IMG/VR virus record: IMGVR_UViG_3300010346_001536
Length of the DNA stretch: 64,000 nt
DNA from: a virus
Taxonomy: Duplodnaviria; Caudoviricetes
Reading direction: 5' to 3' (one strand)
A program made the position numbers and the translations under genes. Each line of letters starts with the position of its first letter. Positions within the stretch are counted from its first letter, which is position 1. The notes beneath the pieces were generated by a model, which was given only the letters and a program-made list of their open reading frames with translations, did not search any database and was not told the DNA's origin. Positions 1 through 64,000 of the stretch are shown here, one piece after another.

Positions 1-3
1 TAT

Positions 4-228
4 TTGCTTCCTAATGATTTTTATATTGAATCTTTAGCCATTAAGGGGGATGATACAGACCCCGATGAAATTTTGAATTTTATTTCGATGTATGTTGACC
101 GGAAAAAAATGTATGAACGAGAGCTTAAAAGTAAACTTTCAGAAATTTATAGCTGTATTGGATGGAAATATCCAAATCGAGGTTCGCAGTTAGCAACACA
201 AACGTTTGATTTTAATGAGACGTGGTAA
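4..228 (+). CDS. hypothetical protein, probably 5'-truncated by the window edge
   Basis: Frame is open from the window start and abuts the next ATG at 230. Confidence 0.6.
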   Translation: MLPNDFYIESLAIKGDDTDPDEILNFISMYVDRKKMYERELKSKLSEIYSCIGWKYPNRGSQLATQTFDFNETW

Positions 229-229
229 T

Positions 230-637
230 ATGAATGATTTGTATCCTCTATTTTCATTAAGCGCAAGCTATTCTAATTTGGCGGAATGTACCCAAAGTTA
301 CATTCAAAACCAGACCCTTGCAGAACAGAAGGATAAAGAAGTGAAGGATTTTTTCGTAAGTCTTGGGTATGAAGTAGAGCAAAATGGGCGATATTGTCGG
401 CCGTGGTGGGAGATTTTTAAGGATGGGCTGCTTGTATGCCAAGTGGACACGGGGGTTTCTTTACAAGATATAATTGATGACATGAGTGAAATGGCACTTG
501 GTAATCCGGGAATTAGTAAAACCAATTATATAATTAGCGGAGAAGATAGTGATGATTTAACAGAATTGTTTTATAAAGTTCGTAATTCAAAAATAAATAT
601 TTCTGCCTCGGATGATTATTTTAGTTATGAGATATAA
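230..637 (+). CDS. hypothetical protein
   Basis: ATG at 230, in frame with ORF 206..637, directly after the upstream stop. Confidence 0.7.
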   Translation: MNDLYPLFSLSASYSNLAECTQSYIQNQTLAEQKDKEVKDFFVSLGYEVEQNGRYCRPWWEIFKDGLLVCQVDTGVSLQDIIDDMSEMALGNPGISKTNYIISGEDSDDLTELFYKVRNSKINISASDDYFSYEI

Positions 638-680
638 TAAATAGACAATCGTAATCAAAAGGAGTAAATTATACGCATAC

Positions 681-1424
681 ATGAAAAAGAAAGAATTAGA
701 AACATTTATTCGGCGTTATACTATAGGCGGAGAACTTAACAAAGTTAAATGGAAGTATAGTGCTTCTGAAAAAATATTGCATACACGCGGAGCCGTGGAC
801 AATCGAAGTTTTGTGGCCGATGTAATTATGAACGATTTTGATGAGTTTGGTTCTTCGGACCTTACTATTTGTATAGGAGATACCGAAAAAGTTAAAGGAA
901 TGATGTCTCCGTTTGAAGAAGATATTAATTTATCTATTAATCAACAAGGAGACCGTATTCTAGGATTTACAATGTCTGATGATAATTGTCAAAGCTATTG
1001 TGCGGCGGCGGACCCGGCTTCTATTGACCCGGTAGCGAAGAATCTTCAAGATATGCCAGAATATCATGTTGAAGTACCTTTAACTGAAGATTTTTTAGAT
1101 AAGTTTTTAAAAGCGCATGGTGCTTTAAAAGAAGTTAAAGATTTTTCGGTTGGTATGAATAAGAAAGAAAAATTTGAAATAGTATTTGGATATTCTATTT
1201 CAAATTCAAATCGAATTCGAATTACTCCTGATACGGATTCTGTTAAAAATAAATTAGATACGGCTTTATCATTTCCTATTAAAAATATAGCAGCAATATT
1301 TAAAGCTAATGATGATATTCCCGATGGAATTTTATCTATTAATAGCCACGGAATTGCAAGAGTATATTTTAAAAATGATAAATATATTTGTACTTATTAC
1401 CAATTCGCCAATAAAAAAGCATAA
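681..1424 (+). CDS. DNA polymerase sliding clamp (T4 gp45-like)
   Basis: 247 aa clamp-sized protein with an AADP linker and C-terminal YY strand; upstream of the clamp loader; sigma70-like promoter at 642-670. Confidence 0.7.
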   Translation: MKKKELETFIRRYTIGGELNKVKWKYSASEKILHTRGAVDNRSFVADVIMNDFDEFGSSDLTICIGDTEKVKGMMSPFEEDINLSINQQGDRILGFTMSDDNCQSYCAAADPASIDPVAKNLQDMPEYHVEVPLTEDFLDKFLKAHGALKEVKDFSVGMNKKEKFEIVFGYSISNSNRIRITPDTDSVKNKLDTALSFPIKNIAAIFKANDDIPDGILSINSHGIARVYFKNDKYICTYYQFANKKA

Positions 1425-1427
1425 AAT

Positions 1428-1733
1428 ATGATTGAAATTACTAAGATTTGTTATAAAACGGACGATGGACAAATATTTGATACTTTTTCAGATGCTCAAT
1501 TACATGAACTTGAAGTTTTATTTGAAAAGATTTCTATTAAATTACCAAAAGAAACAGCGATAGCTATATTACAGAATAAAACTACTATTATTGATATTTT
1601 ATCTAAAAATAAATCAAATATATCATTTCAAGGTCCCAGTATTCCTTTAGCACCAGAAGTAGTTAAAGAGTGTAATAAAACTATTATTACTGATGCTATA
1701 ACTTCTATAATTGGAAAACTTAATAAAAAGTAA
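1428..1733 (+). CDS. hypothetical protein
   Basis: ORF fills the gap in the operon; YxTxDGxIF start typical of small phage proteins. Confidence 0.7.
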   Translation: MIEITKICYKTDDGQIFDTFSDAQLHELEVLFEKISIKLPKETAIAILQNKTTIIDILSKNKSNISFQGPSIPLAPEVVKECNKTIITDAITSIIGKLNKK

Positions 1734-1741
1734 AATTATTT

Positions 1742-2707
1742 ATGATTATTAATCCGTTTGAATTTGTTGAGATGGAAGAGCTTCCTTCGGTTCCTGACCA
1801 CAGCCTTTGGGCCGAACGTTATCGTCCCCGTACTCTTAAAAATTTTGTCGGCAGTCCTTCGGTCTGTGAAACTTTAGAAATATGGTTAGAAAGTAAAGAT
1901 ATACCACATCTTTTATTTTTTGGCTGGCCCGGGACTGGTAAAACTTCTTTAGGAAAAATGCTTATTAATTTAATCCCGTGTGATAGTTTGTTTATTAATG
2001 CATCGGATGAAAATAAAGTAGATGATATTAGAAATAAAGTACAAGATTTTTGTATTACTATGGGAGTTAATCCTTTAAAAATTATGTTTTTGGATGAGGC
2101 AGACCGTTTAACCCCCGATGCTCAAGGTGTACTTCGTAATTTAATGGAAACTTATTCGCATTCGACGCGCTTTATTTTAACGTGTAATTATCATGAAAAA
2201 ATAGCGCCGGCCATTAAGTCTCGGTGTCAAAGTTTTGAAATAAAGCCTCCGTCTAAGCCTGAACTTATGTCTCATCTTATTAAAATTTTAAATAAAGAAA
2301 AAATAAATTATGAGAATAAGGATGTAGCATTTATTGTAACCAGTTATTATCCCGATATGCGAAAAATGATTAATTTCATGCAACAATCTTCGCTTACTGG
2401 AACATTAAAAATAGCAAAAGCTAGTACGGATGACCAAGATTACCGCGAAAAACTTGTTAAGCTTTTACAACAGCCGAAAAAGGCGGGTATTTTTGATGAA
2501 ATTCGACAATTGGTAGCAGACGCGGCTTTTTCTAATTATGAAGAAGTTTATAAATATCTTTTTGACCGCGTAAATGATTATGCCGGAGAAAAAGCTCCAG
2601 AAATTATTCTGTATCTTGCAGACGCCGTATATCAATCTGCTTTAGTGTTTGAACGAGAAATTACTTTTGTAGCATCTATGCATCGAATACTTGGTGCTCT
2701 TAAATAA
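1742..2707 (+). CDS. clamp loader AAA+ subunit (RFC small subunit / T4 gp44-like)
   Basis: WAERYRP, Walker A GWPGTGKT, NASD, Walker B LDEAD, SRC motif. Confidence 0.95.
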   Translation: MIINPFEFVEMEELPSVPDHSLWAERYRPRTLKNFVGSPSVCETLEIWLESKDIPHLLFFGWPGTGKTSLGKMLINLIPCDSLFINASDENKVDDIRNKVQDFCITMGVNPLKIMFLDEADRLTPDAQGVLRNLMETYSHSTRFILTCNYHEKIAPAIKSRCQSFEIKPPSKPELMSHLIKILNKEKINYENKDVAFIVTSYYPDMRKMINFMQQSSLTGTLKIAKASTDDQDYREKLVKLLQQPKKAGIFDEIRQLVADAAFSNYEEVYKYLFDRVNDYAGEKAPEIILYLADAVYQSALVFEREITFVASMHRILGALK

Positions 2708-2791
2708 GATGTACATATTTAAAAGCTTTAAGGTAAATTACTTAAAAATAATTTTATAATAAATTGACTCCCCCGTAAGGAGTGATAAAAT

Positions 2792-3070
2792 ATGCTCAAT
2801 ATGAATAAGCCTAATGTAAAACATATACCAATGGAACAAAAAAAAGCAATACTTACCGAAACGGTTGAAGTTTTTGGACAACAAGAGTGGTTTAGAGATG
2901 CAACAGTATATGATGCTCACCCAAATACCGGCGAACCAACTCTCGAGTTTAAAGTAAATTATGTTCCTATTTTAGGAATTATCCGCAAAACTATTATAGA
3001 TTTTGCAATAAAACATAATTTGGTTGAACGTTTTGTTATTATTGATAAAGATGGACGCCCTGTAGAGTAA
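2792..3070 (+). CDS. hypothetical protein (start may be 2801)
   Basis: ORF right after TTGACT-N16-TAAAAT promoter at 2764-2791. Confidence 0.7.
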   Translation: MLNMNKPNVKHIPMEQKKAILTETVEVFGQQEWFRDATVYDAHPNTGEPTLEFKVNYVPILGIIRKTIIDFAIKHNLVERFVIIDKDGRPVE

Positions 3071-3122
3071 TAATATTTGTAAAGAATTGTTACTTTAAAT
3101 AACATGGGAATACGGGTAGTTT

Positions 3123-4220
3123 ATGAGTAATAAATTGATTCCATCAATTTTAACTATTATTCCTAAGATTCCGCTTAAAGGGGTATATTATATTGGCCAG
3201 TATGGAACAAGTGGATATGCAAATGCTGCCCGGGGGTATTTATATCATTATTTTATTAATAATATTCCTATTACATGGGACCCCCTTTATTTTGATAATT
3301 CTAAACTAAGTGATGATAATCCATACGATATAGTTGTTCAATCATTAATAAATAAATCAATTCCTCTACATGATGTTGTTATTATACATTCTACCCCCGA
3401 CTTATGGCCAAAATTTTGGGAAGAAAAACTTGAAATTTTAAAGGGAAAAGTTATTAATGGTTATTGTACTTGGGAAACAAATCGTCTTCCTAAAGAATGG
3501 GTTAAATATATGAATGAATGTGTTAATGAAGTATGGTGCCCGTCTTCTTATAATTTAAATTCATTCCGAGAATCGGGAGTAAATAATACTATACGAGTAG
3601 TACCGCATATTTTTCTTCCTCATCCTCTCCCTGACCCGATGAATGTTAAACTAGTTGATATGCGGACCGGAAATCGATTAGAAAAAAATGGATACTATAC
3701 GTTTTATACGATAGGAGAGTTTAATATACGTAAAGGAATTGAGGATACAATACGGGCTTTTTGTGAAGGATTTAAACCTACCGACCCAGTACGGCTTATA
3801 CTTAAAGTTCATTATCGTAATTATTCGGATGAAAATAAGAAAAGATGTGAAGATATGATTAAGGAAGAACTTAAAAAATATCCTTCTTATCCTCCTATTA
3901 TTTGTTTATTAGAACCGATGACTTCAACTGAGATTCTTGCCCTCCATTCAATAGGCGACTGTTACGTGTCGCTTACAAAGGCCGAGGGGTTTGGGCTTAC
4001 TATATTCGATGCCTTTAACTATGGGAAAAACATTATTGCTACGGGCTATGGTGGGCACATTGATTTTTTGGGAGATTCGTATCCCGGCCTTGTTCACTAT
4101 AAAATAGGGCCAGTGGTAGGAATGTCAACTTTTTCTTCGAACTATACTGAGGAACAGTTGTGGGCCTATCCATGTCTTGACCATGCAATTAACCTAATGA
4201 AAAAACAAGCTAACTTATGA
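3123..4220 (+). CDS. GT-B (GT4-like) glycosyltransferase
   Basis: SGY..AAR start, TWET, RKG, EGFGLTIFDA, IATGYGGHIDF. Confidence 0.9.
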   Translation: MSNKLIPSILTIIPKIPLKGVYYIGQYGTSGYANAARGYLYHYFINNIPITWDPLYFDNSKLSDDNPYDIVVQSLINKSIPLHDVVIIHSTPDLWPKFWEEKLEILKGKVINGYCTWETNRLPKEWVKYMNECVNEVWCPSSYNLNSFRESGVNNTIRVVPHIFLPHPLPDPMNVKLVDMRTGNRLEKNGYYTFYTIGEFNIRKGIEDTIRAFCEGFKPTDPVRLILKVHYRNYSDENKKRCEDMIKEELKKYPSYPPIICLLEPMTSTEILALHSIGDCYVSLTKAEGFGLTIFDAFNYGKNIIATGYGGHIDFLGDSYPGLVHYKIGPVVGMSTFSSNYTEEQLWAYPCLDHAINLMKKQANL

Positions 4221-4867
4221 CTGGAATTTTTGCATTTAATGGAAACACTAAGCATCAACAAATTATAGATACTTACATAAAGCGACTAGCAATAGATACG
4301 GTAGTCGAGTCGGGCACTTTACATGGTTTCACCACTGCGTATTTTGCCGAGCGAGTGAAGGAAGTGTACACCGTTGAAATTCAGGAAAAATCATATCGAA
4401 TGGCACGGAATTTACTCAGACAGTTTCGTAACGTTCATCAGGAACTTGGCGCTTCCCCCGCTTACTTCAATACGCTTCTGCCGACTCTTGATGGGAGAAA
4501 GATTCTGTTTTACCTTGACGCTCATTGGTTTGAGCCGTGGCCTCTGTTCGAAGAAATGAATGCCATTGCCAAGCACATCGGAAAACGGGCTGTAGTACTA
4601 ATTGACGACTTCCAGGTTCCCAACAGTCGATGTCGGTTTGACCAGTATGGCGGGGTAATAAACAATTTTGCCACATCCGAACCATACTTCAATAAGATTT
4701 ATGGGGAGCGGGGGTATGTGTATGATTATTTGGGCGGCGATGCAACACAGGAATTTATTATTAACGAATCGGAATTGGACTCCGACACTCTTCCTTTTTA
4801 TCTTCAGAGTTACAAGGGTAAGCCGATTACCATTACTGGAAAAATTATCGTCTATGCAAAAGAATAA
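4217..4867 (+). CDS. class I SAM-dependent methyltransferase-like protein
   Basis: VESGT.HG.T, YTVEI, FYLDAHW, LIDD. Confidence 0.8.
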   Translation: MTGIFAFNGNTKHQQIIDTYIKRLAIDTVVESGTLHGFTTAYFAERVKEVYTVEIQEKSYRMARNLLRQFRNVHQELGASPAYFNTLLPTLDGRKILFYLDAHWFEPWPLFEEMNAIAKHIGKRAVVLIDDFQVPNSRCRFDQYGGVINNFATSEPYFNKIYGERGYVYDYLGGDATQEFIINESELDSDTLPFYLQSYKGKPITITGKIIVYAKE

Positions 4868-5510
4868 ATATGTGTCCCAATGTGGGCAGGACAAGTGTGT
4901 CATTGAGGAAATTTACAAAGGATTGACGCATGGGTTTTTTGTTGACTTGGGAGCGGGCGATGGTATCCAATTGTCAAACACCTATGTCCTTGAAACGGAA
5001 TATGAATGGGATGGTATTTGTGTAGAACCCAACACTTATTCCTTTGAAAGCCTTAAGAAAAATCGAAAGTGTCGACTCGAAAACAGCTTCGTGCTTGATG
5101 GGGTGAGAGAAGTCGCGTTCCATCAGTACTATGGAAACCCGCCCCATTGGGAATCCTTCTCGTCAATGTATCCTTCGCCATTTCACGAAGAGATGGACGT
5201 CGTAAAGAAATCCGTTATCATGTGTAAGTCTATATCATTGGGACAGTTACTAACAAAGCATGGCGCACCGAATTTGATTCATTATCTTTCTGTGGACACC
5301 GAATATACGGACTACGAAATTCTCGAACACTTCTTCACAAAAGAACTTGGCGAAAGAGCTATCATATGTTTATCGGTGGAACACAACTTCAAGGAAGTTC
5401 GAGAGAAGCTTAGGACTTTGCTTGGAACTTATAGATTTACTTTCTATAAGGAACTGTATCAGGATGATATGTATATAAATAATGACTTTTGGAATCTTCC
5501 CAATCTATGA
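4854..5510 (+). CDS. FkbM-family methyltransferase
   Basis: SQCGQD, FFVDLGAGDG..LSNT..LE, GICVEPN, YLSVDTE; start placed at ATG 4854. Confidence 0.9.
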   Translation: MQKNKYVSQCGQDKCVIEEIYKGLTHGFFVDLGAGDGIQLSNTYVLETEYEWDGICVEPNTYSFESLKKNRKCRLENSFVLDGVREVAFHQYYGNPPHWESFSSMYPSPFHEEMDVVKKSVIMCKSISLGQLLTKHGAPNLIHYLSVDTEYTDYEILEHFFTKELGERAIICLSVEHNFKEVREKLRTLLGTYRFTFYKELYQDDMYINNDFWNLPNL

Positions 5511-6433
5511 ACGTCCATCTCCGAATAAACTATGGGTGTGATAAACGATTCTACCTTACGAAGGACACTATCCGCCTTTGTCATCCATACTTTGAGACTA
5601 TCAGGGTTTTGGTAACGTCCGACGAATCTGACTATCAAATGTTGAAGTCGTTGGAATCGGAGTATCCGAAGCTGAAGGTCACGAAGACGGCCATTCCTTA
5701 TTACGGGGATTTTGAATCCGTGCATCGAAATCTATTGTGGGATGTCCCCGAGGACGAGTGGATTCATTTGCTAGATTCAGATGAACGTCCAACCTATCAA
5801 TTTTTGACTGGCTTGCAGGACATGATATCCGACGCCATAGCAAATGGAGTTAACACATGTCGTATTCCATCCATTTCACATTACATGAAGTCAAATGAGT
5901 TTTGTGATAAGAATTATAAGAACGCTTTTGCGGGAAAGGCTAAGTACTATGAGCCATCTTTATTTAAATACAATAGGTATAAGAACACGTACAGAAGCAG
6001 CTTTGGTGGGTGTCATTCCATGCCAGCAAGGATAGATAGGGTGGAGAAGAGATATATCTTACCAACATTACACTTCAAAAATCCTATAAATTGGTATCAG
6101 GCGTTTATCCTACAGGGGTTTTTCAATCCAACTGTTCATTCGCGGACGGAAGAGCGAGAATGTCTCATAAAGTCTTCAGAATACGCCGCGTTTGAGGCAT
6201 TGAAAAAGGAAACAAAATGTTTTGATTCAACCACATTTATATCCCAGCTGTCTATCGACCCCGAGTTCAAGCAGAAATTTCATGACCTTTTTTTAACTTT
6301 TAAGGAGTCTAAATTTCCAATTTTCCAGTTTGCATACAAATGGGTTGCTAATGAGAATTTCAGACTAATGATTTTTGAAAAGCAGGAATTCTGCGGAAAG
6401 GTCTGTTGTAAGTATGGGGATATACAATTATGA
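5507..6433 (+). CDS. GT-A (GT2-like) glycosyltransferase
   Basis: F..HRN, W..LLDSDE DxD motif; ATGA overlap with the upstream gene. Confidence 0.7.
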   Translation: MNVHLRINYGCDKRFYLTKDTIRLCHPYFETIRVLVTSDESDYQMLKSLESEYPKLKVTKTAIPYYGDFESVHRNLLWDVPEDEWIHLLDSDERPTYQFLTGLQDMISDAIANGVNTCRIPSISHYMKSNEFCDKNYKNAFAGKAKYYEPSLFKYNRYKNTYRSSFGGCHSMPARIDRVEKRYILPTLHFKNPINWYQAFILQGFFNPTVHSRTEERECLIKSSEYAAFEALKKETKCFDSTTFISQLSIDPEFKQKFHDLFLTFKESKFPIFQFAYKWVANENFRLMIFEKQEFCGKVCCKYGDIQL

Positions 6434-7491
6434 AAATACTAATGACGTTTGAACTCGGAGCAATTGCTGTTTATGCAACGCCGCTGATAAAGTTATTGTC
6501 CTCTCGGGGGCATTCTATAGATTTTTATACAACCGACCGAAGAGGATTTTGTGACCCCGGAGACGAGATACGTAAATCTGTCACCATGCTCAATGCTCCT
6601 CCTGTAGATATGAGATATGATTTGTGGATGTATGACCTATCTACATGGGAAACAAAACAAACTCCATTTCTGGAAAAGCTTACGGAGTTCGAAGGAGACT
6701 TAGTATGCATCAATTTTGAAGATGGAAATCAATTCTTTCTTAATTATATTACGGGGTACATCATTGACAAGACAAAGCTATACATAAATAATTCTCTTTT
6801 TGTGGACCGGGGAAGATACCCCGAAAATATACGGTCTAAACTCATGTTGGCCCCGTCCTACATAACCAATAGTCAGAGTTTCAAGACATTGGTTGTTCCC
6901 TTCAGGGACAAGCAAAGGCGAGCCATATTTACAGGAAATATTACGGGAATGAGCGAAAGTGGAAATCCCGAAGAACTTAAATGTCGAATCCTTGTTCCAA
7001 TGGCGTTGATAAAGGCGGGCGTGCCTTGCTACTACCGTATCTATTCTTCCGACCCCAACTACCAGAGCGTCTTGGAAAAGGTGCCCGAGCAATATAAGAG
7101 TCAGCATCTTAAATGGGAAGACTTCTTGAAAGAAACAGTGAACAGTATGATTGTCCTCTCATTGAGGGGAAATGGTCATACAGTTCGGAGATACTTTGAG
7201 GGGCTGGCTTCGGGCGGATTGGTATTCTCCACGAGGTCAAATCATATGACTGAGTTCATTGGTCAGGGTGTAGCGGGAGAGCACTTCGTAGAAATAGACT
7301 GGTCGGGGAACGATGTGGTTGAGAAGGCCAATTACTATTTCGAGCGCACCGAGGAGGCCGAAAAAATTGCTGCTTGTGGAAGAAAGTTTTGGGAAGACAC
7401 TAGTATGTTGGATGACAATGGGGTGGTTCCTCCGAAGGTTGCGAACGAAATAATCAACAACGCCAAACGAATTGCGGGGATTGAATTTTGA
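6430..7491 (+). CDS. GT-B glycosyltransferase-like protein (GT90/CAP10-like C-terminus)
   Basis: AIFTG, LSLRGNG..RYFE, HFVEI...D, AEKIA..GRKF. Confidence 0.65.
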   Translation: MKILMTFELGAIAVYATPLIKLLSSRGHSIDFYTTDRRGFCDPGDEIRKSVTMLNAPPVDMRYDLWMYDLSTWETKQTPFLEKLTEFEGDLVCINFEDGNQFFLNYITGYIIDKTKLYINNSLFVDRGRYPENIRSKLMLAPSYITNSQSFKTLVVPFRDKQRRAIFTGNITGMSESGNPEELKCRILVPMALIKAGVPCYYRIYSSDPNYQSVLEKVPEQYKSQHLKWEDFLKETVNSMIVLSLRGNGHTVRRYFEGLASGGLVFSTRSNHMTEFIGQGVAGEHFVEIDWSGNDVVEKANYYFERTEEAEKIAACGRKFWEDTSMLDDNGVVPPKVANEIINNAKRIAGIEF

Positions 7492-8213
7492 TGTTTACCA
7501 AATTCACAATCTATGGGGAAAGGTGTTCTGGCACTAACTTTTTACGCAAGGTTATTGTTGATAATTTTAACCTTGAACTAACACATCTTCCTAATGTAGA
7601 TTATGCGTGGAAACACTTTTTCGGACATGAGAAAAATCAAGCGGCCATTCAGAGTTCAACAGACGTAGTGATTTTATCAATAGTTAGAAATCCGATTGAC
7701 TATTTCGTATCTTTTTTCAAGTCGCCCCACCATCAGTCAGCGGAAAGAATTGTGGACTTTGAAACCTTTCTGACTTCGGAATTCTACTCTATAAATAAAG
7801 AAGGAGAACTTCTTACGGATAGGTATTTTGAGCAGAATTGTCGAAGGTATAAGAACATCTTCGAGATGCGTGCTGTAAAGAATCGATTTCTTGCACTTAC
7901 TATTCCAAAACTTACTGCAAATTGTTATTTAGTGCAATATGAAAGATTGAAGAATGATTCGGAAGCGGTGCTCGTTGAAATTTCAGCTAAGTTTAGGCTT
8001 ACTCCCAAGCAGCAACCATTTATTATAGAAAGACGAAGGGTTGCTCCTCGAGGGACAAGTTGGGATGTATTTGATATTGTGGATTCTCCTATAGGCGAGA
8101 ACTACGTAGTGGAATCTCCGAAATGCAAGGAAATCATCCTTTCCAATTTGGATTTTTCGGCCGAACGAATTGTTGGATACATCCGCGAATCTATTGTAAG
8201 CCGTCTAATATGA
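7491..8213 (+). CDS. sulfotransferase-like protein
   Basis: IYGERCSGTNFL (5'-PSB-like), WKH, IVRNPIDYFVS (3'-PB-like), VQYERL. Confidence 0.7.
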   Translation: MFTKFTIYGERCSGTNFLRKVIVDNFNLELTHLPNVDYAWKHFFGHEKNQAAIQSSTDVVILSIVRNPIDYFVSFFKSPHHQSAERIVDFETFLTSEFYSINKEGELLTDRYFEQNCRRYKNIFEMRAVKNRFLALTIPKLTANCYLVQYERLKNDSEAVLVEISAKFRLTPKQQPFIIERRRVAPRGTSWDVFDIVDSPIGENYVVESPKCKEIILSNLDFSAERIVGYIRESIVSRLI

Positions 8214-9325
8214 GTGATAAAATTCAAAAAGTATATGAATTGGTTCGAGATTATGTAAATAAATCTGAATATTGCGGGAGGGTATTTATTTTTGGAGGAT
8301 ATATTAGAGACCGCATTATTGGCATTATACCTAATGATATAGATGCTATCTTAGTTGGAGATACTGAAGATGCTATGAAATTAGCAATGAAATTGGTATC
8401 GGAAACTAAAGATATGGAAACTAGAAATCTTCCCGTCAAAATTAATAATGCCATTCGTTTTTATATTAATGATGTAAGAATTGATATTACTTCTCTTCCG
8501 CCGATAGAAGGGGGAACACCCCGGGATGTTATGTGCCACGCGGCAATTTATCACCGCGATTTTGCTATCAACGGGATGTGTTTGAATTTAGAAAATGAAG
8601 AAGTTTTTGATGGGTCTGGGAGCTCTATAAAAGCCATTTTTCAAAGAAGTTTAGTAACTGCTAGAGATGATTATGATTCAATTTTTTATAATCATCCTGC
8701 TCGATTATATCGTATGTTTAGATTACAATCTAAACTTAATTTGACTATTCCGGAATCTCAAATTGAATATGCAAGATATAAGTGGTGGTTAAGTAATTTT
8801 GTCGAACGAGATAGAATTAAAATAGAATTTGACCAAATTAAACAGGGGCCAAATGCAAAAAAATTTTTAGAATTATTAAAATATGCTAAATTAGACCCAA
8901 CCGATTTATCAAGGGGCGATGTATTTATTCAAGATGGGTGGCATGAGTGTGAGCCGGGACAAGAACCAAAACGATATCGAGAAGGACTTCATACTCGATG
9001 GACCAGTCCAAAAGCAAATCTTTTAATATCCCCATCAGTAGATGCAATCGAATTAATATATTTTAAATCGGAACATGCTAAATCTGATATATTGTATTAT
9101 ACAATAAATGATAAAGAGGACAAAATTCCGCTTGGACCTACATCTGTTATCATTCCCACCGCTGGAGGGGGTCGTTTAACTATACGTACAAATACTTTTA
9201 GACCTTCAGACGTATTTGAATCTGACGATACTCGAGAATTAGGACTTTATGTATCTAAAATTAATATATTTAAATTGGGAATTAAAACTGAAATTTTAAT
9301 AGATTACATTCCATATCATTTATGA
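8210..9325 (+). CDS. CCA-adding/poly(A) polymerase-family nucleotidyltransferase fused to a C-terminal beta-sandwich ('SDxRxLG') domain
   Basis: GGYIRD..DID and RDFAIN motifs; C-terminal GWH.E..RWT..DTRELG; start at ATG 8210. Confidence 0.8.
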   Translation: MSDKIQKVYELVRDYVNKSEYCGRVFIFGGYIRDRIIGIIPNDIDAILVGDTEDAMKLAMKLVSETKDMETRNLPVKINNAIRFYINDVRIDITSLPPIEGGTPRDVMCHAAIYHRDFAINGMCLNLENEEVFDGSGSSIKAIFQRSLVTARDDYDSIFYNHPARLYRMFRLQSKLNLTIPESQIEYARYKWWLSNFVERDRIKIEFDQIKQGPNAKKFLELLKYAKLDPTDLSRGDVFIQDGWHECEPGQEPKRYREGLHTRWTSPKANLLISPSVDAIELIYFKSEHAKSDILYYTINDKEDKIPLGPTSVIIPTAGGGRLTIRTNTFRPSDVFESDDTRELGLYVSKINIFKLGIKTEILIDYIPYHL

Positions 9326-10575
9326 ATATAGACCATCAAGATGTTGTACTAATACGAACTGCTGATAGCCATTGGTGGAAACTCGAAGGAAATATTAAAG
9401 ATGGATTTTTTCGATGGACCGCTGAACGAGCAGATTTTCGAATTATTAATCAAAATATAAAATCAGTAGAAATTCAACTTCAATGGCATCCAACTTATTG
9501 TGGAACTATTATTATAAAACAAGATGGAAAAGAATTAATATCTTATAACCCGAATAATTTGCCAGAGCATAATATTAAAATAGATATTAAAAATCAAAAA
9601 GATTTTGAAATATATTGTAATACATTTGTACCGAATAAAGTAAATAATTCGTCCGATTTTCGGAACTTAGGAATAATGGTGAGAGGATTTGTTTTACATG
9701 TAGAGAACGAGTCGTATCAATTAAAAATGAATGACATTTCTGAATGGTTCCCTATAATAGAAATTGTCAAAGAAAAAATTTCCAATGAAGTATTAACTAT
9801 TGCACCATTTAATTATACTTCTACACCCTTTAATATTTCTACACCATTAAAACGAGGCGCAATACTTTATTTAGATAAAACTTATCCGCGAATTATAAAA
9901 CAACTTAAAGAAGATTATAAATTTAGTAAATCTTGTGAATTAATTACTTATACGGATAATTCTTCTGTAGAAGCCGATATTCATGTACCTGTATTTGAAG
10001 GACAATGGATGAAAAAATATGATTATGCTAATGTGGCAGCACAAATGGCAATACAAATTGCTCAATTCAAAGAGTGGGATTATTTTATGTGGTTGGAATG
10101 GGATTGTTACGTAGGAAAGGATTGTTGGTTTGATGTTTTATGGGAAGAATTACTAGCATGGCCATATAAGCCTATACAGGCGGGAACTCCTGTAATATCA
10201 ACTTGGCCAATAGATGGTAATTTTGAATTTATAAAACAAGATTATATTGCTTCTTATCTTAAAGCAAATAAAGCAAGTTTGCGTTCAATTTATGTTGAGT
10301 TAATGGCTATAGCAATTAACGGAGCATTTGGATTTTATGAAGTAAATATGGCAGATAAATATTTAGTAAAACAAAAAATTCCTCGTGCTTGTCCGTTTGA
10401 TTTTATGTTTGGCCTTCGTATGTTAGAGGAATACCAAGAAGATATTTTTAAACATACGGCATGGCTTCCTTCATTGTATTCGGTATATGGAAATCAATAT
10501 TATACGGAAGCCCAGCGTTTAGAAATGGTTAAGTCTGGATTCAAAGTAGCTATGCATCAGTATAAGGTAATATAA
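9322..10575 (+). CDS. N-terminal 'SDxRxLG' beta-sandwich domain plus GT-A-like domain
   Basis: WW.LE..RWT..SSDFRNLG; YFMWLEWDC (ExD), INGA.GFY. Confidence 0.55.
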   Translation: MNIDHQDVVLIRTADSHWWKLEGNIKDGFFRWTAERADFRIINQNIKSVEIQLQWHPTYCGTIIIKQDGKELISYNPNNLPEHNIKIDIKNQKDFEIYCNTFVPNKVNNSSDFRNLGIMVRGFVLHVENESYQLKMNDISEWFPIIEIVKEKISNEVLTIAPFNYTSTPFNISTPLKRGAILYLDKTYPRIIKQLKEDYKFSKSCELITYTDNSSVEADIHVPVFEGQWMKKYDYANVAAQMAIQIAQFKEWDYFMWLEWDCYVGKDCWFDVLWEELLAWPYKPIQAGTPVISTWPIDGNFEFIKQDYIASYLKANKASLRSIYVELMAIAINGAFGFYEVNMADKYLVKQKIPRACPFDFMFGLRMLEEYQEDIFKHTAWLPSLYSVYGNQYYTEAQRLEMVKSGFKVAMHQYKVI

Positions 10576-10649
10576 AATATATTTTAAAATTTGTATAATT
10601 TAGATTAACTATAGTATCATTTTAAGGGGGTTATCTCATATTTATATTT

Positions 10650-11252
10650 ATGAGAAAACATTCAATTAAAGAAAATTCATTCGATGCTGCTCCCGGTGGT
10701 GCCGCCGGGGCTATTACTTATCAAACTCCATATGGAACTCCCTTTGGCCCTAATCAGACTCAAAACCCAGACCATTTTGAGAGTGATAATATACATAAGG
10801 AGACGGAAATGTCTAAACTGGGGATTACAGATGAAGATTTAGAAGAACTTTATTCTATTTCGGGCAAAACTCCTCCTACTCCGGATGAAATTATTTCGGG
10901 CCTTCAATATGAATTAAGTCAGCAAACTAAAAAGAATCCGGAAGAAGCCAAACAACAAGTTATTGCTAATCTTCGAAAAAATACTAAATTTTATAGTGAA
11001 TTAAATCATCTTAACGTTAACGATAAAGCAATGGTAGATAATATGGATATAAAAGAACAATCTTATGAATTTAGACATCCTAATGACCCCGCTAAAAGAT
11101 TTTCAGTTAATTTAAATATAGAAGAAACGAAAAAAATTTTTAATGATATGGCCAAAGAAAAGGATAATAAATATGCCACAAATCCTCAAATTAGTGATGT
11201 GATGAAAGAAATGTGGACAGCTAAAAAGTCTCGTAAATTGTGGAAACCTTAA
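10650..11252 (+). CDS. hypothetical protein, probable late/virion protein
   Basis: TATTTATA at 10639-10646; G..YE..Q/NL..N..FYS.L motif seen in jumbo-phage proteins. Confidence 0.65.
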   Translation: MRKHSIKENSFDAAPGGAAGAITYQTPYGTPFGPNQTQNPDHFESDNIHKETEMSKLGITDEDLEELYSISGKTPPTPDEIISGLQYELSQQTKKNPEEAKQQVIANLRKNTKFYSELNHLNVNDKAMVDNMDIKEQSYEFRHPNDPAKRFSVNLNIEETKKIFNDMAKEKDNKYATNPQISDVMKEMWTAKKSRKLWKP

Positions 11253-11262
11253 AATATAATTA

Positions 11263-11874
11263 ATGCCAGCAGCAGCGTCAATACCTCCCACTTTGACAAC
11301 TGTGCCTTCGAATTTTAATGCACAGTCTTCCGGCAATGTTTCTTTTGACCATGAATATTTTTATGTAAAATATAATGGATGGAGACGATTTCCTCTCGTA
11401 CGTACTCAAAATTTATCTTTTGGATTTCCCGACCCTTCCCATGAAGGAAACATTTATACGGATAATCAATATTTTTATTTAGTTGTTAATCACCAATGGA
11501 AAAAATTTCCAATTTTTATTATAAAACCCCGCCGCCCTATTATGGGAAAAGTTCCTATGATAAATATTCAAGAAACAAAATTAACTACTTTTCCTAGTGG
11601 AACTGATAATTATGGTAGATGGGGTATGATTTCTTTTAATAATGAGTATTTTTGTATATGGGGACAAGGAAAATGGCACAAAATTCCTATAACTCGGATG
11701 CCTAAATTTCGTTCTAAAGAAGTGAAAATGAAAATTAATATGGATTCTTCACCTGAAGATACTCCAGTTGTTAATATGGAGAATCCGCCCCAAGGAAATA
11801 TTATATTGAATATTGGACTTATTTCTGAAAATCCACCCCAAGGAAATATTACATTGAATGTTGGACTTATATAA
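11263..11874 (+). CDS. fibre-like protein with three G-x-I-x-x-D/N-x-x-YF...W-x-R/K-x-P repeats
   Basis: GNVSFDHEYFYV..GWRRFP, GNIYTDNQYFYL..QWKKFP, GMISFNNEYFCI..KWHKIP. Confidence 0.65.
   Translation: MPAAASIPPTLTTVPSNFNAQSSGNVSFDHEYFYVKYNGWRRFPLVRTQNLSFGFPDPSHEGNIYTDNQYFYLVVNHQWKKFPIFIIKPRRPIMGKVPMINIQETKLTTFPSGTDNYGRWGMISFNNEYFCIWGQGKWHKIPITRMPKFRSKEVKMKINMDSSPEDTPVVNMENPPQGNIILNIGLISENPPQGNITLNVGLI
11779..11871 (+). repeat. 48-bp tandem duplication encoding ENPPQGNIxLNxGLI twice
   Basis: Near-identical copies start at 11779 and 11827. Confidence 0.9.
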
Positions 11875-11877
11875 TAT

Positions 11878-12300
11878 ATGAATCCTTTATATGAAAAAGC
11901 AAAAGATTTAGTTCTTGTTAGAAGAACTTCAGATAATAAAGAATTTGAAGAGTATCCTTTATTTGTTCAACCCCAATCGGTTTTAATGACTGACCCGGCT
12001 AATAATGTTATTTGTATTAGTGCATGTTCTCTTCATGTTGCTTTTGCTGTATCTGCTTCTTATTCCGCTACTAGTTCATTTGCTTGGTATGCCTTAAGTT
12101 CTTCATATGCAAATAGTGCATCTTATGTAATAAGTTCTTCATATGCTTATAGTGCCTCATATGCTTATACCGCGTCTTATGCGCTTGAAGCCTCTTCTGC
12201 TCTTTTTGCTAATACTGCGTCTTATCTTAGATTATGGGATAATGAATTAAATAGATGGGTATATATAGAATCACATGGAGGCGTATTAAGTGTAATATAA
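11878..12300 (+). CDS. SASYA-repeat probable structural protein
   Basis: Run of 6-aa S-A/S-S-Y/F-A repeats. Confidence 0.7.
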   Translation: MNPLYEKAKDLVLVRRTSDNKEFEEYPLFVQPQSVLMTDPANNVICISACSLHVAFAVSASYSATSSFAWYALSSSYANSASYVISSSYAYSASYAYTASYALEASSALFANTASYLRLWDNELNRWVYIESHGGVLSVI

Positions 12301-12328
12301 TTTATGAAATATAAAAAAAATTTTTTGG

Positions 12329-12357
12329 TTGACTTAATGCATCGGTTTCTTTATTAT
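12329..12357 (+). promoter_or_regulatory. sigma70-like promoter
   Basis: TTGACT-N17-TATTAT, with ATG 6 nt downstream. Confidence 0.7.
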
Positions 12358-12363
12358 GGCATA

Positions 12364-12420
12364 ATGAAAAAAACATTAAAAACATGTATATCATCTAGCC
12401 AAGACTGGTGGTGGATGTAA
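12364..12420 (+). CDS. putative 18-aa Trp-rich leader-like peptide MKKTLKTCISSSQDWWWM
   Basis: Translated by hand; leaderless position after the promoter; TGG TGG TGG. Confidence 0.45.
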   Translation: MKKTLKTCISSSQDWWWM

Positions 12421-12453
12421 TTAATATTAAAATATATAAAGGTTAAAAAATAA

Positions 12454-12933
12454 ATGAGTACATTAAATGGAAATATATTATTACCCGGAGATGCTCTTAT
12501 TTATCGTCCGTCCAATTTAGTCGGTTATATAATTGCTCTTAAAACATGGACATGGGCCAGTCATATTGAAATTTATATTGGAGATTTACAATCTATAGCC
12601 GCCAGGCCATCAGGAGTGAATATTTATCCTATTCGATATGATAAATATACTACTCATGTGTTACGCCCTAAGAAGAAATTAAATGTTAAAAAAGCAATGG
12701 ACTGGTTTCATACAGAAGCTATGAATGATAAATATGATTATATTGGATTATTTGATTTTTTTAGTTATAAAGACGGCAAACTAAGTCCCACTTCCGAAGT
12801 ATGCTCAGTTTTAGCTTCTTTATGGTATAATCAAGCAGGGTTTTATCCATTTTCAAAGGATTATCCGATTAATAAAATTTCTCCTGCACAATTTTTGCAA
12901 TCAAACGCATTCAATATAATTTGGAAAAAGTAG
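12454..12933 (+). CDS. permuted papain-like amidase (YiiX/YebB-like NlpC/P60)
   Basis: PGD.LIY, SH..IY.G, KYD, VCS.L. Confidence 0.75.
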   Translation: MSTLNGNILLPGDALIYRPSNLVGYIIALKTWTWASHIEIYIGDLQSIAARPSGVNIYPIRYDKYTTHVLRPKKKLNVKKAMDWFHTEAMNDKYDYIGLFDFFSYKDGKLSPTSEVCSVLASLWYNQAGFYPFSKDYPINKISPAQFLQSNAFNIIWKK

Positions 12934-12967
12934 AGATGTTATAAAACAAAGGAGTTATAGATTAAAT

Positions 12968-13652
12968 ATGAAAATTAGATTAAAAAACAATGGTGAATGG
13001 ACTCTTTTTGAAGGGAAAGAGCTTCAAAAAAAAACTGTTTGACCAACAGATTAACATTTTTGAACGAGTAAGTATAGCGGACGGAGTTAAACTTAATGGT
13101 CTTGTTACCATTGGAAGCGGGTGTATTATCGAACGTGAAACTGAAATTGGTGAAAGAACTGTCATTGAGGCAGATTCTATTATTCGAGAAGGTTGTATTA
13201 TTCGAAGCAATTCACATATTTGGCATAATGTTAATATTGGAAATAATTGTCAAATTGGACAAGGTGCATCGATTTGTGCTAGCTCTATTCTTCGCAATAA
13301 CGTTATAATTGGCAATTATTGTACTGTTGGGGCAAATGCATATATATCTGAATATTCTCAGGTAAAAGATGCTATATCTGTTCCAGCTTCTGCTCATATA
13401 ATTGGAGCAGCTTATTTGCAACGCCCCCGCGATTGTATGGTTATATCCCCTTCGTTTTTAGATGGAGGACAATCCGTCTTTACGCTTACATTATATCGAG
13501 ATTTTGATAATGATATACAAATAGTTTCTGCGGTTACTCCTGGTAAAATTTGGTCATTTAAAACGAAAGGATATGAACCATTTGAAAAATATCCTTATTT
13601 ATTATCTTTTATTAAGAGTGCCATAGAACAGATGGAAATAAATTTTTTCTAA
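12968..13652 (+). CDS. left-handed beta-helix (hexapeptide repeat) protein, apparently frameshifted at an A9 run
   Basis: [IV]G-type hexapeptide repeats in 12990..13652; frame from ATG 12968 stops at 13042 but joins if A9 (13026-13034) is read as A8. Confidence 0.65.
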
Positions 13653-13693
13653 ATTTTAATATATAAAACATTGAATTTGTAAATAAGTTATAT

Positions 13694-15820
13694 ATGGATA
13701 GAGTTCCTCGTACTTTTTGTATTACCCTTCGGGAAACACCGAAGCGTCAAGAAGCAGCCCAGAAATATTTTAAAGAAATCAACTGGCCAGTTGAATTTTT
13801 TAAAGGTATTCATGGAAAATCTTTTGGATTAAAATCAACAATTCCTAATTATAATAAACTTCCTGGGCGAGAATATTTTATAACTCAAGGGGCTATAGGG
13901 TGTTTATTATCTCATTTAATGTTATGGAATGTTTTAATTTATCAACCAGAAGATGAATTTTTAATTTTAGAAGATGATATAAAATTAGCCGATGATTTTT
14001 CAGATAGATATAAAAAATTTCGAAAAGAATTGCCCGATGATTGGCAAATAGTATATCTTGGTCATCTTATTCCGGGAGGTTTAAAAGAAAAAGGGATTAT
14101 TCATATTTCAGAAAATGTTATGGTTTGTAAGCCAATGTGTACTCATGCTTATATGGTTAAAAAATCCGCCCTTAAAACTTTAATTGAAACGAATCAATTA
14201 GCATGGAGTCCTCTTGATATTCAAATTATAGAGCGTTCATTGCCAAAATTAAAACACTATGCTGTAAAAGACCCTCTTATTACTCAGCGGTCTGTACTTA
14301 ATATTAAAGATGTGACGTGGTATTCATTATGTTATGATTGGGATTTAAATCCTGAATGGGTAACAGATAAAAGTAGCAATATAAGGTTGGGGACGGGTTG
14401 GCATCCATTAGAAAAGAATGATGAAGGATATATGATTTGGACCGATGGTCGGGGGGAATTTTTATTTGATGATAAATGGCAAAAAATGAATATTGAATTT
14501 ATTGCCGAAGGAGAAATAGAGAAAAAAATTAGAATAGTTTGTCCTCAGCAACCAGACCAGATAATTGACTTGTCAAATTATGGAAAAAATAGTATAAATG
14601 TTTCTATTCAAGGAGCCAAATCAGTTATTCTTGTTTCAGATACATTTCGACCCGTTGATATTTTTAAAACAAGTGATAGTAGAAGATTGGGAATTCGATT
14701 ATTAAAAGGAATTACTCTTACTGATTCCGAAGGAAAATCTACTTTTGTAAGTTTATATTCAATGTATGGGGCTAAAAAAGTAGATGAAATGTCTAATATT
14801 AAGGGAATTAAAATGGCTAAGATTCGTTATAGCCATGAGGATGGAAAAATTAATCTCCGAGGACAGTATTCTTATAATCATCATCGTTCAGGATGGGGAT
14901 TTGTTTTGGATTTGTTAGCCGATTATCACCGAGACGATGCACCCGTTATGGATTCTTGGATTGAAAGGACTTTTGCTTGGGACAAGATTAAAAATTCTCA
15001 GTTGCGACTCATACCCTATCGAGAACCGTGGGCTGGTATTTTTCACCACCCTCCTAACATGCCAACGTGGTTTAGTGATTTAGCTACACCTTATGCTATT
15101 ATCAATAGCCAAGAATTCCAAGATAGCTTACCAATGTGTAAAGGTCTCTATACGCTTTCAAAATATCATGCCGATTTTGTAAAATGTTTTATTAAAAATA
15201 TTCCGGTAGAAGTATTATATCATCCCACAGAAATTCCTCAAGTTAAATTTAGCTTTGAAAATTTTATTGCCAATAATAACAAAAAAGTTATTAATATTGG
15301 TTATTGGCTTCGAAAACTAACTTCCATTTATCAATTAGATATTGACCAAGGCATATATCAAAAAATACGTTTACTACCCGCCAGCTCTTGGGTACCATCA
15401 AGTACAATTGAAAGAATTTTAAATATTGAAGTCGAATTTTGTAAAAAAACATTCACTGATAATATGAAACGGTCAGTTATTGATGTGCGACATATGTCAA
15501 ATGAAGATTATGATGGACTGCTTTCTAAAAATATAGTTTTTATAGATTTATATGATGCCAGTGCAAATAATTGTATTATTGAATGTATGGTGCGCGGAAC
15601 TCCCATTCTTGTTAATCCATTACCTGCGGTAGTTGAATATCTTGGCGTTAATTATCCGTTTTATTTTTCTAATTTAGAAGAAGCGGCGAATAAACTTAGA
15701 AATTTTGAACTTATTAAAGATACAAATGAATATTTAAAGCAACCAGAAATTTTTGAGAAAGTAACGTCCGAATATTTTCTTAAAATTATACGAGAAAGTA
15801 AAATTTGGAAATCTTTATGA
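13694..15820 (+). CDS. multidomain glycosyltransferase: GT25 + 'SDxRxLG' beta-sandwich + GT-B-like domain
   Basis: GAIGCLLSH, LILEDD, DW..VYLG, CTHAY; middle SDSRRLG; C-terminal DASANNCIIEC..RGTP. Confidence 0.85.
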   Translation: MDRVPRTFCITLRETPKRQEAAQKYFKEINWPVEFFKGIHGKSFGLKSTIPNYNKLPGREYFITQGAIGCLLSHLMLWNVLIYQPEDEFLILEDDIKLADDFSDRYKKFRKELPDDWQIVYLGHLIPGGLKEKGIIHISENVMVCKPMCTHAYMVKKSALKTLIETNQLAWSPLDIQIIERSLPKLKHYAVKDPLITQRSVLNIKDVTWYSLCYDWDLNPEWVTDKSSNIRLGTGWHPLEKNDEGYMIWTDGRGEFLFDDKWQKMNIEFIAEGEIEKKIRIVCPQQPDQIIDLSNYGKNSINVSIQGAKSVILVSDTFRPVDIFKTSDSRRLGIRLLKGITLTDSEGKSTFVSLYSMYGAKKVDEMSNIKGIKMAKIRYSHEDGKINLRGQYSYNHHRSGWGFVLDLLADYHRDDAPVMDSWIERTFAWDKIKNSQLRLIPYREPWAGIFHHPPNMPTWFSDLATPYAIINSQEFQDSLPMCKGLYTLSKYHADFVKCFIKNIPVEVLYHPTEIPQVKFSFENFIANNNKKVINIGYWLRKLTSIYQLDIDQGIYQKIRLLPASSWVPSSTIERILNIEVEFCKKTFTDNMKRSVIDVRHMSNEDYDGLLSKNIVFIDLYDASANNCIIECMVRGTPILVNPLPAVVEYLGVNYPFYFSNLEEAANKLRNFELIKDTNEYLKQPEIFEKVTSEYFLKIIRESKIWKSL

Positions 15821-16602
15821 TACCCAAAACAATACATTTTATATTTGGTTTAAATGAAGATTTTGGTGGCCGGCCGTTTGCCATGTACCATTATATGGCA
15901 GTTCTTTCAGCTAAAATAGTTAATGAAGGATATGATATAATAATGCATTATTATTATGAGCCTGTTAACAATGAATGGTGGGAACGCACTAAGCAAATAG
16001 CTAAAATGGTTAAGCTTGTTGAAACTCCTACAATTATTTGTGGGATGGATGTAAAACGACATGCTCACCGAGCGGATTGGGTTAGGTTAGAAATTCTTAA
16101 ATCTGAGGGCGGCATTTATCTGGATATAGATACAATATGTATAAATCCCTTTGACTCACTTCTTAATGTTAAAGAGGGATTAGTTATGGGATTAGAAATG
16201 TGGCAAGGTAAAATTAATGGGTTATGTAATGCTGTAATAATGGCGGAAAGGGGGCATCGTTTTATTATTGTTTGGCAAGCTGAATTTTATGATTTTGAAC
16301 CCAGAGATTACAATAAGTTTGCTGTACGAATACCTTGGAGAATTGCTATTCAGCATCCTGGATGGATTCATATGGAACCTCCCGAATCATTCTTTCGTTT
16401 AAATTGGAACGAGGAAGATTTAAAGTTGATGTTTGAAAAAACTATATCTTTTGAAAGGTCATATTGTAGCCATTTATTACATAATGATTCTCAATATTGG
16501 TTATCAAAATTAACTTTAGATGATATATGGTCTAAAGATACTTCATATAATCTTATTGCTCGAGAAATATTGACTAAAGCTCAAAATCAATCAATATATT
16601 AA
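15817..16602 (+). CDS. GT32 (DXD sugar-binding) glycosyltransferase
   Basis: IPKTIHF, ADWVRL..L..EGGIYLDID, NAVI. Confidence 0.9.
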   Translation: MIPKTIHFIFGLNEDFGGRPFAMYHYMAVLSAKIVNEGYDIIMHYYYEPVNNEWWERTKQIAKMVKLVETPTIICGMDVKRHAHRADWVRLEILKSEGGIYLDIDTICINPFDSLLNVKEGLVMGLEMWQGKINGLCNAVIMAERGHRFIIVWQAEFYDFEPRDYNKFAVRIPWRIAIQHPGWIHMEPPESFFRLNWNEEDLKLMFEKTISFERSYCSHLLHNDSQYWLSKLTLDDIWSKDTSYNLIAREILTKAQNQSIY

Positions 16603-16678
16603 TTATATTATAAAATAAGTGTTTTATAGTGCTTAAAATATTGTCTTTTAAAGTCTTTAAGACAATATTTATATTCAT

Positions 16679-17698
16679 ATGAGCGACTATAAAAAATATT
16701 TCATTCGACAATTGGGACTAAAAAAATCTCAATCTTCCCCTGTAATCTTAGAAAATTTATTTCCGGGCATAGACCCCGACGAATACAAAGATAAAAACAG
16801 TGAACAAGAGAAAAAGATGTCTCCAACTGTAATTTCACCCCCGGTTCTTGCAGTAGGAGTGCGCGGTAGTAGTACTGGTGGATTGCCTTCCGGAAAAGAC
16901 CAAATGGGCGATATTAGTCCTACAAAAGTTGGCGGATATAATAGGGCTGAACCTCAGAATTTAAATCAAATTACATTTGATAAAACACCTTTAAACCCGG
17001 AAATAGAAAAAGATTCAACTCCTGTAAATCCTATGCCTAAAATAGAACAAGGAGTAACCCATCCGCATCAAATTCAATTAACGGCTCATGAAAAACCCCA
17101 ATTGGCAACGGGAGCTTCGACGGATAGTGACGATACACTTACATTAAAATCCAATAAACCCAAGGGTATTGATGTTGATGTTGATGAGACTAAAGTTTCT
17201 TCAGAAGAAGAAAGAGTTGCTAATAAAAGAATCTCTATGCTTCCTGCGACTTCTTTATCAGAATCATTTAAACTTTATAAAGATTTAATGAAAAAGTCTA
17301 TGGGAAAACGCAAACAGACGGATGAATGTAATACTTGTGGTTGTAAAAACCCAAATGATATGCATGGATTCCATAAACAATCCGCGAAAGAAAATTCAAC
17401 TGAAGAAAAAGATGTTTTGGCTGATGAAGAAGAGTCTTTATTAAAGGAAGGAAAACATAAAGAAAATTGTCAATGTGGATTTTGTAAGAATAAAGGAAAA
17501 TTTGGAAAAAATAAATTAAAAGATAAAAATATAAAAAATAAAACAGAGAATAAAGAAGAAAAAAATCAAGTAGAAAAATCGAAATCTCTTGATGAAAAAT
17601 ATTCATCGCCATTTCAACGTATGCGTAGTCTTGCTGGTATAGGTGATAAAATTCTTATGTCTAATGGATTATTTAAAGACAAAGAAAATCTGAGCTAA
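16679..17698 (+). CDS. hypothetical protein, probable late/virion protein
   Basis: TATTTATA at 16666-16673; RM..LAGI motif; H..C.CGFC. Confidence 0.65.
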   Translation: MSDYKKYFIRQLGLKKSQSSPVILENLFPGIDPDEYKDKNSEQEKKMSPTVISPPVLAVGVRGSSTGGLPSGKDQMGDISPTKVGGYNRAEPQNLNQITFDKTPLNPEIEKDSTPVNPMPKIEQGVTHPHQIQLTAHEKPQLATGASTDSDDTLTLKSNKPKGIDVDVDETKVSSEEERVANKRISMLPATSLSESFKLYKDLMKKSMGKRKQTDECNTCGCKNPNDMHGFHKQSAKENSTEEKDVLADEEESLLKEGKHKENCQCGFCKNKGKFGKNKLKDKNIKNKTENKEEKNQVEKSKSLDEKYSSPFQRMRSLAGIGDKILMSNGLFKDKENLS

Positions 17699-17748
17699 GA
17701 TAAAATTTCCGACCGACCGGGATGAAATAAGATAATAATATAAAATAT

Positions 17749-18285
17749 ATGAATTTCTTTCAAGAAAGACGAAATTCTAAAGAAAAAGATAAATCTGTAA
17801 ATTCTATAGATATAGAAGGTCGGCCCGACCTTATGTCACCCGAATTTAAAAAGAGATTAGCTTCTTTAACTCGTTATCTTGCAAAACATCTTCAACTTAA
17901 AAAATTACCATCTTCTCTTAAATTAGTAAATAGTAAACAAAATGCGGATAATCCATATGGTCTTACGGGTCATTATGACCATACGACAAAAAAAATTACT
18001 GTTTATATTACTGACCGCCATGAAACTGATATTTTACGAACATTCTCCCATGAAATGATACATCATTGGCAAAATGAGCGGGGAGTACTTCATCCCGAGG
18101 ATGATGGGTTTAATATACAAGGTAATAATGATGCCATTCCTCATTATGCTCAAAATAATCCGTGGCTTCGAAAAAGAGAAATGGAAGCGTATCTTTTTGG
18201 ATGTATTCTTTTTAGAGATTGGCAAGACGAACAAAGAATGGGACCTCCTTCTCAACATCCATTTTTACCTCGACCCTATGATTAA
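17749..18285 (+). CDS. HExxH zinc-metallopeptidase-like protein
   Basis: DILRTFSHEMIHHWQ with a downstream E.EAY. Confidence 0.7.
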   Translation: MNFFQERRNSKEKDKSVNSIDIEGRPDLMSPEFKKRLASLTRYLAKHLQLKKLPSSLKLVNSKQNADNPYGLTGHYDHTTKKITVYITDRHETDILRTFSHEMIHHWQNERGVLHPEDDGFNIQGNNDAIPHYAQNNPWLRKREMEAYLFGCILFRDWQDEQRMGPPSQHPFLPRPYD

Positions 18286-18294
18286 AATAGTAAT

Positions 18295-18726
18295 ATGATT
18301 GAAGAGTTTCCAAGTATTCCAAATTTTGAGGAGTTGCTTAAAAAAAGAATAGCACAAAAAACGGATTCAAATACATCTTTGCCTCCGCCGGGGACGGTGG
18401 ACCCCTATAAGATTATGCTTCAACGAAAAAAAGAGGCAAGCGGCGAAGTATCTATGCCGGACCCTTCTACTATACAAAAATGGCCCGAAGAAGATGTAAA
18501 AGAGCTAGAAGATTTTTGTAAACGAAATGGAATAGTTGGAGTTTCTACTCGTATAAATCCAAAAATAGCTCTTATGCAATTAAAACGGCAAATAGGCGAT
18601 TACAGTGGAGTTGCATTAGAAGACCGTGTACCAGAAGGTTATCAAAAAATTAATGCTCAAAACAAATATAATGTAAATTATCCTTATTTTCAAGAAAAAT
18701 CTAAAAAACAAATATTGCACGGATAG
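18295..18726 (+). CDS. hypothetical protein
   Basis: ORF in operon. Confidence 0.7.
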   Translation: MIEEFPSIPNFEELLKKRIAQKTDSNTSLPPPGTVDPYKIMLQRKKEASGEVSMPDPSTIQKWPEEDVKELEDFCKRNGIVGVSTRINPKIALMQLKRQIGDYSGVALEDRVPEGYQKINAQNKYNVNYPYFQEKSKKQILHG

Positions 18727-18819
18727 ATTTTATATTTTAATAATTAATATTTAAAATAAAATTAATTATAATGTGGAAAAAGTAAGCTCTATGTAAATAA
18801 ATAGATATTTATAAATAAT

Positions 18820-19431
18820 ATGACTATAATAGAACAAAAGCCACAATTTGGTGTCAATTATGACATTGGATTTGATGGATTTACATCACGACAGAAGGAC
18901 TTTTTAGCAGCTGGTATTAATTGGTTTGCTCATTGGGATGTAATACCCGGAGTTCCTCCTGTAAGTCATACTTTTAAAATAGTAGGTGAAGATACAACGA
19001 TAGAAGCTTTTGGTGATGGTGTTCGTTATGGGAAATTAAGTAATTATTTGAATGACCCAACATGTGCTTTAATTGTTAGAAAGCCGGCAGGATGGACGCC
19101 TGAACTTGGTCTTCGAATGGCAAAGGAGGCAGAGAAACATTTAGGAGAAAAATATAATTGGTTTCTTATAGCCGCATTAGCCATAAGTAATAGTTATTTG
19201 GGTAAATGGATTGATAAAAAATTAAAAGGTAAATTTTCTAATTGGCTCACTGATTGGGCCGATAATGCTAAATCAAATATTTGCTCTTCATTAATAGCAA
19301 GAGTAAATGGTGCAATGCCCGAATATGAAGGAAAATCAGTATTGGCAAATCCTCCTTATAAAATAATGCCTATTATGTTATGTGGAGACCCAATACTTTA
19401 TGAATATGGTGCAATTGAATTAATACCATAA
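18820..19431 (+). CDS. permuted papain-like (YiiX-like) protein
   Basis: VSH, IEA..GVR, GEKYN, ICSSL; TATTTATA at 18806-18813. Confidence 0.6.
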   Translation: MTIIEQKPQFGVNYDIGFDGFTSRQKDFLAAGINWFAHWDVIPGVPPVSHTFKIVGEDTTIEAFGDGVRYGKLSNYLNDPTCALIVRKPAGWTPELGLRMAKEAEKHLGEKYNWFLIAALAISNSYLGKWIDKKLKGKFSNWLTDWADNAKSNICSSLIARVNGAMPEYEGKSVLANPPYKIMPIMLCGDPILYEYGAIELIP

Positions 19432-19442
19432 GAAATAATAAT

Positions 19443-20528
19443 ATGAAAATTAAAAAATCTCTACTTAAAGAATCTGTTAAAAATATTGTGCGACAATGTT
19501 TGTTTGAACGTTCATTAAAAGAACATTATAAACAAATTCGTGAAGAAGCTAAAAAAAATAATTTGCGAGAATATTTAGATAATCTTATTCGTCATGTACT
19601 TCAAAATGCACCTGCTATTGCAAATGACCCTCTTAAAGTAGCTAAAGTTGTTGCTGAAATGTTTGAAAAACAATCTAAGAAAAAGATTGACCCAGAGAAA
19701 CTGCTTCCTTTTGTTAAATATAACATGGGAGATTCAGGAGAAACGTCTAAAAATGCAATAAACGAAGCCAAAAAGAGAAAAAAGGATAAAAAAAAGAATG
19801 AAGAAGAATATAATTATGATGAAAATGAAGAAATTGAGCTTATTAATTTAATGGCCCATATTTCTAAAAAACTTCAAGATATGCATGGCAAAAAATATAA
19901 GCAAGGGTCACCCAAAGGATTTGAAGTTGTAATGGCCGGGGGAACAGAATTTCCGGGAGGATTTCCTTTTGGGAGAGGGGAGGAATTTTTATCACCGTTT
20001 ATAAATGAAGCCAATAAAAGAAGAGGAGCCCAGTATAAAAAACAATCTCCGCGACAAGCACGAATTCAAAAAGATGACCATGCGAGAGAGGTACAAGTGG
20101 ACCCGGAATTAACAGAGATTAATGATAAAGAAAATAAAGAAGAAATAGTTTATTATGTTCCAAAAAAGGGATTTGGTGTTAATGAAAAAGTAAATGGTCG
20201 AGCGTTTAAAACTCCTCCGAGTTATACGGGATATCAAGAAGTGCCAATATCTGAATTGCCCATAGGAACAGAAATTTTTAATTCGCCTTCTGATGTAGGA
20301 ATCGGTCAGCATCCGTCAGCTGATAGAAATTATCCCTATGGAAAGGTTATTTTTAAAAGAGTTACTAAACATGGAATAGAGACAATTCGGCCTGGTCAAA
20401 AGAAAGAGACGGGGAATATGAAAGAAAATCATCGTGTTCAAACCCGGTCTTATGTTACGGTTAATGATAATCCAAATGACCCCAATGTAATGCGAGACCC
20501 CGAAAATCCATATTCGAATGGGGCATAG
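19443..20528 (+). CDS. hypothetical protein, probable virion protein
   Basis: MKIKKS.LKE..K.IV start and INEA repeats typical of jumbo-phage head-associated proteins. Confidence 0.6.
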   Translation: MKIKKSLLKESVKNIVRQCLFERSLKEHYKQIREEAKKNNLREYLDNLIRHVLQNAPAIANDPLKVAKVVAEMFEKQSKKKIDPEKLLPFVKYNMGDSGETSKNAINEAKKRKKDKKKNEEEYNYDENEEIELINLMAHISKKLQDMHGKKYKQGSPKGFEVVMAGGTEFPGGFPFGRGEEFLSPFINEANKRRGAQYKKQSPRQARIQKDDHAREVQVDPELTEINDKENKEEIVYYVPKKGFGVNEKVNGRAFKTPPSYTGYQEVPISELPIGTEIFNSPSDVGIGQHPSADRNYPYGKVIFKRVTKHGIETIRPGQKKETGNMKENHRVQTRSYVTVNDNPNDPNVMRDPENPYSNGA

Positions 20529-20585
20529 GATTTAAAATAAATTGCTAAAAATATTAATTTATGCCATATTGGTTGGCATAATCAA

Positions 20586-20912
20586 ATGTTATATGCATTC
20601 AAAAAAGATATGAGTACAATATTTTATGTTAAAGATACGACGTTGCCCGAGCAAAAAATAGTTAAATTTCAAACTTATGTTGGATTGGTTGATTATTTAG
20701 AAAATATGAGTAAAAGAAAATATAATCAATCTAAAACAGAACGAGCTCGGCTTTTAGAAGAAATTGGATATGGTGCCGATGACCGTTATTCTACATTGTT
20801 TGTTCGTTCAATGCAAGAAGAGTTTGAAATAGGAGTTGCCCGAGATGGGTGTCTTATTCAATGTGACGTTCCTTCTCTGGTTGCATATCAAAAACCAGAA
20901 TATGGGGATTAA
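20586..20912 (+). CDS. hypothetical protein
   Basis: ORF in operon. Confidence 0.65.
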   Translation: MLYAFKKDMSTIFYVKDTTLPEQKIVKFQTYVGLVDYLENMSKRKYNQSKTERARLLEEIGYGADDRYSTLFVRSMQEEFEIGVARDGCLIQCDVPSLVAYQKPEYGD

Positions 20913-20917
20913 AATAA

Positions 20918-22561
20918 GTGTTTTCTAATAAAGTTATGTTAGATATTCGGTGGAGTTCTCCATATACTATAAAAGAGGGGTTTAAAATTAAGTGGCGTAG
21001 AGAATGGTGTATTCCACCTTCAATGCTTAATGGATTTTTTGGGTTTTGGAGAGCCAATAAATTCAAAATGTTAGCCGAAGGATTTACGGTTGTTAAAAGT
21101 AAAACGACAGGCAAATGGTATTTATATGAAACTAAAGATAATATTTCTTTATTTCATATATTTCAAGATATTGCTTCTAAGCCTGTGGATAATTTTGTTC
21201 TTCCTTCTTATACTATAAAAGATTCAAGTGGATTACGTTCATGGCAAATAGGAGCCGCCGGCAAACTATGTGCTGCTATTAATCATTGGGGAGCGGCCAT
21301 AGATGGCTCAGACATGGGAACCGGTAAAACCTACACTGCTTGTGCTGTAGCCCGCGAGCTAAATTTAAATCTTTGTGTTATTTGTCCAAAGTCTGTTATT
21401 AAATCATGGAATAATGTTGTTAAAAAGCATTTTAATATGGGAGATAAGTTAGTTGGTGTAACTAACTATGAAAAATTACGTCTTGGCCGCCGAGATTCAA
21501 ATATTGCTTCTTTTGTTTTGCATCGACATAAAAAAAGACCAGATTTTGAATGGAAAATACCTAAGAAAACTTTAATTGTATGGGATGAATCCCAAAAACT
21601 TAAAAATTGGAAAACTAAAAATGCTAAGACTTGTGTTGCTGCTATTAAAGCTGGATATCCAATGTTATTTTGTTCGGCAACAAATGCCACTAATCCTTTA
21701 GAAATGAGAACTGTAGGAACAGCTCTTAAGCTTTTTGAAGGCAATAAATCTTATTATTCGTGGGCTTATGAAAATGGTGTATATAAAGGCCAGTGGGGAC
21801 TTAAATTTAATAATAATCCTAAGATATTAAAACGATTACACCAACAAATATTTGTACAACGAGGGGTACGTCTTTGTAGAGATGAAATACCTAATTTTCC
21901 AAAATGTGAAATTACATCGGATGTGTATAACATGGAAAATGAAGATGCATATAAGATTAATGAAATTTATGCCGAAATGGAAAAAGAATTGGATAAGTTA
22001 GATAAGACATCTAAAAATGATATTGCTATTGAGACTGTAATACAGCTTCGTATGCGTCAAAAAATAGAATTGGTAAAAGTGCCTCTTTTTGTTGAAATGG
22101 TGGAAGAAGGAATTGAAAATGGGATGTCAGTGGTTGTATTTGTTAATTTTACTGATACTCTTAATGCTATTGCAACTCGTTTGAATACTACTTGTATTTT
22201 TGATGGCAAAACACCCGATAAAGTCCGGGATAAAAATGTTGCTTTATTTCAAGAAGATAAAGAACGAGTTATATTAGTTAATATTCAATCAGGAGGAGCA
22301 GGACTTAGTTTACATGATTTAAATGGTAGATTTCCCAGAATGAGTATTATTTCGCCTACTTGGTCTCCTGTATTTATGAGACAAACTCTTGGTCGTATTT
22401 GGCGAGATGATGCAAAAACAAAATGTATTCAGAGGATTGTATGTGTTGCTAATACAGTCGAAGAAAATGTAAGTCGCAATGTACAACAGAAACTTGATAA
22501 TTTAGATATGTTAAATGATGGAGACCTTCAATATAAAAGTTTTATAATGGAGGAAGAATAA
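20918..22561 (+). CDS. SF2 (SNF2-like) helicase/ATPase
   Basis: DMGTGKT, WDESQ, SAT, SGGAGLSL, Q.LGRI.R. Confidence 0.9.
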   Translation: MFSNKVMLDIRWSSPYTIKEGFKIKWRREWCIPPSMLNGFFGFWRANKFKMLAEGFTVVKSKTTGKWYLYETKDNISLFHIFQDIASKPVDNFVLPSYTIKDSSGLRSWQIGAAGKLCAAINHWGAAIDGSDMGTGKTYTACAVARELNLNLCVICPKSVIKSWNNVVKKHFNMGDKLVGVTNYEKLRLGRRDSNIASFVLHRHKKRPDFEWKIPKKTLIVWDESQKLKNWKTKNAKTCVAAIKAGYPMLFCSATNATNPLEMRTVGTALKLFEGNKSYYSWAYENGVYKGQWGLKFNNNPKILKRLHQQIFVQRGVRLCRDEIPNFPKCEITSDVYNMENEDAYKINEIYAEMEKELDKLDKTSKNDIAIETVIQLRMRQKIELVKVPLFVEMVEEGIENGMSVVVFVNFTDTLNAIATRLNTTCIFDGKTPDKVRDKNVALFQEDKERVILVNIQSGGAGLSLHDLNGRFPRMSIISPTWSPVFMRQTLGRIWRDDAKTKCIQRIVCVANTVEENVSRNVQQKLDNLDMLNDGDLQYKSFIMEEE

Positions 22562-22631
22562 ATTTGAGATATTTATTGATAGAGAGTTTGTAAATGTGGA
22601 TTAAAGAAATTCGTAAAAGGAAGAAAAGTTT

Positions 22632-22988
22632 ATGGAAAAAATTATGAATTCTTCATTGATGAAAACAATAGTAGTACAATTATCAGAAGATAATTTTCAA
22701 GAATTTGATATTGATACTAGTATATTTGAAGACCCTTTTTTGGAAGCTGCGACTCGAGCTATAGAAAGTATTAAAAAACAAAAACACGGTATGATACTTG
22801 CCGTAATTAATTGTTGGGAAAAGGATGTTCCTCAAAATTTAGTTATGTATAATTCGTATTGGGTTCTTGTTAATGCAGCTTGTTATAAAAAAGCAGAGCT
22901 TTTAAGAGAAAAATTTAAGTTACAGACGGATTGTGATTTAGCAAAGGAACCTAAAAGTGGAACCAAAAAGTATAGACGAAAAAAATAA
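22632..22988 (+). CDS. hypothetical protein
   Basis: ORF in operon. Confidence 0.65.
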   Translation: MEKIMNSSLMKTIVVQLSEDNFQEFDIDTSIFEDPFLEAATRAIESIKKQKHGMILAVINCWEKDVPQNLVMYNSYWVLVNAACYKKAELLREKFKLQTDCDLAKEPKSGTKKYRRKK

Positions 22989-23700
22989 TACCGGGTCGTT
23001 AACAGATATTAATTTACATACGGCGCGTGGAGATGAACGGCTGATGGGGGTCTTATTTAAAGAAATGCAAAAGCTTAAGGAAAAAATTCATGAGCTTGAA
23101 ACTAAAAAAATTTTAGATGAAACATCTCTTTCTCCCGAAATATTATCTTCTAATGGATTATTACCAGAACCCCCGAGTATAATAAAACGAGGACGTGCTT
23201 GGCGGCCTATACTTCGTTCTGAAATTGAAGAAGCATTAAAAGTATCTCCTTTTTGCTCGGACCAAGCCAGACATTTAGGAGTGGCAATATCTACTTATCG
23301 GAAATATGCTAAACAACATGGATTATGGAATCCTCAGCCCCATCATAAAGGATGCCGTAAAGCACCGTGGAGTCCCGAAAAAGGTAAATATCCATTAAGT
23401 AAAATTCTTCAAGGAGAATTTAATGGTCATAAAAATCTTCGTGAATGGGTAGTTCGTAATAAGTTACTTAAAGCTAAAATTTTTCCGGAAGAATGTTCTC
23501 ATTGTGGATATAATGAAAGACACATTATTAGCAAACGAGTTCCTCTTTTAATTGACCATTTAAACGGAGATGGTTTAGATTGGAAACTTGAAAACATTCG
23601 TTTTCTTTGCTGGAATTGTACAGTTCAAGTTGGACGAGGGTATATGACCCGGGGCATCAAAAAATTTGACCCGAATTTTTTACAAAAAGCTCCTTGGTAA
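22957..23700 (+). CDS. HNH endonuclease-domain protein with an HTH-like middle region
   Basis: C..CG, LIDHLNGD..D...ENIRFLCWNC. Confidence 0.8.
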   Translation: MEPKSIDEKNNTGSLTDINLHTARGDERLMGVLFKEMQKLKEKIHELETKKILDETSLSPEILSSNGLLPEPPSIIKRGRAWRPILRSEIEEALKVSPFCSDQARHLGVAISTYRKYAKQHGLWNPQPHHKGCRKAPWSPEKGKYPLSKILQGEFNGHKNLREWVVRNKLLKAKIFPEECSHCGYNERHIISKRVPLLIDHLNGDGLDWKLENIRFLCWNCTVQVGRGYMTRGIKKFDPNFLQKAPW

Positions 23701-23716
23701 AAATATTTATGGGTAT

Positions 23717-24166
23717 ATGTTAAATCCAATTCATATTTTAAATCAAATGGGAGTTATTACTTCTTTTTCAGTAGCAAAAAAAGTTAAAGCCGAAGATATA
23801 GAATCTTTTTTTAAAAAAGGAAAAAAATATGGAAAAACTATAGATGAAATGAATGAGATACTTCGAAATAAAGTTCTCAAAGATATTGAAGAATCAATTT
23901 TTTTACAAAAAATTCCAGGTCTCGTCTCTCCTGAAGAAATTGCTAAAAATATGGGAATACAAAAAAATATTATTGATAATATGCCCGTATTAAATAAATT
24001 AGCTATGGTTCTTAATTTTAAATTGTCTGAAAAAAAATTTGATAAAATGTCTCTTTGTTACTTTATTAATAGTCTTGTTAATATGTTAGGTTTAACGGAA
24101 GAAGATTTTGAAAATTTCCATAAACAAAATACTTCTTCAGAAGAAGCGGATGAAGATGAAGATTAA
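23717..24166 (+). CDS. hypothetical protein
   Basis: ATG 23717 is 5 nt after TATTTATG and in frame with 23666..24166. Confidence 0.7.
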   Translation: MLNPIHILNQMGVITSFSVAKKVKAEDIESFFKKGKKYGKTIDEMNEILRNKVLKDIEESIFLQKIPGLVSPEEIAKNMGIQKNIIDNMPVLNKLAMVLNFKLSEKKFDKMSLCYFINSLVNMLGLTEEDFENFHKQNTSSEEADEDED

Positions 24167-24177
24167 AATAAAATGTT

Positions 24178-25383
24178 ATGAATATAAATGGAGAATGTGA
24201 AGTTATGAAAATATTAAGTATAGAAGAAGCAAAATCTTATGCTATGGGAAAAATCGTTGTTATTGTGACTGGAGTGACTGGTCAAGACGGAAGTTTTATG
24301 TCAGATTATTTACTGAAAAATACTTCTTATGAAATATTTGGAGGAGCTAGAAGATTAAGTGTTTCGAATCATGATAATATAAAACATTTAGAAAATGAAC
24401 CGAGATTTCATCTTATCAATTTTGATTTAACAGATGCACATTCTATTTCACAAATTGTTAGCCAACTTAAACCAGCATACTTTATTAATTTTGCAGCCCA
24501 ATCTTTTGTGAAATCTTCATGGGATTTTCCTGCTCAAACGTGGGATACTAATACTAAGTCTATTATTCATATACTTGAATCCATTCGACTTCATTGTCCA
24601 ACATGTCGATTTTATAACGCTGGAAGTTCTGAGGAATTTGGAGATGTACTTTATAATCCACAGGACGAAAAACACCCGATTCGACCTCGTAGTCCATATG
24701 GTGCTTCAAAAGCTGCAGCTAGACAATTGGTTAAAGTATATCGAGATTCCTATAGTTTATATGCAATTCAAGGATGGCTTTTTAATCACGAAGGTACACG
24801 GCGCGGCGAGGAATTTGTAACTAGGAAAATTACAAAATCTGTGGCTCGTATTGTAAAGGAATTAAAAAAAGGAACCGAAGTTGTCCCCCTCGAACTTGGA
24901 AATTTAGAAGCTAGCCGAGATTGGACAGATGCGGAGGATTGTGTGGAAGCCGTGTGGCGTATGCTTAATCAAGATATTTTTGATACATATATTGCAAATA
25001 TGATTTTAACAGATAATAAAGGAGATTATCTTACTAGTGAAACATATTTAAAGGCTATTATACCATATATTAAAGAATACGTTGTATCTTCTGGAGAAAC
25101 GCACAGTGTAAAAAGATTTGTAGAACTTGCTTTTCAAGTTGCAGGAATTGAAGGACATTGGGAAGGAAGCGGAATTGATGAGAAGTATATTTTGGGTAAA
25201 ATAAATAATTCCGGGCCTATACTTGTAAAAATTAATCCTGCTTTTTATCGTCCGGCAGAGGTGGATTATTTACGCGGAAATCCATCCCGTATTAAAAAAA
25301 GGCTGGGTTGGAGCCCTCAATCGTCTTTTAAACAACTCGTAGTAAAGATGGTTAATAAAGATATTTTAATTAATTCGAAATAA
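24178..25383 (+). CDS. gmd: GDP-mannose 4,6-dehydratase
   Basis: TGVTGQDG, AAQSFV, SSEEFG, SPYGASK, FNHE..RRGEEFVTRKIT, RPAEV. Confidence 0.95.
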   Translation: MNINGECEVMKILSIEEAKSYAMGKIVVIVTGVTGQDGSFMSDYLLKNTSYEIFGGARRLSVSNHDNIKHLENEPRFHLINFDLTDAHSISQIVSQLKPAYFINFAAQSFVKSSWDFPAQTWDTNTKSIIHILESIRLHCPTCRFYNAGSSEEFGDVLYNPQDEKHPIRPRSPYGASKAAARQLVKVYRDSYSLYAIQGWLFNHEGTRRGEEFVTRKITKSVARIVKELKKGTEVVPLELGNLEASRDWTDAEDCVEAVWRMLNQDIFDTYIANMILTDNKGDYLTSETYLKAIIPYIKEYVVSSGETHSVKRFVELAFQVAGIEGHWEGSGIDEKYILGKINNSGPILVKINPAFYRPAEVDYLRGNPSRIKKRLGWSPQSSFKQLVVKMVNKDILINSK

Positions 25384-25389
25384 AAGAGG

Positions 25390-25411
25390 ACCCCCCCTGC
25401 TACGGGGGGGT
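25390..25411. terminator. GC hairpin between convergent genes
   Basis: ACCCCCCC-TGCTAC-GGGGGGGT. Confidence 0.65.
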
Positions 25412-25415
25412 GTGG

Positions 25416-26051
25416 TTATACCTTGGGCTTCTCCAAGAAGAACTTCCAATCCTGATGTCTTGCTTTACGAATCGTATGAGAAACCAGAATTGTTTTTGGT
25501 TGAGCGGGTTTAAACAACAACTTCAATCCTACTTCGTGATTTAGTTTGTTTCCCTTTTTGTTATTGGTTTCTTTATCCGTTAATACAGTATTATCATACG
25601 TGTCCGTTCCTCCGCGACTAAGAGGAATTACGTGGTCAATGGTAGCTTCCTCAAATTCGAGGTCTTTTCCATTATAGGCATCCGTACCATTATCACGTAT
25701 AAATAACCCCTCTTTAGTGGGCTTTCCGCGAAATTTTTTCACGGGTATTTTGGAGTAATTTTTTGTTACAACAACCGTGGGAACTCGGATATGCATATGG
25801 GCCGAATGTATGCTTAAATCCCAAGGTCGAACAGGTAGTTTTATCCATTCTTCCCATGTAACGGGATTTACATATTCGTATTCATCATTAAAATTAGGAG
25901 TTCCATCTTGATTTACAGAGTAAACAATATCAATGGCTTCGATAACTCCTGTTATCAAATCACAAATTGTTTTGCTTACTAATTCGACCCCTACGGGTCT
26001 CCATAGTTTATTTAACTTGAGTACTATAGCTTTATGTGCAATATCTCTCAT
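25416..26051 (-). CDS. HNH endonuclease
   Basis: VLKLN..W, IRVPTV, RD, TIDHVIPLSRGG...N.V...N..KGN; Zn-binding cysteines replaced. Confidence 0.85.
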   Translation of the reverse strand: MRDIAHKAIVLKLNKLWRPVGVELVSKTICDLITGVIEAIDIVYSVNQDGTPNFNDEYEYVNPVTWEEWIKLPVRPWDLSIHSAHMHIRVPTVVVTKNYSKIPVKKFRGKPTKEGLFIRDNGTDAYNGKDLEFEEATIDHVIPLSRGGTDTYDNTVLTDKETNNKKGNKLNHEVGLKLLFKPAQPKTILVSHTIRKARHQDWKFFLEKPKV

Positions 26052-26150
26052 AATGCGCGTGAATATACACTATTTTAGCGACTTGTCGAGGAAATTTTAT
26101 AAAAAGTTACAACTTCGACCGAGAGCGTCACCATTTTTAATAAGTATTAA

Positions 26151-27002
26151 TTATAAGTCTTTATAACTTCCTATTTTTAATTCTTTTCCATCCCATAAGG
26201 CCCAATGAATATCATAAAGTACATCAAGACAAATATTATGAGATAATTTCATGTTATTTAAATCAGCAAGGGATGGGTTATATGTCTCAATAGGACGATA
26301 TACTATCTCGCCCCCCCTGTGAGAGGGGGGTTTCTTTAATATACACCAATGGGGGGGCAACGACTGGGGGGTGTGCCCCACGATTTGATTAATCCCCTGG
26401 AAGGGCTTAAATTCTCTTACAAAATCGCACCATGTTATGCCGCCCACTCGATGTATCCCACCCCGGCTATAACCAGCACTAAAAACCCATGAACTTTTAT
26501 TATTGAATATATCTTGAAATCCTTTATAAATCTCGTCGTTAAGATATTCTGTTAGTTTGACAATAAATTCAGAGCGTCCTTTTTTCCAACATTTTTTAAT
26601 ATTATCAGGTAAATTTAAAGTATGAAGACCGCCATGTGATATTAACCACTGGTTATCAAGAAAATGAAACCATTTTAATTTGTTCCATAATTTGGAATCG
26701 ATGTTATCACGAATAATATAATATTTCCATTGTTCATATCCGCTACATCGAAATTTAGAATAAGAATAGGCATAATGTTGGTCGTGATTTCCAAATAAAT
26801 GAATGCGATTGGGTTTAGAAAGAGAAGATTTTAGCCAATCACAAGTATTTTTGACTTGTCCAGGAGTATCATTAAAATCATCAAAATAATCACCGAGGAA
26901 AATTATTTGGTCTGATTTCACCGACTTAATAATTTCTTCGGCTTGTTTCCATTTATGATGTAAATCCGGAATGATTAAAGTTGTTGGATTTTTATTTTTC
27001 AT
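26151..27002 (-). CDS. calcineurin-like metallophosphoesterase
   Basis: DLH, GDYFD, GNHD, SHGG, GHT. Confidence 0.9.
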   Translation of the reverse strand: MKNKNPTTLIIPDLHHKWKQAEEIIKSVKSDQIIFLGDYFDDFNDTPGQVKNTCDWLKSSLSKPNRIHLFGNHDQHYAYSYSKFRCSGYEQWKYYIIRDNIDSKLWNKLKWFHFLDNQWLISHGGLHTLNLPDNIKKCWKKGRSEFIVKLTEYLNDEIYKGFQDIFNNKSSWVFSAGYSRGGIHRVGGITWCDFVREFKPFQGINQIVGHTPQSLPPHWCILKKPPSHRGGEIVYRPIETYNPSLADLNNMKLSHNICLDVLYDIHWALWDGKELKIGSYKDL

Positions 27003-27074
27003 AAATATAATCAAATTATTTTTGAAAAATATTAAGTTAAAATAACAATTGTTAATTAAACATTTAGTATTTTA

Positions 27075-27449
27075 TTACGAATTAAAGGGATTTATAATTA
27101 ACGATTTATCTTTTCTTTCCCATCCTGCGGCATTCATCTCTTCTTCGGAAACGACATTGATATTTTCATGGATGGTCATAATCATTATTGTAACATTTTT
27201 TTCTCTTAGCTTAGCGGCGTGTGAGGAAAAAAGTTTGGAAAAAGTAGGCATTATTGCCATTTTTTGAAGTGGATTTTCTACATCAATATTTATGATAAGT
27301 ACTGAATTAGGCTTAATGTCATCTATGTTGACCGTAACTGCTTTAACTGTTTCTGGTGGCAAGGTTACTTCATTTGGACGGGTTTTATCTTGAGAAATTA
27401 TTTTTTCTCCTTTATCAGAAGACATTGGTTGGGATTGTTGATTTTGCAT
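27075..27449 (-). CDS. hypothetical protein
   Basis: Start placed at MQNQQ (27449). Confidence 0.65.
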   Translation of the reverse strand: MQNQQSQPMSSDKGEKIISQDKTRPNEVTLPPETVKAVTVNIDDIKPNSVLIINIDVENPLQKMAIMPTFSKLFSSHAAKLREKNVTIMIMTIHENINVVSEEEMNAAGWERKDKSLIINPFNS

Positions 27450-27612
27450 AATTATTTTCCTTTGACTTTGAACGAGTATATTTAGAGTATTTTTTATATT
27501 TACGATTAGTATGCCAATCAATCGTATCAAAATTTTTGAACCACTTTTTGTAGTTATATCCTATAACGGGTCTCATGCCCTTGCCGGCATTTCTAAATTC
27601 TTTTTTAGCCAT
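27415..27612 (-). CDS. small basic phage protein (GKG.RP...Y..NFD.I.W type)
   Basis: MAKKEFRNAGKGMRPV..NFDTIDW. Confidence 0.55.
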   Translation of the reverse strand: MAKKEFRNAGKGMRPVIGYNYKKWFKNFDTIDWHTNRKYKKYSKYTRSKSKENNYAKSTIPTNVF

Positions 27613-27925
27613 AAATTCGTAGAGAAGCAGATTTATACAAAGATTGTATTTGTTCTCGAAGAAATCCAACTTTAGTTTCAATTTCACATATTTGAGAATA
27701 TATCTTTAATTTCTTAAAAAATCCCTTGGTAGTTTCTAAAGATTTTCTAAGTTTTTTAATTTCAGTTACTTTTTCATAAAATTCATCTGTCAATTGATAA
27801 ATTCGTTCAAAAATGGGTCCGCATACCCGTTTTCTTTCATTAACAACAGCATTTACAAATTCTCGCGGGTCTGTTATATGTATGGGAATATTGTCAAAGT
27901 TAAATTCTGGTATATGGTCTTTCAT
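27605..27925 (-). CDS. hypothetical coiled-coil protein
   Basis: Overlaps both neighbours in the operon. Confidence 0.65.
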   Translation of the reverse strand: MKDHIPEFNFDNIPIHITDPREFVNAVVNERKRVCGPIFERIYQLTDEFYEKVTEIKKLRKSLETTKGFFKKLKIYSQICEIETKVGFLREQIQSLYKSASLRIYG

Positions 27926-28398
27926 GATAATTTACTTATAAAATCAACTTCATCAAACTCTGGGATTTCGGGACGTTCATAGCGGCTCAACATATTATCA
28001 ATGACTTCTGATGGTACATTGCGGCCTCCTTCTGCTCCCCGCTTGGCATTTCTGGCCAAAAGGGTAAGTCTGTCGCATTCAAAAACCTTAGCCATCACTT
28101 TGGCCCCCCTTTCCCTAGCGATTTTGATAAACGCGCCGCGTGCTTTACGATACATGTTAGTTGCGTCTAAGATTGCGTTTTTTCCGCTATCTAACGCTTT
28201 CTTTACTTGAAACTTGGCCAATTTGAAAGCCGGTCCCGATACAGATTGGTCATGGGACCCAGCACCCAAAAAACGGCGGTTATCATCAGGACATACACGT
28301 ACAATGTTTGGGTCATTTTTTGCTAGGTTTTTGGAAAACGTACTTTTTCCAGACCCAGGTGCGCCCACACAAATCCACAAAATTTTATTAGATTTCAT
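27922..28398 (-). CDS. P-loop polynucleotide kinase-like protein (AAA_33)
   Basis: GAPGSGKST, DDNR, ILDATN..R, RN..R...RNVP..VI..M; promoter at 28438-28410. Confidence 0.85.
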   Translation of the reverse strand: MKSNKILWICVGAPGSGKSTFSKNLAKNDPNIVRVCPDDNRRFLGAGSHDQSVSGPAFKLAKFQVKKALDSGKNAILDATNMYRKARGAFIKIARERGAKVMAKVFECDRLTLLARNAKRGAEGGRNVPSEVIDNMLSRYERPEIPEFDEVDFISKLS

Positions 28399-28517
28399 CT
28401 ATCACTTGTAATATACAACATCTCACTAGAATTGTCAAATGGTTTCTGGCACAAAAATTATGTTGAACAAAATCAGTTTTTTCATATTTTTAATAATTAT
28501 ATTGTTTATTTTGTAAT

Positions 28518-28922
28518 TTATTGTTTAGATATTTCTTGTTGAGCATTTTCTAAAACTAGAGAAATATTTTTTCTTCCTATTAAGTTCAGAGTGTGAATAT
28601 AATATTTGGGTATATCTATTTTTTTAGATATACAATATTCAGCTAGAAATTTGGCCGCTTCATATCCACTTTTCTCTTTAAAATTATGATATCGAATTTT
28701 TCCATAACTAATCATTTTTATATCATGAGCACATTTATGCTCTTCGTAGTGTTCTGGAGCAAGGTCATGGTCAAAAGACACTGTATCCGGAACCCCCCGC
28801 GATTCAATTATTTTTACAAATTGTTTATAAGTACGTGCAATTTCCCATTTCATAGGAGGAGCACCAGTCCATTTTACATCTTCTGGTAGTCTTGCATCAT
28901 CTAAAAATAAATTATATGACAT
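28518..28922 (-). CDS. cyclic-phosphate-processing receiver-like domain protein
   Basis: LFLDD.R.P, W..AR.Y..F, SFDHDL, SGYE.AKFL, IHT.N..G..NI. Confidence 0.75.
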   Translation of the reverse strand: MSYNLFLDDARLPEDVKWTGAPPMKWEIARTYKQFVKIIESRGVPDTVSFDHDLAPEHYEEHKCAHDIKMISYGKIRYHNFKEKSGYEAAKFLAEYCISKKIDIPKYYIHTLNLIGRKNISLVLENAQQEISKQ

Positions 28923-29664
28923 TGTTGATTTTTTGTTTTTTACGTTGATTTTTAAATAGAGGATTAATTACTTTTCCAGACCATGCTTTTTTAAGTACAG
29001 TACTTGTAAAACTTTCAAATGGACGAATAACAATACCTTCGGCCGGACATCCATTAGGATATTTTTGTTCGCTGGCCAATTTTACTATTCCATCAATATC
29101 ATATCCAAAAGCAGTACCTTCTGTAATGACAGTAACCATTATTAAATTATATTTTTTACAAAATTCTGATAAACGTTTGAAATTTGCATATGTACGACTT
29201 TTAATATCAAATAAATTAAATACATGCAATTCCATTTCTGTTAAACCAAGGGGATTTTTTTGAATGCCCGGCCCACAGATTACGCCTTGAATAGCCCAAG
29301 ATTCATTTTTAAATTCTGTTTGAAGGGCATTTTTAATATCATATTTTTTAGCCATTCGCCAGAAACCATTAGTATTGCTTTCCTTTAAATCCACATGTCG
29401 ACTACAAACGCCAAAATCGCCTCCATTAATATAAAACGTCCCGGAGCACCCGCTGTCTTTACGTGTTATGTAATAAGGAAGACCCCATAATTCTTCTAAA
29501 GCAGAAGGATATGTTCGTAAATTGTCCTCTTCTGTTACAATAAGAAAATTAGGAAATATGCCTTTTGATTGACCTGCTAATTCAGCAGGAATAGGAGTTT
29601 CATATTTTGAAATATTTAAAAATGAAGTAACATCAGTTCCTTCGGTTAAAATTAATTCTTTCAT
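28912..29664 (-). CDS. RNA ligase (DRB0094/Rnl5-like), catalytic part
   Basis: EGTDVT..L.I.KYE, TRKDSG (motif I variant), VCSR, QGV..GPGIQKN, EGIV, KVIN. Confidence 0.8.
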   Translation of the reverse strand: MKELILTEGTDVTSFLNISKYETPIPAELAGQSKGIFPNFLIVTEEDNLRTYPSALEELWGLPYYITRKDSGCSGTFYINGGDFGVCSRHVDLKESNTNGFWRMAKKYDIKNALQTEFKNESWAIQGVICGPGIQKNPLGLTEMELHVFNLFDIKSRTYANFKRLSEFCKKYNLIMVTVITEGTAFGYDIDGIVKLASEQKYPNGCPAEGIVIRPFESFTSTVLKKAWSGKVINPLFKNQRKKQKINNVI

Positions 29665-29678
29665 ATTAAAATAAAGGT

Positions 29679-30014
29679 TTAATTATAAACATAGATTAAC
29701 TGTCCATTTATTTCATTTATTTTTCCCCCGTGTATTTTTTCTAAAATAGATAGAGGGCAACAAACCCCGGCCGATTCGGCTCCTTTAAATTGAAAAGGAT
29801 TAATTTTAAATTTTTTATTTCTTAGAAATTCAAATTCTGGATGTTCAGGGACAATACTATCTGTAGTAATATAAATTACCAAATCTCCAATTTTAAATTC
29901 TCCCTTTTTAACTATTACTTGCCATCCGAGAATTTTAATAAGTTCAAAAGAATCAGCATTATTGTGCGGTTGTACATCCAACACTCGCTGAATTGTCGCT
30001 AAATTTTTGTTCAT
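29679..30014 (-). CDS. RNA ligase (DRB0094-like) N-terminal OB/tRNA-binding part
   Basis: LATIQ.V..V.PH.NAD..E...I.GWQVIVKKGEF..GDLVIY...DS..P..PEFEFL. Confidence 0.85.
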   Translation of the reverse strand: MNKNLATIQRVLDVQPHNNADSFELIKILGWQVIVKKGEFKIGDLVIYITTDSIVPEHPEFEFLRNKKFKINPFQFKGAESAGVCCPLSILEKIHGGKINEINGQLIYVYN

Positions 30015-30144
30015 ATCTATTATAAATAGATTTTATATTCTCTCAACCATCAATATAACATATTTCCATTGAAAGTCAATTATTAATTTTTCAACTTTAT
30101 AAAAAGTTGCATCGTTTTAAAAAGTCTGTTAAGATGTAAATATA

Positions 30145-30792
30145 ATGAAAATTCAATATGATGAGTTATATGAGCAACAGGGTGGCGTATGTGCTATTTG
30201 TAAAAAAAATATTTCTAAAACAAATTTAAAAGCGGACCTTGTTAATGGAAAAATAAGGGGACTATTATGTCATACTTGTAATAAAGCTTTAGAAACCCTT
30301 AATAATGATTTAGGATATGTTCGGTCCTGTATGTCTTATCTTATGAAATATGATGAACGACGAAGTTGGGACGAATATTTTTTGGACATAGCAGAACTTA
30401 TATCTACCCGGTCTAAGGACCCCTCTACTAAAGTTGGAGCGGTTATTGTTAGAGATAAAGTAATTCTTTCAACGGGTTATAATGGATTTGTGCGCGGAGT
30501 TAATGATAATATTCCTGAAAGATATAATAGACCTGAGAAATATCTATGGACTATTCATGCCGAAGAAAATGCTATATTAAATGCCGCTCGTTGTGGAACT
30601 AAATTAGGCGGGTCAACTCTTTATATTTATCCTATGCATCCTTGTTCTAAATGTGCTTTATTCATAGCACAGGCAGAGATAAAAGATGTAGTTATTCGTA
30701 ATACTGTTGAAAATCCACGATTTGCCGACAGCTTTAAAAAGGCAAGCGAAATATTTAATGCTTGTAAAATTTTAGTTAGAAAACCAGAATAA
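30145..30792 (+). CDS. dCMP deaminase with an N-terminal endonuclease VII-like Zn domain
   Basis: Q.G.CAIC..GKIRGLLCHTCN; SWDEYF, RSKDPSTKVGA, GYNG, HAEENA, PC..CA. Confidence 0.9.
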   Translation: MKIQYDELYEQQGGVCAICKKNISKTNLKADLVNGKIRGLLCHTCNKALETLNNDLGYVRSCMSYLMKYDERRSWDEYFLDIAELISTRSKDPSTKVGAVIVRDKVILSTGYNGFVRGVNDNIPERYNRPEKYLWTIHAEENAILNAARCGTKLGGSTLYIYPMHPCSKCALFIAQAEIKDVVIRNTVENPRFADSFKKASEIFNACKILVRKPE

Positions 30793-30807
30793 AAATATAA
30801 AAATACA

Positions 30808-31239
30808 ATGAAAGTATCTATTGAACAAATCGAAGCAACTCTACTTGAGAAAAAAATTGAACTTCCCAAAGTTCGGGAAATTATTAAAGACTTACAACAA
30901 GTTATTGAAGAAGAAAAGGCAGAACGAGAAGCTAATAAGGTACCAAAAGCAAAATGGGAATATCTTATTTTTATTAATGACCCCGAAAAGAAAATTGAAA
31001 CCGAATTAACAGGGTGGGTTGTGAAACAACTTGAAGGACAAGATGCTAGTCTTTGTGCCAGTAAGCTTATTGATGCTGCTCAAACGCAGAATGAATCTAC
31101 AAAACGAAAAAAGTCTCTTATTACAGGATTTGGTGAATTGTTTTCTGCCCTTAAATCTAAGTTTTTAAAAGAAAAAGGACTTAAAATTTGTACTAAAGAA
31201 GCAGTTCGTGTCATTACTGTTAATGGAAAAACGCTGTAA
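30808..31239 (+). CDS. hypothetical protein
   Basis: ORF in operon. Confidence 0.7.
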   Translation: MKVSIEQIEATLLEKKIELPKVREIIKDLQQVIEEEKAEREANKVPKAKWEYLIFINDPEKKIETELTGWVVKQLEGQDASLCASKLIDAAQTQNESTKRKKSLITGFGELFSALKSKFLKEKGLKICTKEAVRVITVNGKTL

Positions 31240-31316
31240 AATTCATATATTAGTATAAATTCTTAAATAATATTGTTTAAATATTATTTTTTTTGTTCGC
31301 GGATATATTTATATTC

Positions 31317-31670
31317 GTGAACAAATATTATTTTATTTATATTTCTAAGCGGGATAGTTTTTATCCAATTGCCAAACAAATGATTATTGCTCATGGTTGG
31401 CATGTAACTGGTTCAGAAGAAGGTACGTGGCTGGTATTAGATTTATATCATAAAAAAGCCAGTTATACACACCAATCTCCAAATACCCGGGATAAAACAG
31501 TCTTAGTAGCGACTTCAATTTTAGAACTGGCACGTAACATTCCTACTATTTCTACCGTGCCAGCTGGCTTTGCAACCACTTTTACGGAATCTCCGCCTGA
31601 GCCGGAATCTCCACCTGAGCCGGAAGACCCGAGTTCCACCCGCGAAAACAAATTAACAATCGTGTATTAA
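31317..31670 (+). CDS. hypothetical protein (GTG start)
   Basis: GTG 3 nt after TATTTATA (31306-31313); ESPPEP tandem repeat. Confidence 0.6.
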   Translation: MNKYYFIYISKRDSFYPIAKQMIIAHGWHVTGSEEGTWLVLDLYHKKASYTHQSPNTRDKTVLVATSILELARNIPTISTVPAGFATTFTESPPEPESPPEPEDPSSTRENKLTIVY

Positions 31671-31671
31671 T

Positions 31672-32922
31672 ATGGCTAAAATAATCATTAATAATCCAAC
31701 TGGAGACTTTGAATATAGTTCGTCGGTTGCTACTAGCTCATACGCAAGTATAGTGTATGCAAATACAACCTCAAGCATGTATGAAAGCGGTAGTCATTTC
31801 ACCGGGTCTTTGGGAATATTTGCTTCGGGGTCATCCATCAGTGCTTCTATCTATATTAATTCTTCATTCAGTGGGTCAGTAACTAGCGGGTCGGTCTTTA
31901 GTGGTTCTATTGTAGGATATTTTTCTGGTTCGTTTTATTTTCCCGAATCCGATGTATATTTTGTTCATAGTGGAACCTTAGAAGAATCAAATTGGGATGG
32001 AGCTTTTGTTAGTGCTTCATATTTTAGCGCGTCATTTATATCAGCGTCATATTTAAGTGCTTCTTTTATTGAAGATTCATATGGGCATTTAAATTTTTAT
32101 TCTGAATCTTATTTTAGTGGGTCATTTATTACTAGCTCGACTATTGTAAGTCATTCTTTTAATAGTGGGTCTGAAATATTTGGATACTTTAATTCGGGGT
32201 CTTCTTTGGTAATACAAGTGAATACGGGTTCTGCGGTAATATTATATCCGGCCAGTCAATCTTATATCAGCGGGACTTTAGGCGGAGGGGCTTATATTAA
32301 AGGAGATTTTTGGACTACAGGCGCACTATCTTTAGATAATCATCAACCATATAATTTTCCTATTTATGGAACAGCTATGGGAGATTGTATAATAGAATCT
32401 ACCATTTCTGATATTCCTTTTTATTTTTCTGGGTCAATTTATGAAAATTCATCAATTACTGGAAGTAATTATTCATCTGGAAGTTTTACGGGTTCTTATT
32501 ATTCATGTTCTTTTAGTTCTCAAAGTGCTAAGGAAGTTTATGCATATAGTTGTTCCAATTTAACTGTTTTAGATTTTTCGAATAATCAATATTTAGAAGT
32601 AGTACATGCTATAAGTTGTTCTAATTTAAGATATATAAATTTAGAAAACAATCCAAATTTAAAAGAAGTTGAATTAAAAGAATGTCCTAATTTAATGACA
32701 ATGAGTTTTGCTTGGACATATGCTACTTCCAGCGTATTATCTAATTTCATTTTAAATGAATATAATTCGGAGAGTCTTGCTAAAGATGGTCAGGGGGCAA
32801 TAATTAAGTTATCAGGAAGATTTTTATATTTGTCTTATGAAGCTGCTGTAGCATTAGGAAAATTAAAATATGACCGAGGATATTATTTAGATTATAGTTA
32901 TCGTAATTTTGCGCTGCCTTAG
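31672..32922 (+). CDS. Ser/Gly-rich (SGS/SAS repeat) protein with C-terminal leucine-rich repeats
   Basis: Many FSGS/SASF units; CSNLTVLDFSNN, CSNLRYINLENNPNL. Confidence 0.75.
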   Translation: MAKIIINNPTGDFEYSSSVATSSYASIVYANTTSSMYESGSHFTGSLGIFASGSSISASIYINSSFSGSVTSGSVFSGSIVGYFSGSFYFPESDVYFVHSGTLEESNWDGAFVSASYFSASFISASYLSASFIEDSYGHLNFYSESYFSGSFITSSTIVSHSFNSGSEIFGYFNSGSSLVIQVNTGSAVILYPASQSYISGTLGGGAYIKGDFWTTGALSLDNHQPYNFPIYGTAMGDCIIESTISDIPFYFSGSIYENSSITGSNYSSGSFTGSYYSCSFSSQSAKEVYAYSCSNLTVLDFSNNQYLEVVHAISCSNLRYINLENNPNLKEVELKECPNLMTMSFAWTYATSSVLSNFILNEYNSESLAKDGQGAIIKLSGRFLYLSYEAAVALGKLKYDRGYYLDYSYRNFALP

Positions 32923-32973
32923 AGAATAAACAATATCTTTTCATTATTTAAGACTCTATTTATAAGTTGAATT

Positions 32974-34146
32974 ATGAATATACCGCCAATTTATCTTATT
33001 GAACCTTATAATGCTTACGCTCCCAAGGGGCGTAAAAAGCATTGGATGGAAGAAGTTGAAGAACAAGCTCTTTTAGAAAAGATTGTTTCCGAACAAATCG
33101 CGCTTCAGGAAGCAGAAGCCAAACGAACTTCTAATACACTCCCCCCACAATCGCCCAATTCGGCTATGCAAACTGTTGTAGGCAGTTCGGCGGGAGCGGG
33201 AGCATCGGGAGGGATGGGCTCTGGAGCCGGAGCAGGGGGAACGCCGGCGTGGGATTTTTTTAATCCTACCGGCGATGTGGTTGCGTTTGATATAAGTCCT
33301 TCATCGGGTCCAGCACCTCTTACTGTAACTTTTACTAATCGTACTAGCACTCCTCAATGGGATGATTATAATTGGGAATTTATATTGGATGGGAAAACAA
33401 TAAAGAGTACTGAAGTAAATCCCATTGTAACTTTCCATACTGGTAGTGATGACCCTTCATATATTACTGCTTCATTACAAGTAACTAATTCATTTACGGG
33501 CGTTCCTGGTACTCGTAGTCTTAATGTCTATATTCCTGTTTCAGTTCCGGTAGTAAATTCTAAATTTACATATGTAAAATCTTCTAATATAGCTCCGCTT
33601 ACAGTAGAATTTACAAATATTTCAAATACTAATAATGGACAGCCGCTGACTTATAGGTGGGAATTTGAATATAATAATGGAACTGAAATATCCACTTCAA
33701 TAAGTACACTTAGAACGCCATCCGCCCAGATTGTAGATACTGGAAGTTATACGGCTTCATTACAAGTTACTGGGTCTTATGGTATTGCTTCTCTTTATAC
33801 TCAAAGCTTTGTTGCTTTGCCGCCAACTCTTGTTGCATCTTTTACTACTCAATCTTTTGGTAATGGGGGTGTAGAAGATTCTTATGAAGAGCCAGTAAGC
33901 ATGTCATATACTAGTACCACGACATATGATGGACATGGTACATTAACATATAAGTGGAATTTTGGTTCGGCAAGTTTCTGGACAACAGAATTTGATGAAG
34001 TACCTGGGACCGAAACAACCGTTGGACCACATTTCCGAGCTGATTATGTAGAGGCAGAAGGTGGATATACGGCTTCACTAGAAGTTACTGAGAGTAATTA
34101 TGATATTACTTCACTTTATACTCAAAGCTTCTACGTTAGTTCGTAA
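32974..34146 (+). CDS. PKD-domain protein, probable virion/tail component
   Basis: APLTVTFTN.S, Y.WEF and YTASLQVT repeated three times; TATTTATA at 32957-32964. Confidence 0.8.
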   Translation: MNIPPIYLIEPYNAYAPKGRKKHWMEEVEEQALLEKIVSEQIALQEAEAKRTSNTLPPQSPNSAMQTVVGSSAGAGASGGMGSGAGAGGTPAWDFFNPTGDVVAFDISPSSGPAPLTVTFTNRTSTPQWDDYNWEFILDGKTIKSTEVNPIVTFHTGSDDPSYITASLQVTNSFTGVPGTRSLNVYIPVSVPVVNSKFTYVKSSNIAPLTVEFTNISNTNNGQPLTYRWEFEYNNGTEISTSISTLRTPSAQIVDTGSYTASLQVTGSYGIASLYTQSFVALPPTLVASFTTQSFGNGGVEDSYEEPVSMSYTSTTTYDGHGTLTYKWNFGSASFWTTEFDEVPGTETTVGPHFRADYVEAEGGYTASLEVTESNYDITSLYTQSFYVSS

Positions 34147-34544
34147 TTAAAATCCGTATCAAACGGCATATCTCTAGGAAGACTTTCCTTTGTGTAATTA
34201 TCTAAAGTTGATAATTTGTTTTTAATTAAATTACTTTCGGCTGTCCACCATGCTTTAATTTCTTTTCGAATTTTTCGGTGTAATTTAGTAAATTTCAATC
34301 CTTGAAAAATCACTGTTGATATATCATCAAAGTATTCGGCCGGTAACGTAATATCTACTATAAAATTGTCCATAGTTAATAATCCATCTTCAATCAAATT
34401 ACTTTCGGCTGTCCACCATGCTTTAATTTCTTTTTGATTTTTTCGAAGTAAATTAGAATGTTTCAATCCTTGAAAAATTACTGTTGATAAATCGCTAAAA
34501 AGCTCGGCGGGTAAAGTAACAAGCATATCAGTTTTATTTATCAT
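34131..34544 (-). CDS. hypothetical protein made of an internally duplicated 56-aa unit
   Basis: TLPAE.F.D.STVIFQGLK...KEIKAWWTAESNLI twice; 168-bp period (34228/34396). Confidence 0.75.
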   Translation of the reverse strand: MINKTDMLVTLPAELFSDLSTVIFQGLKHSNLLRKNQKEIKAWWTAESNLIEDGLLTMDNFIVDITLPAEYFDDISTVIFQGLKFTKLHRKIRKEIKAWWTAESNLIKNKLSTLDNYTKESLPRDMPFDTDFNYELT

Positions 34545-34564
34545 AATTAAAAATATTAAGTTTG

Positions 34565-35344
34565 TTATCCATTAGATATATTTTTTATAGCTGTATTAAA
34601 ATATTCGGGGTTTATTTCAATACCAATAAATTTTCGATTTTCTCGTACACAAGCTACACCAGTGGTTCCTTCCCCCATAGTATTATCCATAACCGTTTCA
34701 TTTTCATTAGTGTAAGTTCTTATTAACCATGCCATTAAATCGGTGGGTTTTTTGGTAGGATGTCCACTTCGGTCTTGTGAAAATTTTTGAACGCTTCGAG
34801 GATAGCGCGAACCATCTGTATTATTTTTATGTTTTGAAATTAAATGCTTAGAATCTTCTTTTCCATTATATACTTCGCCAATAAATTTTGATTCATCTTT
34901 AAATCCTCGATATGTACTATGTCCATAAGTCATTTGAGGGTTATATGTTGGTTGTTTTTTATAAAAAACAAGTATGTTTTCGTGAACACGAAAAGGTTGT
35001 TTTTTAACAAGTAGAGGATTGGTTCCATTTGATTTTTCCCATATCAGTTCATATCTAAACATTTTAGGATTGCTCGCGCATAATTTCCAAGTAAAGGGGT
35101 GGGTTGCGGTAAGAACAATGGCTCCGTTGGGTTTTATTATTCTATTGTATTCTTTCCACAATTCAGAAAGAGGGAGAACGCTATCCCATTTGCAGGCAGT
35201 GGTTCCATAGGGTAAATCGGCTAGAATCATATCTATACTTCCGTTTTGTACAAAAGGAAATATTTTGAAACAATCCTCGCAATATAGAACAATATTATCT
35301 TTTTTCCATTGAGGATTTATAATTTCTTGAATATTATTATTCAT
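34565..35344 (-). CDS. beta-class amino DNA methyltransferase (probably m6A)
   Basis: DLPY, HPTKKP, DNTMGEGTTG, IGIE. Confidence 0.9.
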   Translation of the reverse strand: MNNNIQEIINPQWKKDNIVLYCEDCFKIFPFVQNGSIDMILADLPYGTTACKWDSVLPLSELWKEYNRIIKPNGAIVLTATHPFTWKLCASNPKMFRYELIWEKSNGTNPLLVKKQPFRVHENILVFYKKQPTYNPQMTYGHSTYRGFKDESKFIGEVYNGKEDSKHLISKHKNNTDGSRYPRSVQKFSQDRSGHPTKKPTDLMAWLIRTYTNENETVMDNTMGEGTTGVACVRENRKFIGIEINPEYFNTAIKNISNG

Positions 35345-35446
35345 TTTATTTTAAACTATAAGAATAATAACATTTGATTTATAAAGATGTCAAGAAAATA
35401 TAAGGGGAATAAGAAGAAGTGTATTTGGGGGGGAGTATAAAATATA

Positions 35447-35646
35447 AGAACAGTTTGATTCAATTACTCTTGGATTTTATATCGACTATTAAGAATTTTA
35501 ATGTTTTATTTTTAAGGCTTATTGTTTGAGCTCTTGAGAGTTAAAACTTAACCCCGTTAAGGGGATTCCTTAACTTTACATGAGTATCTCGCAAAGCGAA
35601 AAAAATATAGTCGAAATTACCTACCATCATATCCTCAAACTGTTCT
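35447..35646 (-). ncRNA. putative structured RNA downstream of the DIP1984-like gene pair
   Basis: 12-bp closing stem (35447-58/35635-46), nested 8-bp stem (35482-89/35607-14), small hairpins, ~7-nt periodic YAA array. Confidence 0.7.
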
Positions 35647-35659
35647 ATAAATTGTTTAT

Positions 35660-36106
35660 TTAATCCGAAATTTCTGTTGTAGCATTATAAATATCTACTT
35701 CATCTTGCATTTCATTGATTTTTCGTTGTAAATATTCAATATGTTCGTCACAGCGAGCTTGATTCAAAAAACTGTTCCATTTATAAACTAATTTTTCTTG
35801 GTCTCTACCAACTAAAATAATTTCTTCGCCTTCTCGTATATTTAAACCTTTGAGAAAGGTAATGAGAGTTTTGTATTCGGCCATTCGTTCGAGGGCAGGA
35901 TAAATATTTATGTTGGCCTTAGCAATTTTACCCTTTAACTTCCACAATTCTTCGGAGAGGCTTTGGATTTTATTCCATACTTCTTGCCGGTCAACGGTTG
36001 ATGTACTATCAGAGCGGCGAGCATTTTCACGCAGCAAAATTTGTTGTTGACGAGAAATTTCTCCGGCCAAACGGCTTTTTTGTTTAAGTGCTTGTGATAA
36101 TTTCAT
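35660..36106 (-). CDS. DIP1984/DUF6847-like coiled-coil protein, copy A
   Basis: MKL.QAL..K.RL start, LK.KI.KAN, C-terminal I..LQ..I..MQDE.D.YNA.TEI. Confidence 0.7.
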   Translation of the reverse strand: MKLSQALKQKSRLAGEISRQQQILLRENARRSDSTSTVDRQEVWNKIQSLSEELWKLKGKIAKANINIYPALERMAEYKTLITFLKGLNIREGEEIILVGRDQEKLVYKWNSFLNQARCDEHIEYLQRKINEMQDEVDIYNATTEISD

Positions 36107-36160
36107 AATTTTAATTTTAGTTTAAGTTTAAATCAAATCTATCATATAGACCGATACATG

Positions 36161-36631
36161 TCAATACTTTTTTTGAGGTTTTTTATGAATCCAAATTTCC
36201 ATAGTGTTATTATAAACATCTATTTCATCTTGCATTTTATTAATTTCATTTTGTAAATTTTCAATGAGTTTATCGCATTTTGAATGATTTATAAAGCAAT
36301 CCCATTTATAAGATAGCTTTTCTTTATTTTTATTTATATAAAAAACCTCTTCATTTTCTCTTTTATTTAATCTTTGAAGAAAAGCAATTAATTTTTTATA
36401 TTCTTCCTTGCGAGCGAGTACGGGGTAAATATTTATATTGGCTTGAGCAATTTTGAATTTTAATTCGTTTAATTCGAGAGGGATACTGTGAATTTTATTC
36501 CATACTTCTATTAAGTACGCTCCAGATGGTTTATCTGACCGCCGAGCATTTTCACGTTGCAAAATTTCTTTCTGCCGGGCGAGTTCATCAGCAAGTCGTT
36601 TCTTTTCTTTAAGAGCTTGAGATAATTTCAT
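36161..36631 (-). CDS. DIP1984/DUF6847-like coiled-coil protein, copy B (tandem paralog)
   Basis: Aligns along its length with 35660..36106; TTGACA at 36675-36670. Confidence 0.7.
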   Translation of the reverse strand: MKLSQALKEKKRLADELARQKEILQRENARRSDKPSGAYLIEVWNKIHSIPLELNELKFKIAQANINIYPVLARKEEYKKLIAFLQRLNKRENEEVFYINKNKEKLSYKWDCFINHSKCDKLIENLQNEINKMQDEIDVYNNTMEIWIHKKPQKKY

Positions 36632-36735
36632 AATTTATGTTCGTTAACATTAGTGTACAATCTGATTCATGTCAACTTTTTTTGCAATTTCATAATTGTT
36701 TTTCATTTAATAATAAATAAAAATATTTATATTAT

Positions 36736-37782
36736 ATGAAATTGTATCCACATCCAAAATCAAAAAAACGAGTATTATTTATATGTAAAAGAAGACCGTC
36801 TTGTTATGGCGAATCTTATGGTTTGTTAAATTCCTGCCGTTTTTTATGTAATGCGTTGGAAGATTTAGGAGTAGAAGCTAAAACTATTGAAGTAATAGAT
36901 AACAATTTTATAGATGCTGCTGTTACTGCATTTAAACCTACTCATTGTTTTATTGAAGCATTATGGGTTGTCGCAGAAAAATTTCCTATTCTTATTCGTT
37001 TACATCCTAAAATTAAATGGTATGTAAGATTACATAGTAACGTACCTTTTATAGCAAACGAAGGAATTTCAATGAATTGGATTAAAAAATATTTTGAATT
37101 ACAGAGAAATTATTCAACCTTTAAAATTTGTTGTAATGATAAAAAAATGGTTAGTGATATAGGACAAATCTTTGGTGAGGGGATATACCCCGTATATGGT
37201 CCTAATATTTATAGACCCAGAATCCCCGCCCCACCCATAGCCATTAAAGGGGATAAAAATCCATTTATTGATATTGGATGCTTTGGAGCAATACGGCCAT
37301 TGAAAAATCAACTTATTCAAGCTATGGCAGCTATTGCTTTTGCAGATAAATTAGGAAAAGTTCTTCGTTTTCATATTAATGTTGCTCGTATAGAATCTCA
37401 TGGATTAAATGTTTATAAAAATTTAAAATCTCTTTTTGAAAAATCAAAACATCAACTTATGCTTCATGGGTGGCTTAATCATCCTGAATTTTTAGACCTT
37501 ATTGCTTTTATGGATTTAGGTATGCAAGTTTCTTTTTCTGAGACCTTTAATATTGTAACTGCTGATTTTGTATATGTCGGAGTACCGGTAGTTAGTTCTT
37601 CCGAAGTTATATGGTTAAATGAAAATTATCAAGCTAATCCTACTAATTTAAATAAAATTGTAGAACGATTGGAAAGTGCATGGAAAGGTCGTAAATATAA
37701 TAAACAAAAAATTAATTTAAAAGGATTAGAAAAATGGAATAATGAATCTCGTAAAGAGTGGAAAAAATTATTAAATATTTAA
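36736..37782 (+). CDS. GT-B (GT4-like) glycosyltransferase
   Basis: IGCFGAIRPLKN, SFSETFNIV.AD....GVPVV.S; TATTTATA at 36724-36731. Confidence 0.8.
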   Translation: MKLYPHPKSKKRVLFICKRRPSCYGESYGLLNSCRFLCNALEDLGVEAKTIEVIDNNFIDAAVTAFKPTHCFIEALWVVAEKFPILIRLHPKIKWYVRLHSNVPFIANEGISMNWIKKYFELQRNYSTFKICCNDKKMVSDIGQIFGEGIYPVYGPNIYRPRIPAPPIAIKGDKNPFIDIGCFGAIRPLKNQLIQAMAAIAFADKLGKVLRFHINVARIESHGLNVYKNLKSLFEKSKHQLMLHGWLNHPEFLDLIAFMDLGMQVSFSETFNIVTADFVYVGVPVVSSSEVIWLNENYQANPTNLNKIVERLESAWKGRKYNKQKINLKGLEKWNNESRKEWKKLLNI

Positions 37783-37944
37783 ATCCAATTGAAAAAAGAA
37801 TATATACACCATAAACCGTGTGGATATTTATTTTGAGAATGATATTTATTCCATATAAATTTTACTTTCCAATTTTTAAAAACTTGAAAGTGTAAATTTA
37901 ATATACGAATATTAATGATAAGATTTTTCATAATGAATTAAATA

Positions 37945-38769
37945 TTACCATGCCTCAAAAATATCCTTTTTGTGGTCAATTGGAATGTTAGGCATAATTT
38001 GTTTGGATATAGAAGTTTGTAGAACAGCCGCATCAATTCTTTCTTTAGCTTGATTAAAATAATTTGTACTTTTTTCAATACCTATAAAATTGCGGTCCAA
38101 TCTAGCCGCTGCTTCTCCGGTTGTTCCAGACCCCATAAAACAATCCAATATAGTATCTTCCTTATAAGAAAATAATTTAATACACCGATTGGGAAGTTCA
38201 ATGGGAAACGCCGCCGGATGCTTAGATTTAGTTTCAGGTTGCATTTTCCATACGTTTTTCGTCCATGACATAAATTCAGGACCACTAATAGTTGAAGTTC
38301 CTTTGTGCAATCTTTTCCATTGGTTCTTGTAAAATACAAGAATAGCTTCAGAAGGGTCACGCATAAAAGGAGATGAAGCCGACCGCCACGAGCCCCAACA
38401 AGTTTTATTAGAAAGATTCTTATCCCAAATTATAGTTCTCCAGTATTTAAAACCAATGCTTTCACAAATTTTACTGTAATCGGCAACTACTGGGAAATTA
38501 ATATCTTCGGCTCCTTTTTTAGTGTTTATATGTTCAGGAGTAATAGAAAATGGAATATTTATACACAACCGCCCATCTTCGGCCATATGATGATATAACT
38601 GTTTTATCCACGACTTGCACCATTCTAAATATTCAGAATATGTCATGGTATCATTATGTTGGTCATATTTAATATTAACATTATATGGAGGAGAAGTAAC
38701 AACAAGATTGACAGGGGGTAGGCCCGAAAAATCTGCTTTTAATATGTCTTCATTTAGTAATTTTATCAT
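37945..38769 (-). CDS. beta-class amino DNA methyltransferase (SPPY; m4C or m6A)
   Basis: VTSPPYN, HPAAFP, LDCFMGSGTT, IGIE. Confidence 0.9.
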   Translation of the reverse strand: MIKLLNEDILKADFSGLPPVNLVVTSPPYNVNIKYDQHNDTMTYSEYLEWCKSWIKQLYHHMAEDGRLCINIPFSITPEHINTKKGAEDINFPVVADYSKICESIGFKYWRTIIWDKNLSNKTCWGSWRSASSPFMRDPSEAILVFYKNQWKRLHKGTSTISGPEFMSWTKNVWKMQPETKSKHPAAFPIELPNRCIKLFSYKEDTILDCFMGSGTTGEAAARLDRNFIGIEKSTNYFNQAKERIDAAVLQTSISKQIMPNIPIDHKKDIFEAW

Positions 38770-38923
38770 TAAATGTCAATATACCAATTAAATTTTTCTT
38801 TGTCAAGTATGAAATATTAAGTTTCTTCTTGACAAATTTTATATTTATGATATGGTGTTGTCATAATAAATAAAAGGTTTTTTGAAGGAAAAATAGTACT
38901 TTCAAAAAAAATTGAGAAAGTAC

Positions 38924-38952
38924 TTGACAACGAAAAGAATAGGTGATAAAGT
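38924..38952 (+). promoter_or_regulatory. sigma70-like promoter for the structured leader and DUF2828 gene
   Basis: TTGACA-N17-TAAAGT with extended TG; second TTGACA-N16-TATGGT at 38829-38856; boxA-like TGTTCTTTTGAAA at ~38978-38990. Confidence 0.7.
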
Positions 38953-38998
38953 AGGAGCATAATAGATTTTTAACAGTTGTTCTTTTGAAATACATTTT

Positions 38999-39383
38999 GA
39001 GTGTCAGGAGCATTGGCTCTGATGATGTTAACCGACCACAAACAAATAGGTGGTGCATCCACCTAACCTTTATAGGAATAGGCGACATCGCGGCACTCGT
39101 TATTAGGTCCGCACAGCAATAAAACTAAATTAAACCATACATGGATAAGGTTCGGGGTGGTACCCCTCTGTCCCTCGCGGACAGTGGATAAAAACTCAGG
39201 TGTCAACTGTAAATGACTGGACCTAGTATAATTTTTGGTAGGCTAGTAAGTGATGTAAAAATTGACCTTTCGGTTGGGGAGACAAACCCCGTAAAGATTC
39301 CGACAAGCTATACGGACCCTGCCATTCACCTTTGTTGATAGATTTAGTCAGCATAAAAGTAAAAATAAACACAAAGAATCTAG
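38999..39383 (+). ncRNA. array of four self-contained structured RNA modules upstream of the DUF2828/TROVE-like gene
   Basis: Closing stems 38999-39005/39092-98, 39104-10/39219-25, 39236-42/39318-24, 39339-45/39376-82; GC-richer than flanks; no credible ORF. Confidence 0.7.
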
Positions 39384-39419
39384 GATTTTAATTTTTAACA
39401 ACAAAAGGAAAAATATTAT

Positions 39420-40955
39420 ATGAAAAAAGTAAAAAATATACAGGGGAAAACGAAATATGTTCCATCTTCCAATGCTTTCATTCAAGGCATGACTAATGCT
39501 TGTAATGTGGCTTATACCGAAAACGCAGCTATTACTAATAAGTCCACTTTATCTGATACTTTAGATTGGTTTGGGGCTGGGGGAGCGTTGCGTCAGCGAA
39601 ATTCTGAGGAAATCATCAGCCTTTTCTCTCGCGCTTTTGCCGAAGACCAGCTTTTGGCATTGAAAATTCTTTTCTATTTGCGCGATGTACGAGAAGGACA
39701 GGGAGAGCGCAATACATTTCGTATTATTATCAACTGGCTAGCACAACATTATCCAGAAGTAATCCGAAAAAATTTAGAACACATTCCTTTTTATGGCCGA
39801 TTTGATGATTTGTATTCTTTAGTAGGTACTTCGCTAGAAAACGAAATGTTTAAATTTATTGCACAGCAATTAAAAACGGATTTTCGTAATATGAAGAGGG
39901 GAAAATCTGTTTCTTTGTTGGCTAAATGGGCTAAGAGTGAAAATACTTCTTCTGATGAATCAGTCAAACTTGGTCGTAAAACCCGCGAGGCTCTTAAACT
40001 TTCTCCAAAGCGTTATCGAAAGATTCTTTCTTCTCTTAGAAATTATATTAATGTCGTTGAAACAAAGATGTGTTTGGGAAAGTGGGGTGAAATTAATTAT
40101 GAAGGAGTTCCTTCTAAGGCTTCTTTAAATTATCGTAAAGCGTTTGGCCGGCATGACCAAGAACGTTATGCTAGTTATTTAGAATCTGTTAAGAAAGGAG
40201 ATTCTAAAATTAATGCAGATGCTATATTTCCATATGAAATTTTTCGTTCGCTTGTAAAAAATCCAGAATGTAAAATTACGCCGTCGGCACAAGAAATTTT
40301 GCAGGCCGATTTACAGTGGAAATCTATGCCCAATTGGATGGGGAATAATGAACACAAAGGCATTGTTATTGCTGATTGTTCAGGGTCTATGTATACTGGC
40401 ATTCCCAATATTTTTGTGGCGGTATCTCTTGCAATTTACTTTGCCGAACGTAATGTAGGTCCTTTTAAAAATGTTTGGATGACCTTTTCAACCCATCCTT
40501 CATTTCAAAAATTGAAGGGACAAAATCTATATGAAAAATATTTAAATATAGATAGGAACGACTGGGGAGTATCAACCAATCTCCAGTCATCATTTGACCT
40601 TATTTTAAAGACGGCGGTGAAAGCGTCCGTTCCCCCCGAAGATATGCCAGAAGTATTGTATATTATTTCTGATATGGAATTTGATTGGGCGTGTAAAGAC
40701 AATACAAAGACAAATTTCCAAGTAATGAGAGAAAAGTATGAAACCGCCGGATATAAATTGCCGCGTGTAGTGTGGTGGAATGTTGACGCTCGCAATAGCA
40801 ATTACCCAATTCGAGCAGATGATACGGGTACCTGTTTGGTTTCGGGATGCTCACCGAGCATCTTGAAGACCGTAATGAGTTCGAAGATTATGGACCCAAT
40901 CAGTATTATGCTTTCAACTGTAAATATTCCTCGTTATGAGCGTATTGCCGTTTAA
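39420..40955 (+). CDS. DUF2828-family TROVE/Ro60-like protein with C-terminal vWA domain
   Basis: TENAA, FYLRDVREGQGER..F, YGRFDDL, SLLAKW, YRK.LS.LR, VVE.KM, ADCSGSM (MIDAS), STNL, ISDMEFD, VWWNV, VSG.SP. Confidence 0.9.
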   Translation: MKKVKNIQGKTKYVPSSNAFIQGMTNACNVAYTENAAITNKSTLSDTLDWFGAGGALRQRNSEEIISLFSRAFAEDQLLALKILFYLRDVREGQGERNTFRIIINWLAQHYPEVIRKNLEHIPFYGRFDDLYSLVGTSLENEMFKFIAQQLKTDFRNMKRGKSVSLLAKWAKSENTSSDESVKLGRKTREALKLSPKRYRKILSSLRNYINVVETKMCLGKWGEINYEGVPSKASLNYRKAFGRHDQERYASYLESVKKGDSKINADAIFPYEIFRSLVKNPECKITPSAQEILQADLQWKSMPNWMGNNEHKGIVIADCSGSMYTGIPNIFVAVSLAIYFAERNVGPFKNVWMTFSTHPSFQKLKGQNLYEKYLNIDRNDWGVSTNLQSSFDLILKTAVKASVPPEDMPEVLYIISDMEFDWACKDNTKTNFQVMREKYETAGYKLPRVVWWNVDARNSNYPIRADDTGTCLVSGCSPSILKTVMSSKIMDPISIMLSTVNIPRYERIAV

Positions 40956-41052
40956 CTCATCAAATTTAACATTTTTCTTTTATGAGAACAAATTTTTGTT
41001 GATATTTTATGAAAAATGTGACATGTTTAATTTGTTAAAACTTTAAAAAAAT

Positions 41053-41265
41053 ATGAAAAAGTCAAAATGGATGAAGTATGGGTTGTTTTATTGGACTAAT
41101 GGTCGTTGGACATCTAAACCATACGAAGGTGTTACTTTTACTGAAAAGCAATTGGAGAATAAAATTTTACAGTATTGTATAAAAAATATTAAGAATAATG
41201 TTCTTAAAACATACATTCGAATTCTTCCTGTAAAACCACAAGTCAAAACAAACAAAAAGAAATAG
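41053..41265 (+). CDS. small basic protein, paralog A
   Basis: KYG.FY..NGRWT..PY.G.TFT.KQ shared with the next ORF. Confidence 0.75.
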   Translation: MKKSKWMKYGLFYWTNGRWTSKPYEGVTFTEKQLENKILQYCIKNIKNNVLKTYIRILPVKPQVKTNKKK

Positions 41266-41267
41266 TT

Positions 41268-41453
41268 ATGAAAAAATCAAAAAGTAAGAAATATGGTATT
41301 TTCTATCGGTCTAATGGACGATGGACTGCTACTCCTTATGCGGGATTTACATTTACTAAAAAACAATGGGAACGTCCTTCTTTAAAAAAAGATATTAAAG
41401 AGGTCAAGAATAAAATTCTTAAATCTCGAATAAAAATTCTTTTGGTAAAGTAA
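41268..41453 (+). CDS. small basic protein, paralog B
   Basis: Tandem paralog of 41053..41265. Confidence 0.75.
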   Translation: MKKSKSKKYGIFYRSNGRWTATPYAGFTFTKKQWERPSLKKDIKEVKNKILKSRIKILLVK

Positions 41454-41469
41454 ATACATGTTTCAACAC

Positions 41470-41519
41470 ACGGTTATAGCCAACATGCGGTATCTCCTTA
41501 TGTTGCTTATAACCGTTTT
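41470..41519 (+). terminator. long hairpin, terminator-like
   Basis: ACGGTTATA..CAACAT / ATGTTG..TATAACCGT followed by a T run. Confidence 0.55.
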
Positions 41520-41533
41520 AATGTTATAGAGGG

Positions 41534-41562
41534 TTGACAACTGTTGATTGAAATGTTACAAT
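41534..41562 (+). promoter_or_regulatory. sigma70-like promoter
   Basis: TTGACA-N17-TACAAT with extended TG. Confidence 0.75.
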
Positions 41563-41679
41563 TCTCATTGAAAAAAGAATTGAACGGAAAATTTATTTAT
41601 GTTCTAAAAAGATGAATGTAGATTTTTGTAAGTTTCAAGGAACAGGAAACTTTTAGCTATAATTTTGATTTAATTTAAA

Positions 41680-42015
41680 ATGAAAAATACATTTGGTAAT
41701 ACACCGGCATCCCAAAGACTTGAAATTTTATTGCAAAATAATCCGCTGTCTCGACGTAAAGTGTCTCGGCTTTTAAACCAATATACATATAAATTGATTA
41801 GACTGGCGGGCCTTAAAGATTTTAAAACAGTACATACTTGTATGATATTACTTCGGAATTATGCTTTGTCTTTGGTAGATATACAAAAAAATTTAGATTC
41901 GGAAGTTCGTTCTTATACTAAAAATCTCATATCTTGTCGTTATCGGGAATATCGTAAGGGATATGAATTTATGGTTCCTTCAAAAAAGAAGAACCGACTT
42001 AACATTAAACATTAA
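41680..42015 (+). CDS. hypothetical protein
   Basis: ORF after promoter. Confidence 0.6.
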   Translation: MKNTFGNTPASQRLEILLQNNPLSRRKVSRLLNQYTYKLIRLAGLKDFKTVHTCMILLRNYALSLVDIQKNLDSEVRSYTKNLISCRYREYRKGYEFMVPSKKKNRLNIKH

Positions 42016-42032
42016 AACCTATAATATTTAAT

Positions 42033-42239
42033 ATGTTATTTTTTATTGAAGCACGTGTAACTAGACATCATGTTGGGCTTTCATCTCCCCGACAAGAAGT
42101 TATTGGTAAACTTGTAAATGCTAATAATGCAAATGAAGCCGAGATGAAATATCAGCGAGCAGTTCGTAATAAATATGCAAATGAAGGCGAGTTAAAACTT
42201 CACTTTGAATATCTTCATTTTGCAGATGAAATTAAATAG
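42033..42239 (+). CDS. hypothetical protein
   Basis: ORF in operon. Confidence 0.65.
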   Translation: MLFFIEARVTRHHVGLSSPRQEVIGKLVNANNANEAEMKYQRAVRNKYANEGELKLHFEYLHFADEIK

Positions 42240-42242
42240 CGT

Positions 42243-42902
42243 ATGACTTTACGAGAAGCATTATATAGGGCAAACCTTGATAAGGTATATGTTTTAATTC
42301 ATGAACATGACCAAAGAACAAATGGAGAATATAGTTGTTCTTCATTAAATAAAATTATATACAATTATAAGAGAGTTGTTAAGGAATTACTTGAAAAACC
42401 AAAAATAAAACCTTATTCAATGCCTATTTTGATAAAATCCCGTAAAGATTTATATAGTTCTAATTCTTATATTGATGTATGTCTTTTAAATACCCGGTAT
42501 GTAAAACCCCCCAAAGGAGCCCAACCCTGGGGTGGCAAACGAGGAGTTAAGGTTCCTAAAGGAAAGTATAATTGTAATGCCAAAAAATATAATCAATATT
42601 TTTCATTGGCAGGAGTTCCTTGGAGTAAATTAATCGATACAGAAATTCAAATAAAATCTAAATGTACACTTGAAAAAGCATTGGCTCATCTTTTATGGGA
42701 ATTGACTTTTGATGGTTGGACAGAAAAACAAGTAGAAAAAAATTCTGCTCTTATTATGAAATATATTAAGGAAGTAGAACTAGAAATTGAAAGGGGCCAA
42801 TATAATATTATTTCTCCAAAAAAGAAGAAAAATTTTAAAATGATTATTCCTAAATCGATATCTAAACAAATTAAAAAATTTTTAAAAGAACAAAAATCAT
42901 AA
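42243..42902 (+). CDS. hypothetical protein
   Basis: PW..LI and LAH.LWELTF.G conserved-looking motifs. Confidence 0.7.
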   Translation: MTLREALYRANLDKVYVLIHEHDQRTNGEYSCSSLNKIIYNYKRVVKELLEKPKIKPYSMPILIKSRKDLYSSNSYIDVCLLNTRYVKPPKGAQPWGGKRGVKVPKGKYNCNAKKYNQYFSLAGVPWSKLIDTEIQIKSKCTLEKALAHLLWELTFDGWTEKQVEKNSALIMKYIKEVELEIERGQYNIISPKKKKNFKMIIPKSISKQIKKFLKEQKS

Positions 42903-42911
42903 ATTAAAAAT

Positions 42912-43160
42912 ATGAAACTCCGGGAATTGAAGAAATTATTAACTAAATATCCTCCAGATATGGATGATATGGAAGTGATTATTGTGACGGGAGAGAAAGG
43001 AAAAAAGAAATGTGATTTACTTTGTTTTACGGGGTATCTTCCTATTCCCAAATATGAAAGTATTGTTCTTGGTACATTTTCCGCAGTTAAAATAATGGTT
43101 GAAACCGGAGAAATTTCAAAGCCCGAAGGTTATGATGATTTTATGAACAATGAAAATTGA
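42912..43160 (+). CDS. hypothetical protein
   Basis: MKLRELK.LL.KYP.DM..V start typical of small phage proteins. Confidence 0.65.
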   Translation: MKLRELKKLLTKYPPDMDDMEVIIVTGEKGKKKCDLLCFTGYLPIPKYESIVLGTFSAVKIMVETGEISKPEGYDDFMNNEN

Positions 43161-43389
43161 AGAATGTATTAAACAATTAAAGCAAGGTAAACGAATTAAA
43201 AAAGTACCTTCAGAATTATTAGCTAAAAACAAAGATTATTTCCAATTGTGTCAACAAAATACGATTGTACGAATATTATGCGATAGAGCATGTGCAGGAA
43301 CAGTGATATGGATTGCCTCATTAGAAGAATTTGAAAAAATTAGTAAGAAGAATAATTTTGATTTTGAAATTTATGAGTCCTTCCAATAA
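43150..43389 (+). CDS. hypothetical protein
   Basis: Overlapping ORF in operon. Confidence 0.6.
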   Translation: MKIEECIKQLKQGKRIKKVPSELLAKNKDYFQLCQQNTIVRILCDRACAGTVIWIASLEEFEKISKKNNFDFEIYESFQ

Positions 43390-43717
43390 ATCTATTAAAC
43401 ATTCTAAAGACCATTTTATAAGATTTTTATATGAAATGTCTATTTACCTGTATTTTCAAGGTTGGTATTCTCAAAGTTATTATATCGTAGAAAAATGTTC
43501 TACGTTTGAAGAAGTGGAAGAATATCTTTGTCAGCACTGTTATTCCCGCGATAAATCAAAAAAGATATTACTAGAAATAAAACTTAGAACAAAAAATTCA
43601 TATAAAAATAAACACGCCAAAAATAATTTAAAGCGTTGGATAAAAGTAATACAGCAACGAAAAAAACTTGAAAATATTTCTAGTGTTTTTGATAAGAAAA
43701 ATAATAGAAAAAGTTAG
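43373..43717 (+). CDS. hypothetical protein
   Basis: Start placed at ATG 43373. Confidence 0.55.
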   Translation: MSPSNKSIKHSKDHFIRFLYEMSIYLYFQGWYSQSYYIVEKCSTFEEVEEYLCQHCYSRDKSKKILLEIKLRTKNSYKNKHAKNNLKRWIKVIQQRKKLENISSVFDKKNNRKS

Positions 43718-43739
43718 TGGGGGGAAATTTTAATATCAT

Positions 43740-44051
43740 ATGATTATTGTTGGATTTATTATTACTATTATATTTTTTGGTGTAGGAGAATATAATAGTA
43801 AGCTATATGCAAACACCCATTTGTATCGTTATATGGTATATGCGATGATTGGATATTTTATTGAGTCTCTTGCATTTATGCCAACTCTTTCTCGTATGAA
43901 TTCTCTTTCGATTTTAGGTACAATGTGGAATTTGTCACATGGATTCATTACGTTATTCCTTGGATTTGTTATATTCCACGAATCTATCACCGCAACCCAA
44001 ATAGCAGGTCTTATTCTTGGTATGATAGCTATAGTTTTACTTGCTATATAA
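43740..44051 (+). CDS. small 4-TM DMT/SMR-like membrane protein
   Basis: Four hydrophobic segments; E in TM1; W, G..IFHE.IT..QI.GL.L. Confidence 0.75.
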   Translation: MIIVGFIITIIFFGVGEYNSKLYANTHLYRYMVYAMIGYFIESLAFMPTLSRMNSLSILGTMWNLSHGFITLFLGFVIFHESITATQIAGLILGMIAIVLLAI

Positions 44052-44122
44052 TAACTAATTTTATATTGACAGTTGGGGTTAAAATCTATAGGATGTAATC
44101 CATACATAAAATATAAGAAGTT

Positions 44123-44947
44123 ATGCGCGATGACCTTGGTGACAGGATAAAAAATAATTACGAAGATAGAACAAGATATTATCTTCCCCGTCGTACCTAT
44201 ACAATATTACGTCTTGATGGGTGTCATTTCCGCTCATATACAAAAGGATTGAATAAACCTTTTGATTATGATTTATATGAAGATATTGATAAGGCAATTA
44301 TTGCTACTCTTCCTGAAATACAGGGAGCAGTATTTGCTTATACTCAGTCCGATGAAATTTCTATTCTTCTAACAGATTTCACCGCTCCTTCAACGGCGGC
44401 TTGGTTTGATGGAAATATACAAAAAATTTGTTCGGTTGCTGCCTCAATTTTTACAGCACAATTTATGTTTTTAAGAGCTCACCGAATGAAAAAACAATAT
44501 GAGTCGCTTTTCACCGAAGAAGAACATAAATTTAAGATAGCTTTATTTGATGCTCGTGTATTTACTATCCCGGATAGAATTGAAGTTATGAATTATTTTA
44601 TCTGGCGAAATCAAGATTGTGCGCGTAACTCTCTCTCCTCAATAGCTCAGGCTAATTTTTCTCATGCTGAATTACAAGGGAAAAATATACTTGAGTTGCA
44701 TAAAATGTTAAAACAAAAAGGTATTAATTGGGAACTTGATTTTTCAAATAATATAAAATATGGACGATTAATTACAAAAGAAATATACAGTGGTAAAGCG
44801 ACTTGGAATTGTGATAATAATTCCTTAGGAGAATTAACAAATTTAGTTTATCGTACACGGTGGGTTTCTAAAGATGCATGGAAATTCACCGAAGATAAAG
44901 AAACTCTTTTGTTAATGATACCACATAATATAAATAATTTTAAATAG
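44123..44947 (+). CDS. Thg1-like (tRNA-His guanylyltransferase / 3'-5' polymerase) protein
   Basis: RLDG..F, KPFD, AYTQSDEIS, WFDG.IQK, FDAR, YF.WR.QD..RNS; promoter at 44066-44094. Confidence 0.92.
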   Translation: MRDDLGDRIKNNYEDRTRYYLPRRTYTILRLDGCHFRSYTKGLNKPFDYDLYEDIDKAIIATLPEIQGAVFAYTQSDEISILLTDFTAPSTAAWFDGNIQKICSVAASIFTAQFMFLRAHRMKKQYESLFTEEEHKFKIALFDARVFTIPDRIEVMNYFIWRNQDCARNSLSSIAQANFSHAELQGKNILELHKMLKQKGINWELDFSNNIKYGRLITKEIYSGKATWNCDNNSLGELTNLVYRTRWVSKDAWKFTEDKETLLLMIPHNINNFK

Positions 44948-44957
44948 AAAGGATGAT

Positions 44958-45158
44958 ATGAAACATGCCGTTAATTGTAATGCTTATATTGACACGGATT
45001 CTTTCATAGAAGAAATTCGTGATGATTGGTCAGAAGAAGATAAACTTAAATTTATCGAATGCATTTGTGATACTTTTGATAATACTAGTGCATTTAAAAA
45101 ATTAAGAAAGATTGTAGATAAAATGGAAGAATTTCAAAAAAAATTTGAAAAGGATTGA
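44958..45158 (+). CDS. hypothetical protein, paralog A
   Basis: VNC.AYID.DSF..EIR..W..IC.TFD.....FKKLRKI shared with the next ORF. Confidence 0.75.
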   Translation: MKHAVNCNAYIDTDSFIEEIRDDWSEEDKLKFIECICDTFDNTSAFKKLRKIVDKMEEFQKKFEKD

Positions 45159-45168
45159 GGAGTTTATT

Positions 45169-45378
45169 ATGAATAAAGCTTTTAATAAGAAAACTATTGT
45201 TAATTGTAGTGCTTATATTGATGTGGATTCTTTCTTAAGAGAAATTCGAAATTGTTGGCCAGAAAAAAATAAAATTAATTTGATAGAATCCATTTGTTAT
45301 ACTTTTGATGATAGTAGTACATTTAAAAAATTGAGAAAAATTATAGATAGAAGAGAAAGATTTCTATTGGATTATTAA
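45169..45378 (+). CDS. hypothetical protein, paralog B
   Basis: Tandem paralog; GAGGAG before ATG 45169. Confidence 0.75.
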   Translation: MNKAFNKKTIVNCSAYIDVDSFLREIRNCWPEKNKINLIESICYTFDDSSTFKKLRKIIDRRERFLLDY

Positions 45379-45417
45379 TTTTTATATAAACTAAATATTC
45401 AAGAGATATAGGAAAAA

Positions 45418-45915
45418 ATGAGAGCAATTGTAGCTATGGCCCCCAATCGTGTGATTGGATACAAGGGTGGTATTCCTTGGCATTACAAAGAAGATTTGAA
45501 ATGGTTTAAGAAATTTACTATGGGTGGAACTCTTGTGATGGGATGGAATACGTATAATTCTCTTCCGGTTAAATTAGAAGGTAGAAAAATATGCGTTATT
45601 ACTAAGTCTTGGACCCCTTCGTTAATACTTCAAAGTACCAAGTTTAAAGCAGATAAAGTTTATTTTAGGTTTCCGCCGGGATATAAAAATTTAAAGGATG
45701 CGACTTTTAATCCTAAAGAATTTTCTGAGTCTATTGTTGCTGGTGGTGCTAAAACTTATGCTTTATTAATGCCTTATATTGAAGATATGTTTGTTACACA
45801 TATTGCAGATGAATATCCGGGCGATTCTTATATGCCCGAGTTTGAAAGTCAATTTAATTATCAAGAAATAGTAAAGGAAACAAAAGATTTTACTATTGTC
45901 AGATATATGTTATAA
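45418..45915 (+). CDS. folA: dihydrofolate reductase
   Basis: AIVA...RVIG..G.IPWH..EDL.WFK..T, VMG..TY.SL, GG..TY, GD..P. Confidence 0.93.
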   Translation: MRAIVAMAPNRVIGYKGGIPWHYKEDLKWFKKFTMGGTLVMGWNTYNSLPVKLEGRKICVITKSWTPSLILQSTKFKADKVYFRFPPGYKNLKDATFNPKEFSESIVAGGAKTYALLMPYIEDMFVTHIADEYPGDSYMPEFESQFNYQEIVKETKDFTIVRYML

Positions 45916-45918
45916 ATT

Positions 45919-46788
45919 ATGAGCTTAAGGGATGAATTATATTGTAATAAAGTAGATAGAGACTATATTAAATTAATAAACCGTGTCCTTGAAGAGGGAC
46001 AAAGGAAAAAGAATAGAACGGGTGTAGATACTTTTAGTATATTCGGAGCTATGCTTCAATTTGATATGTCCGAAGGATTTCCCCTTCTTACTACAAGGAG
46101 ACTTCCTTTTAAGTCCACTAAAGTAGAATTAGAAGGTTTTATTAAAGGGATTACTGATAAAAAGTGGTATCAAGAACGAGGATGCCATTATTGGGATGAA
46201 TGGTGTAATCCTGTTAAAGTTCCATATGGACATGATAAAGATACTTTGGCCAAAATGAAAAATGAAAGGGACTTAGGTAAAATATATGGGTATCAATGGA
46301 GAAATTTTAATTCCAGTGGTTATGACCAACTTAAAAAAGTCGTAGATACTCTTAAAAGTAATCCTGCTGATAGAAGAATGCTTGTAACGGCGTGGAATCC
46401 ATGTGAATTGAATCAAATGGCACTTCCACCTTGTCATTTCTGGTGGATGGTTGGGGTTGAAGGCAGTCGTTTAAATTTAGCATGGGGACAGCGAAGCGTG
46501 GACTGTGTGTGTGGACTCCCCGCCAATATTTCGTCCTATGCTTTACTTTTACATTTATTGGCAAAAGAGGCGGGGCTTGAGGAAGGAATCTTGACGGGTC
46601 AATTTGTAGATACTCATATCTATGTTAATCATCTTGATAATCTTAAAATACAACAACAAATATTACCGAAATCTTTGCCCACAATAAAAACCGAAAAATT
46701 TACTTCGATTTTTGAATGGTCTCATGAAGATACAAAACTTATTGGATATGACCCCCATCCAAAATTGGATTTTGAAATTGCAGTTTAA
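45919..46788 (+). CDS. thyA: thymidylate synthase
   Basis: NRTG..T, FPLLTT, LG.IYG.QWR, RRM..AWNP, MALPPCH, QRSVD...GLP.N, DTHIY.NH. Confidence 0.97.
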   Translation: MSLRDELYCNKVDRDYIKLINRVLEEGQRKKNRTGVDTFSIFGAMLQFDMSEGFPLLTTRRLPFKSTKVELEGFIKGITDKKWYQERGCHYWDEWCNPVKVPYGHDKDTLAKMKNERDLGKIYGYQWRNFNSSGYDQLKKVVDTLKSNPADRRMLVTAWNPCELNQMALPPCHFWWMVGVEGSRLNLAWGQRSVDCVCGLPANISSYALLLHLLAKEAGLEEGILTGQFVDTHIYVNHLDNLKIQQQILPKSLPTIKTEKFTSIFEWSHEDTKLIGYDPHPKLDFEIAV

Positions 46789-46830
46789 GTAAAATAAAAT
46801 TATAAATAAAATTAGAAATTAAAATTAAGT

Positions 46831-47334
46831 ATGAATTATGACCATCTAAATACAGTGTTTGAATATTGGCGAAAGGATATTTTGCCGTATCTTTCTAATA
46901 GATTTACAGTTGAATCATTTCAAGAGTATCTTAAACGATTTTCTTTTTGTCCCAGCGGTAAATGGTTGCGAGACATGGAAAAGGTAAAATTTAATCGTCT
47001 TGGATTTGCTATAGAAATTGAAAAATTTGTAAAGAAATATAAGGATTTTTGTGTGACTTATAATGTAACTACAAAACCCGAAGAGGGAGCACAAAGAATG
47101 ATTTATCAACTTTCACCGACTTTTCATGTTGAATTAGTATTATGGGCATGGATAGAAAATAAAGAATTACAAAAATATGGAACCATTTTTACGTGTTATA
47201 ATGAAGAGCAGGCATTTATTGATTTTGTAGATGAATTATACAAAAAAATGCGAAAAACCGGAAATACCGAAAATAATGAAAATCCGGGATTTGCAGGTAT
47301 TTTTGATGATATAAGTAGAAAAAATATGAAATAA
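46831..47334 (+). CDS. hypothetical protein
   Basis: ORF in operon. Confidence 0.7.
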   Translation: MNYDHLNTVFEYWRKDILPYLSNRFTVESFQEYLKRFSFCPSGKWLRDMEKVKFNRLGFAIEIEKFVKKYKDFCVTYNVTTKPEEGAQRMIYQLSPTFHVELVLWAWIENKELQKYGTIFTCYNEEQAFIDFVDELYKKMRKTGNTENNENPGFAGIFDDISRKNMK

Positions 47335-47396
47335 AAGATGGTTTTAAAAAAGTCTTTTGATAAAAGAATATAATGTGTTAATGTAATGTTAATATT

Positions 47397-47906
47397 ATGA
47401 AATTTAGAGAAAAAATAAATAAAAAAGATTTGTTTAAATACCCTCGTTATTGGTATTATATTTCTACAACTCTTACGGCTAAAAAATGTAGATTAACTCC
47501 CATAAATACTGAACATTGTTTTTATTGTAATCCGTCGGAATTTAATGTAAAACGTATAAGTGTAGGTCCTACGATTGCTCACTGTCTCACAGCCATTCAT
47601 TATTATTCTAAAAGTAAATATAATATTTATCGCACAGTCCGAAAAGTTAAAGCGGTCCGGCCATATAAAGTCCGCGATGCTCGCGTTACCCTTGAAGGAT
47701 GGTTAGTAAAACCCGTAAGTTTTGTAAAGGTTGGAAGGCTTTCCATTCCTCATGTACGAAAAAAAATGGGTAGAGTTATACGAGAAAGTGCCTCGGATAA
47801 TAATTTGCGCCGGTCTGCCAAAGTTTTAAAATGGTGGAAAGATAAGGATTTAAATCAATTTATCAAATCCGTTCGATTTAAGGATGCTTTAAAAGTAACC
47901 GCTTGA
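47397..47906 (+). CDS. hypothetical protein, paralog of 49145..49624 (possible ADP-ribosyltransferase-like fold)
   Basis: YW.YIST, R..VGPTI.HC, D..VTLEGW. Confidence 0.7.
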   Translation: MKFREKINKKDLFKYPRYWYYISTTLTAKKCRLTPINTEHCFYCNPSEFNVKRISVGPTIAHCLTAIHYYSKSKYNIYRTVRKVKAVRPYKVRDARVTLEGWLVKPVSFVKVGRLSIPHVRKKMGRVIRESASDNNLRRSAKVLKWWKDKDLNQFIKSVRFKDALKVTA

Positions 47907-47968
47907 CAAAATGAAAAAAGGTGTTATGGTGGTGAAAATTAAACAATGTGTAAATTAAATAATAAGTT

Positions 47969-49132
47969 ATGAATCCTTTTAATTTTAAACTTCCTGAATT
48001 ATATGCCCGGGCAAAAACTGGTAATATTCTTACGTGGAATATTGAAGTAGAAGGTAATAAGCATCGTACTATTACAGGAACTCAAGATGGTAAAAAGGTA
48101 GTTTCTAAATGGACAATTACTAAACCAAAAAATGAGGGGAAGGCCAATGCGACGACTGCTGAACAGCAAGCCGAATTCGAGGCTACTGCCAAATGGAAAA
48201 ATAAAATTAAGCGGGAGGGTTATTGGGAAGATATTAAGGATATTGATAAAACTCCGCTTTTTATTGAGCCAATGCTGGCTCAAAAACTTAGAGACCATTC
48301 TGATAAAGTTAAATTCCCTTGCATGGTTGACCGAAAGTATAATGGCGGAAGAATTGTGGCTTCTGTAACAGGATTATTTTCTCGCAAGGGTGAACGATAT
48401 ATGTCCATTCCTCATATTGAAGAATCTCTTGCTCCTTTATTTGAAAAATATCCTGACCTTGTATTGGATGGCGAAGGATATAATCATGACTTACGATTTA
48501 AATTGAATGATTTAATGAAAATTCTTCGTACTACTAAAGAATCAAAATTAACGCCTGAACTATTGTCTCATTCTGAAAAAATTGTACGTTTTTATGTGTA
48601 TGATGGATATGGATTTAATAATATCACCGAACAAACGGGGAATATAAATCGACGTAATGCTTTAAAATCTCTTATTAAAGGTATTCCTTATTTGGTATGG
48701 GTTCCGTATGAAATAGCTAATACCATAGAAGAAGTTTATTCTATTTACCAATCTTATGTTGAAGATGGAATGGAAGGTGCTATTATTCGTAACAACAATG
48801 CGCCGTATGAGCACGCCCGGTCTTATAATCTTCTTAAAGTAAAGCCAACCGATGATTCCGAAGGTAGTATTATCAAAATTATCGAGGGAATTGGTAATGC
48901 GAGCGGTCTGGCGGCTAAGGCTACTTTAAATTGGAACGGCCCAGACGGATTGGTAGAATTTGAAGCGACTTTTATGGGAGATGTTAAAACAAGACAAAAT
49001 ATTTTACATTTTCCTGATAATTGGGTTGGAAGAGAAGTTACTTTCCTATACAATGGTTTAACGGGAAAAACCCCTCGAAAACCGAATTATGCAAGAATTG
49101 ACCCTGATAACTGTTTTCAGGGAAAAAAGTAA
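47969..49132 (+). CDS. ATP-dependent DNA ligase with N-terminal WGR-like domain
   Basis: PMLA, RKYNGGR (motif I variant), SRKG, LDGE, EGAIIR, LLKVK, OB domain; promoter at 47903-47930. Confidence 0.92.
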   Translation: MNPFNFKLPELYARAKTGNILTWNIEVEGNKHRTITGTQDGKKVVSKWTITKPKNEGKANATTAEQQAEFEATAKWKNKIKREGYWEDIKDIDKTPLFIEPMLAQKLRDHSDKVKFPCMVDRKYNGGRIVASVTGLFSRKGERYMSIPHIEESLAPLFEKYPDLVLDGEGYNHDLRFKLNDLMKILRTTKESKLTPELLSHSEKIVRFYVYDGYGFNNITEQTGNINRRNALKSLIKGIPYLVWVPYEIANTIEEVYSIYQSYVEDGMEGAIIRNNNAPYEHARSYNLLKVKPTDDSEGSIIKIIEGIGNASGLAAKATLNWNGPDGLVEFEATFMGDVKTRQNILHFPDNWVGREVTFLYNGLTGKTPRKPNYARIDPDNCFQGKK

Positions 49133-49144
49133 TTTAATAATATT

Positions 49145-49624
49145 ATGAATTTCAAAGAAAAAATAAATGAAAAAGATTTATTTAAAATTCCTCGATATTG
49201 GTATCATATTTCAACGACTTTAAAACATAAGAGAATTAGATTAAAACCAAGAGATAATGATGCCGGTTTTAATCGTAATGATTCCGAACCAGAAGTAAAA
49301 CGTACATGTGTCGGTCCTTCGATATCTCATTGTTTTGCGGCCGTTCCTTATGATTCGGATGATACTTTTAATATTTATCGAACATCCAGAAAAGTTAAAG
49401 CGGTACGTCCTTATGATATTTATGACTCTCACATTACTCTTGAAGGATGGCTGTTGAGACCTGTAAGTTTTATAAAGATTGGAAGTCTTTCTCTTCTTTA
49501 TGTACAAAATAAATTGGGCAGTGTTATACAAGAAAGTGCTTCGAGTGGTAGTTTGCGTCGGACTACTAAAGTTTTAAAGTGGTGGCAAAATAAAGATTTG
49601 ACTCGTTTTATTCGACCTCTTTAA
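49145..49624 (+). CDS. hypothetical protein, paralog of 47397..47906 (possible ADP-ribosyltransferase-like fold)
   Basis: YWYHIST, E..V.R.CVGPSISHC, D..ITLEGW. Confidence 0.7.
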   Translation: MNFKEKINEKDLFKIPRYWYHISTTLKHKRIRLKPRDNDAGFNRNDSEPEVKRTCVGPSISHCFAAVPYDSDDTFNIYRTSRKVKAVRPYDIYDSHITLEGWLLRPVSFIKIGSLSLLYVQNKLGSVIQESASSGSLRRTTKVLKWWQNKDLTRFIRPL

Positions 49625-49771
49625 TTTTTAAAGTATATGAATGATAAAAATGAAATTGATGAGGATTTAGCAGCACGCAATTTGTTCATAGCACTATACA
49701 TCCTATTAATAGGAAATTTATTTTTATTAATTCTCATTTCATTTTTATAATAGAGTAATTTAATACTTTTT

Positions 49772-50329
49772 ATGGCTACATATTTGTTTATGGATTGTGA
49801 AATGGGTGGCAGTGAATTAAAATATTCTTTGCTTGCCGCTTATTTTTCTATTACTGATGATAAATTTAACATCATAGATAATTTATATCTTCAAGTAAAA
49901 CCCGATGATGGAGTATATATTGTAAGTGGGCAAGGAATGCAAATTAATAAGATTAATCTTGCTATCCATGATGACGTAGCCATTCCCTATAAAAAAGCTA
50001 AACCTTTGTTATATGATTTTCTTAAAAGAAATTCAAACGGAATTCCTTGTTTAATTCCAGTTGGACATGGAGTAAAAAGAGATATATCTCATATCACCGA
50101 CAAATTAATTAGTGATAAAACGTGGGAACAATTTTGTACGTATCATTATATTGATACTTCTGTGTTTTTGCAAATTTTACGATTACAAGGTAAGATTCCC
50201 AATCATATAGATGGAAGTGTTTCTAAATTAGCCAATCTATTTGATATTAGAGTTGAAGGCGAGGACCACGATTGTCGAATAGATACTTTGAAGAATATGA
50301 AAATTTTTCAAAGAATGCTTTCTTTATAA
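49772..50329 (+). CDS. DEDDh 3'-5' exonuclease
   Basis: FMDCEMGG, VGH.V..D, IDT, H.C..D. Confidence 0.8.
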   Translation: MATYLFMDCEMGGSELKYSLLAAYFSITDDKFNIIDNLYLQVKPDDGVYIVSGQGMQINKINLAIHDDVAIPYKKAKPLLYDFLKRNSNGIPCLIPVGHGVKRDISHITDKLISDKTWEQFCTYHYIDTSVFLQILRLQGKIPNHIDGSVSKLANLFDIRVEGEDHDCRIDTLKNMKIFQRMLSL

Positions 50330-50340
50330 AAATTAATAAT

Positions 50341-51000
50341 ATGAAAATAAAAATACAAGAAAGCGAAGAACAAAAAATTTATGTAACTTCGGATACTCAT
50401 TTTGGACATAATCCTAATTGGCCAGTTCCTATTTGGGAGTCGCGGGGGTTTAAGAGTGTAACGGAACACGATAGTATAATAATTAATTCTATTAATAGTG
50501 TTGTACGTCCAAATGATATTTTATTTCATTTAGGAGATTTTTGTCTTAACACTACCATAGAACAATTTGATTCTTATTTATCACGTATTCAATGTCAGAA
50601 TATATGGTATTTATTTGGAAATCATAACAATCCTCATGAAAAATCTATTTATCGCAAAGCGATGGGGCAGAATCGAATAGGACCATTTCCAATAGAAACA
50701 TATCCTTTTCAATATAAAAATATGCTTTATATTGGAAATCGTATTAATGCTATTTTAAATGGACAATTTTGTGTTTTAGACCATTTTCCAATATATGTAT
50801 GGGAAGAGATGCAGAATGGGTCTTGGATGCTTTGTGGACATTCTCATAATAATTGCGAATTGAGCCGTGCGAGTACTACCACTGGCAAAATATTAGACGT
50901 GGGTTGGGATGGACACAAAGCGGTGTGGTCTCTAAAAGAGATTCATAAAGTTATGAGTAGAAAACAGTTTGTTATGGTGGACCATCACCGAAACGAATAA
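50341..51000 (+). CDS. metallophosphoesterase
   Basis: TSDTHFGH, HLGDF, GNH, HFP..W, GHSH, DVG.D. Confidence 0.9.
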   Translation: MKIKIQESEEQKIYVTSDTHFGHNPNWPVPIWESRGFKSVTEHDSIIINSINSVVRPNDILFHLGDFCLNTTIEQFDSYLSRIQCQNIWYLFGNHNNPHEKSIYRKAMGQNRIGPFPIETYPFQYKNMLYIGNRINAILNGQFCVLDHFPIYVWEEMQNGSWMLCGHSHNNCELSRASTTTGKILDVGWDGHKAVWSLKEIHKVMSRKQFVMVDHHRNE

Positions 51001-51016
51001 AAGATTATTAAAATAT

Positions 51017-51319
51017 ATGGGACTTGAATATATACCTAAACAACCAGAACAACAGGCTTCGCCTAAATCTGAATATGTATTGGTTAAAGATGTAACAGGA
51101 AAACCGCCTCCAAAGCGTGGTCCTCAAATTTTGAAAGCCATTACTTATATAAAAAATGAAGAGACGGGCGAGTTTCAAAAAGCCCAACTCGAATTTAAAG
51201 TACCATATCCGCCAAAACCCAAATGTAAAAAATGTTATGGTCGAGGATACCAAGGACTTGTCACTGTGGGCGAGCAACGTGGTATTATCGTTTGTAAGAA
51301 ATGTTATCCAATGCTATAA
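51017..51319 (+). CDS. small Zn-finger protein (CxxCxGxG...CxxC)
   Basis: CKKCYGRG ... CKKC. Confidence 0.65.
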   Translation: MGLEYIPKQPEQQASPKSEYVLVKDVTGKPPPKRGPQILKAITYIKNEETGEFQKAQLEFKVPYPPKPKCKKCYGRGYQGLVTVGEQRGIIVCKKCYPML

Positions 51320-51323
51320 ATAT

Positions 51324-51518
51324 ATGAAACTATTATTCTTCTTTTTAGGATTATTATTACTTGTTGGCTGTGCTACCGAAGTGGGAGTTTATTCTCCTCC
51401 TCCACCCACTGTTATTTATTACCGACCGTATTGTGGCCCCTGTTTACATAATAGGCCATTTTGCGGTCCTCGTTTTCATGGTCATTACTGGTGCCCCCGG
51501 TATTATTATCGCCCCTAA
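51324..51518 (+). CDS. small lipoprotein
   Basis: MKLLFFFLGLLLLVG-C lipobox; Pro/Tyr/His-rich tail. Confidence 0.7.
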   Translation: MKLLFFFLGLLLLVGCATEVGVYSPPPPTVIYYRPYCGPCLHNRPFCGPRFHGHYWCPRYYYRP

Positions 51519-51613
51519 AGAAATTTCTATATCTTACTCCTTTTCAAAATTTGTCCATAAAATTTGACAAATAAAATTTGACAAAAGATGGACATGTGTT
51601 ATATTGTTGGCAT

Positions 51614-51802
51614 ATGAAAAATAAACTATCTACAAATTTTAATAATTCGGATTTTGACAAAGACTTTGATAAACTTGAAAAGTCTATGTTTTCTGCTATT
51701 AAAGTATTTATGTGTGCCTGGGTGATATGGGTGGGACTTATCCTTATTGGTATTGGTGCTGCGGGGTATATGGCATGGCACTTTATTTCCAAGTTGTGGT
51801 AA
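51614..51802 (+). CDS. small membrane protein
   Basis: One long hydrophobic segment; promoter TTGACA-N16-TATATT at 51578-51605. Confidence 0.6.
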   Translation: MKNKLSTNFNNSDFDKDFDKLEKSMFSAIKVFMCAWVIWVGLILIGIGAAGYMAWHFISKLW

Positions 51803-51901
51803 GATAACTCATAAAAAACACAATCATGTAGAAACCGGGGAAATTTCTATTTGACAAACTCTGAAACTGTGTTATATTAACGGCAAACAATAAAAAACGC
51901 T

Positions 51902-54280
51902 ATGATACCAAACGAAACATTACAAGAAGTATCTTCAATTGGACCGCTGGTTCCAGTCACTGAATTTCGCTTGACTCAAAGTACTCAAGCTCGAATTCTA
52001 TCAACATTGTCGGACAACATATATACTCGTAAATCCTTAGCCGTTATACGAGAATATAGTACTAATGCTGCTGATGCCCATGTTGTTGCCGGTAAACCCA
52101 TTGACCGAATCGAGGTTACTCTTCCTACGATGGATAATCTTAACTTTCGAATCCGAGATTATGGACATGGTTTGTCAGATACGGAGTTTAAAGATATTTT
52201 TTGCGTTTTTGGAGAATCAAGCAAGCGCACGGACAATCGTCTGAATGGAGTTCTCGGCTATGGATGTAAGGCGGGATTTGCTCATGCTGATACATTTACG
52301 ATAACTTCATGGAATAATGGAGTAAAAACCATTTATCAATGTATTAAGGGAGATTCTACCAAACTACCCGGCGTTATTCAACTGGAGAGTTGCCCTAGTG
52401 CGGAGCCTAGTGGCATCGAAGTCATGGTCCCCGTTAAAGTTGATGCTTGGCACTCGTTTCATCTCGATGCCATCGAGTTTTATCGCCACTGGCCTGTAAT
52501 GCCAACTATTAAGGGGTTAGACGACGTAAAACTTGAAAAGCTAAATAAATATCGTAACGTCCCACCCTCCCTTAAGGGGGAAAATTGGGAAATTCGACCT
52601 CCCGCAGGTTCGGCTAAGGGGATTGCTTATATGGGATGGGTTCCATATACTATTGATTGGAATGTTCTATATCATAAAATGGCCCTGGATGCCAAATCTC
52701 GCGCTCTGTTCGAATTGCTGAGAAGTAATGATGTCATTCTTTATTTTCAATTAGGAGATGTTGAATTTGTAACTTCGCGGGAAAGTCTTGAATATACCGA
52801 AAAAACTATTAATATTTTAAAGTCTCGCATTGAAGAAATTTTTGCTAAAATCAAAGATTCCATTCAAGAAAAATTTACTGATTTGCCTACAATTTGGGAT
52901 GCTAAAATTATGTATAATTCTATTTTTAGCACGGGATACCTTGAACTTGAAAGTAGTGAAAATGACGACGAAATTATTGAAAATATAAAGATTTTGAATG
53001 GAAATCTGTCACAATTAGAAAACACATTTAAAGGTGCTTTTTCATGGAAAGGTATTACTCTTGATGGAGCATCTTTTACTAATCTTCATCGGTTTGATAA
53101 TTCCAACCCGTCGTCTCTTATAGAAGATGGCAAATCACCAGAATCTCCGGTTCTTGTAACTTATCGTAAGAAACGGAGCCGGGTAATAGTCAACCGCTGT
53201 GATAGGTATAGTAATAATATTATTACGGCTTCCAATTCGGTTTTGGTGGTAGAAAATGATACGGGTCGTAAAATTGGACAGCAAATGGTAGCTCGATATC
53301 TTATTCATGGAGCACCCAAACCCTATAAAATTGTATATTTTCTTTCTTTTACGAATAAGAACGTTAGGGATTTGTTTTTCAAAGAGAATCATTTTGAAAC
53401 GGTTCCTGTTTCTAAGATGTCTGACCTTTGGCCTACGGCTAAGCAGTGGCAAACGAATAATAAAACTCATCGAGAGGCTAAAGGGGAAAGAGTCAGTGTT
53501 TACTCTGTAAAATATATTAATATCGAAGGCGAAAATATTGAAGAGGATAAACTTTCTTCTCAAGAAATCAAAGAGGGCGGAGTTTATGTTTTGTTGGATT
53601 CAGTAGTCCATCGACGACGCCGGTATCTTTCTTCCAGGCCAGTTTATTATGTTAAAGGTCTCAATTACCATGTAATTGATGCTAATATGAACCTTTGTCA
53701 TTTTAAAACGGTTGTTGAAGAATTGGACTTAGATGTAGATAAAATTTTTATTATTAATAACAAAACTCTTAATTCAAAGTGGTTTGATAAAAACATCAAA
53801 TCGGGAAATTGGATAGATTTTTGGACTTTGGTAAAGGAAAACAGTTCTAATTTTTCTACTAAAGTCGATAAATTAATAGACTTTGGGCATTACAAAGATG
53901 GTTTGATGTGCCAAACGGCCGCTCGTATGCTTTTGCCGATGATTAGAGATAATACTACTCATCTCAGTAAGTATATTGATAAGATAAGCAGTTTTGATAT
54001 TAAAACGATTGATTCTATTAAACATGCTTTAGTTGCTTTTACTAGCTTGAATATATTGAGCATCATTAAGGGGGAGAATACGGGAACATATGATTTTAAG
54101 ACGGCATCTCAATATATTAAAGAAAAGTATCCGCTAGTTAATTGGGATAACCTAGCGTATAAAAGCGAAGTCAATTCCGAACTCATAATTAATATTGCTA
54201 AGTACATTAATGCGATGGATATGTATGTTAATTCAACTCATGGTACTGAGCCCATTGAAAAAATTTCTTCGGAAGAATGA
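51902..54280 (+). CDS. rIIA: rIIA-like protein (GHKL/HATPase N-terminus)
   Basis: LS..IY, A.IREY.TNA.DAH, IRDYG.GLS, ES.KR..N...G.LG.G.K, SRE.L; precedes rIIB; promoter at 51851-51878. Confidence 0.85.
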   Translation: MIPNETLQEVSSIGPLVPVTEFRLTQSTQARILSTLSDNIYTRKSLAVIREYSTNAADAHVVAGKPIDRIEVTLPTMDNLNFRIRDYGHGLSDTEFKDIFCVFGESSKRTDNRLNGVLGYGCKAGFAHADTFTITSWNNGVKTIYQCIKGDSTKLPGVIQLESCPSAEPSGIEVMVPVKVDAWHSFHLDAIEFYRHWPVMPTIKGLDDVKLEKLNKYRNVPPSLKGENWEIRPPAGSAKGIAYMGWVPYTIDWNVLYHKMALDAKSRALFELLRSNDVILYFQLGDVEFVTSRESLEYTEKTINILKSRIEEIFAKIKDSIQEKFTDLPTIWDAKIMYNSIFSTGYLELESSENDDEIIENIKILNGNLSQLENTFKGAFSWKGITLDGASFTNLHRFDNSNPSSLIEDGKSPESPVLVTYRKKRSRVIVNRCDRYSNNIITASNSVLVVENDTGRKIGQQMVARYLIHGAPKPYKIVYFLSFTNKNVRDLFFKENHFETVPVSKMSDLWPTAKQWQTNNKTHREAKGERVSVYSVKYINIEGENIEEDKLSSQEIKEGGVYVLLDSVVHRRRRYLSSRPVYYVKGLNYHVIDANMNLCHFKTVVEELDLDVDKIFIINNKTLNSKWFDKNIKSGNWIDFWTLVKENSSNFSTKVDKLIDFGHYKDGLMCQTAARMLLPMIRDNTTHLSKYIDKISSFDIKTIDSIKHALVAFTSLNILSIIKGENTGTYDFKTASQYIKEKYPLVNWDNLAYKSEVNSELIINIAKYINAMDMYVNSTHGTEPIEKISSEE

Positions 54281-54336
54281 AGAAAAAATCTAAAGTACTG
54301 GCTTGACAAATTAAAAAACTGGAGTATATTAACGCT

Positions 54337-56115
54337 ATGATTAAATCTATTGTAAGAACGCAAAATACTATTGTGGTGGTAGATGAGCTCGGGGTAAAAA
54401 CCGCTCGTGCAGACCATCCAAAGTGGAAAGAACTCAATGTAATTTTTGATTGTATTGATTGTAAAGATGGTGAATTTGTTGGTCCAGTCGATACTTTGTT
54501 AACCCTGATGGACATTCGCTCCGCCATCGAGCTTTATACAGATGAATTTCTTTCTGTTAATGAGACGGGAGTAACCTATGCCGGGCATCCTATTCATACC
54601 GTTGATGCTGAGCGGTTGTTGGCTTTTATGCGGGAGGGACTAAACTATAGGCCGATTGCCAATTATATTAAACGCAAGATGAAGAATCCATCTTCCCGGG
54701 CTATTTCGGAAATGTATAATTTCCTTGAACATAAGAATATGCCGCTTACTCCCCGGGGAACGTTTATTGCCTATAAAGGCGTGAGTATGGACTTTTGGTC
54801 TGTTTATGGAAATAAAGATACGGTTGTACTTCAGGGAAAGGTAAATTCTGAGGGTAAAATTCTTAATGCAATTGGTTCAACTATTGAAGTCGCTCGCTCT
54901 TCTGTGGACGATGATTTTCGAGTTGGTTGTTCACATGGTTTGCATGTTGGTTCGCTTGAATACGCCTCGCGGTGGGGGCAGCGGGTGGTCCTTGTCGAAG
55001 TGGACCCGGCCGATGTCGTTTCTGTACCCGAAGATTGCAGTTGCCAAAAACTTCGCTGCTGCAAATACACCGTAGTTTCCGAATATACTGGCCCAATGCC
55101 GGACACCCTTACTACTGAATTCGAATCCGAAGAAAATGGGGATGGAGATGAGAATGATGACGACGAAGCGTTTGATGACGACGAAGCGTTTGATGACGAC
55201 GAAGCGTTTGATGACGACGATGAGTCTGATGACGACGATGAGTCTGCCGACGACGATGAGTCTGCCGACGACGATGAGTCTGCCGACGACGATTTTTTAA
55301 AAAATTGGTGTGCGGACTGCGGATATCACGTGGATAAATGCGAGTGCCAAAAAAAGTGTCCTGAATGCGAATGTAATCCCGACAATTCTAATGACCCCCC
55401 CGGTGACGGCACAATACCCGAGGACCATTTTTTAAAGCGGTGTGCGGATTGCGGATTTCATGAGGATAAATGCGAGTGCGACGAAAAAAAGTGTCCTAAA
55501 TGTGGACAAGACTCGGAATATTGTGGGTGTGACCCGGACGGAGAATGCCCTGTTTGCGGCCATCACATGGACTGCTGCGAATGCGATTATGAAGAGTGCT
55601 CTAAATGCGGAAAACACCCCGACTATTGTGAATGTGAAAAGAGTTCAGAATGTAATACCCAAAACAAAGATTGTAATACTAAAGAGGATGTAAACCCTTC
55701 GAATGAATCGTCGAAAGATTTTAATTCTATGAAGGATATTTTTCCTGGTATAATTCAAGAAAAATCCACCGAAGATTCGTGTGTAAAATTTGAAGAGGGC
55801 AAAGTGATTCCAATTTTTTCTCAGATTACTTATGACCGTTTAGTATCTATTATTAGTGATGAAACGGGTATTTCAAAAGAACTTCTATTACCTAATAAAC
55901 GTATTATTATAGATTCTTTTGAATGGCTTGATATTATATTGGATATTGAAGATACATTCGATATTGAAATTTCTGCCGAAGAAGAAAGCAAATTTATTCA
56001 TAGCACGGTAGCGGAAATATGTAATCATATTGACCGTCGTGTTGAAGAGCAAAAGGCAAACAAAAATAACACTCCTACTGTTGGCCAAAAACCTTCTGGT
56101 TTGAGAGAAGAATAA
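54337..56115 (+). CDS. rIIB: rIIB-like protein with acidic repeat, Cys-rich repeats and C-terminal ACP-like domain
   Basis: NPS.RA..E.Y.FL, LT..G.FIAYKGV, CS.GLH.GS..YA, V.VDPADVVSVP.D....KLR.C.Y.V. Confidence 0.85.
   Translation: MIKSIVRTQNTIVVVDELGVKTARADHPKWKELNVIFDCIDCKDGEFVGPVDTLLTLMDIRSAIELYTDEFLSVNETGVTYAGHPIHTVDAERLLAFMREGLNYRPIANYIKRKMKNPSSRAISEMYNFLEHKNMPLTPRGTFIAYKGVSMDFWSVYGNKDTVVLQGKVNSEGKILNAIGSTIEVARSSVDDDFRVGCSHGLHVGSLEYASRWGQRVVLVEVDPADVVSVPEDCSCQKLRCCKYTVVSEYTGPMPDTLTTEFESEENGDGDENDDDEAFDDDEAFDDDEAFDDDDESDDDDESADDDESADDDESADDDFLKNWCADCGYHVDKCECQKKCPECECNPDNSNDPPGDGTIPEDHFLKRCADCGFHEDKCECDEKKCPKCGQDSEYCGCDPDGECPVCGHHMDCCECDYEECSKCGKHPDYCECEKSSECNTQNKDCNTKEDVNPSNESSKDFNSMKDIFPGIIQEKSTEDSCVKFEEGKVIPIFSQITYDRLVSIISDETGISKELLLPNKRIIIDSFEWLDIILDIEDTFDIEISAEEESKFIHSTVAEICNHIDRRVEEQKANKNNTPTVGQKPSGLREE
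55156..55293 (+). repeat. 18-bp tandem repeat, ~7.7 units (DDDEAF x3, DDDDES x2, ADDDES x2+)
   Basis: GATGACGACGAAGCGTTT x3, then GATGACGACGATGAGTCT x2 and GCCGACGACGATGAGTCT x2. Confidence 0.95.
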
Positions 56116-56168
56116 CATACCTTCCAAAGGAAGAACAGTACTCGTTTTATAGCGTTCACGAGACTGTT

Positions 56169-56206
56169 GGCGAGGAGACTTCCCCCCTGTGTCTCCTCGC
56201 CTTTTT
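56169..56206 (+). terminator. intrinsic terminator after rIIB
   Basis: GGCGAGGAGAC / GTCTCCTCGCC 11-bp stem followed by TTTTT. Confidence 0.9.
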
Positions 56207-56364
56207 CGAACTTAAAATATTGAACTTTCACCTTGACTCTTGATTAAAAGAGTGCTATCTTAATACTATGAATGATAAATCTAATTATTTACCGAGACGA
56301 TTTGGATGTTGTTCGACCTCTGGGCGGCATTCTCGCGGATTGTGACAGAAACGTTTTGTAAAAT

Positions 56365-56601
56365 ATGACATTCTTCATTATTATTTGTTTTTGTATATTT
56401 TTCGCCGGAATTTATTTAAAAGAGGATGTTCATATAACAATTTCCACTTTATATAAGTTATTTCTTTTCATGTATTTACTGGTGAAATATATGCAAGTAG
56501 ATGAAAGCGGTGGTACTTTTAAAGATTACATACAAAAAGTTGCTCCAGGTGTACTATTTTTAACTTTTATGTTTGTAATGATGTATGCCACATTAAGATA
56601 A
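56365..56601 (+). CDS. small membrane protein
   Basis: Three hydrophobic segments. Confidence 0.6.
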   Translation: MTFFIIICFCIFFAGIYLKEDVHITISTLYKLFLFMYLLVKYMQVDESGGTFKDYIQKVAPGVLFLTFMFVMMYATLR

Positions 56602-56602
56602 T

Positions 56603-56770
56603 ATGAAACTAACTACTGAACCGGAAAAATTACTTGCTAAAATTGAAGAACGAGGGGGATTAAAAGTTCAAGATGCAAATTCTTGTAATGTACCTTTAAG
56701 TATTGTATATTTGCAAAAAGGAAATCGGTGGGAAGATTCTTTTTATTTTTGGAAAGACGAGAAAGAATAA
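56603..56770 (+). CDS. 55-aa hypothetical protein (below ORF-track cutoff)
   Basis: MKLTTEPEKL...WKDEKE exactly fills the gap between neighbours. Confidence 0.55.
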   Translation: MKLTTEPEKLLAKIEERGGLKVQDANSCNVPLSIVYLQKGNRWEDSFYFWKDEKE

Positions 56771-56774
56771 AAAT

Positions 56775-57587
56775 ATGTATAAACACAACGTTCATCTTAT
56801 TTCTATAGATTGTCAAAACGATTTTTGTATTCCCAATGGCCCGGGCGGAGAAAAAGGCTCTTTAGTAATCGCCGGAGCCGACCAAGATATGGTTCGATTG
56901 GGAGAATTTATTTCTCAAAACAAAACTCGCATCAATCAAATTCATTGTACTTTAGATTCCCATCAATATGTACATATTGCTCATCCTGCTTTCTGGATAA
57001 ATTCTAACGGGGACCATCCCAAACCATTTACGTTAATTTCCGAAGATGATATAAAAAATGGTGTATGGCGAGCGTTTAATACAACATGGCAAGATAGAGC
57101 CAAATCTTACATTGAAACTCTTGCTCGAAATGGACGATATATTCTATGTATTTGGCCGCCTCATTGTCTCATTGGTACATGGGGTCATTCAATTGTCCCC
57201 GTAGTTTCCAAGGCCCTATATGAATGGGAAGCCCAATTCAATCGGGTTAATTTTATTACCAAAGGTACGAATTTATTTACTGAACATTATTCTGCGGTTC
57301 AGGCAGATGTTCCTGATAATGATGACCCCAGTACAAAATTAAATACTGCTTTTATTGATATGCTTGCTAAAGCGGATGAAATCCTTATTTCAGGAGAAGC
57401 ATTATCTCATTGTGTTGCTAATACTATTCGCGATATAGCGGCCCATTTGGGGACCGACCAAGTACAAAAGTTTACATTTCTGGAAGATACTTCATCAAGT
57501 GTTTGTGGATTTGAACAATTGGGAAGAGATTTTATCAATGAAATGGTTAATAAAGGAATGAAAATTACTAATACAAAAGAATGGTAA
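56775..57587 (+). CDS. pncA: nicotinamidase (isochorismatase/cysteine hydrolase family)
   Basis: IDCQNDFC, GSL...GA, TLDSH, WPPHC..GT.GH, KG.N..TEHYSA, GEA.SHCV. Confidence 0.8.
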   Translation: MYKHNVHLISIDCQNDFCIPNGPGGEKGSLVIAGADQDMVRLGEFISQNKTRINQIHCTLDSHQYVHIAHPAFWINSNGDHPKPFTLISEDDIKNGVWRAFNTTWQDRAKSYIETLARNGRYILCIWPPHCLIGTWGHSIVPVVSKALYEWEAQFNRVNFITKGTNLFTEHYSAVQADVPDNDDPSTKLNTAFIDMLAKADEILISGEALSHCVANTIRDIAAHLGTDQVQKFTFLEDTSSSVCGFEQLGRDFINEMVNKGMKITNTKEW

Positions 57588-57615
57588 TTTATTAATATAT
57601 TGTCCCCTTTGAAAT

Positions 57616-57939
57616 ATGTTGGCATATAAATTATTTCGCAAACGAAAAAACGGGACTTTGGGTCCATTATTTATTAATCGGCCCCAAATTATAATTCCTA
57701 ATATGTGGTTACCTGCCAAAGCATATAAAACCAAAGGTTATTCCTATCGGCCTGGATGGCACTGTTGTTATAAACCCAATGCTCCTCATCTTAAAATGGA
57801 AGGTCGAGTATGGTGTCTTGTTGAAATTGAAGACTGGGTCGAAATTTACCGCCCCGAATCTCAAGGTGGATTGTGGTATCTTTCACAATGGATAAAATTA
57901 TTGAAAGAAACTGATTATACTCATGAATATAAAATATGA
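57616..57939 (+). CDS. conserved phage hypothetical protein
   Basis: AYKLFR, L.PLFIN, RPGWH...P.APHL, RVW..VE, QGG.W. Confidence 0.7.
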   Translation: MLAYKLFRKRKNGTLGPLFINRPQIIIPNMWLPAKAYKTKGYSYRPGWHCCYKPNAPHLKMEGRVWCLVEIEDWVEIYRPESQGGLWYLSQWIKLLKETDYTHEYKI

Positions 57940-58256
57940 AATATAAAACTATGAAATATAAAACTATAAAACATAAACCATTAAAGTGTATTGATTGTGA
58001 TTGTTATCCTTGGGATATAGGAGAGGATTTTCTTGTTAATGATGGATTATGGATATTTACCATGCCCATTAATAAACGAAACGGCATTATTTGTATAAAA
58101 TGTTTTGAAAAACGATTGGGTCGTAAATTAAAAAGAAAAGATTTCAAATCTTGGTTTCGAAATAACCGATGGTATGGCGACCGCCGCCGCAAACTGAATA
58201 ATCCCCCGTCTGATTTGTTAATTAATAGATTAAATTTGTACCAAAATAAAATTTGA
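57936..58256 (+). CDS. Zn-binding hypothetical protein
   Basis: C.DC, F.V.D.LW, ICIKCFEKRLGR.L..DF. Confidence 0.7.
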   Translation: MKYKTMKYKTIKHKPLKCIDCDCYPWDIGEDFLVNDGLWIFTMPINKRNGIICIKCFEKRLGRKLKRKDFKSWFRNNRWYGDRRRKLNNPPSDLLINRLNLYQNKI

Positions 58257-58286
58257 CTTTTTAACTTTGTAATATATGATGATACT

Positions 58287-59462
58287 ATGAAAAATAATAT
58301 TGATATTAATGAACCAATTATTACATCTTTCTTAGATGATGATTTGTATAAAATTACTATGGGGTCAGTTGTATTTCATACTTTTCCTCGTGCTTATGTT
58401 ATATATAATTTATACAATCGGGTAAAAGTACCATTTCCTCCGGGATTTGAAGCGGCTTTACGTCGGCAAATTAATTATGTTTCTAATTTGCGAATGACTC
58501 CCGAGGAAGCGAATTGGCTTAGAACTATTTCTTATATACGTCCTACTTATATCTCATGGCTCGAAAATTATCAGATGAATCCCGATGAAGTAATAACTTC
58601 TCAAATGGGAGATTATTTGCATGTAGAAATCGAGGGTCCTTGGTATAGAACAATTTTCTGGGAAGTTAAACTCATGGCTATTATTTCTGAGTTGTATTAT
58701 CGAATGACTAATCAAAGTCCTGATGATAAGTGGATTGAACGAATTAAAAATAAAGCCGAAAAACTTTCCAATGCTGAGTGTCATTGGATTGATTTTGGAA
58801 CCCGCCGGCGTTATAGCTTAGCAGTGCAACAAAAGCTAGTAGAAATTATGAAGAATTACAAAGGATTTCTAGGAACAAGCAATCCTTACTTGGCTTTTAA
58901 ATTTGGTGTAACTCCACACGGTACATATGCTCATGAGTGTATTATGGCGATGAGTGCCTTATATGGACCTAGAATGGCAGATAAAATGTGGCGTAAACAT
59001 TGGGTTGACCATTATCAAGGAAATGTCGGGGTGGCTCTAACAGATACCTTTACCAGTAAAATTTTCTGGAATGATTTTGATTCTTATGATGCTCGTCTTT
59101 TTGATGGGTGTCGTCAAGATAGTGGAAATGAATATACCTGGGGAACCGATATGATTGACCACTACCGACGCCTAGGAATTCCGGTGAGTAACAAACGCAT
59201 GATATTTAGTAATAACTTAGATACAGATAAATATATAAGTATTGACCGCTACTTTCGTAAATATGCCCAGCCCTGCGGCGGCATTGGAACTCATTTTACC
59301 AATGATGTAGGAGTTAATCCTTTAAACATAGTTATTAAAATGAACAGGGCTAATTTTGGTATTGGTTGGTTGCCTGTGACCAAACTAACCGATGATGTAA
59401 CAAAACAACTGGCTTATCCAGAGTTTATTGATTTAATTAAAAAACAATTAAACATGGTATAA
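58287..59462 (+). CDS. pncB: nicotinate phosphoribosyltransferase
   Basis: LDDDLYKITM, WEV.LMA.ISE, DFGTRRRYS, GTSN, GT.AHE, LTDTF, RQDSG, GIGT.FTND, PLNIVIK. Confidence 0.93.
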   Translation: MKNNIDINEPIITSFLDDDLYKITMGSVVFHTFPRAYVIYNLYNRVKVPFPPGFEAALRRQINYVSNLRMTPEEANWLRTISYIRPTYISWLENYQMNPDEVITSQMGDYLHVEIEGPWYRTIFWEVKLMAIISELYYRMTNQSPDDKWIERIKNKAEKLSNAECHWIDFGTRRRYSLAVQQKLVEIMKNYKGFLGTSNPYLAFKFGVTPHGTYAHECIMAMSALYGPRMADKMWRKHWVDHYQGNVGVALTDTFTSKIFWNDFDSYDARLFDGCRQDSGNEYTWGTDMIDHYRRLGIPVSNKRMIFSNNLDTDKYISIDRYFRKYAQPCGGIGTHFTNDVGVNPLNIVIKMNRANFGIGWLPVTKLTDDVTKQLAYPEFIDLIKKQLNMV

Positions 59463-60193
59463 TTTATTTATATGGAAATATCTTTAGAAATTTGAGGAAC
59501 GGCGGACCGCAAAGTAAATGGAAATTACATTTTCTATTGTTGGAACAAGCGGACATCCATCTCTTCACTCGACGGCATTTAAGGCGGCATATTTTGTAGC
59601 TGAGGAATTGTTAAAAAAATTTGAACAGTGTAATTACCCCATAACCCATCTTGTTTCGGGGGGACGAGCATTTTCTGAACATATTGCAGTACAACTATTC
59701 TTAGATAAGAAAGTACCCCATTTACGAATATTTACTTCTTCTGACTATTGGTCGAATAAGTTTCCTAGAAAAATTTATGATGTAGATAACCGGAAAAATT
59801 TTTCGGAAATGGAAAAACAACAGCACTATAAATTTGAAAGACTCACGGGAATTAATTCGTTAAATGCACTTGGAATGGCCCAGAATCGGGGAGCAGAAAT
59901 AAAATATGTTTCCCGAGGATTTCATACGTGTAACGCATTAATAGCTAAATCCGATTTTTTATTGGCGATTGCTTATGGAGAAAAAAATGTTGTTAAAGAT
60001 GTAGTAGCAGAGCATATTGTTCGTCGATATTTAGAGAGAGTAAGAAAGGAAAACATTTTTGATAAATCATATTTTTATAATTTAACTGATGGGAAAATAT
60101 ATGTTGGATGTAATGTTCCACCTTTGATAAATTAAACATGGTATAATTTATTTATATGGAAATATCTTTAGCAATTTGTGGAACGGCGGGCCG
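59446..60193 (+). repeat. 64-bp near-identical direct repeats (59446-59509 and 60130-60193) bracketing the first SLOG-like gene
   Basis: AATTAAACATGGTATAATTTATTTATATGGAAATATCTTTAG... at both sites, 684 bp apart. Confidence 0.9.
59518..60135 (+). CDS. SLOG-superfamily-like protein, divergent paralog
   Basis: THLVSGGRAFSEHIA, NALIAKSDFLLA; aligns with 60156..60860. Confidence 0.65.
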   Translation: MEITFSIVGTSGHPSLHSTAFKAAYFVAEELLKKFEQCNYPITHLVSGGRAFSEHIAVQLFLDKKVPHLRIFTSSDYWSNKFPRKIYDVDNRKNFSEMEKQQHYKFERLTGINSLNALGMAQNRGAEIKYVSRGFHTCNALIAKSDFLLAIAYGEKNVVKDVVAEHIVRRYLERVRKENIFDKSYFYNLTDGKIYVGCNVPPLIN

Positions 60194-60860
60194 AAGAGAA
60201 AGTGGTAAGCGTTTATCGCGTCAACATTTTGAGGCAGCCTATGCCATAGCCGAAGAATTGTTAAAACAGATTAATGAATGTAATTATCCAATTACCCATC
60301 TTGTAAGTGGCGGCGCGGCTTATATGGACCATATAGCCGTAAAACTTTTTCTTAATAATAAAGTCCCCCATTTACGATTATTTCTTCCTGCTATATGGGA
60401 AAATAGTTCTTATTATGATAATCGTATAAGAAATATGGTTAAAAATCCCGGCGAATATGCCAATTATTACCATGAACGTTTTCAAAGAGTAACTGGTATT
60501 AATTCTCTTTCAGAAATACAAATTGCTAAATCCCGTGGTGCTGAATTAATTGACCGAAATAAACAAGGCAAATCTCTCGGATTTTATGCTCGAAATGCTC
60601 TCGTTGCTAAATCAGACTTCTTATTTGCATGTACATTTGGCGATGGCAGAATAGTAAAAGAGGGGGGGACCGCCGATACTGTTAGAAAATATCTTGAAAG
60701 AGTTCGAAAAGAAGGTATTTTTGACAAGTCATTTCATTACGATTTGAATAGCAAAAATATTTATGAAGGTTGTCTGGCCCCCTTCTTAAATGAAAATACT
60801 TCTAATAAGTCTCAATCTGCTGGAACTTATTCTTACTCGATGGCAAGGATTTCTCCCTAG
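60156..60860 (+). CDS. SLOG-superfamily (YspA/DprA-like) protein
   Basis: AICGT.GR, LVSGGAAYMDHIA, FYARN.LVA.SD, GGT..T. Confidence 0.7.
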   Translation: MEISLAICGTAGRRESGKRLSRQHFEAAYAIAEELLKQINECNYPITHLVSGGAAYMDHIAVKLFLNNKVPHLRLFLPAIWENSSYYDNRIRNMVKNPGEYANYYHERFQRVTGINSLSEIQIAKSRGAELIDRNKQGKSLGFYARNALVAKSDFLFACTFGDGRIVKEGGTADTVRKYLERVRKEGIFDKSFHYDLNSKNIYEGCLAPFLNENTSNKSQSAGTYSYSMARISP

Positions 60861-61074
60861 ATAGATAATGGGCAAGACTTTTTATACGCCTTTCCACGCG
60901 AATCAGCAATTCCTGCGCTCTCTCTTTGTCTGCCTCGTAGTCCTCTTCTCCCCAGTTAAAATCGGTCTCATATGTAGCAATCATAGTATCCCGGTCAAAA
61001 TTAATAAATTTAATGAGTGCCTTCCTCATGGATTCGAGGGACTTCATATTTCTAGTTTTATTTGGGTCTATCAT
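60802..61074 (-). CDS. hypothetical protein
   Basis: Minus-strand ORF; TTGACA promoter near 61257. Confidence 0.5.
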   Translation of the reverse strand: MIDPNKTRNMKSLESMRKALIKFINFDRDTMIATYETDFNWGEEDYEADKERAQELLIRVERRIKSLAHYLSREKSLPSSKNKFQQIETY

Positions 61075-61316
61075 AATTAAATGTTTCTTTTTTCCAACGA
61101 GACAAATTAAATAAAAAAAATGGTATGAAAATAAAAATAACAAATAACCACTCTCCTACCCATTTTAAAAATTTAATTATGTTTTTCATTAAGACTGACT
61201 TTAACATCAGTAATAAATATTATACACTAACATACAATGAAATGTTTTAATTGTCAACTGAAAAAAAACTCAAAGATTTAAATTGACAATGTTTTGAAAT
61301 ATATTTACACTAGGGT

Positions 61317-61514
61317 ATGAAAAAATGGATTGTAACGTGTGATGAATGTGGAAAGAAATCCTCGTTTTATGACCAAAAAGACCTGGAATATTCAGGGTGG
61401 TCTGTAATTGCATGGAAATTACCAAGCGGAGACCCCCGTTGTGTCTGTGACCAATGTGAATACGGTAAATCTAAAGAAAAACCAATTCAAAAAAAGAAAA
61501 GACTAAAAGTATGA
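61317..61514 (+). CDS. small Zn-ribbon protein
   Basis: CDECG...GW...C.CDQC; promoter TTGACA-N17-TACACT at 61283-61311. Confidence 0.7.
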   Translation: MKKWIVTCDECGKKSSFYDQKDLEYSGWSVIAWKLPSGDPRCVCDQCEYGKSKEKPIQKKKRLKV

Positions 61515-62995
61515 AGAAAATTTTATATCTACTGCTCACAATTTTTATTTTTCTAATCGGAAGTATTTGTGCACATTCTCAAACTATCTCTATCCCGACT
61601 TCTGAACCTATTTTTTATGACCCTTTTCATAACGGATATTATACTCCCTGGACCTTTTATCAAGGCTCTCATTTATTTACAACGGGTGTCTTGCGCCTAA
61701 CAGCCAATAAAAATACAGGAGCGTATGCTTATGTACGAACTAACTGGACAAATATCACCGTATCTGCCGATATTAAATTAAATGAAGATTCTTGGGCAGC
61801 AGCCATCGGTTTAAGATATAATCCAACTAATGGTTCTCATTATCAAGCAAGGATATATAATAATGGAAAATTTTCTATTGAAAAATATATCAATTGGTAT
61901 AATATATGGTTTGAATTAGCAACGACAAATATTTCAATTCCAGGAACATCTACCAATAATATTCAACTAGCTATTACTAATAATATTTTAATAGCTTTTT
62001 TTAATGGTATTCAATACCTTACTTATACTGACCCCGTTTCATTAAATCCGGGAGGAATTTGTTTAAGTATATGGGGCAATACTTCTTCTAGTACTGCTGA
62101 ATTTGATAATGTAACTGTATATGACCTGGGAGGCGAACCAATTTTAAAAGAGTCTCCAGAATTTATTACGGGATTAACTAATATAATAGGGATACGTAAT
62201 TCCAATGCTCTTTTAAGTGTAAAAACCACAGGAACTTCTTTAACATATATTTGGCAAACTCCTAATGGAATCGTAGTAAATACAAATAATACGTATCTTA
62301 TTACTAATATACAAAGAGCCGGCTCAATCGGAGTTACTATCAGTAACTCTAATGGTAAAGTAACATCTTCGGCCTATATGTCTATGGGAACTACTAATAT
62401 TCTATATGAATGTTTCCCTGCTATTCCAAAAACAAATATATTATTAACTTGGTGTCCTAGTTTATCTCCGGAAGTAACAGGATATTATGTTTATTATGGT
62501 TCAAGAACTACACCAATTTCTGATTGGATGCCTGATGTTTATGATATTAATGAACCCCCATGTCCTGGAATTTTACTTCAACGAGGAACTAATTGGTATC
62601 GTAATTATACTAATCGTATAGATGCAGGCAATAATTTATCTACAGTTATAAGTAATTTAACTCCTGGACTTACTTATTATTTTTCAGTTACCGCTTATGA
62701 TACGAATCTATTTGAAAGTGATTTTTTAACTGAAACTTCATATACAGTTCCTAATTTTGTTAAACCCAATCCTTCAACCAATGTAATGCTTACTATTGTA
62801 GCTATTGGTGGAGGACAAATAAAATTGCAAGGTAAAGTGTGTCCTTCTTCGTTAACTACTTTTCTTTATCAAAATGGAATTCTACAACCGTGGAATGTAT
62901 TAGCATCTAATGTTTTATCTGATGTTTATGGAAATTTAGTTTATATTGATAAACCAACTAACTCAATGCGCTTTTATAGAGCATTGTTACAATAA
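61511..62995 (+). CDS. secreted protein: signal peptide, beta-sandwich (DUF1080/LamG-like), Ig, FN3, RFYR C-terminal domain
   Basis: MKK + hydrophobic + AHS-Q; LTYIWQ..V.ISNSNG.VTS (Ig); LTW..V.GY.VYYG..NL.PG.TYYF.VTAY..ESD (FN3); YID...MRFYRA. Confidence 0.8.
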   Translation: MKKILYLLLTIFIFLIGSICAHSQTISIPTSEPIFYDPFHNGYYTPWTFYQGSHLFTTGVLRLTANKNTGAYAYVRTNWTNITVSADIKLNEDSWAAAIGLRYNPTNGSHYQARIYNNGKFSIEKYINWYNIWFELATTNISIPGTSTNNIQLAITNNILIAFFNGIQYLTYTDPVSLNPGGICLSIWGNTSSSTAEFDNVTVYDLGGEPILKESPEFITGLTNIIGIRNSNALLSVKTTGTSLTYIWQTPNGIVVNTNNTYLITNIQRAGSIGVTISNSNGKVTSSAYMSMGTTNILYECFPAIPKTNILLTWCPSLSPEVTGYYVYYGSRTTPISDWMPDVYDINEPPCPGILLQRGTNWYRNYTNRIDAGNNLSTVISNLTPGLTYYFSVTAYDTNLFESDFLTETSYTVPNFVKPNPSTNVMLTIVAIGGGQIKLQGKVCPSSLTTFLYQNGILQPWNVLASNVLSDVYGNLVYIDKPTNSMRFYRALLQ

Positions 62996-62998
62996 GAT

Positions 62999-63769
62999 AT
63001 GTCAAATCATTTACCCACAGTTTCTTTATGTATGTTTATACATAATGAAATGCATATTTTACCCCATATGCTTTTTTATGAAATGCGATGGGCCGACCAA
63101 GTTTGCATTATTGATATGGCATCAACCGACGGATTAAAAGAATTTTGTGAATCGGCCCTTCGACCTCAAGATGTATATGTAAGACGAGAACGTAATACTT
63201 GCGCGTTGCTTGGATTTGCCGAAGCTAAAAACGCCGCCATTTCATTATCTACTTCTGACTTTGCATATTTTGCCGGCGCTAATTCTGTAATTGACTGGAC
63301 AATAGCTCCTAATATAAAACATATATTAAAAGAAACAACGGGTCCAGTTCTTCGTATTAATACTATTAATGTTAAATATAGTGCTCCTGAATGTTATCAT
63401 ACTTGGGAACGAGATGTAAAAGAAAAACGTTTTATAGATACTCACGAACATAGAAACTTTATACGTAAAGGGTCCGGTATAGATATTAAAGGATATATTC
63501 ATGAGGAGCCTCATTTAGGAGAAGAGAATGCCCGCAATATTGCCGAACCAGTGCCCATAGTACGATACCATTTTAATCATCCCTTTACCCGTTATGCTCG
63601 CCAACTGCGCTATTCATGGATGTTTAGACGACTTCGAAATACTCCTTCTCTTCAAAAATATACTCATAGTTGGTGGTGGACAGAATATTATGACCAAAAT
63701 CGCCAACGAATTGAAGACGAAGCTAATCAATATGAAATCCTTTATGCCCACGAAATTAGACCCCTATGA
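62999..63769 (+). CDS. GT2-like glycosyltransferase
   Basis: VSLC....NE, D.V.IID..STDG, F..AKN.A, G.IHE. Confidence 0.75.
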   Translation: MSNHLPTVSLCMFIHNEMHILPHMLFYEMRWADQVCIIDMASTDGLKEFCESALRPQDVYVRRERNTCALLGFAEAKNAAISLSTSDFAYFAGANSVIDWTIAPNIKHILKETTGPVLRINTINVKYSAPECYHTWERDVKEKRFIDTHEHRNFIRKGSGIDIKGYIHEEPHLGEENARNIAEPVPIVRYHFNHPFTRYARQLRYSWMFRRLRNTPSLQKYTHSWWWTEYYDQNRQRIEDEANQYEILYAHEIRPL

Positions 63770-64000
63770 TTGAAGAACGCCCCATCGAATGTGACATTTG
63801 TCATTTTAAATACTTGTTTGTAATATATGACCAACAACGAAAAATTTATATTTGCCCTAAATGTTGCGATAAAATTGGACATCAACCGCCTTTCACTACC
63901 AAAGAATTTTTAAAATATAATGTCCCCCACAAATAATAAAAAAATTGAAGATGACGACGAAGGAATTTTGGATATCGCTAAGATGGCTCAAGAATTCCAA

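Follow-up and report, generated by a model that had tools for sequence, protein, structure and literature searches.

Why a phage would carry the catalytic part of a CCA-adding enzyme within a series of genes for glycan-acting enzymes, and what such an enzyme could transfer to what acceptor, are the questions raised by the gene P0001 of the DNA stretch studied here. This stretch, referred to below as the window, is a 64,000-nt part of a 138-kb record, 39% complete, of a large uncultivated phage. Results of our analysis indicate that the gene product is a phage-specific, probably re-purposed offshoot of the class II tRNA nucleotidyltransferase/poly(A) polymerase family, and a role as a CCA-adding enzyme of the ordinary kind is very unlikely. 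The positions of the gene, its motifs and its neighbours are listed in Table 1.

Table 1. Features of the nucleotidyltransferase fusion gene and of its surroundings (positions in the window)
Feature	Coordinates	Strand	Details and basis
Eight same-strand, mostly overlapping genes	3123..10575	+	ORF coordinates, Pfam
Upstream coupled gene, P-loop sulfotransferase-like	7488..8213	+	241 aa; Pfam Sulfotransfer_1 E 0.0013, below cut-off
Nucleotidyltransferase/beta-sandwich fusion gene (P0001)	8210..9325	+	371 aa; Pfam PolyA_pol head E 2.3e-8
Class II nucleotidyltransferase head and neck, residues 1-235	8210..8914	+	Foldseek, hhalign; no body/tail domain after it
Motif A (G29 G30 ... R33 D34 ... D43-I-D45), two metal-binding carboxylates	8294..8344	+	Alignment of nine representatives
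D92, likely third catalytic carboxylate	8483..8485	+	Family alignment, hhalign
Degraded motif B (H115-R-D-F-A-I-N121; canonical DxxRRDFTIN)	8552..8572	+	Family alignment
Motif D position (F159-Y-N-H-P-A-R-L-Y-R168), ED template replaced by NH	8684..8713	+	phmmer and hhalign register
Motif E-like helix (E199-R-D-R-I-K-I-E206)	8804..8827	+	hhalign, family alignment
Beta-sandwich module, residues 236-371 (~135 aa)	8915..9322	+	Domain-only AF2 model, profile search
Coupled partner gene: N-terminal module (9322-9741) and GT-A-like domain	9322..10575	+	417 aa; ATGA overlap, module match
Third module copy, within 708-aa GT25 protein (gene 13694-15820)	14306..14728	+	BLASTP, profile match

The affiliation of P0001 with class II nucleotidyltransferases is indicated by sequence and structure searches alike. 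The PF01743 (PolyA_pol head) HMM matched residues 26-143 with 34.9 bits, over the gathering score of 23, and passed its cut-off also in a six-frame search of the record (36.7 bits), while PHROG 2244 (tRNA nucleotidyltransferase) matched with an E value of 3e-16. The AF2 model (pLDDT 95.3, pTM 0.89), compared with the PDB by Foldseek, retrieved CCA-adding, A-adding and PAP enzymes (E ~1e-12, ~235 columns), and the family profile aligned with canonical CCA enzymes bearing the HD domain over residues 11-233 (hhalign probability 99.6, E 7.7e-24). The start at 8210, and not at the upstream ATG at 8123, is favoured by homologues with a coinciding start. The gene had been described as overlapping both its neighbours through ATGA, and these overlaps can be read in the sequence at 8210-8213 (upstream ORF) and 9322-9325 (downstream ORF).

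The head and neck fold is common to P0001 and the class II CCA-adding, A-adding and PcnB enzymes (PF01743; PDB 6QY6, 3H37, 1MIV, 3WFS, and 3AQK), as are motif A, the third carboxylate, the arginine of EDxxR with the R..R that follows it, and motif E. In agreement with the original prediction of a CCA-type nucleotidyltransferase with intact catalytic residues, the translation contains GGYIRD and DID (G29-D45), and none of G29, G30, R33, D43 and D45 varies among the nine family representatives. D92, likewise invariant in the family, pairs with an invariant E of the canonical enzymes in the hhalign alignment, and its role as a catalytic residue is likely on these grounds. In the motif E-like helix, R202 and E206 pair with the canonical invariant R and E, and E206 is invariant in the family.

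Other motifs of the head have decayed. The BxA motif upstream of the flexible loop serves in primer positioning (PMC2910056); its canonical R-K-E, just past the position of D92, is aligned by hhalign with a gap in the profile of the family. Motif B, DxxRRD, is responsible for ribose recognition (PMC2910056). The predicted RDFAIN is present in P0001, where the translation reads HRDFAIN at 115-121, preceded so as to give A-I-Y-H-R-D; across the family the canonical DxxRRD is cut to RD or to D alone, D117 and F118 are the only invariants of this motif, and members of the distant clade have T, S or C instead of R116.

The EDxxR of motif D is the amino-acid template by which class II CCA enzymes read CTP and ATP (PMC2910056). 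It had been proposed that this position reads FYNHPARLYR in P0001 instead of EDPLR.LR, and three independent alignments (phmmer, hhalign, and Foldseek) agree on this register: phmmer against CCA enzymes of the PDB pairs the canonical F-L-E-D-P-L-R-I-L-R with FYNHPARLYR, and hhalign pairs the canonical F-S-D-D-P-L-R with F-Y-N-H-P-A-R of the family. An alignment of EDxxR with another site of P0001 was ruled out by both programs and by direct reading of the translation, which contains no further [ED][ED]xxR. In P0001, N161 and H162 stand at the ED positions, which read NH, CF, GF, SF, RL, QY, TY, SY, and SS in the nine representatives; the template R is mostly kept, and the flanking F159, P163, R168, and R171 are invariant. 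The claim of an altered templating motif stands, therefore, as far as the loss of ED is concerned, and does not as far as it implies rewriting into a new motif, as the two positions are unconstrained among the nine representatives. By these alignments, the ED template has been lost across the family and not rewritten.

The half of the enzyme that binds tRNA is replaced as well. Pfam searches found no PolyA_pol_RNAbd or tRNA_NucTran2 (tRNA_NucTran2_2) body and tail domains in P0001, nor has it an HD domain; its canonical relatives P0005-P0008 have PF12627, PF01966, and PF13735. After residue 235 the AF2 model is all-beta, with a beta-sandwich where canonical enzymes have the body and tail that bind tRNA. 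Scores of P0001 lie far below the cut-off of every NCBIfam equivalog: among NF009814, TIGR02692, NF009811, and NF008137 the best is 34.1 bits (cut-off 290), and the PcnB model TIGR01942 gives 31.3 bits (cut-off 305.65). The deletion of BxA, the decay of motif B, and the replacement of body and tail are larger changes than that of motif D, to which the original prediction was confined.

The C-terminal module carries the signature W244..E248..W264..F330-x-P332..D340-x-R342-x-L344-G345, and its copies in the nucleotidyltransferases bear, in addition, a conserved family-specific CEPGxEPxR loop. Modelled alone, it is all-beta (pLDDT 90.3). That the same domain occurs in two neighbouring glycosyltransferase-like proteins, as originally noticed, was borne out by BLASTP with residues 236-371, which matched the N-terminus of the partner ORF (E 1e-5) and residues ~205-345 of the GT25 protein (E 5e-9), the latter assigned by Pfam Glyco_transf_25 (E 2.4e-21, residues 7-166); a profile search found exactly three copies in the whole 138-kb record. 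The profile retrieves 277 representative clusters, and in the 107 of them that were scanned the fusion partners include GT25 (9), GT1 (5), and radical SAM/SPASM (5), as well as methyltransferases, GT2, GT8, GH130, Wzy_C, OpgC, and Acyl_transf_3.

Five of these 107 module proteins directly match DUF7024 (PF22895), a domain found at the C-terminus of OpgB-type phosphoglycerol transferases. P0042 and P0055 are over the PF22895 cut-off, and in P0055 the DUF7024 and module regions overlap; a single marginal DUF7024 match (P0139) was obtained among ten single-domain relatives of the module. Pfam scans of the module with E values up to 10 gave no match, PF22895 included, and a six-frame search of the record for DUF7024 found nothing, so that the link of the three window copies to this domain is made via P0042 and P0055. 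In an ESM Atlas feature search with the module, the match ranked second was a cluster of DUF7024 proteins bearing the name phosphoglycerol transferase I. A full-text literature search found no paper on DUF7024. In VIA-align comparisons the best matches of the module, with Z of 6.0-6.7, are several CBM35s (at the Z of 6.7, rmsd 3.6 over 101 aligned residues) and other CBMs, with CBM-like domains of Ape1, CE2, and AftD among them, all with Z below 8, a range that can reflect a common arrangement only; Foldseek with the isolated module retrieved nothing from the PDB at E <= 0.001. The module is thus predicted to be a divergent relative of DUF7024 with a CBM35-like, jelly-roll shape, and its fusion partners together with these middling structural scores suggest that it may bind carbohydrate. 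Searches of BFVD and the ESM Atlas with the full model matched the nucleotidyltransferase half only and retrieved no protein with both domains.

The gene was said to lie in a glycan operon. Its coordinates and the Pfam assignments agree: it is coupled on both sides within a run composed, in order, of a GT1 gene, two methyltransferase genes, a gene of unknown function, a GT1-like gene, the sulfotransferase-like gene, the fusion gene, and the partner gene. The GT-A-like domain of the partner has an invariant E-W-D-C motif, and its low-confidence Atlas model compares with structures of GT2, GT6, Fringe, and TOD1 glycosyltransferases at a TM of ~0.5. A complex prediction from the family alignments of the nucleotidyltransferase and the partner scored 0.00, below the mark of 0.32, and speaks neither for nor against their association.

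The nucleotidyltransferases fused to the module form a small monophyletic family of nine clusters at 50% identity among 1.84 billion representatives, and wherever the gene context is readable the contig is that of a phage. P0001 had no tblastn match in 50,697 phage records, and the identity of its rIIA to any isolated phage does not exceed 34%. The order of nucleotidyltransferase and partner is conserved in L007 (42% and 54% identity, respectively), L010 (30% and 30%), and L009, and an ORF that agrees in size or position follows the nucleotidyltransferase gene also in L022 (called genes) and in the contigs of P0021 and P0027. Sulfotransferase genes adjoin the nucleotidyltransferase gene in L007, where a Sulfotransfer_1 gene occupies the orthologous upstream position, and in L010 and L022. 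Since partner-linked members occur in both clades of the family tree, this linkage is probably ancestral. In a related phage (G004) the module is found on four enzymes of the cluster. The domain that the nucleotidyltransferase has in common with glycan enzymes is a real and conserved link between them. Two lineages lie outside any recognisable glycan cluster and have no partner gene: in P0004 the fused gene is between those of a 5'-3' exonuclease and DnaB, beside gp32 and UvsX, and in P0019 it is amid small unknown ORFs. No paper describing a CCA-type enzyme in a glycan cluster was found by full-text search.

The explanation that we prefer is that P0001 is a predicted glycan-directed transferase of a nucleotidyl or phospho-group, which we hold to be quite possible, if somewhat short of probable. 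By computation, the enzyme retains the two-metal centre of the Pol-beta type (D43, D45, and D92) as well as the helices of the neck by which the phosphates of the nucleotide are held (R165, R168, R171, and motif E), and has lost the elements that make a CCA adder, i.e., the ED base template, BxA, the greater part of motif B, and the body and tail that bind tRNA. The DUF7024-related, CBM35-like module in their place, the same as on the GT-A-like partner and the GT25 enzyme, may bring all three enzymes to one glycan acceptor of a cytoplasmic set of glycosyltransferases, methyltransferases, and sulfotransferases. A nucleotide donor could then be used without Watson-Crick-type reading of the base, and a nucleotidyl or nucleotide-activated phospho-group would be put onto a sugar hydroxyl of the glycan, in the same chemistry as when a terminal ribose attacks through its 3'-OH. 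The wider scenario, in which a CCA-enzyme lineage was turned into such a transferase of glycans or glycoconjugates in large phages by replacing its tRNA-binding half with the module and discarding the template, is more tentative. We know of no class II nucleotidyltransferase that acts on a glycan, and a nucleotidylated glycan product is hypothetical.

Sugar-directed enzymes of the nucleotidyltransferase fold are represented by the aminoglycoside/lincosamide nucleotidyltransferases (ANT, Lnu) and by the LicD, fukutin, and FKRP phospho-group transferases, in which a Pol-beta-type DxD centre attaches to a sugar hydroxyl either NMP (ANT) or a phospho-alcohol whose donor is CDP-activated (LicD, FKRP). 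Their chemistry is that proposed here for P0001, as a functional analogy. They belong to other branches of the superfamily, are not derived from the CCA/PAP head-neck unit, and are devoid of the module; none of them was among the matches listed in sequence and structure searches with P0001. The following speaks against a glycan as the acceptor: the retained R165, R168, R171, and motif E would suit an RNA primer too, the P0004 and P0019 lineages are without visible glycan genes, and carbohydrate binding by the module, which has no direct Pfam match, is deduced from its fusion partners and its middling structural scores.

An RNA substrate is the alternative that survives best. P0001 might be a template-independent nucleotidyltransferase that tails or repairs RNA 3' ends with no base selectivity, its sandwich docking RNA or protein and its glycan neighbours being incidental in a T4-like early region; we consider this unlikely, with an appreciable residual chance. 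The closest relatives in sequence and structure are all tRNA or RNA nucleotidyltransferases, the P0004 homologue resides in a replication and recombination block, and a TROVE/Ro60-like gene is present in the window at 39420-40955. CCA-type enzymes for RNA repair are, moreover, commonly encoded by phages (PMC7824862). Pandoravirus proteins in which a class II-type core without EDxxR, as in P0001, is fused to BTB have been described, and the authors speculate that base specificity was lost (bioRxiv 10.1101/2023.12.02.569716); these proteins, likened to P0001 by description only, differ from it in their origin from a giant virus of eukaryotes, in their fusion partner, and in having no glycan context. 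The loss of body, tail, and the primer-positioning motif argues against an RNA enzyme, as do the occurrence of the replacing domain almost exclusively on glycan-acting enzymes and the linkage to the partner kept in both clades. No tRNA genes were found in the 138-kb record. Most family members are not basic, the pI being between 5 and 7 (neutral to acidic) in seven of nine and above 9 in three of four canonical enzymes, which is weak evidence.

The acceptor might also be a macromolecule of the phage, either a Ser/Tyr-rich virion protein, with nucleotidylylation as a modification or a primer of glycosylation, or glycosylated phage DNA. We regard this as improbable. Direct reading revealed no obvious signal peptide or membrane segment in the operon proteins, which fits cytoplasmic decoration, and Ser/Tyr-rich ORFs that follow the cluster (11263-12300) are conserved in L007 at 72-88% identity; no direct evidence connects these Ser-rich proteins with the enzymes. 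Glycosylation of both virions and DNA of phages is documented, according to the references given in PMC12619734, and the location of the P0004 homologue in a block of DNA metabolism would be compatible with a DNA acceptor. DNA hypermodification was rejected for the available part of the genome, which gives no hint of hydroxymethyl-pyrimidine DNA: its homologue of thymidylate synthase (45919-46788) looks like an ordinary ThyA, with the Asn typical of that enzyme (P-A-N-I-S-S-Y).

Still less probable, in our assessment, is the synthesis of a precursor, i.e., the transfer of NMP to a phosphate or sulfate acceptor by which, for instance, a sugar-1-phosphate would become an NDP-sugar, or the sulfotransferases encoded next to the gene would be supplied with an APS-like donor of sulfate. 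Sulfotransferase genes do flank the gene repeatedly, and enzymes that tailor sugar nucleotides are encoded in the record, such as GDP-mannose 4,6-dehydratase (24178-25383); the 138 kb of the record contain no sugar-1-phosphate nucleotidylyltransferase of the NTP_transferase type and no APS kinase, but with the record 39% complete, these enzymes may nonetheless be encoded elsewhere or supplied by the host. A polymer-binding type of module common to glycosyltransferases would be unexpected in an enzyme with a small-molecule acceptor, and to our knowledge the class II CCA/PAP fold has no precedent for synthesis of the NDP-sugar or APS type. That P0001 is a catalytically dead scaffold, which in a multi-enzyme complex would do no more than provide its module or bind nucleotide, could be suggested by the decay of several specificity motifs and is highly improbable, as members that are only 26-43% identical all share the three acidic residues, the neck arginines, and the GG-x-x-R of motif A, which points to selection on catalysis.

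Class II nucleotidyltransferases are a textbook example of enzymes in which amino acids, and no nucleic acid, serve as the template for reading nucleotides, and all characterised ones that we know of act on RNA 3' ends. Against this background, an enzyme that has kept the catalytic engine, dropped the parts that confer specificity, and fused to a module of polysaccharide enzymes would represent a clear switch of substrate class within the fold. If P0001 is instead an unspecific RNA-tailing enzyme, it would provide a minimal, template-free core of a CCA enzyme, useful for understanding how specificity is built. If the glycan-directed reading is true, P0001 would give the first functional handle on the widespread DUF7024-like module and would extend the glycobiology of phage surfaces or virions by one enzyme activity and one type of glycan decoration, both of them new: glycans built by phages would bear a decoration, nucleotide-derived or phosphodiester-linked, that stems from an enzyme class so far known only from the synthesis of RNA 3' ends.

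The 371-residue product of the gene at 8210-9325, here called the NTase fusion, has kept its Pol-beta catalytic centre and its phosphate-binding neck intact, has lost the elements of RNA and base specificity, and carries a glycan-enzyme-associated module in the place of the tRNA-binding half. The original prediction of a CCA-type enzyme with an altered template motif, overlapping its neighbours and sharing its C-terminal domain with them, is borne out in every observed part. The sequence contains motif A (G-G-Y-I-R-D, then D-I-D) and H-R-D-F-A-I-N, and its F-Y-N-H-P-A-R-L-Y-R pairs with the motif D sequence F-x-E-D-x-L-R-x-L-R of CCA-adding enzymes (phmmer, PDB; residues 25-228). Alignment of the profile of the nine-member family with four canonical CCA+HD enzymes gives the same register (hhalign, probability 99.6, E 7.7e-24, residues 11-233), and the AF2 model (pLDDT 95.3, pTM 0.89) finds its structural matches in CCA-adding, A-adding and PAP enzymes, aligned over ~235 residues (E ~1e-12). 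The gene overlaps both neighbours by ATGA, and its last 136 encoded residues match the N-terminus of the downstream partner (E 1e-5) and the middle of a GT25 protein (E 5e-9); the whole record contains only these three module copies. A longer frame starting at 8123 is not supported, since the homologues begin where the ATG at 8210 lies.

Features of the window discussed in the text
Feature	Position	Strand	Description
Gene run	3123-10575	+	GT1; two methyltransferases; unknown; GT1-like; P-loop sulfotransferase-like; NTase fusion; module + GT-A-like partner
GC-richer part of the run	4300-7900		methyltransferase, unknown, GT1-like and sulfotransferase-like genes; G+C 0.40-0.45 vs 0.30-0.35 either side
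GT1-like ORF	6430-7491		
P-loop sulfotransferase-like ORF	7488-8213		
NTase fusion	8210-9325	+	371 residues
Partner	9322-10575		417 aa; module + GT-A-like domain
ORFs downstream of cluster	10650-12300		72-88% identical to those of L007:7247-10482
One of these ORFs	11878-12300		very Ser/Tyr/Ala-rich
GT25 protein	13694-15820		third module copy
DUF2828/DUF7788 gene	39420-40955		TROVE/Ro60-like; E ~1e-45
Thymidylate-synthase homologue	45919-46788		Pfam E 3.5e-87

From 5.8 billion proteins, word-indexed searches recovered just three relatives over the full length (99%, 42% and 40% identity); exhaustive screening of 1.84 billion representatives by HMMER with the module profile, and then a local search with that of the N-terminal part, enlarged the family. 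It comprises nine clusters at 50% identity, 354-383 aa long and of identical two-domain order, which are set apart from canonical CCA+HD enzymes in the tree (support 100/100) and fall into two clades. The invariant residues are G29, G30, R33, D43, D45, D92, D117, F118, F159, P163, R168, R171 and E206. At the two template positions the members have NH, CF, GF, SF, RL, QY, TY, SY and SS, so that no shared constraint is seen; judging from this alignment, the base template was lost and not rewritten. At position 162, canonically Asp, seven of the nine members have an aromatic or hydrophobic residue. According to hhalign, D92 pairs with the Glu that is invariant in canonical enzymes and supplies the third carboxylate, and the canonical R-K-E (BxA), which directly follows the D92-bearing strand and is implicated in primer positioning (PMC2910056), falls in a deletion. 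Motif B, DxxRRD, which serves ribose recognition in class II enzymes (PMC2910056), is replaced by A-I-Y-H-R-D in the NTase fusion, and the distant clade keeps only the final D-F. Since, in addition, a Pfam scan detects neither a body nor a tail domain for tRNA binding, and all NCBIfam CCA and PcnB equivalogs score roughly ten-fold or more under cut-off, the protein is a PF01743 superfamily member that lacks most of the features by which a CCA-adding enzyme is defined.

Modelled alone, the module is a confident beta-sandwich (pLDDT 90.3) with no Foldseek match in the PDB at E <= 0.001. Among 48,161 chains compared by VIA-align, the top ones are CBM35 modules and CBM-like domains of carbohydrate esterases, Ape1, AftD and glycoside hydrolases, at Z values of only 6-6.7, which may mean just a common arrangement. 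The module profile retrieves 277 representative clusters at E <= 0.001; in the 107 scanned with Pfam, the co-resident domains include GT25, GT1, radical SAM/SPASM, several methyltransferase families, GT2, GT8, GH130, Wzy_C, OpgC and Acyl_transf_3. The module thus keeps company almost entirely with enzymes that build or decorate polysaccharides. DUF7024 is matched in 5 of these 107 clusters, and an Atlas feature search points to a DUF7024/phosphoglycerol-transferase cluster. Although the window's own copies do not match PF22895 (DUF7024) directly, we regard the module as a putative divergent DUF7024 relative, because two profile-retrieved intermediates (P0042 and P0055) match DUF7024 above cut-off, in P0055 over the same region as the module profile. 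A fixed arrangement of the two domains is suggested by an extra conserved C-E-P-G-x-E-P-x-R loop in the NTase copies, taken with the high pTM that the full model attains.

The genes of the run lie on a single strand with overlaps of mostly 4 bases. The raised G+C of its GC-richer part suggests more recent acquisition from a GC-richer source; the NTase-fusion gene is intermediate (0.35). The partner has no Pfam, PHROG or NCBIfam match. Its family has an invariant E-W-D-C motif in the GT-A-like domain and a C-terminal H-x-Y-K, and in longer relatives (597-839 aa) the same C-terminal domain is preceded by additional regions. On a weak Atlas model, the GT-A-like domain resembles GT2, GT6, Fringe and TOD1 enzymes (TM ~0.5), and the partner probably represents an undescribed GT-A-like family.

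The NTase fusion is coupled, in conserved fashion, to this module-bearing putative glycosyltransferase. The NTase-then-partner pair recurs on contig L007 (adjoining a Sulfotransfer_1 gene, with flanking genes as in the window), on L010 (GT1 upstream, Sulfotransfer_2 downstream), on L009 (partner partial) and probably on the short contigs of relatives P0021 and P0027; on L022, among FkbM methyltransferases and three sulfotransferase genes, an overlapping 424-aa gene was taken as partner by size and position only. Because partner-linked members occur in both clades and the two partner-less ones are nested among them, the linkage is probably ancestral. The exceptions matter: in the widespread P0004 phage (24 contigs) the fused gene lies between 5'-3' exonuclease and DnaB genes, adjoining gp32 and UvsX, and P0019 is surrounded by small unknown ORFs. 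In the distantly related L010 phage (G004:C1, 39,610 bp) the module occurs on four ORFs of the cluster, namely the NTase, the partner, a 523-aa GT1 protein and a 321-aa minus-strand ORF. In a single 434-aa L007 protein (L007:1516-2820), the N-terminus is 58% identical to residues 1-126 of the sulfotransferase-like product and the C-terminal part matches the GT1-like ORF, which is separate in the window; these two phages therefore differ by a splitting or reshuffling of domains.

The window represents bases 64010-128009 of a 138,305-bp IMG/VR record, 39% complete according to CheckV, and is AT-rich (~32% G+C). It encodes rIIA/rIIB-type proteins, a clamp-loader-like protein, SNF2 helicase, thymidylate synthase, NAPRTase and many sugar-pathway products; this content, and the T4-type gp32, UvsX, gp19 and DnaB genes on contigs bearing relatives, indicate a large uncultivated tailed phage, whose rIIA shares no more than 34% identity with the rIIA of any phage in isolation culture. 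The whole record contains a single PF01743 gene. In the P0004 phage, the 1743-aa ribonucleotide reductase large subunit (L003:13933-19164) is split by inteins with LAGLIDADG homing-endonuclease domains.

In ANT and LicD/FKRP-type enzymes, a nucleotidyl group or a nucleotide-activated phospho-group is transferred to a sugar hydroxyl. They belong to different branches of the same fold, but parallel the chemistry that we tentatively propose, at somewhat less than an even chance, for the NTase fusion: the module would steer several enzymes to one acceptor glycan, on which the NTase domain would place such a group on a sugar hydroxyl. An enzyme for the tailing or repair of RNA that lacks base specificity is rather unlikely; the lack of tRNA and tmRNA genes detectable by ARAGORN in the whole record and the neutral to acidic pI of most family members are weak side evidence against it. 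Modification of virion protein or DNA, which we consider unlikely, would be in keeping with the Ser/Tyr-rich ORFs conserved after the cluster, more similar between the window and L007 than the cluster enzymes (42-54%) and possibly encoding structural proteins and candidate glycan acceptors. The thymidylate-synthase homologue is, however, ordinary-looking, and with Asn in its P-A-N-I-S-S-Y motif looks like a true ThyA and not a dCMP hydroxymethylase. Synthesis of an activated small-molecule precursor is decidedly unlikely; neither a sugar-1-phosphate nucleotidylyltransferase nor an APS kinase is present in the record, which is, however, largely incomplete. A dead scaffold is highly improbable.

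CCA enzymes as such are common in phages (PMC7824862). A protein with both domains was found neither in BFVD nor among Atlas structural neighbours, and full-text literature searches revealed no paper on a CCA-type enzyme fused to such a module or placed in a glycan cluster. One speculative precedent is that of Pandoravirus NT-BTB proteins, with a viral class II NT domain devoid of EDxxR (bioRxiv 10.1101/2023.12.02.569716). The NTase-fusion family represents a rare re-tooling of the CCA/PAP core that is restricted to phages, and its interest lies in a putative substrate switch that is well supported by its anatomy.

Follow-up and report, generated by a model that had tools for sequence, protein, structure and literature searches.

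A DIP1984-like protein gene and an adjoining heptad-repeat RNA as a putative two-part module of huge phages and bacteria

A 200-nt element with complementary ends and short motifs recurring at about every seventh nucleotide lies behind a pair of small genes in a 64-kb stretch of viral DNA (64,000 nt, called the window below). Is this element an RNA in its own right, does it belong together with the protein encoded in front of it, and what might the two do? The preliminary description of the locus proposed a protein-RNA module without a described function, and our literature search likewise found no paper on it. The gene-plus-RNA pair is not in any catalogue and is undescribed; it probably forms a protein-RNA particle dealing with broken RNA.

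Layout of the locus

The window is a part of a 138-kb IMG/VR virus record of 39% estimated completeness. The contigs of its relatives are 310–370 kb long, and the source of the window is therefore a huge phage. Two paralogous genes, 60% identical, are located on the minus strand at 36161–36631 (156 aa) and 35660–36106 (148 aa). The stop codon of the latter is separated by 13 nt from the 200-nt element (35646–35447, minus strand). The features ascribed to this element earlier (the 13-nt gap, the 12-bp helix, two hairpins and the YAA array) are all present in the sequence. The parts of the locus are listed here in minus-strand order.

36161–36631, minus strand: paralogue 2, DIP1984/DUF6847-like protein of 156 aa without an RNA of its own (open reading frame; full-length match to NCBIfam DIP1984_fam with E 0.016 and 15.4 bits, under the cut-off).
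36136–36164, minus strand: candidate sigma-70-like promoter TTGACA-17-TAGATT before paralogue 1 (consensus scan, 10/12 matches).
35660–36106, minus strand: paralogue 1, 148 aa, orthologue of the gene preceding the RNA in all relatives (homologues, AF2 model, fold match).
35440–35653, minus strand: heptad-repeat RNA, full covariance-model match (cmsearch, 193.9 bits) with a helix-closed core at 35447–35646.
35635–35646, minus strand: 5' arm of the closing helix P1, paired with 35447–35458 (perfect 12 bp; compensatory changes in all 10 core pairs; 96% of cells paired).
35614–35607 with 35489–35482, minus strand: nested 8-bp stem (sequence inspection).
35589–35599, minus strand: hairpin P2, TCGC-ttt-GCGA (all 6 pairs covary; 88–89% of cells paired).
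35552–35564, minus strand: hairpin P3, CCCC-ttaac-GGGG, immediately before the array (kept in relatives with other sequences; 2 modelled pairs covary).
35489–35551, minus strand: array of 8–9 units n-y-U-Y-A-A-R-n at steps of 6–8 nt, ending in a conserved AAAAyUCUU-type box (a chain of 8 unique in the window).
35447–35458, minus strand: 3' arm of P1, paired with 35635–35646 (evidence as for the 5' arm).

The first eight YAA motifs of the array start at 35550, 35543, 35536, 35528, 35521, 35514, 35508 and 35500 (minus strand), i.e. at steps of 7, 7, 8, 7, 7, 6 and 8 nt, and a ninth starts at 35491. It is the single heptad RNA in the whole 138-kb record. The second paralogue is peculiar to the window and is a local duplication: no further copy was found in any of the 18 close loci for which upstream sequence is available. 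The combination of two paralogues with one RNA, suggested in the preliminary description, is thus true of the window and is not a general feature. The transcript of gene and RNA likely starts at the candidate promoter at 36136–36164, as judged by pattern match alone; the same promoter type was found by consensus scan directly upstream of the gene in most relatives.

Fold and array of the RNA

Perfect 12-bp inverted repeats with a loop of 100–300 nt occur five times in the window with 3.4 expected from shuffles, which is the level of chance. The chain of eight YAA motifs at steps of 6–8 nt has no equal on either strand of the 64 kb; the runners-up, three in number, comprise five motifs each. 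The fold of the RNA has a z score of −3.6, and its stability is not attained by any of 200 shuffles. The flanks of three homologous genes contain the same element with differing sequences of the closing helix.

A covariance model built from four copies of the element detects the RNA in 19 distinct close loci. Nine of these 19 were retrieved solely via a DNA pattern derived from the array, i.e. independently of the protein; most metagenome matches of this pattern, as well as all 7 extra viral ones, were set aside as chance. In the 19-sequence alignment 92% of the cells are paired and double changes are found at all 23 pairs, with 29–49% for controls in which the partner was slid by 1–3 columns. 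The paired fraction is likewise 92% in a 37-sequence alignment (416 columns) including distant members; both alignments were fitted to the covariance model and are hence biased towards the structure. P1, P2 and P3 are all supported by covariation. G-U pairs in the relatives occur solely on the strand of the gene; therefore the fold is strand-specific and belongs to the transcript. By comparison of sequences, the heptad-repeat element is a conserved structured RNA.

The nested 8-bp stem, described earlier as a part of this fold, is present in the window, but in most relatives it is no better than in shuffles and its conservation is not supported. Another long-range helix is possible, namely between a purine box (AAAGAG or GAGA) and CUCUUU or UCUC; these sequences are invariant. 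According to thermodynamic folding, the array is only partly unpaired.

The periodic ~7-nt YAA array is the most conserved feature of the module. Its unit, n-y-U-Y-A-A-R-n, has a pyrimidine at position −2 in 65–67%, U at −1 in 72–83% and a purine at +3 in 80–83% of cases. The periodicity of ~7 nt noticed in the window holds among relatives, where 7 nt is the commonest step both in the close set (48/89 steps) and in the distant one (97/123), with almost perfect runs in some loci (for example L187, L221 and L171). The best-conserved stretch of the RNA family is formed by the last unit together with the CUCUU-type box. A GAUAA-type purine motif precedes P3, often in 2–3 copies ~6 nt apart. The array of the window is shifted towards UAA with all parts kept, which fits its G+C content of 29%. 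A chain of at least four units was found in 34 of 64 flanks and in 23 of 256 controls; the pattern used to define the module, at least four U-Y-A-A-R units at ~7-nt steps, appears in the window as a chain of 8.

No Rfam family corresponds to the element. Searches at the gathering threshold gave no match on the window, and neither the element and three relatives (up to E values of 5–10) nor the RNA of 20 distant loci gave any; RAGATH-27 was likewise without a match. The T4 species 1 and 2 RNAs (rnaC, rnaD) share neither the array nor the architecture. The identities of tmRNA and RNase P RNA were also considered, and the element has no Rfam match to them.

Coupling of the RNA to a DIP1984-like protein

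The 18 close loci of sufficient length all have the gene upstream of the RNA and on its strand, and in 12 of them the RNA starts at most 15 nt after the stop codon of the gene. In the other 6 an insertion of 200–1100 nt (a 91-aa ORF, a LAGLIDADG homing-endonuclease gene and others) lies between the two, and therefore gene and RNA need not be contiguous. In the three insertion loci that were read directly, the RNA still begins directly after a stop codon. Canonical intrinsic terminators follow the RNA in several relatives; the RNA is therefore the 3' part of the transcript of the gene.

The coupling extends to distant relatives. A scan of IMG/VR with a single protein gave no match, but alignment-based scans did find relatives: an alignment of distant representatives added 76 viral loci with 25–42% protein identity. 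Behind these homologues individually weak model matches were found in 29 of 63 viral loci, all on the strand of the gene, most of them beginning at most 30 nt from its stop and a few up to ~150 nt away. By either of two crude automatic criteria 44 of 64 distant flanks are positive, and the array is visible by eye in most of the others. The pair is also present in two huge-phage genomes of GenBank, LR756511.1 (595 kb) and LR756500.1 (462 kb). A blastn search of GenBank phages gave no match, nor did a tblastn search of plasmids with a relative near DIP1984.

Gene and RNA thus remain neighbours, in phages as well as bacteria, over a range of protein identity from 99% to about 27%, which bears out the earlier proposal that they form a module. 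In the window the arrangement that marks the module is found as well, namely an RNA just after the stop, on the same strand and closed by the covarying terminal helix. As far as sequence data can tell, the gene and the RNA are a conserved two-part module, and their co-occurrence suggests that the protein binds the RNA.

The position of the RNA also allows another explanation, a cis-acting 3' UTR or intercistronic device that stabilizes or terminates the mRNA, provides translation feedback or loads ribosomes onto the next ORF. The RNA starts directly after a stop codon with no promoter of its own seen, and in 13 of the 19 close relatives an ORF of ~60 aa, rich in Cys, begins ~10 nt past the closing helix. 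An unstructured CAA-rich tract could act as a ribosome landing site. However, the window and 5 further close loci lack this downstream ORF, and distant relatives have a terminator or a tRNA instead. Four UAAA-type motifs in the leader of the window's gene (36135–36107) would agree with feedback, but the enrichment expected for autoregulation through leader motifs is weak (13/61 leaders vs 39/475 controls). Moreover, ~200 nt of covarying architecture with eight phased motifs across bacteria and phages exceeds the needs of a terminator or a stabilizer. A purely cis-acting role is thus quite improbable.

The partner of the RNA belongs to a large protein group, with 229 homologues of paralogue 1 at about 65% identity and 1472 cluster representatives found by profile search. 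The AF2 model of paralogue 1 (pLDDT 92) comprises four helices, with a beta hairpin between the third and the fourth. Its top Foldseek match is 3kdq_A (E 8.7e-4, probability 1.00, TM 0.65/0.64) over the full length, the next match having an E value of 0.2. 3KDQ is the crystal structure of a Corynebacterium diphtheriae protein from the DIP1984/DUF6847 family (often labelled “septicolysin”), which shares the length of ~150 aa and the order of helices and hairpin with the window proteins. It was found by fold search only and not by a profile search of PDB sequences.

The window proteins lie under the cut-offs of this family. The DIP1984_fam profile (NF038048, cut-off 70 bits) matches them over the full length with 18.2 and 15.4 bits, and DUF6847 (PF20935, gathering threshold 27 bits) gives no match to them at E up to 0.1. 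Intermediate relatives reach E 3e-9 against DIP1984_fam, the best of them with 37 bits; against DUF6847, which is also carried by the nearest ESM Atlas clusters, two distant relatives reach 24.7 bits (P0250) and 24.0 bits (P0260). Neither Pfam nor PHROGs has a meaningful family for either window protein, and PADLOC assigns neither to a defence family (stray weak matches are PDC-M09B with E 0.006 and Cas2 with E 0.004). The label “DIP1984-like” of the preliminary description thus holds for the fold, with 3KDQ as the top match, and fails as a family assignment by the curated HMM cut-off (18 and 15 vs 70 bits). The proteins are best regarded as remote relatives, a large and mainly viral sister branch of DIP1984/DUF6847 outside the curated thresholds. 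For the family itself, neither a function nor a partner RNA has been described. A full-text literature search gave nothing on DUF6847, and DIP1984 or “septicolysin” appeared only in unrelated mentions.

The preliminary description supposed subunits that polymerize on the array or are neutralized by it; what structure prediction with four protein copies indicates is self-association. Self-association is predicted with an ipSAE of 0.63 (best control 0.17), a contact agreement between runs of at least 76% and a partner pLDDT of at least 84. Among proteins with solved structures, 20 of 30 pairs attain the ipSAE mark applied here, as against 1 of 23 single chains; this pass may be partly owed to the solved relative 3KDQ. 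N28 and the hairpin are parts of the predicted interface, which is symmetric. The residues invariant family-wide (K8, K10, Q134, D138 and N141) are situated outside of it, at the N-terminal end of helix 1 and the C-terminal end of helix 4, and this conserved patch, to which D135 also belongs, is a candidate for the RNA-reading surface.

Genomic context and possible function

A hint to a function comes from bacterial relatives. Linkage to Rtc genes was measured in one bacterial phylum, in 251 evenly sampled genomes, 9 of them with the gene. In 7 of these 9 a divergent RtcR lies upstream and/or RtcB downstream; in these bacteria the gene takes the place of an Rtc operon component. A heptad RNA of ~300 nt follows the gene in Rtc-linked bacteria. 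Among the seven loci that were read, this RNA is clear in L251, L255, L256 and L258, and the arrays are shorter or diverged in L253 and L257. In the bacterial locus L229, of the same phylum, the order is divergent RtcR, a sigma-54-type promoter, the gene, a heptad RNA of ~230 nt with a terminator, a 96-aa ORF, RtcA and RtcB. Other bacterial copies have different neighbours, as in locus L232 with genes of an ArsR-type HTH protein and an ADP-ribosylglycohydrolase.

These operons also bear on the analogy with type III toxin-antitoxin systems drawn in the preliminary description, in which the repeat RNA would neutralize a toxic protein. ToxIN and its relatives do have in common with the module a protein gene beside a repeat-bearing RNA in one transcription unit and a frequent occurrence on mobile DNA such as phages. 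However, their tandem repeats of ~34–45 nt (about 36 nt) precede the gene of a ToxN-like endoribonuclease, whereas the 7-nt units of the module are located after the gene of a protein with a DIP1984-like fold and with no PADLOC defence family. Besides, the bacterial copies are the first cistron of repair operons controlled by RtcR. The analogy is accordingly a most improbable one, the least likely of the rival explanations.

A closer counterpart is Ro60 (Rsr) with its Y RNAs. Operons under RtcR are responsive to tRNA fragments. In Salmonella the slot between RtcR and RtcB/RtcA is filled by rsr and two Y RNAs (rsr-yrlBA-rtcBA), likewise a protein with an adjacent structured ncRNA closed by end pairing (PMC7790460). 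Among the roles proposed for them in Salmonella are aid to tRNA decay and competitive inhibition of an anticodon nuclease (PMC7790460). Jumbo phages combine tRNA sets, RNA ligases, kinases, phosphoesterases and sometimes Ro-like proteins to counter host attacks aimed at the translation apparatus; both systems occur in such phages together with RNA ligases and tRNA sets (PMC7824862). The likeness does not extend to the parts. Ro60 is a TROVE ring, whereas the module protein has an unrelated fold and is predicted to be a small helical dimer; the module RNA, in which Rfam finds neither a Y RNA nor a tRNA-like module, carries the 7-nt periodic array instead.

In the phages, co-oriented tRNA genes are found within 2.5 kb in 18 of 60 distant viral loci, with at least five tRNAs in 10 and often abutting the gene (a raw tally). 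The window itself contains no tRNA or tmRNA according to ARAGORN, and neither RtcR nor RtcB adjoins the module there. At a distance of 5.4 kb it has an ATP-type RNA ligase with an OB domain (28912–29664), a part of a cluster (26151–30014) that also encodes a cyclic-phosphate-processing receiver domain (cREC), a P-loop kinase and a metallophosphoesterase. A DUF2828/DUF7788 gene (39420–40955) is situated on the other side, 2.8 kb from the module. The repair genes of the window lie kilobases from the module and form separate transcription units.

Our preferred reading, taken with moderate confidence, is a widespread two-part module forming a protein-RNA particle that acts on broken RNA. The small protein of DIP1984/DUF6847 fold and the ~200-nt RNA would be made from one transcript. 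A long end-to-end helix closes the RNA, which displays ~8 U-Y-A-A-A units at 7-nt spacing, and the protein, predicted to self-associate, would read these heptads, one per subunit or two per dimer, to give a defined particle. The particle would act in response to broken RNA, above all cleaved tRNA, in a role akin to that of Ro60 with Y RNA beside RtcB; in a phage it would blunt the tRNA-cutting defences of the host. In the window the second paralogue may form mixed dimers on the single RNA.

The design of the array finds its parallel in the targets of two bacterial regulators. TRAP reads 11 G/UAG triplets about 5 nt apart and HutP reads UAG triplets 7 nt apart. These targets likewise consist of short triplet-centred motifs with a fixed short period in single-stranded RNA, the hallmark of an oligomer that reads one motif per subunit. 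The motif is different (U-YAA-A in the module), as are the protein fold and the setting: the sites of TRAP and HutP are attenuation leaders of metabolic operons, and the module RNA is a closed domain behind the gene of its own protein.

What the particle would do to broken RNA can be specified further. The eight 7-nt units share the format of an anticodon loop (Y-U-YAA-R-N), and U-CAA-A is complementary to U33–A37 of the loop with the UUG anticodon. It is possible, though doubtful, that the particle is a dedicated tool against anticodon-loop cleavage, its units being kept in phase by the protein and serving as either a multivalent competitive substrate or inhibitor of tRNA-cutting nucleases or an aligner of broken tRNA halves for RtcB or the phage RNA ligase.

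The same format is compatible with an RNA that acts without its neighbour, as a decoy or sponge for a host factor (an anticodon nuclease, or a binder of single-stranded RNA, for instance Hfq, Rho, S1 or a KH-domain protein), with the module protein acting only as a chaperone or being unrelated. The unit logo (Y-U-NNN-R-N) agrees with this, as do the tRNA islands and repair genes in the context and the G-poor, A-rich and multivalent character of the array, known from sponge RNAs; YrlA, too, was proposed to be a competitive inhibitor of anticodon nuclease (PMC7790460). However, the units are not placed on stems as anticodon loops are, and a decoy offers no reason for the strict linkage to one protein family. 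The YAA(A) motif is identical between phages and bacteria of different phyla, which fits a co-inherited reader better than host-specific targets. We consider a decoy of this kind unlikely.

If the preferred reading of a protein-RNA particle is true, DIP1984/DUF6847 would obtain its first function and also a partner RNA. A crystal structure exists for this family, but no role is known, and about 1,500 sequence clusters found by profile search would be concerned. The RNA would represent an uncatalogued family of unusual design, with a strictly 7-nt phased array in a closed domain. The particle would be a second kind of protein-RNA particle in the Ro60/Y RNA slot of Rtc RNA-repair operons, and bacterial tRNA-damage signalling would be connected to the tRNA islands and the repair genes that huge phages carry. 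Should the anticodon-loop reading hold in addition, it would define a new class of RNA-repair cofactors common to bacteria and huge phages. The pair is small (150 aa and 200 nt), so that binding, stoichiometry and structure are directly testable. The present analysis contributes the tally of tRNA islands, the quantified Rtc linkage with a sigma-54 promoter, the two GenBank records of huge phages and, as the first case among the loci covered, the tandem paralogues with one RNA.

Single loci show other stable RNAs in the vicinity of the module. A tmRNA is present in the island of L225, and the island of L178 contains GOLLD and freshwater-1 RNA, with GOLLD located 0.5 kb from the module. GOLLD and ROOL are likewise uncharacterized structured RNAs in the stable-RNA islands of phages. 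They have no match to the module RNA in sequence or structure; the latter is much smaller and possesses a dedicated protein gene and a periodic array.

Gene content of the window and the leader of paralogue 1

Genes for RNA-end processing are abundant in the phage of the window, and the following were confirmed by Pfam.

Window features confirmed by Pfam
26151-30014: RNA ligase with its OB domain on a separate ORF, cREC receiver, P-loop kinase and metallophosphoesterase
39420-40955: DUF2828+DUF7788 protein
8123-9325: nucleotidyltransferase with a PolyA_pol head

The leader of paralogue 1, the 148-aa gene directly upstream of the heptad-repeat RNA, itself holds four array-like units immediately 5' of the AUG (UUUAAAC UUAAAC UAAAAU UAAAAUU; window 36107-36135, minus strand). 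Leaders of this kind are weakly enriched among the relatives (13/61 vs 39/475). A 137-aa protein encoded at window 34131-34544 (minus strand) is built from two internal repeats with the pattern ..LPAE.F.D.STVIFQGLK...L.RK..KEIKAWWTAESNLI..; its match to DUF2004 lies just below the threshold (26.6 bits vs 27).

Gene order and promoters in the close relatives

An ORF of ~60 aa rich in cysteine begins ~10 nt past the closing helix of the RNA in 13 of the 19 close relatives found by covariance model, and its protein follows the pattern ..CRRH..CYYC..PEERLLAxIFGEGRF. Neither a Shine-Dalgarno sequence nor a promoter is present between the closing helix and the ATG of this ORF in the close relatives, and the window lacks the ORF. 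Many genes of the close relatives are preceded by a TTGACn-17-TATAnT promoter, in which the -10 box ends just 6-9 nt 5' of the ATG. This spacing suggests that the mRNAs would be leaderless or nearly so.

Features in close relatives (coordinates of each locus)
L002 4666-4863: Cys-rich ORF
L005 5777-5965: Cys-rich ORF
L003, L008, L009, L013, L030, L058, L064, L081, L085, L091, L147: other loci counted for the Cys-rich ORF
L002 4858-4896: close-spaced promoter
L003 5111-5146: close-spaced promoter
L005 5962-5997: close-spaced promoter

The protein gene and the RNA are separated in L005/L006 by a LAGLIDADG homing-endonuclease gene together with a small ORF (4423-5331), and in L003 an ORF of 91 aa occupies the position of this insertion.

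The module in a bacterial locus and in tRNA islands of phages

The gene+RNA pair of L232, a bacterial contig of 2.46 Mb, has a 16-bp closing helix and four heptads. It adjoins genes of a 686-aa protein with an ADP-ribosylglycohydrolase domain and of an ArsR-type HTH protein (L232 3164-5224, minus strand); no rtc (RNA-repair operon) genes adjoin it.

Among the phage relatives, ARAGORN labels as Pyl a tRNA with anticodon CTA (L016 5932-6006), a possible TAG suppressor, and at L216 2179-2274 it calls one whose anticodon has four bases (agtt). These tRNAs hint at recoding of a stop codon or of the frame in the two phages. Other RNAs are also seen within the tRNA island of the module: GOLLD RNA (243 bits; 3642-4076) and freshwater-1 RNA (1823-1885) in one phage contig, L178, and tmRNA in another (L225 2918-3370).

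Follow-up and report, generated by a model that had tools for sequence, protein, structure and literature searches.

The rIIA and rIIB genes belong to the oldest ones of molecular genetics. Phage T4 requires both of them for growth on hosts that carry RexAB, and the mode by which they inhibit RexAB has been stated to be unclear (PMC13716836). In addition, RIIB alone is the trigger of a gasdermin defence system of Lysobacter (PMC10312443). Therefore, a partner class for rIIB would be useful. T4 RIIB, like every other deposited rIIB protein, aligns to nothing beyond residues 1-255 of the protein described here and ends soon after, whereas this protein carries about 330 extra residues, made up of acidic repeats, five Cys4 units, and an acyl carrier protein (ACP) domain. 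As shown below, the in-frame fusion of rIIB to ACP is recurrent and thereby names a class of partners that can be assayed, the ACP-binding proteins; it offers a testable lead to the mode of action of a gene pair that defeats host suicide defences.

The fusion is described from a window of 64,000 nucleotides (the whole stretch of DNA that was analysed) from the IMG/VR virus record IMGVR_UViG_3300010346_001536 (Duplodnaviria; Caudoviricetes). The source record of the window is a 138-kb fragment, estimated to represent 39% of the genome. All features of the rII locus given below lie on the + strand.

Organization of the locus and of the protein

The rIIB-ACP gene (54337-56115) encodes 592 amino acids plus a stop codon in one open frame with no frameshift. 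As in T4-like phages, it follows rIIA in the same orientation. This partner gene (51902-54280; 792 amino acids; PHROG 612, E 6e-90) ends 56 nt upstream, and the N-terminus of its product is a GHKL-type ATPase domain (Pfam HATPase_c_3, E 4e-8). A promoter-like TTGACA-16-TATATT lies ahead of the rIIB-ACP gene (54303-54330). Starting 54 nt past the stop codon, a hairpin resembling an intrinsic terminator (56169-56206) combines an 11-bp G+C-rich stem with a subsequent run of five U; it was overlooked by a simple terminator scan due to its 11-nt loop and was confirmed by folding (-23.5 kcal/mol, z -4.99). Such a clean terminator-like hairpin after the stop indicates a genuine gene end.

Five parts can be distinguished in the protein: an rIIB core, acidic repeats, a Cys-rich region, a linker, and the ACP domain with a short end. 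The core (residues 1-262; 54337-55122) matches PHROG 609 (E 1.6e-49) over residues 6-253, the same N-terminal stretch of 253 residues by which it resembles T4 RIIB, and four further rIIB PHROGs also match. It shares 71-75% identity with its closest metagenomic homologues, which are annotated with PF26926 as rIIB family, and about 30% with rIIB of cultured phages. In the full-length model, the core has a pLDDT of 85-96, and Foldseek searches with that model found no solved structure resembling it.

The core is followed by a low-complexity linker (residues 263-320; 55123-55296) that is 59% Asp plus Glu, has a pLDDT below 50, and is built of repeats such as DDDEAF, DDDDES, and ADDDES, which reflect 8.2 tandem copies of an 18-bp unit in the DNA (55147-55293). 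The Cys-rich region (residues 324-446; 55306-55674) has no Pfam match and contains five CxxCGxxxxxCxC units (55309-47, 55441-79, 55492-530, 55546-84, and 55597-635), which are putative Zn knuckles. A CxxCG..CxC unit is also present in the consensus of the homologues, with a median of one unit in the relatives versus five here. Residues 447-495 form a further linker of low confidence. Overall, the full-length model (pTM 0.48) comprises two confident domains with about 230 low-confidence residues between them, pLDDT falling below 50 across residues 267-314 and 434-490. This long stretch suggests that the ACP domain is a bead on a long string and is independently mobile.

The C-terminal domain is a genuine ACP-fold domain

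An earlier note on this DNA, made from the sequence alone, had proposed that rIIB ends in an ACP-like domain at 55825-56043. The peptide is indeed encoded there, in the frame of the open reading frame 54337-56115, and searches place the full domain at residues 496-569 (74 residues; 55822-56043). Its likeness to ACPs goes beyond chance, since Pfam, NCBIfam, PHROG, PDB, and family-profile searches concur with a fold search. When the domain was searched as an isolated peptide of 73 amino acids, the Pfam PP-binding model (PF00550) gave 21.6 bits (E 2.7e-4), marginally above its gathering cut-off of 20.8, compared with 15.2 bits on the whole protein and 18.1 bits in a six-frame search of the genome. 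The NCBIfam ACP models matched with E values down to 1.3e-7, yet with 20-32 bits versus cut-offs of 66-84; the best ACP equivalog reached 31.7 bits (cut-off 66), and TIGR00517 reached 23.3 (cut-off 70.45). Because these equivalog cut-offs are missed, the domain is not an AcpP orthologue. It is further matched by the PHROG 5934 'acyl carrier protein' (E 2.8e-5), and the top phmmer matches in the PDB were ACPs only (best 2ehs, E 1.3e-4). With a profile made from the ACPs of the rIIB homologues, residues 496-569 scored 35 bits (E 5.8e-11).

Structure prediction, which the earlier note had named as a check, also yielded the four-helix fold of ACPs. The AlphaFold2 model of residues 479-592 has a mean pLDDT of 84, with 91-97 over the ACP domain (a confidence that partly reflects the alignment of canonical relatives), and places helix I at residues 496-510, helix II at 527-541, helix III at 547-553, and helix IV at 558-577. 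The Foldseek matches in the PDB were ACPs with a probability of 1.00, target-normalised TM scores of 0.8-0.87, and rmsd values of 0.9-1.4 A (about 1.1). They include ACPs bound in larger complexes, namely MmpL5/MmpS5-AcpM (8zkp), EmbA-EmbB-AcpM (7bvc), and NFS1-ISD11-ACP (5wlw). Taken together, profiles, model, and fold search show that the C-terminal domain of this rIIB is a genuine ACP-fold domain.

Among described proteins, the bacterial fatty acid synthase (FAS) AcpP (TIGR00517, PF00550; structures 2ehs, 1f80, and 1l0i) is a close counterpart, sharing the four-helix fold (73-78 residues superposed at an rmsd of about 1.1 A), an Asp-Ser pair that opens helix II, an acidic helix II, and the core Phe and Ile. 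However, identity is 22-28%, AcpP is free-standing while the domain described here is fused to a phage protein, and Trp, Phe, and Asp occur where AcpP has small or aliphatic residues. The hydrophobic core, helix boundaries, and charge pattern are intact, with the acidic pattern of helix II retained at Asp526, Glu529, Asp532, Glu538, and Asp539.

The position of the phosphopantetheine Ser is occupied by Ser527 (codon TCT, 55915-55917), the first residue of predicted helix II, which is preceded by Asp526 (GAT-TCT, 55912-55917). The Ser codon is thus as the earlier note described it, and the motif around it reads DSFEWLD.

The fusion is common in uncultured phages

A search of 5.8 billion proteins returned 309 homologues of the rIIB-ACP protein. 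Among the best 120 of these, most are listed with PF26926 plus PF00550, and many carry the JGI name 'acyl carrier protein'. With the family profile, an ACP domain was found in 90 of these 120 closest metagenomic homologues, at the same place in the chain and in a constant order of rIIB core, one or more CxxCG..CxC units, and ACP. The search for such fusions in related phages that the earlier note had called for was therefore productive, and the same domain order in 90 metagenomic proteins from several sources argues that the extension is not a misassembly. Rather than being special to this phage, the fusion is the rule in a large clade of uncultured phages. The contigs of the metagenomic homologues reach 200-400 kb, which, together with a 138-kb record estimated at 39%, points to giant phages. 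Well-supported branches of the tree also require at least seven complete losses of the ACP within the family.

Deposited phages present a different picture. In total, 2508 deposited phage records match the protein, all only over residues 1-255 and at about 30% identity, and the C-terminus had no tblastn match in 50,697 phage records. When the ACP plus tail of a canonical relative was searched against deposited phages, nine free-standing ACPs were recovered, none of which lies within an rIIB gene. The earlier statement that T4-type rIIB has no such domain is borne out by these searches, as no ACP-bearing rIIB is present among the 50,697 deposited phage records. In IMG/VR, only two distinct records with an ACP were found among the 80 best rIIB loci, and full-text literature searches that combined rIIB with ACP or phosphopantetheine turned up no description of the fusion. 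The rIIB-ACP fusion is thus common in wild relatives, absent from the cultured and deposited phages examined, and visible in public metagenome annotation.

Divergence of this copy from its relatives

In a tree of rIIB cores (FastTree), the protein falls in a clade (support 100) whose members carry a Ser-bearing ACP in 39 of 40 cases. The metagenomic rIIB-ACP proteins (for example, P0001-P0039 and the genes in L002 and L009) share its core clade and its domain order and have the nearest ACPs. Its ACP is closest to those of its own rIIB clade, with 31-36% identity and a shared ending of STVAEIC..I..R, which rules out an independent acquisition of the domain and argues that it was inherited from an ancestral rIIB-ACP fusion.

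This copy has nevertheless diverged far more than its rIIB core would predict. At an rIIB identity of 70-75%, the ACP identity is 43.7 +/- 11% for other pairs versus 29.4% for pairs that include this protein. By its mean residual (-13), it takes fifth place among 91 domains; of the eleven others in the top twelve, ten have lost the Ser. The motif IIDSFEWLD replaces the G.DSLD.VE of canonical relatives. In the 74 other Ser-bearing relatives, the D, S, and L of this motif are invariant, the next D is present in 72, and the helix II Glu is present in 73; the third motif residue, Leu in 74/74 of them, is Phe here. About ten near-invariant positions are changed (with L->F, D->E, V->L, E->D, M->L, A->D, E->T, and D->A among the replacements); downstream of the motif, these include a Met, an Ala, Glu-Glu, Pro-Asp, and a Glu that hardly vary in the relatives. 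In addition, loop I is three residues shorter than in the relatives. Most of these substitutions are conservative.

The end of the protein differs as well. In the relatives, the ACP is followed by a tail of about 49 residues with the pattern Y..G..DG..DR..P.YL.GD..GADS..H..YI.GY..GY, whose profile matches 116 of 120. Here, the ACP is followed by a disordered C-terminal end of 23 amino acids (56044-56112), where pLDDT is only about 41-42 from residue 581 onward, and the tail profile found the conserved motif neither in the protein nor in any of the six frames of the 138-kb record. Residues 470-592 alone had no match among the 5.8 billion proteins. The GC content of the ACP region (0.29-0.33) is like that of the AT-rich genome background, compared with 0.42-0.52 in the rIIB core. 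Judged from its sequence, this copy of the ACP, with its shortened loop I, is a degenerate outlier of its clade that has drifted, in a protein that also has long acidic repeats and five Cys4 units and lacks the tail.

A tethered docking module as the preferred explanation

The acidic helix II is the face by which ACPs dock on partner enzymes. We consider that the ACP domain of this rIIB may serve mainly as a tethered docking module that uses this face, and we place the probability of this explanation at about 50%. The domain descends from an ancestral rIIB-ACP fusion in a large clade of uncultured, mostly giant phages. Under this proposal, the tethered ACP would recruit rIIB, and rIIA along with it, to one of the proteins that ordinarily bind ACP through a basic surface, whether or not the cofactor is present. 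A host enzyme could attach phosphopantetheine to Ser527, but this would probably not be essential. In this lineage, the fold, the Asp-Ser pair, and the negative charge of helix II have been kept through the drift, near-invariant residues have been replaced, and the tail has been lost.

Of the 91 family ACPs, 75 retain the Ser, and the remaining 16 have Glu, Asp, Met, Leu, or Lys in its place, with at least seven changes on the tree, at least four of which are forced by well-supported branches. The D..LD.VE pattern still stands in the 16 Ser-less relatives, and the helix II Glu is present in 16/16. Therefore, an ACP domain with an acidic helix II can persist in this family without the cofactor, and the pattern kept in the Ser-less copies suggests that selection has preserved a binding face and not the cofactor. 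The copy in the window can be regarded as a natural experiment, in which fold, charge, and Ser were kept and the canonical loading motif and the tail were lost. Viewed alongside the Ser-less relatives, it suggests that the conserved role is docking and not acyl carriage.

ACPs that act as accessory subunits show that such a use of the fold exists, and they may serve as a working analogy for rIIB. Mitochondrial ACP on ISD11/NFS1 and AcpM on MmpL5/MmpS5 and on EmbA-EmbB are similar in that an ACP fold docks on a complex, but they are free proteins; mitochondrial ACP binds ISD11/NFS1 via its acyl-pantetheine arm. The earlier note had further suggested that the domain anchors the rII proteins at the membrane or acts as a decoy for host or defence proteins that bind ACP. 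Either role is speculation, compatible both with docking and with acyl carriage.

Acyl carriage, decay, and artefact as alternatives

The domain could instead be a true carrier that functions in its holo or acylated state, after modification of Ser527 by a host AcpS or Sfp-type enzyme. We regard this as possible, if doubtful. Several forms can be envisaged: (i) a lipidated membrane tether for rIIA and rIIB, (ii) an acyl donor or sink at the membrane, or (iii) an acyl-pantetheine arm inserted in a partner, in the way that mitochondrial ACP inserts its arm into LYR proteins. The Asp-Ser pair at the N-terminus of helix II is consistent with loading. Moreover, the Ser is present in all 39 other ACP-bearing members of the clade, and this retention argues that the cofactor matters in that clade. 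Canonical relatives pass the Pfam PP-binding cut-off (34.3 and 30.7 bits) and resemble bacterial FAS ACPs. Around Ser527, the replacements at contact positions are conservative, so the host AcpS might still accept the domain.

On the other hand, about ten near-invariant residues are changed, and the domain evolves at a rate like that of the Ser-less copies. Because its divergence ranks with those relatives, the intact Ser says little about loading, and a single Ser retained at about 30% identity is weak evidence. The repeated replacement of the Ser in domains that were kept, and the 20-32 bits against ACP-model cut-offs of 66-84, also speak against carriage. No phosphopantetheinyl transferase (PPTase), AMP-binding (adenylating) enzyme, ketosynthase, or PlsC-type acyltransferase was found in the 138-kb record, which at 39% completeness leaves room for a PPTase or partner in the unseen part of the genome, and none of the four was found in a relative of 353,772 bp that is complete according to CheckV. 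Consequently, loading would depend on the host.

Two candidates that emerged from these searches were rejected. A PPTase match (PF01648) in the complete relative scored 12.5 bits in a 133-aa open reading frame, which has an N-terminal KEAxxKA-like stretch without the first half of AcpS, and was judged spurious. Hexapeptide-repeat transferases are encoded in both phages; the one in the window (12990-13652) was considered as an ACP partner and rejected, as LpxD, LpxA, NeuD, and GlmU matched it about equally and far below their cut-offs. This gene sits in a glycosylation block and could not be linked to the ACP.

A more specific version of carriage would have the rIIB proteins of a large group of wild giant phages act through the acyl-carrier network of the host: the ACP of rIIB, loaded by host AcpS, would plug its acyl-pantetheine arm into a membrane-associated host or defence protein, or compete with AcpP for such a protein, as part of the rII block of abortive infection. 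We consider this version rather unlikely; if true, it would provide a first biochemical handle on the long-unexplained function of rII.

It is still less probable that the domain is a functionless remnant, in a lineage that is losing the C-terminal part of rIIB. Decay would fit the loss of a tail motif found in 116 of 120 relatives, the accelerated divergence of the ACP, its background-like GC content, the outright losses of the ACP elsewhere in the family, and the lack of a close relative of the C-terminus among 5.8 billion proteins. However, against decay stand the 592 open codons without a frameshift, the clean terminator after them, and the intact hydrophobic core, helix boundaries, and charge pattern with a predicted fold of pLDDT above 90, and the substitutions are mostly conservative rather than random. 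Lastly, the domain could be an artefact, either of a chimeric assembly or of an acidic amphipathic segment that resembles ACP by chance, with the whole-protein Pfam score (15.2 versus 20.8) in its favour. This reading is close to refuted by the same domain order in 90 independent metagenomic proteins from several sources, the agreement of five independent sequence libraries with the fold search, and the similarity of the ACP to those of its own rIIB clade.

Free-standing ACPs are also encoded by phages (PHROG 5934), among them gp58 of Pseudomonas phage pf16 and an ACP of Brevundimonas phage Bajun, and these carry DSLD. The pf16 ACP gene shares a strand with rIIA-rIIB and is located 3.7 kb upstream of the pair; it is unfused, and five genes lie between it and rIIA.

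C-terminal composition of the rIIB-ACP protein

Across the related rIIB proteins, conservation is higher in a tail motif, Y..G..DG..DR..P.YL.GD..GADS..H..YI.GY..GY, than in the ACP domain; the motif forms the C-terminal end in 116 of the 120 closest metagenomic homologues (P0001-P0120), among them rIIB proteins that have no ACP. Shorter Y..GY..G repeats are found at the end of many other IMG/VR rIIB proteins. When the end of the window protein (56044-56115) was compared with the same 120 homologues, this conserved tail motif was absent.

Between the rIIB core and the ACP domain, the window protein carries an acidic run (DDDEAF/DDDDES/ADDDES) that is encoded by an 18-bp tandem repeat (55147-55293, plus strand; 8.2 copies, 93% match), the copy number of which may be unstable or may have been collapsed in assembly. 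It is followed on the same strand by five CxxCGxxxxxCxC units (55306-55674), the largest such array among the 121 proteins compared; 28 Cys lie C-terminal to the rIIB core, compared with medians of 1 unit and 7 Cys in the relatives. A Pfam search of this region gave no match, and its predicted model reached a pLDDT of only 40-70; the units are probably Zn knuckles. The GC content of the rIIB core and Cys-rich part (54350-55700) is 0.42-0.52, with the genome at about 0.30-0.38, while that of the ACP part (55700-56150) is 0.29-0.33, the genome background level.

Other ACP arrangements and neighboring genes

The cultured T4-like Pseudomonas phage pf16 (NC_041881.1) encodes a free-standing 163-aa ACP with a GTDSLDNIE motif and an 85-aa extension (locus L088, 5998-6489), 3.7 kb upstream of rIIA-rIIB (locus L089, 2053-5432). 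The ACP gene and the rII pair share a strand and are separated by five hypothetical genes; this is possibly a split form of the rIIB-ACP fusion. A separate rIIB clade (P0040, P0042, and P0043; 620-645 aa) has two ACP-like domains in tandem, the better-scoring of which has Met or Asp in place of the Ser. In the complete relative G001, a 133-aa ORF (L085 1162-1563, minus strand) has an N-terminal stretch, YTAKEALAKAW, similar to the AcpS KEAxxKA motif (12.5 bits, E 0.03); as an AcpS it is probably spurious, the first half of such an enzyme being absent. Directly downstream of the window rII genes (56775-59462), an isochorismatase/nicotinamidase-like gene (weak match, 22 bits) and a nicotinate phosphoribosyltransferase gene (clear match, E 4.5e-42) constitute a predicted NAD-salvage pair adjoining them.
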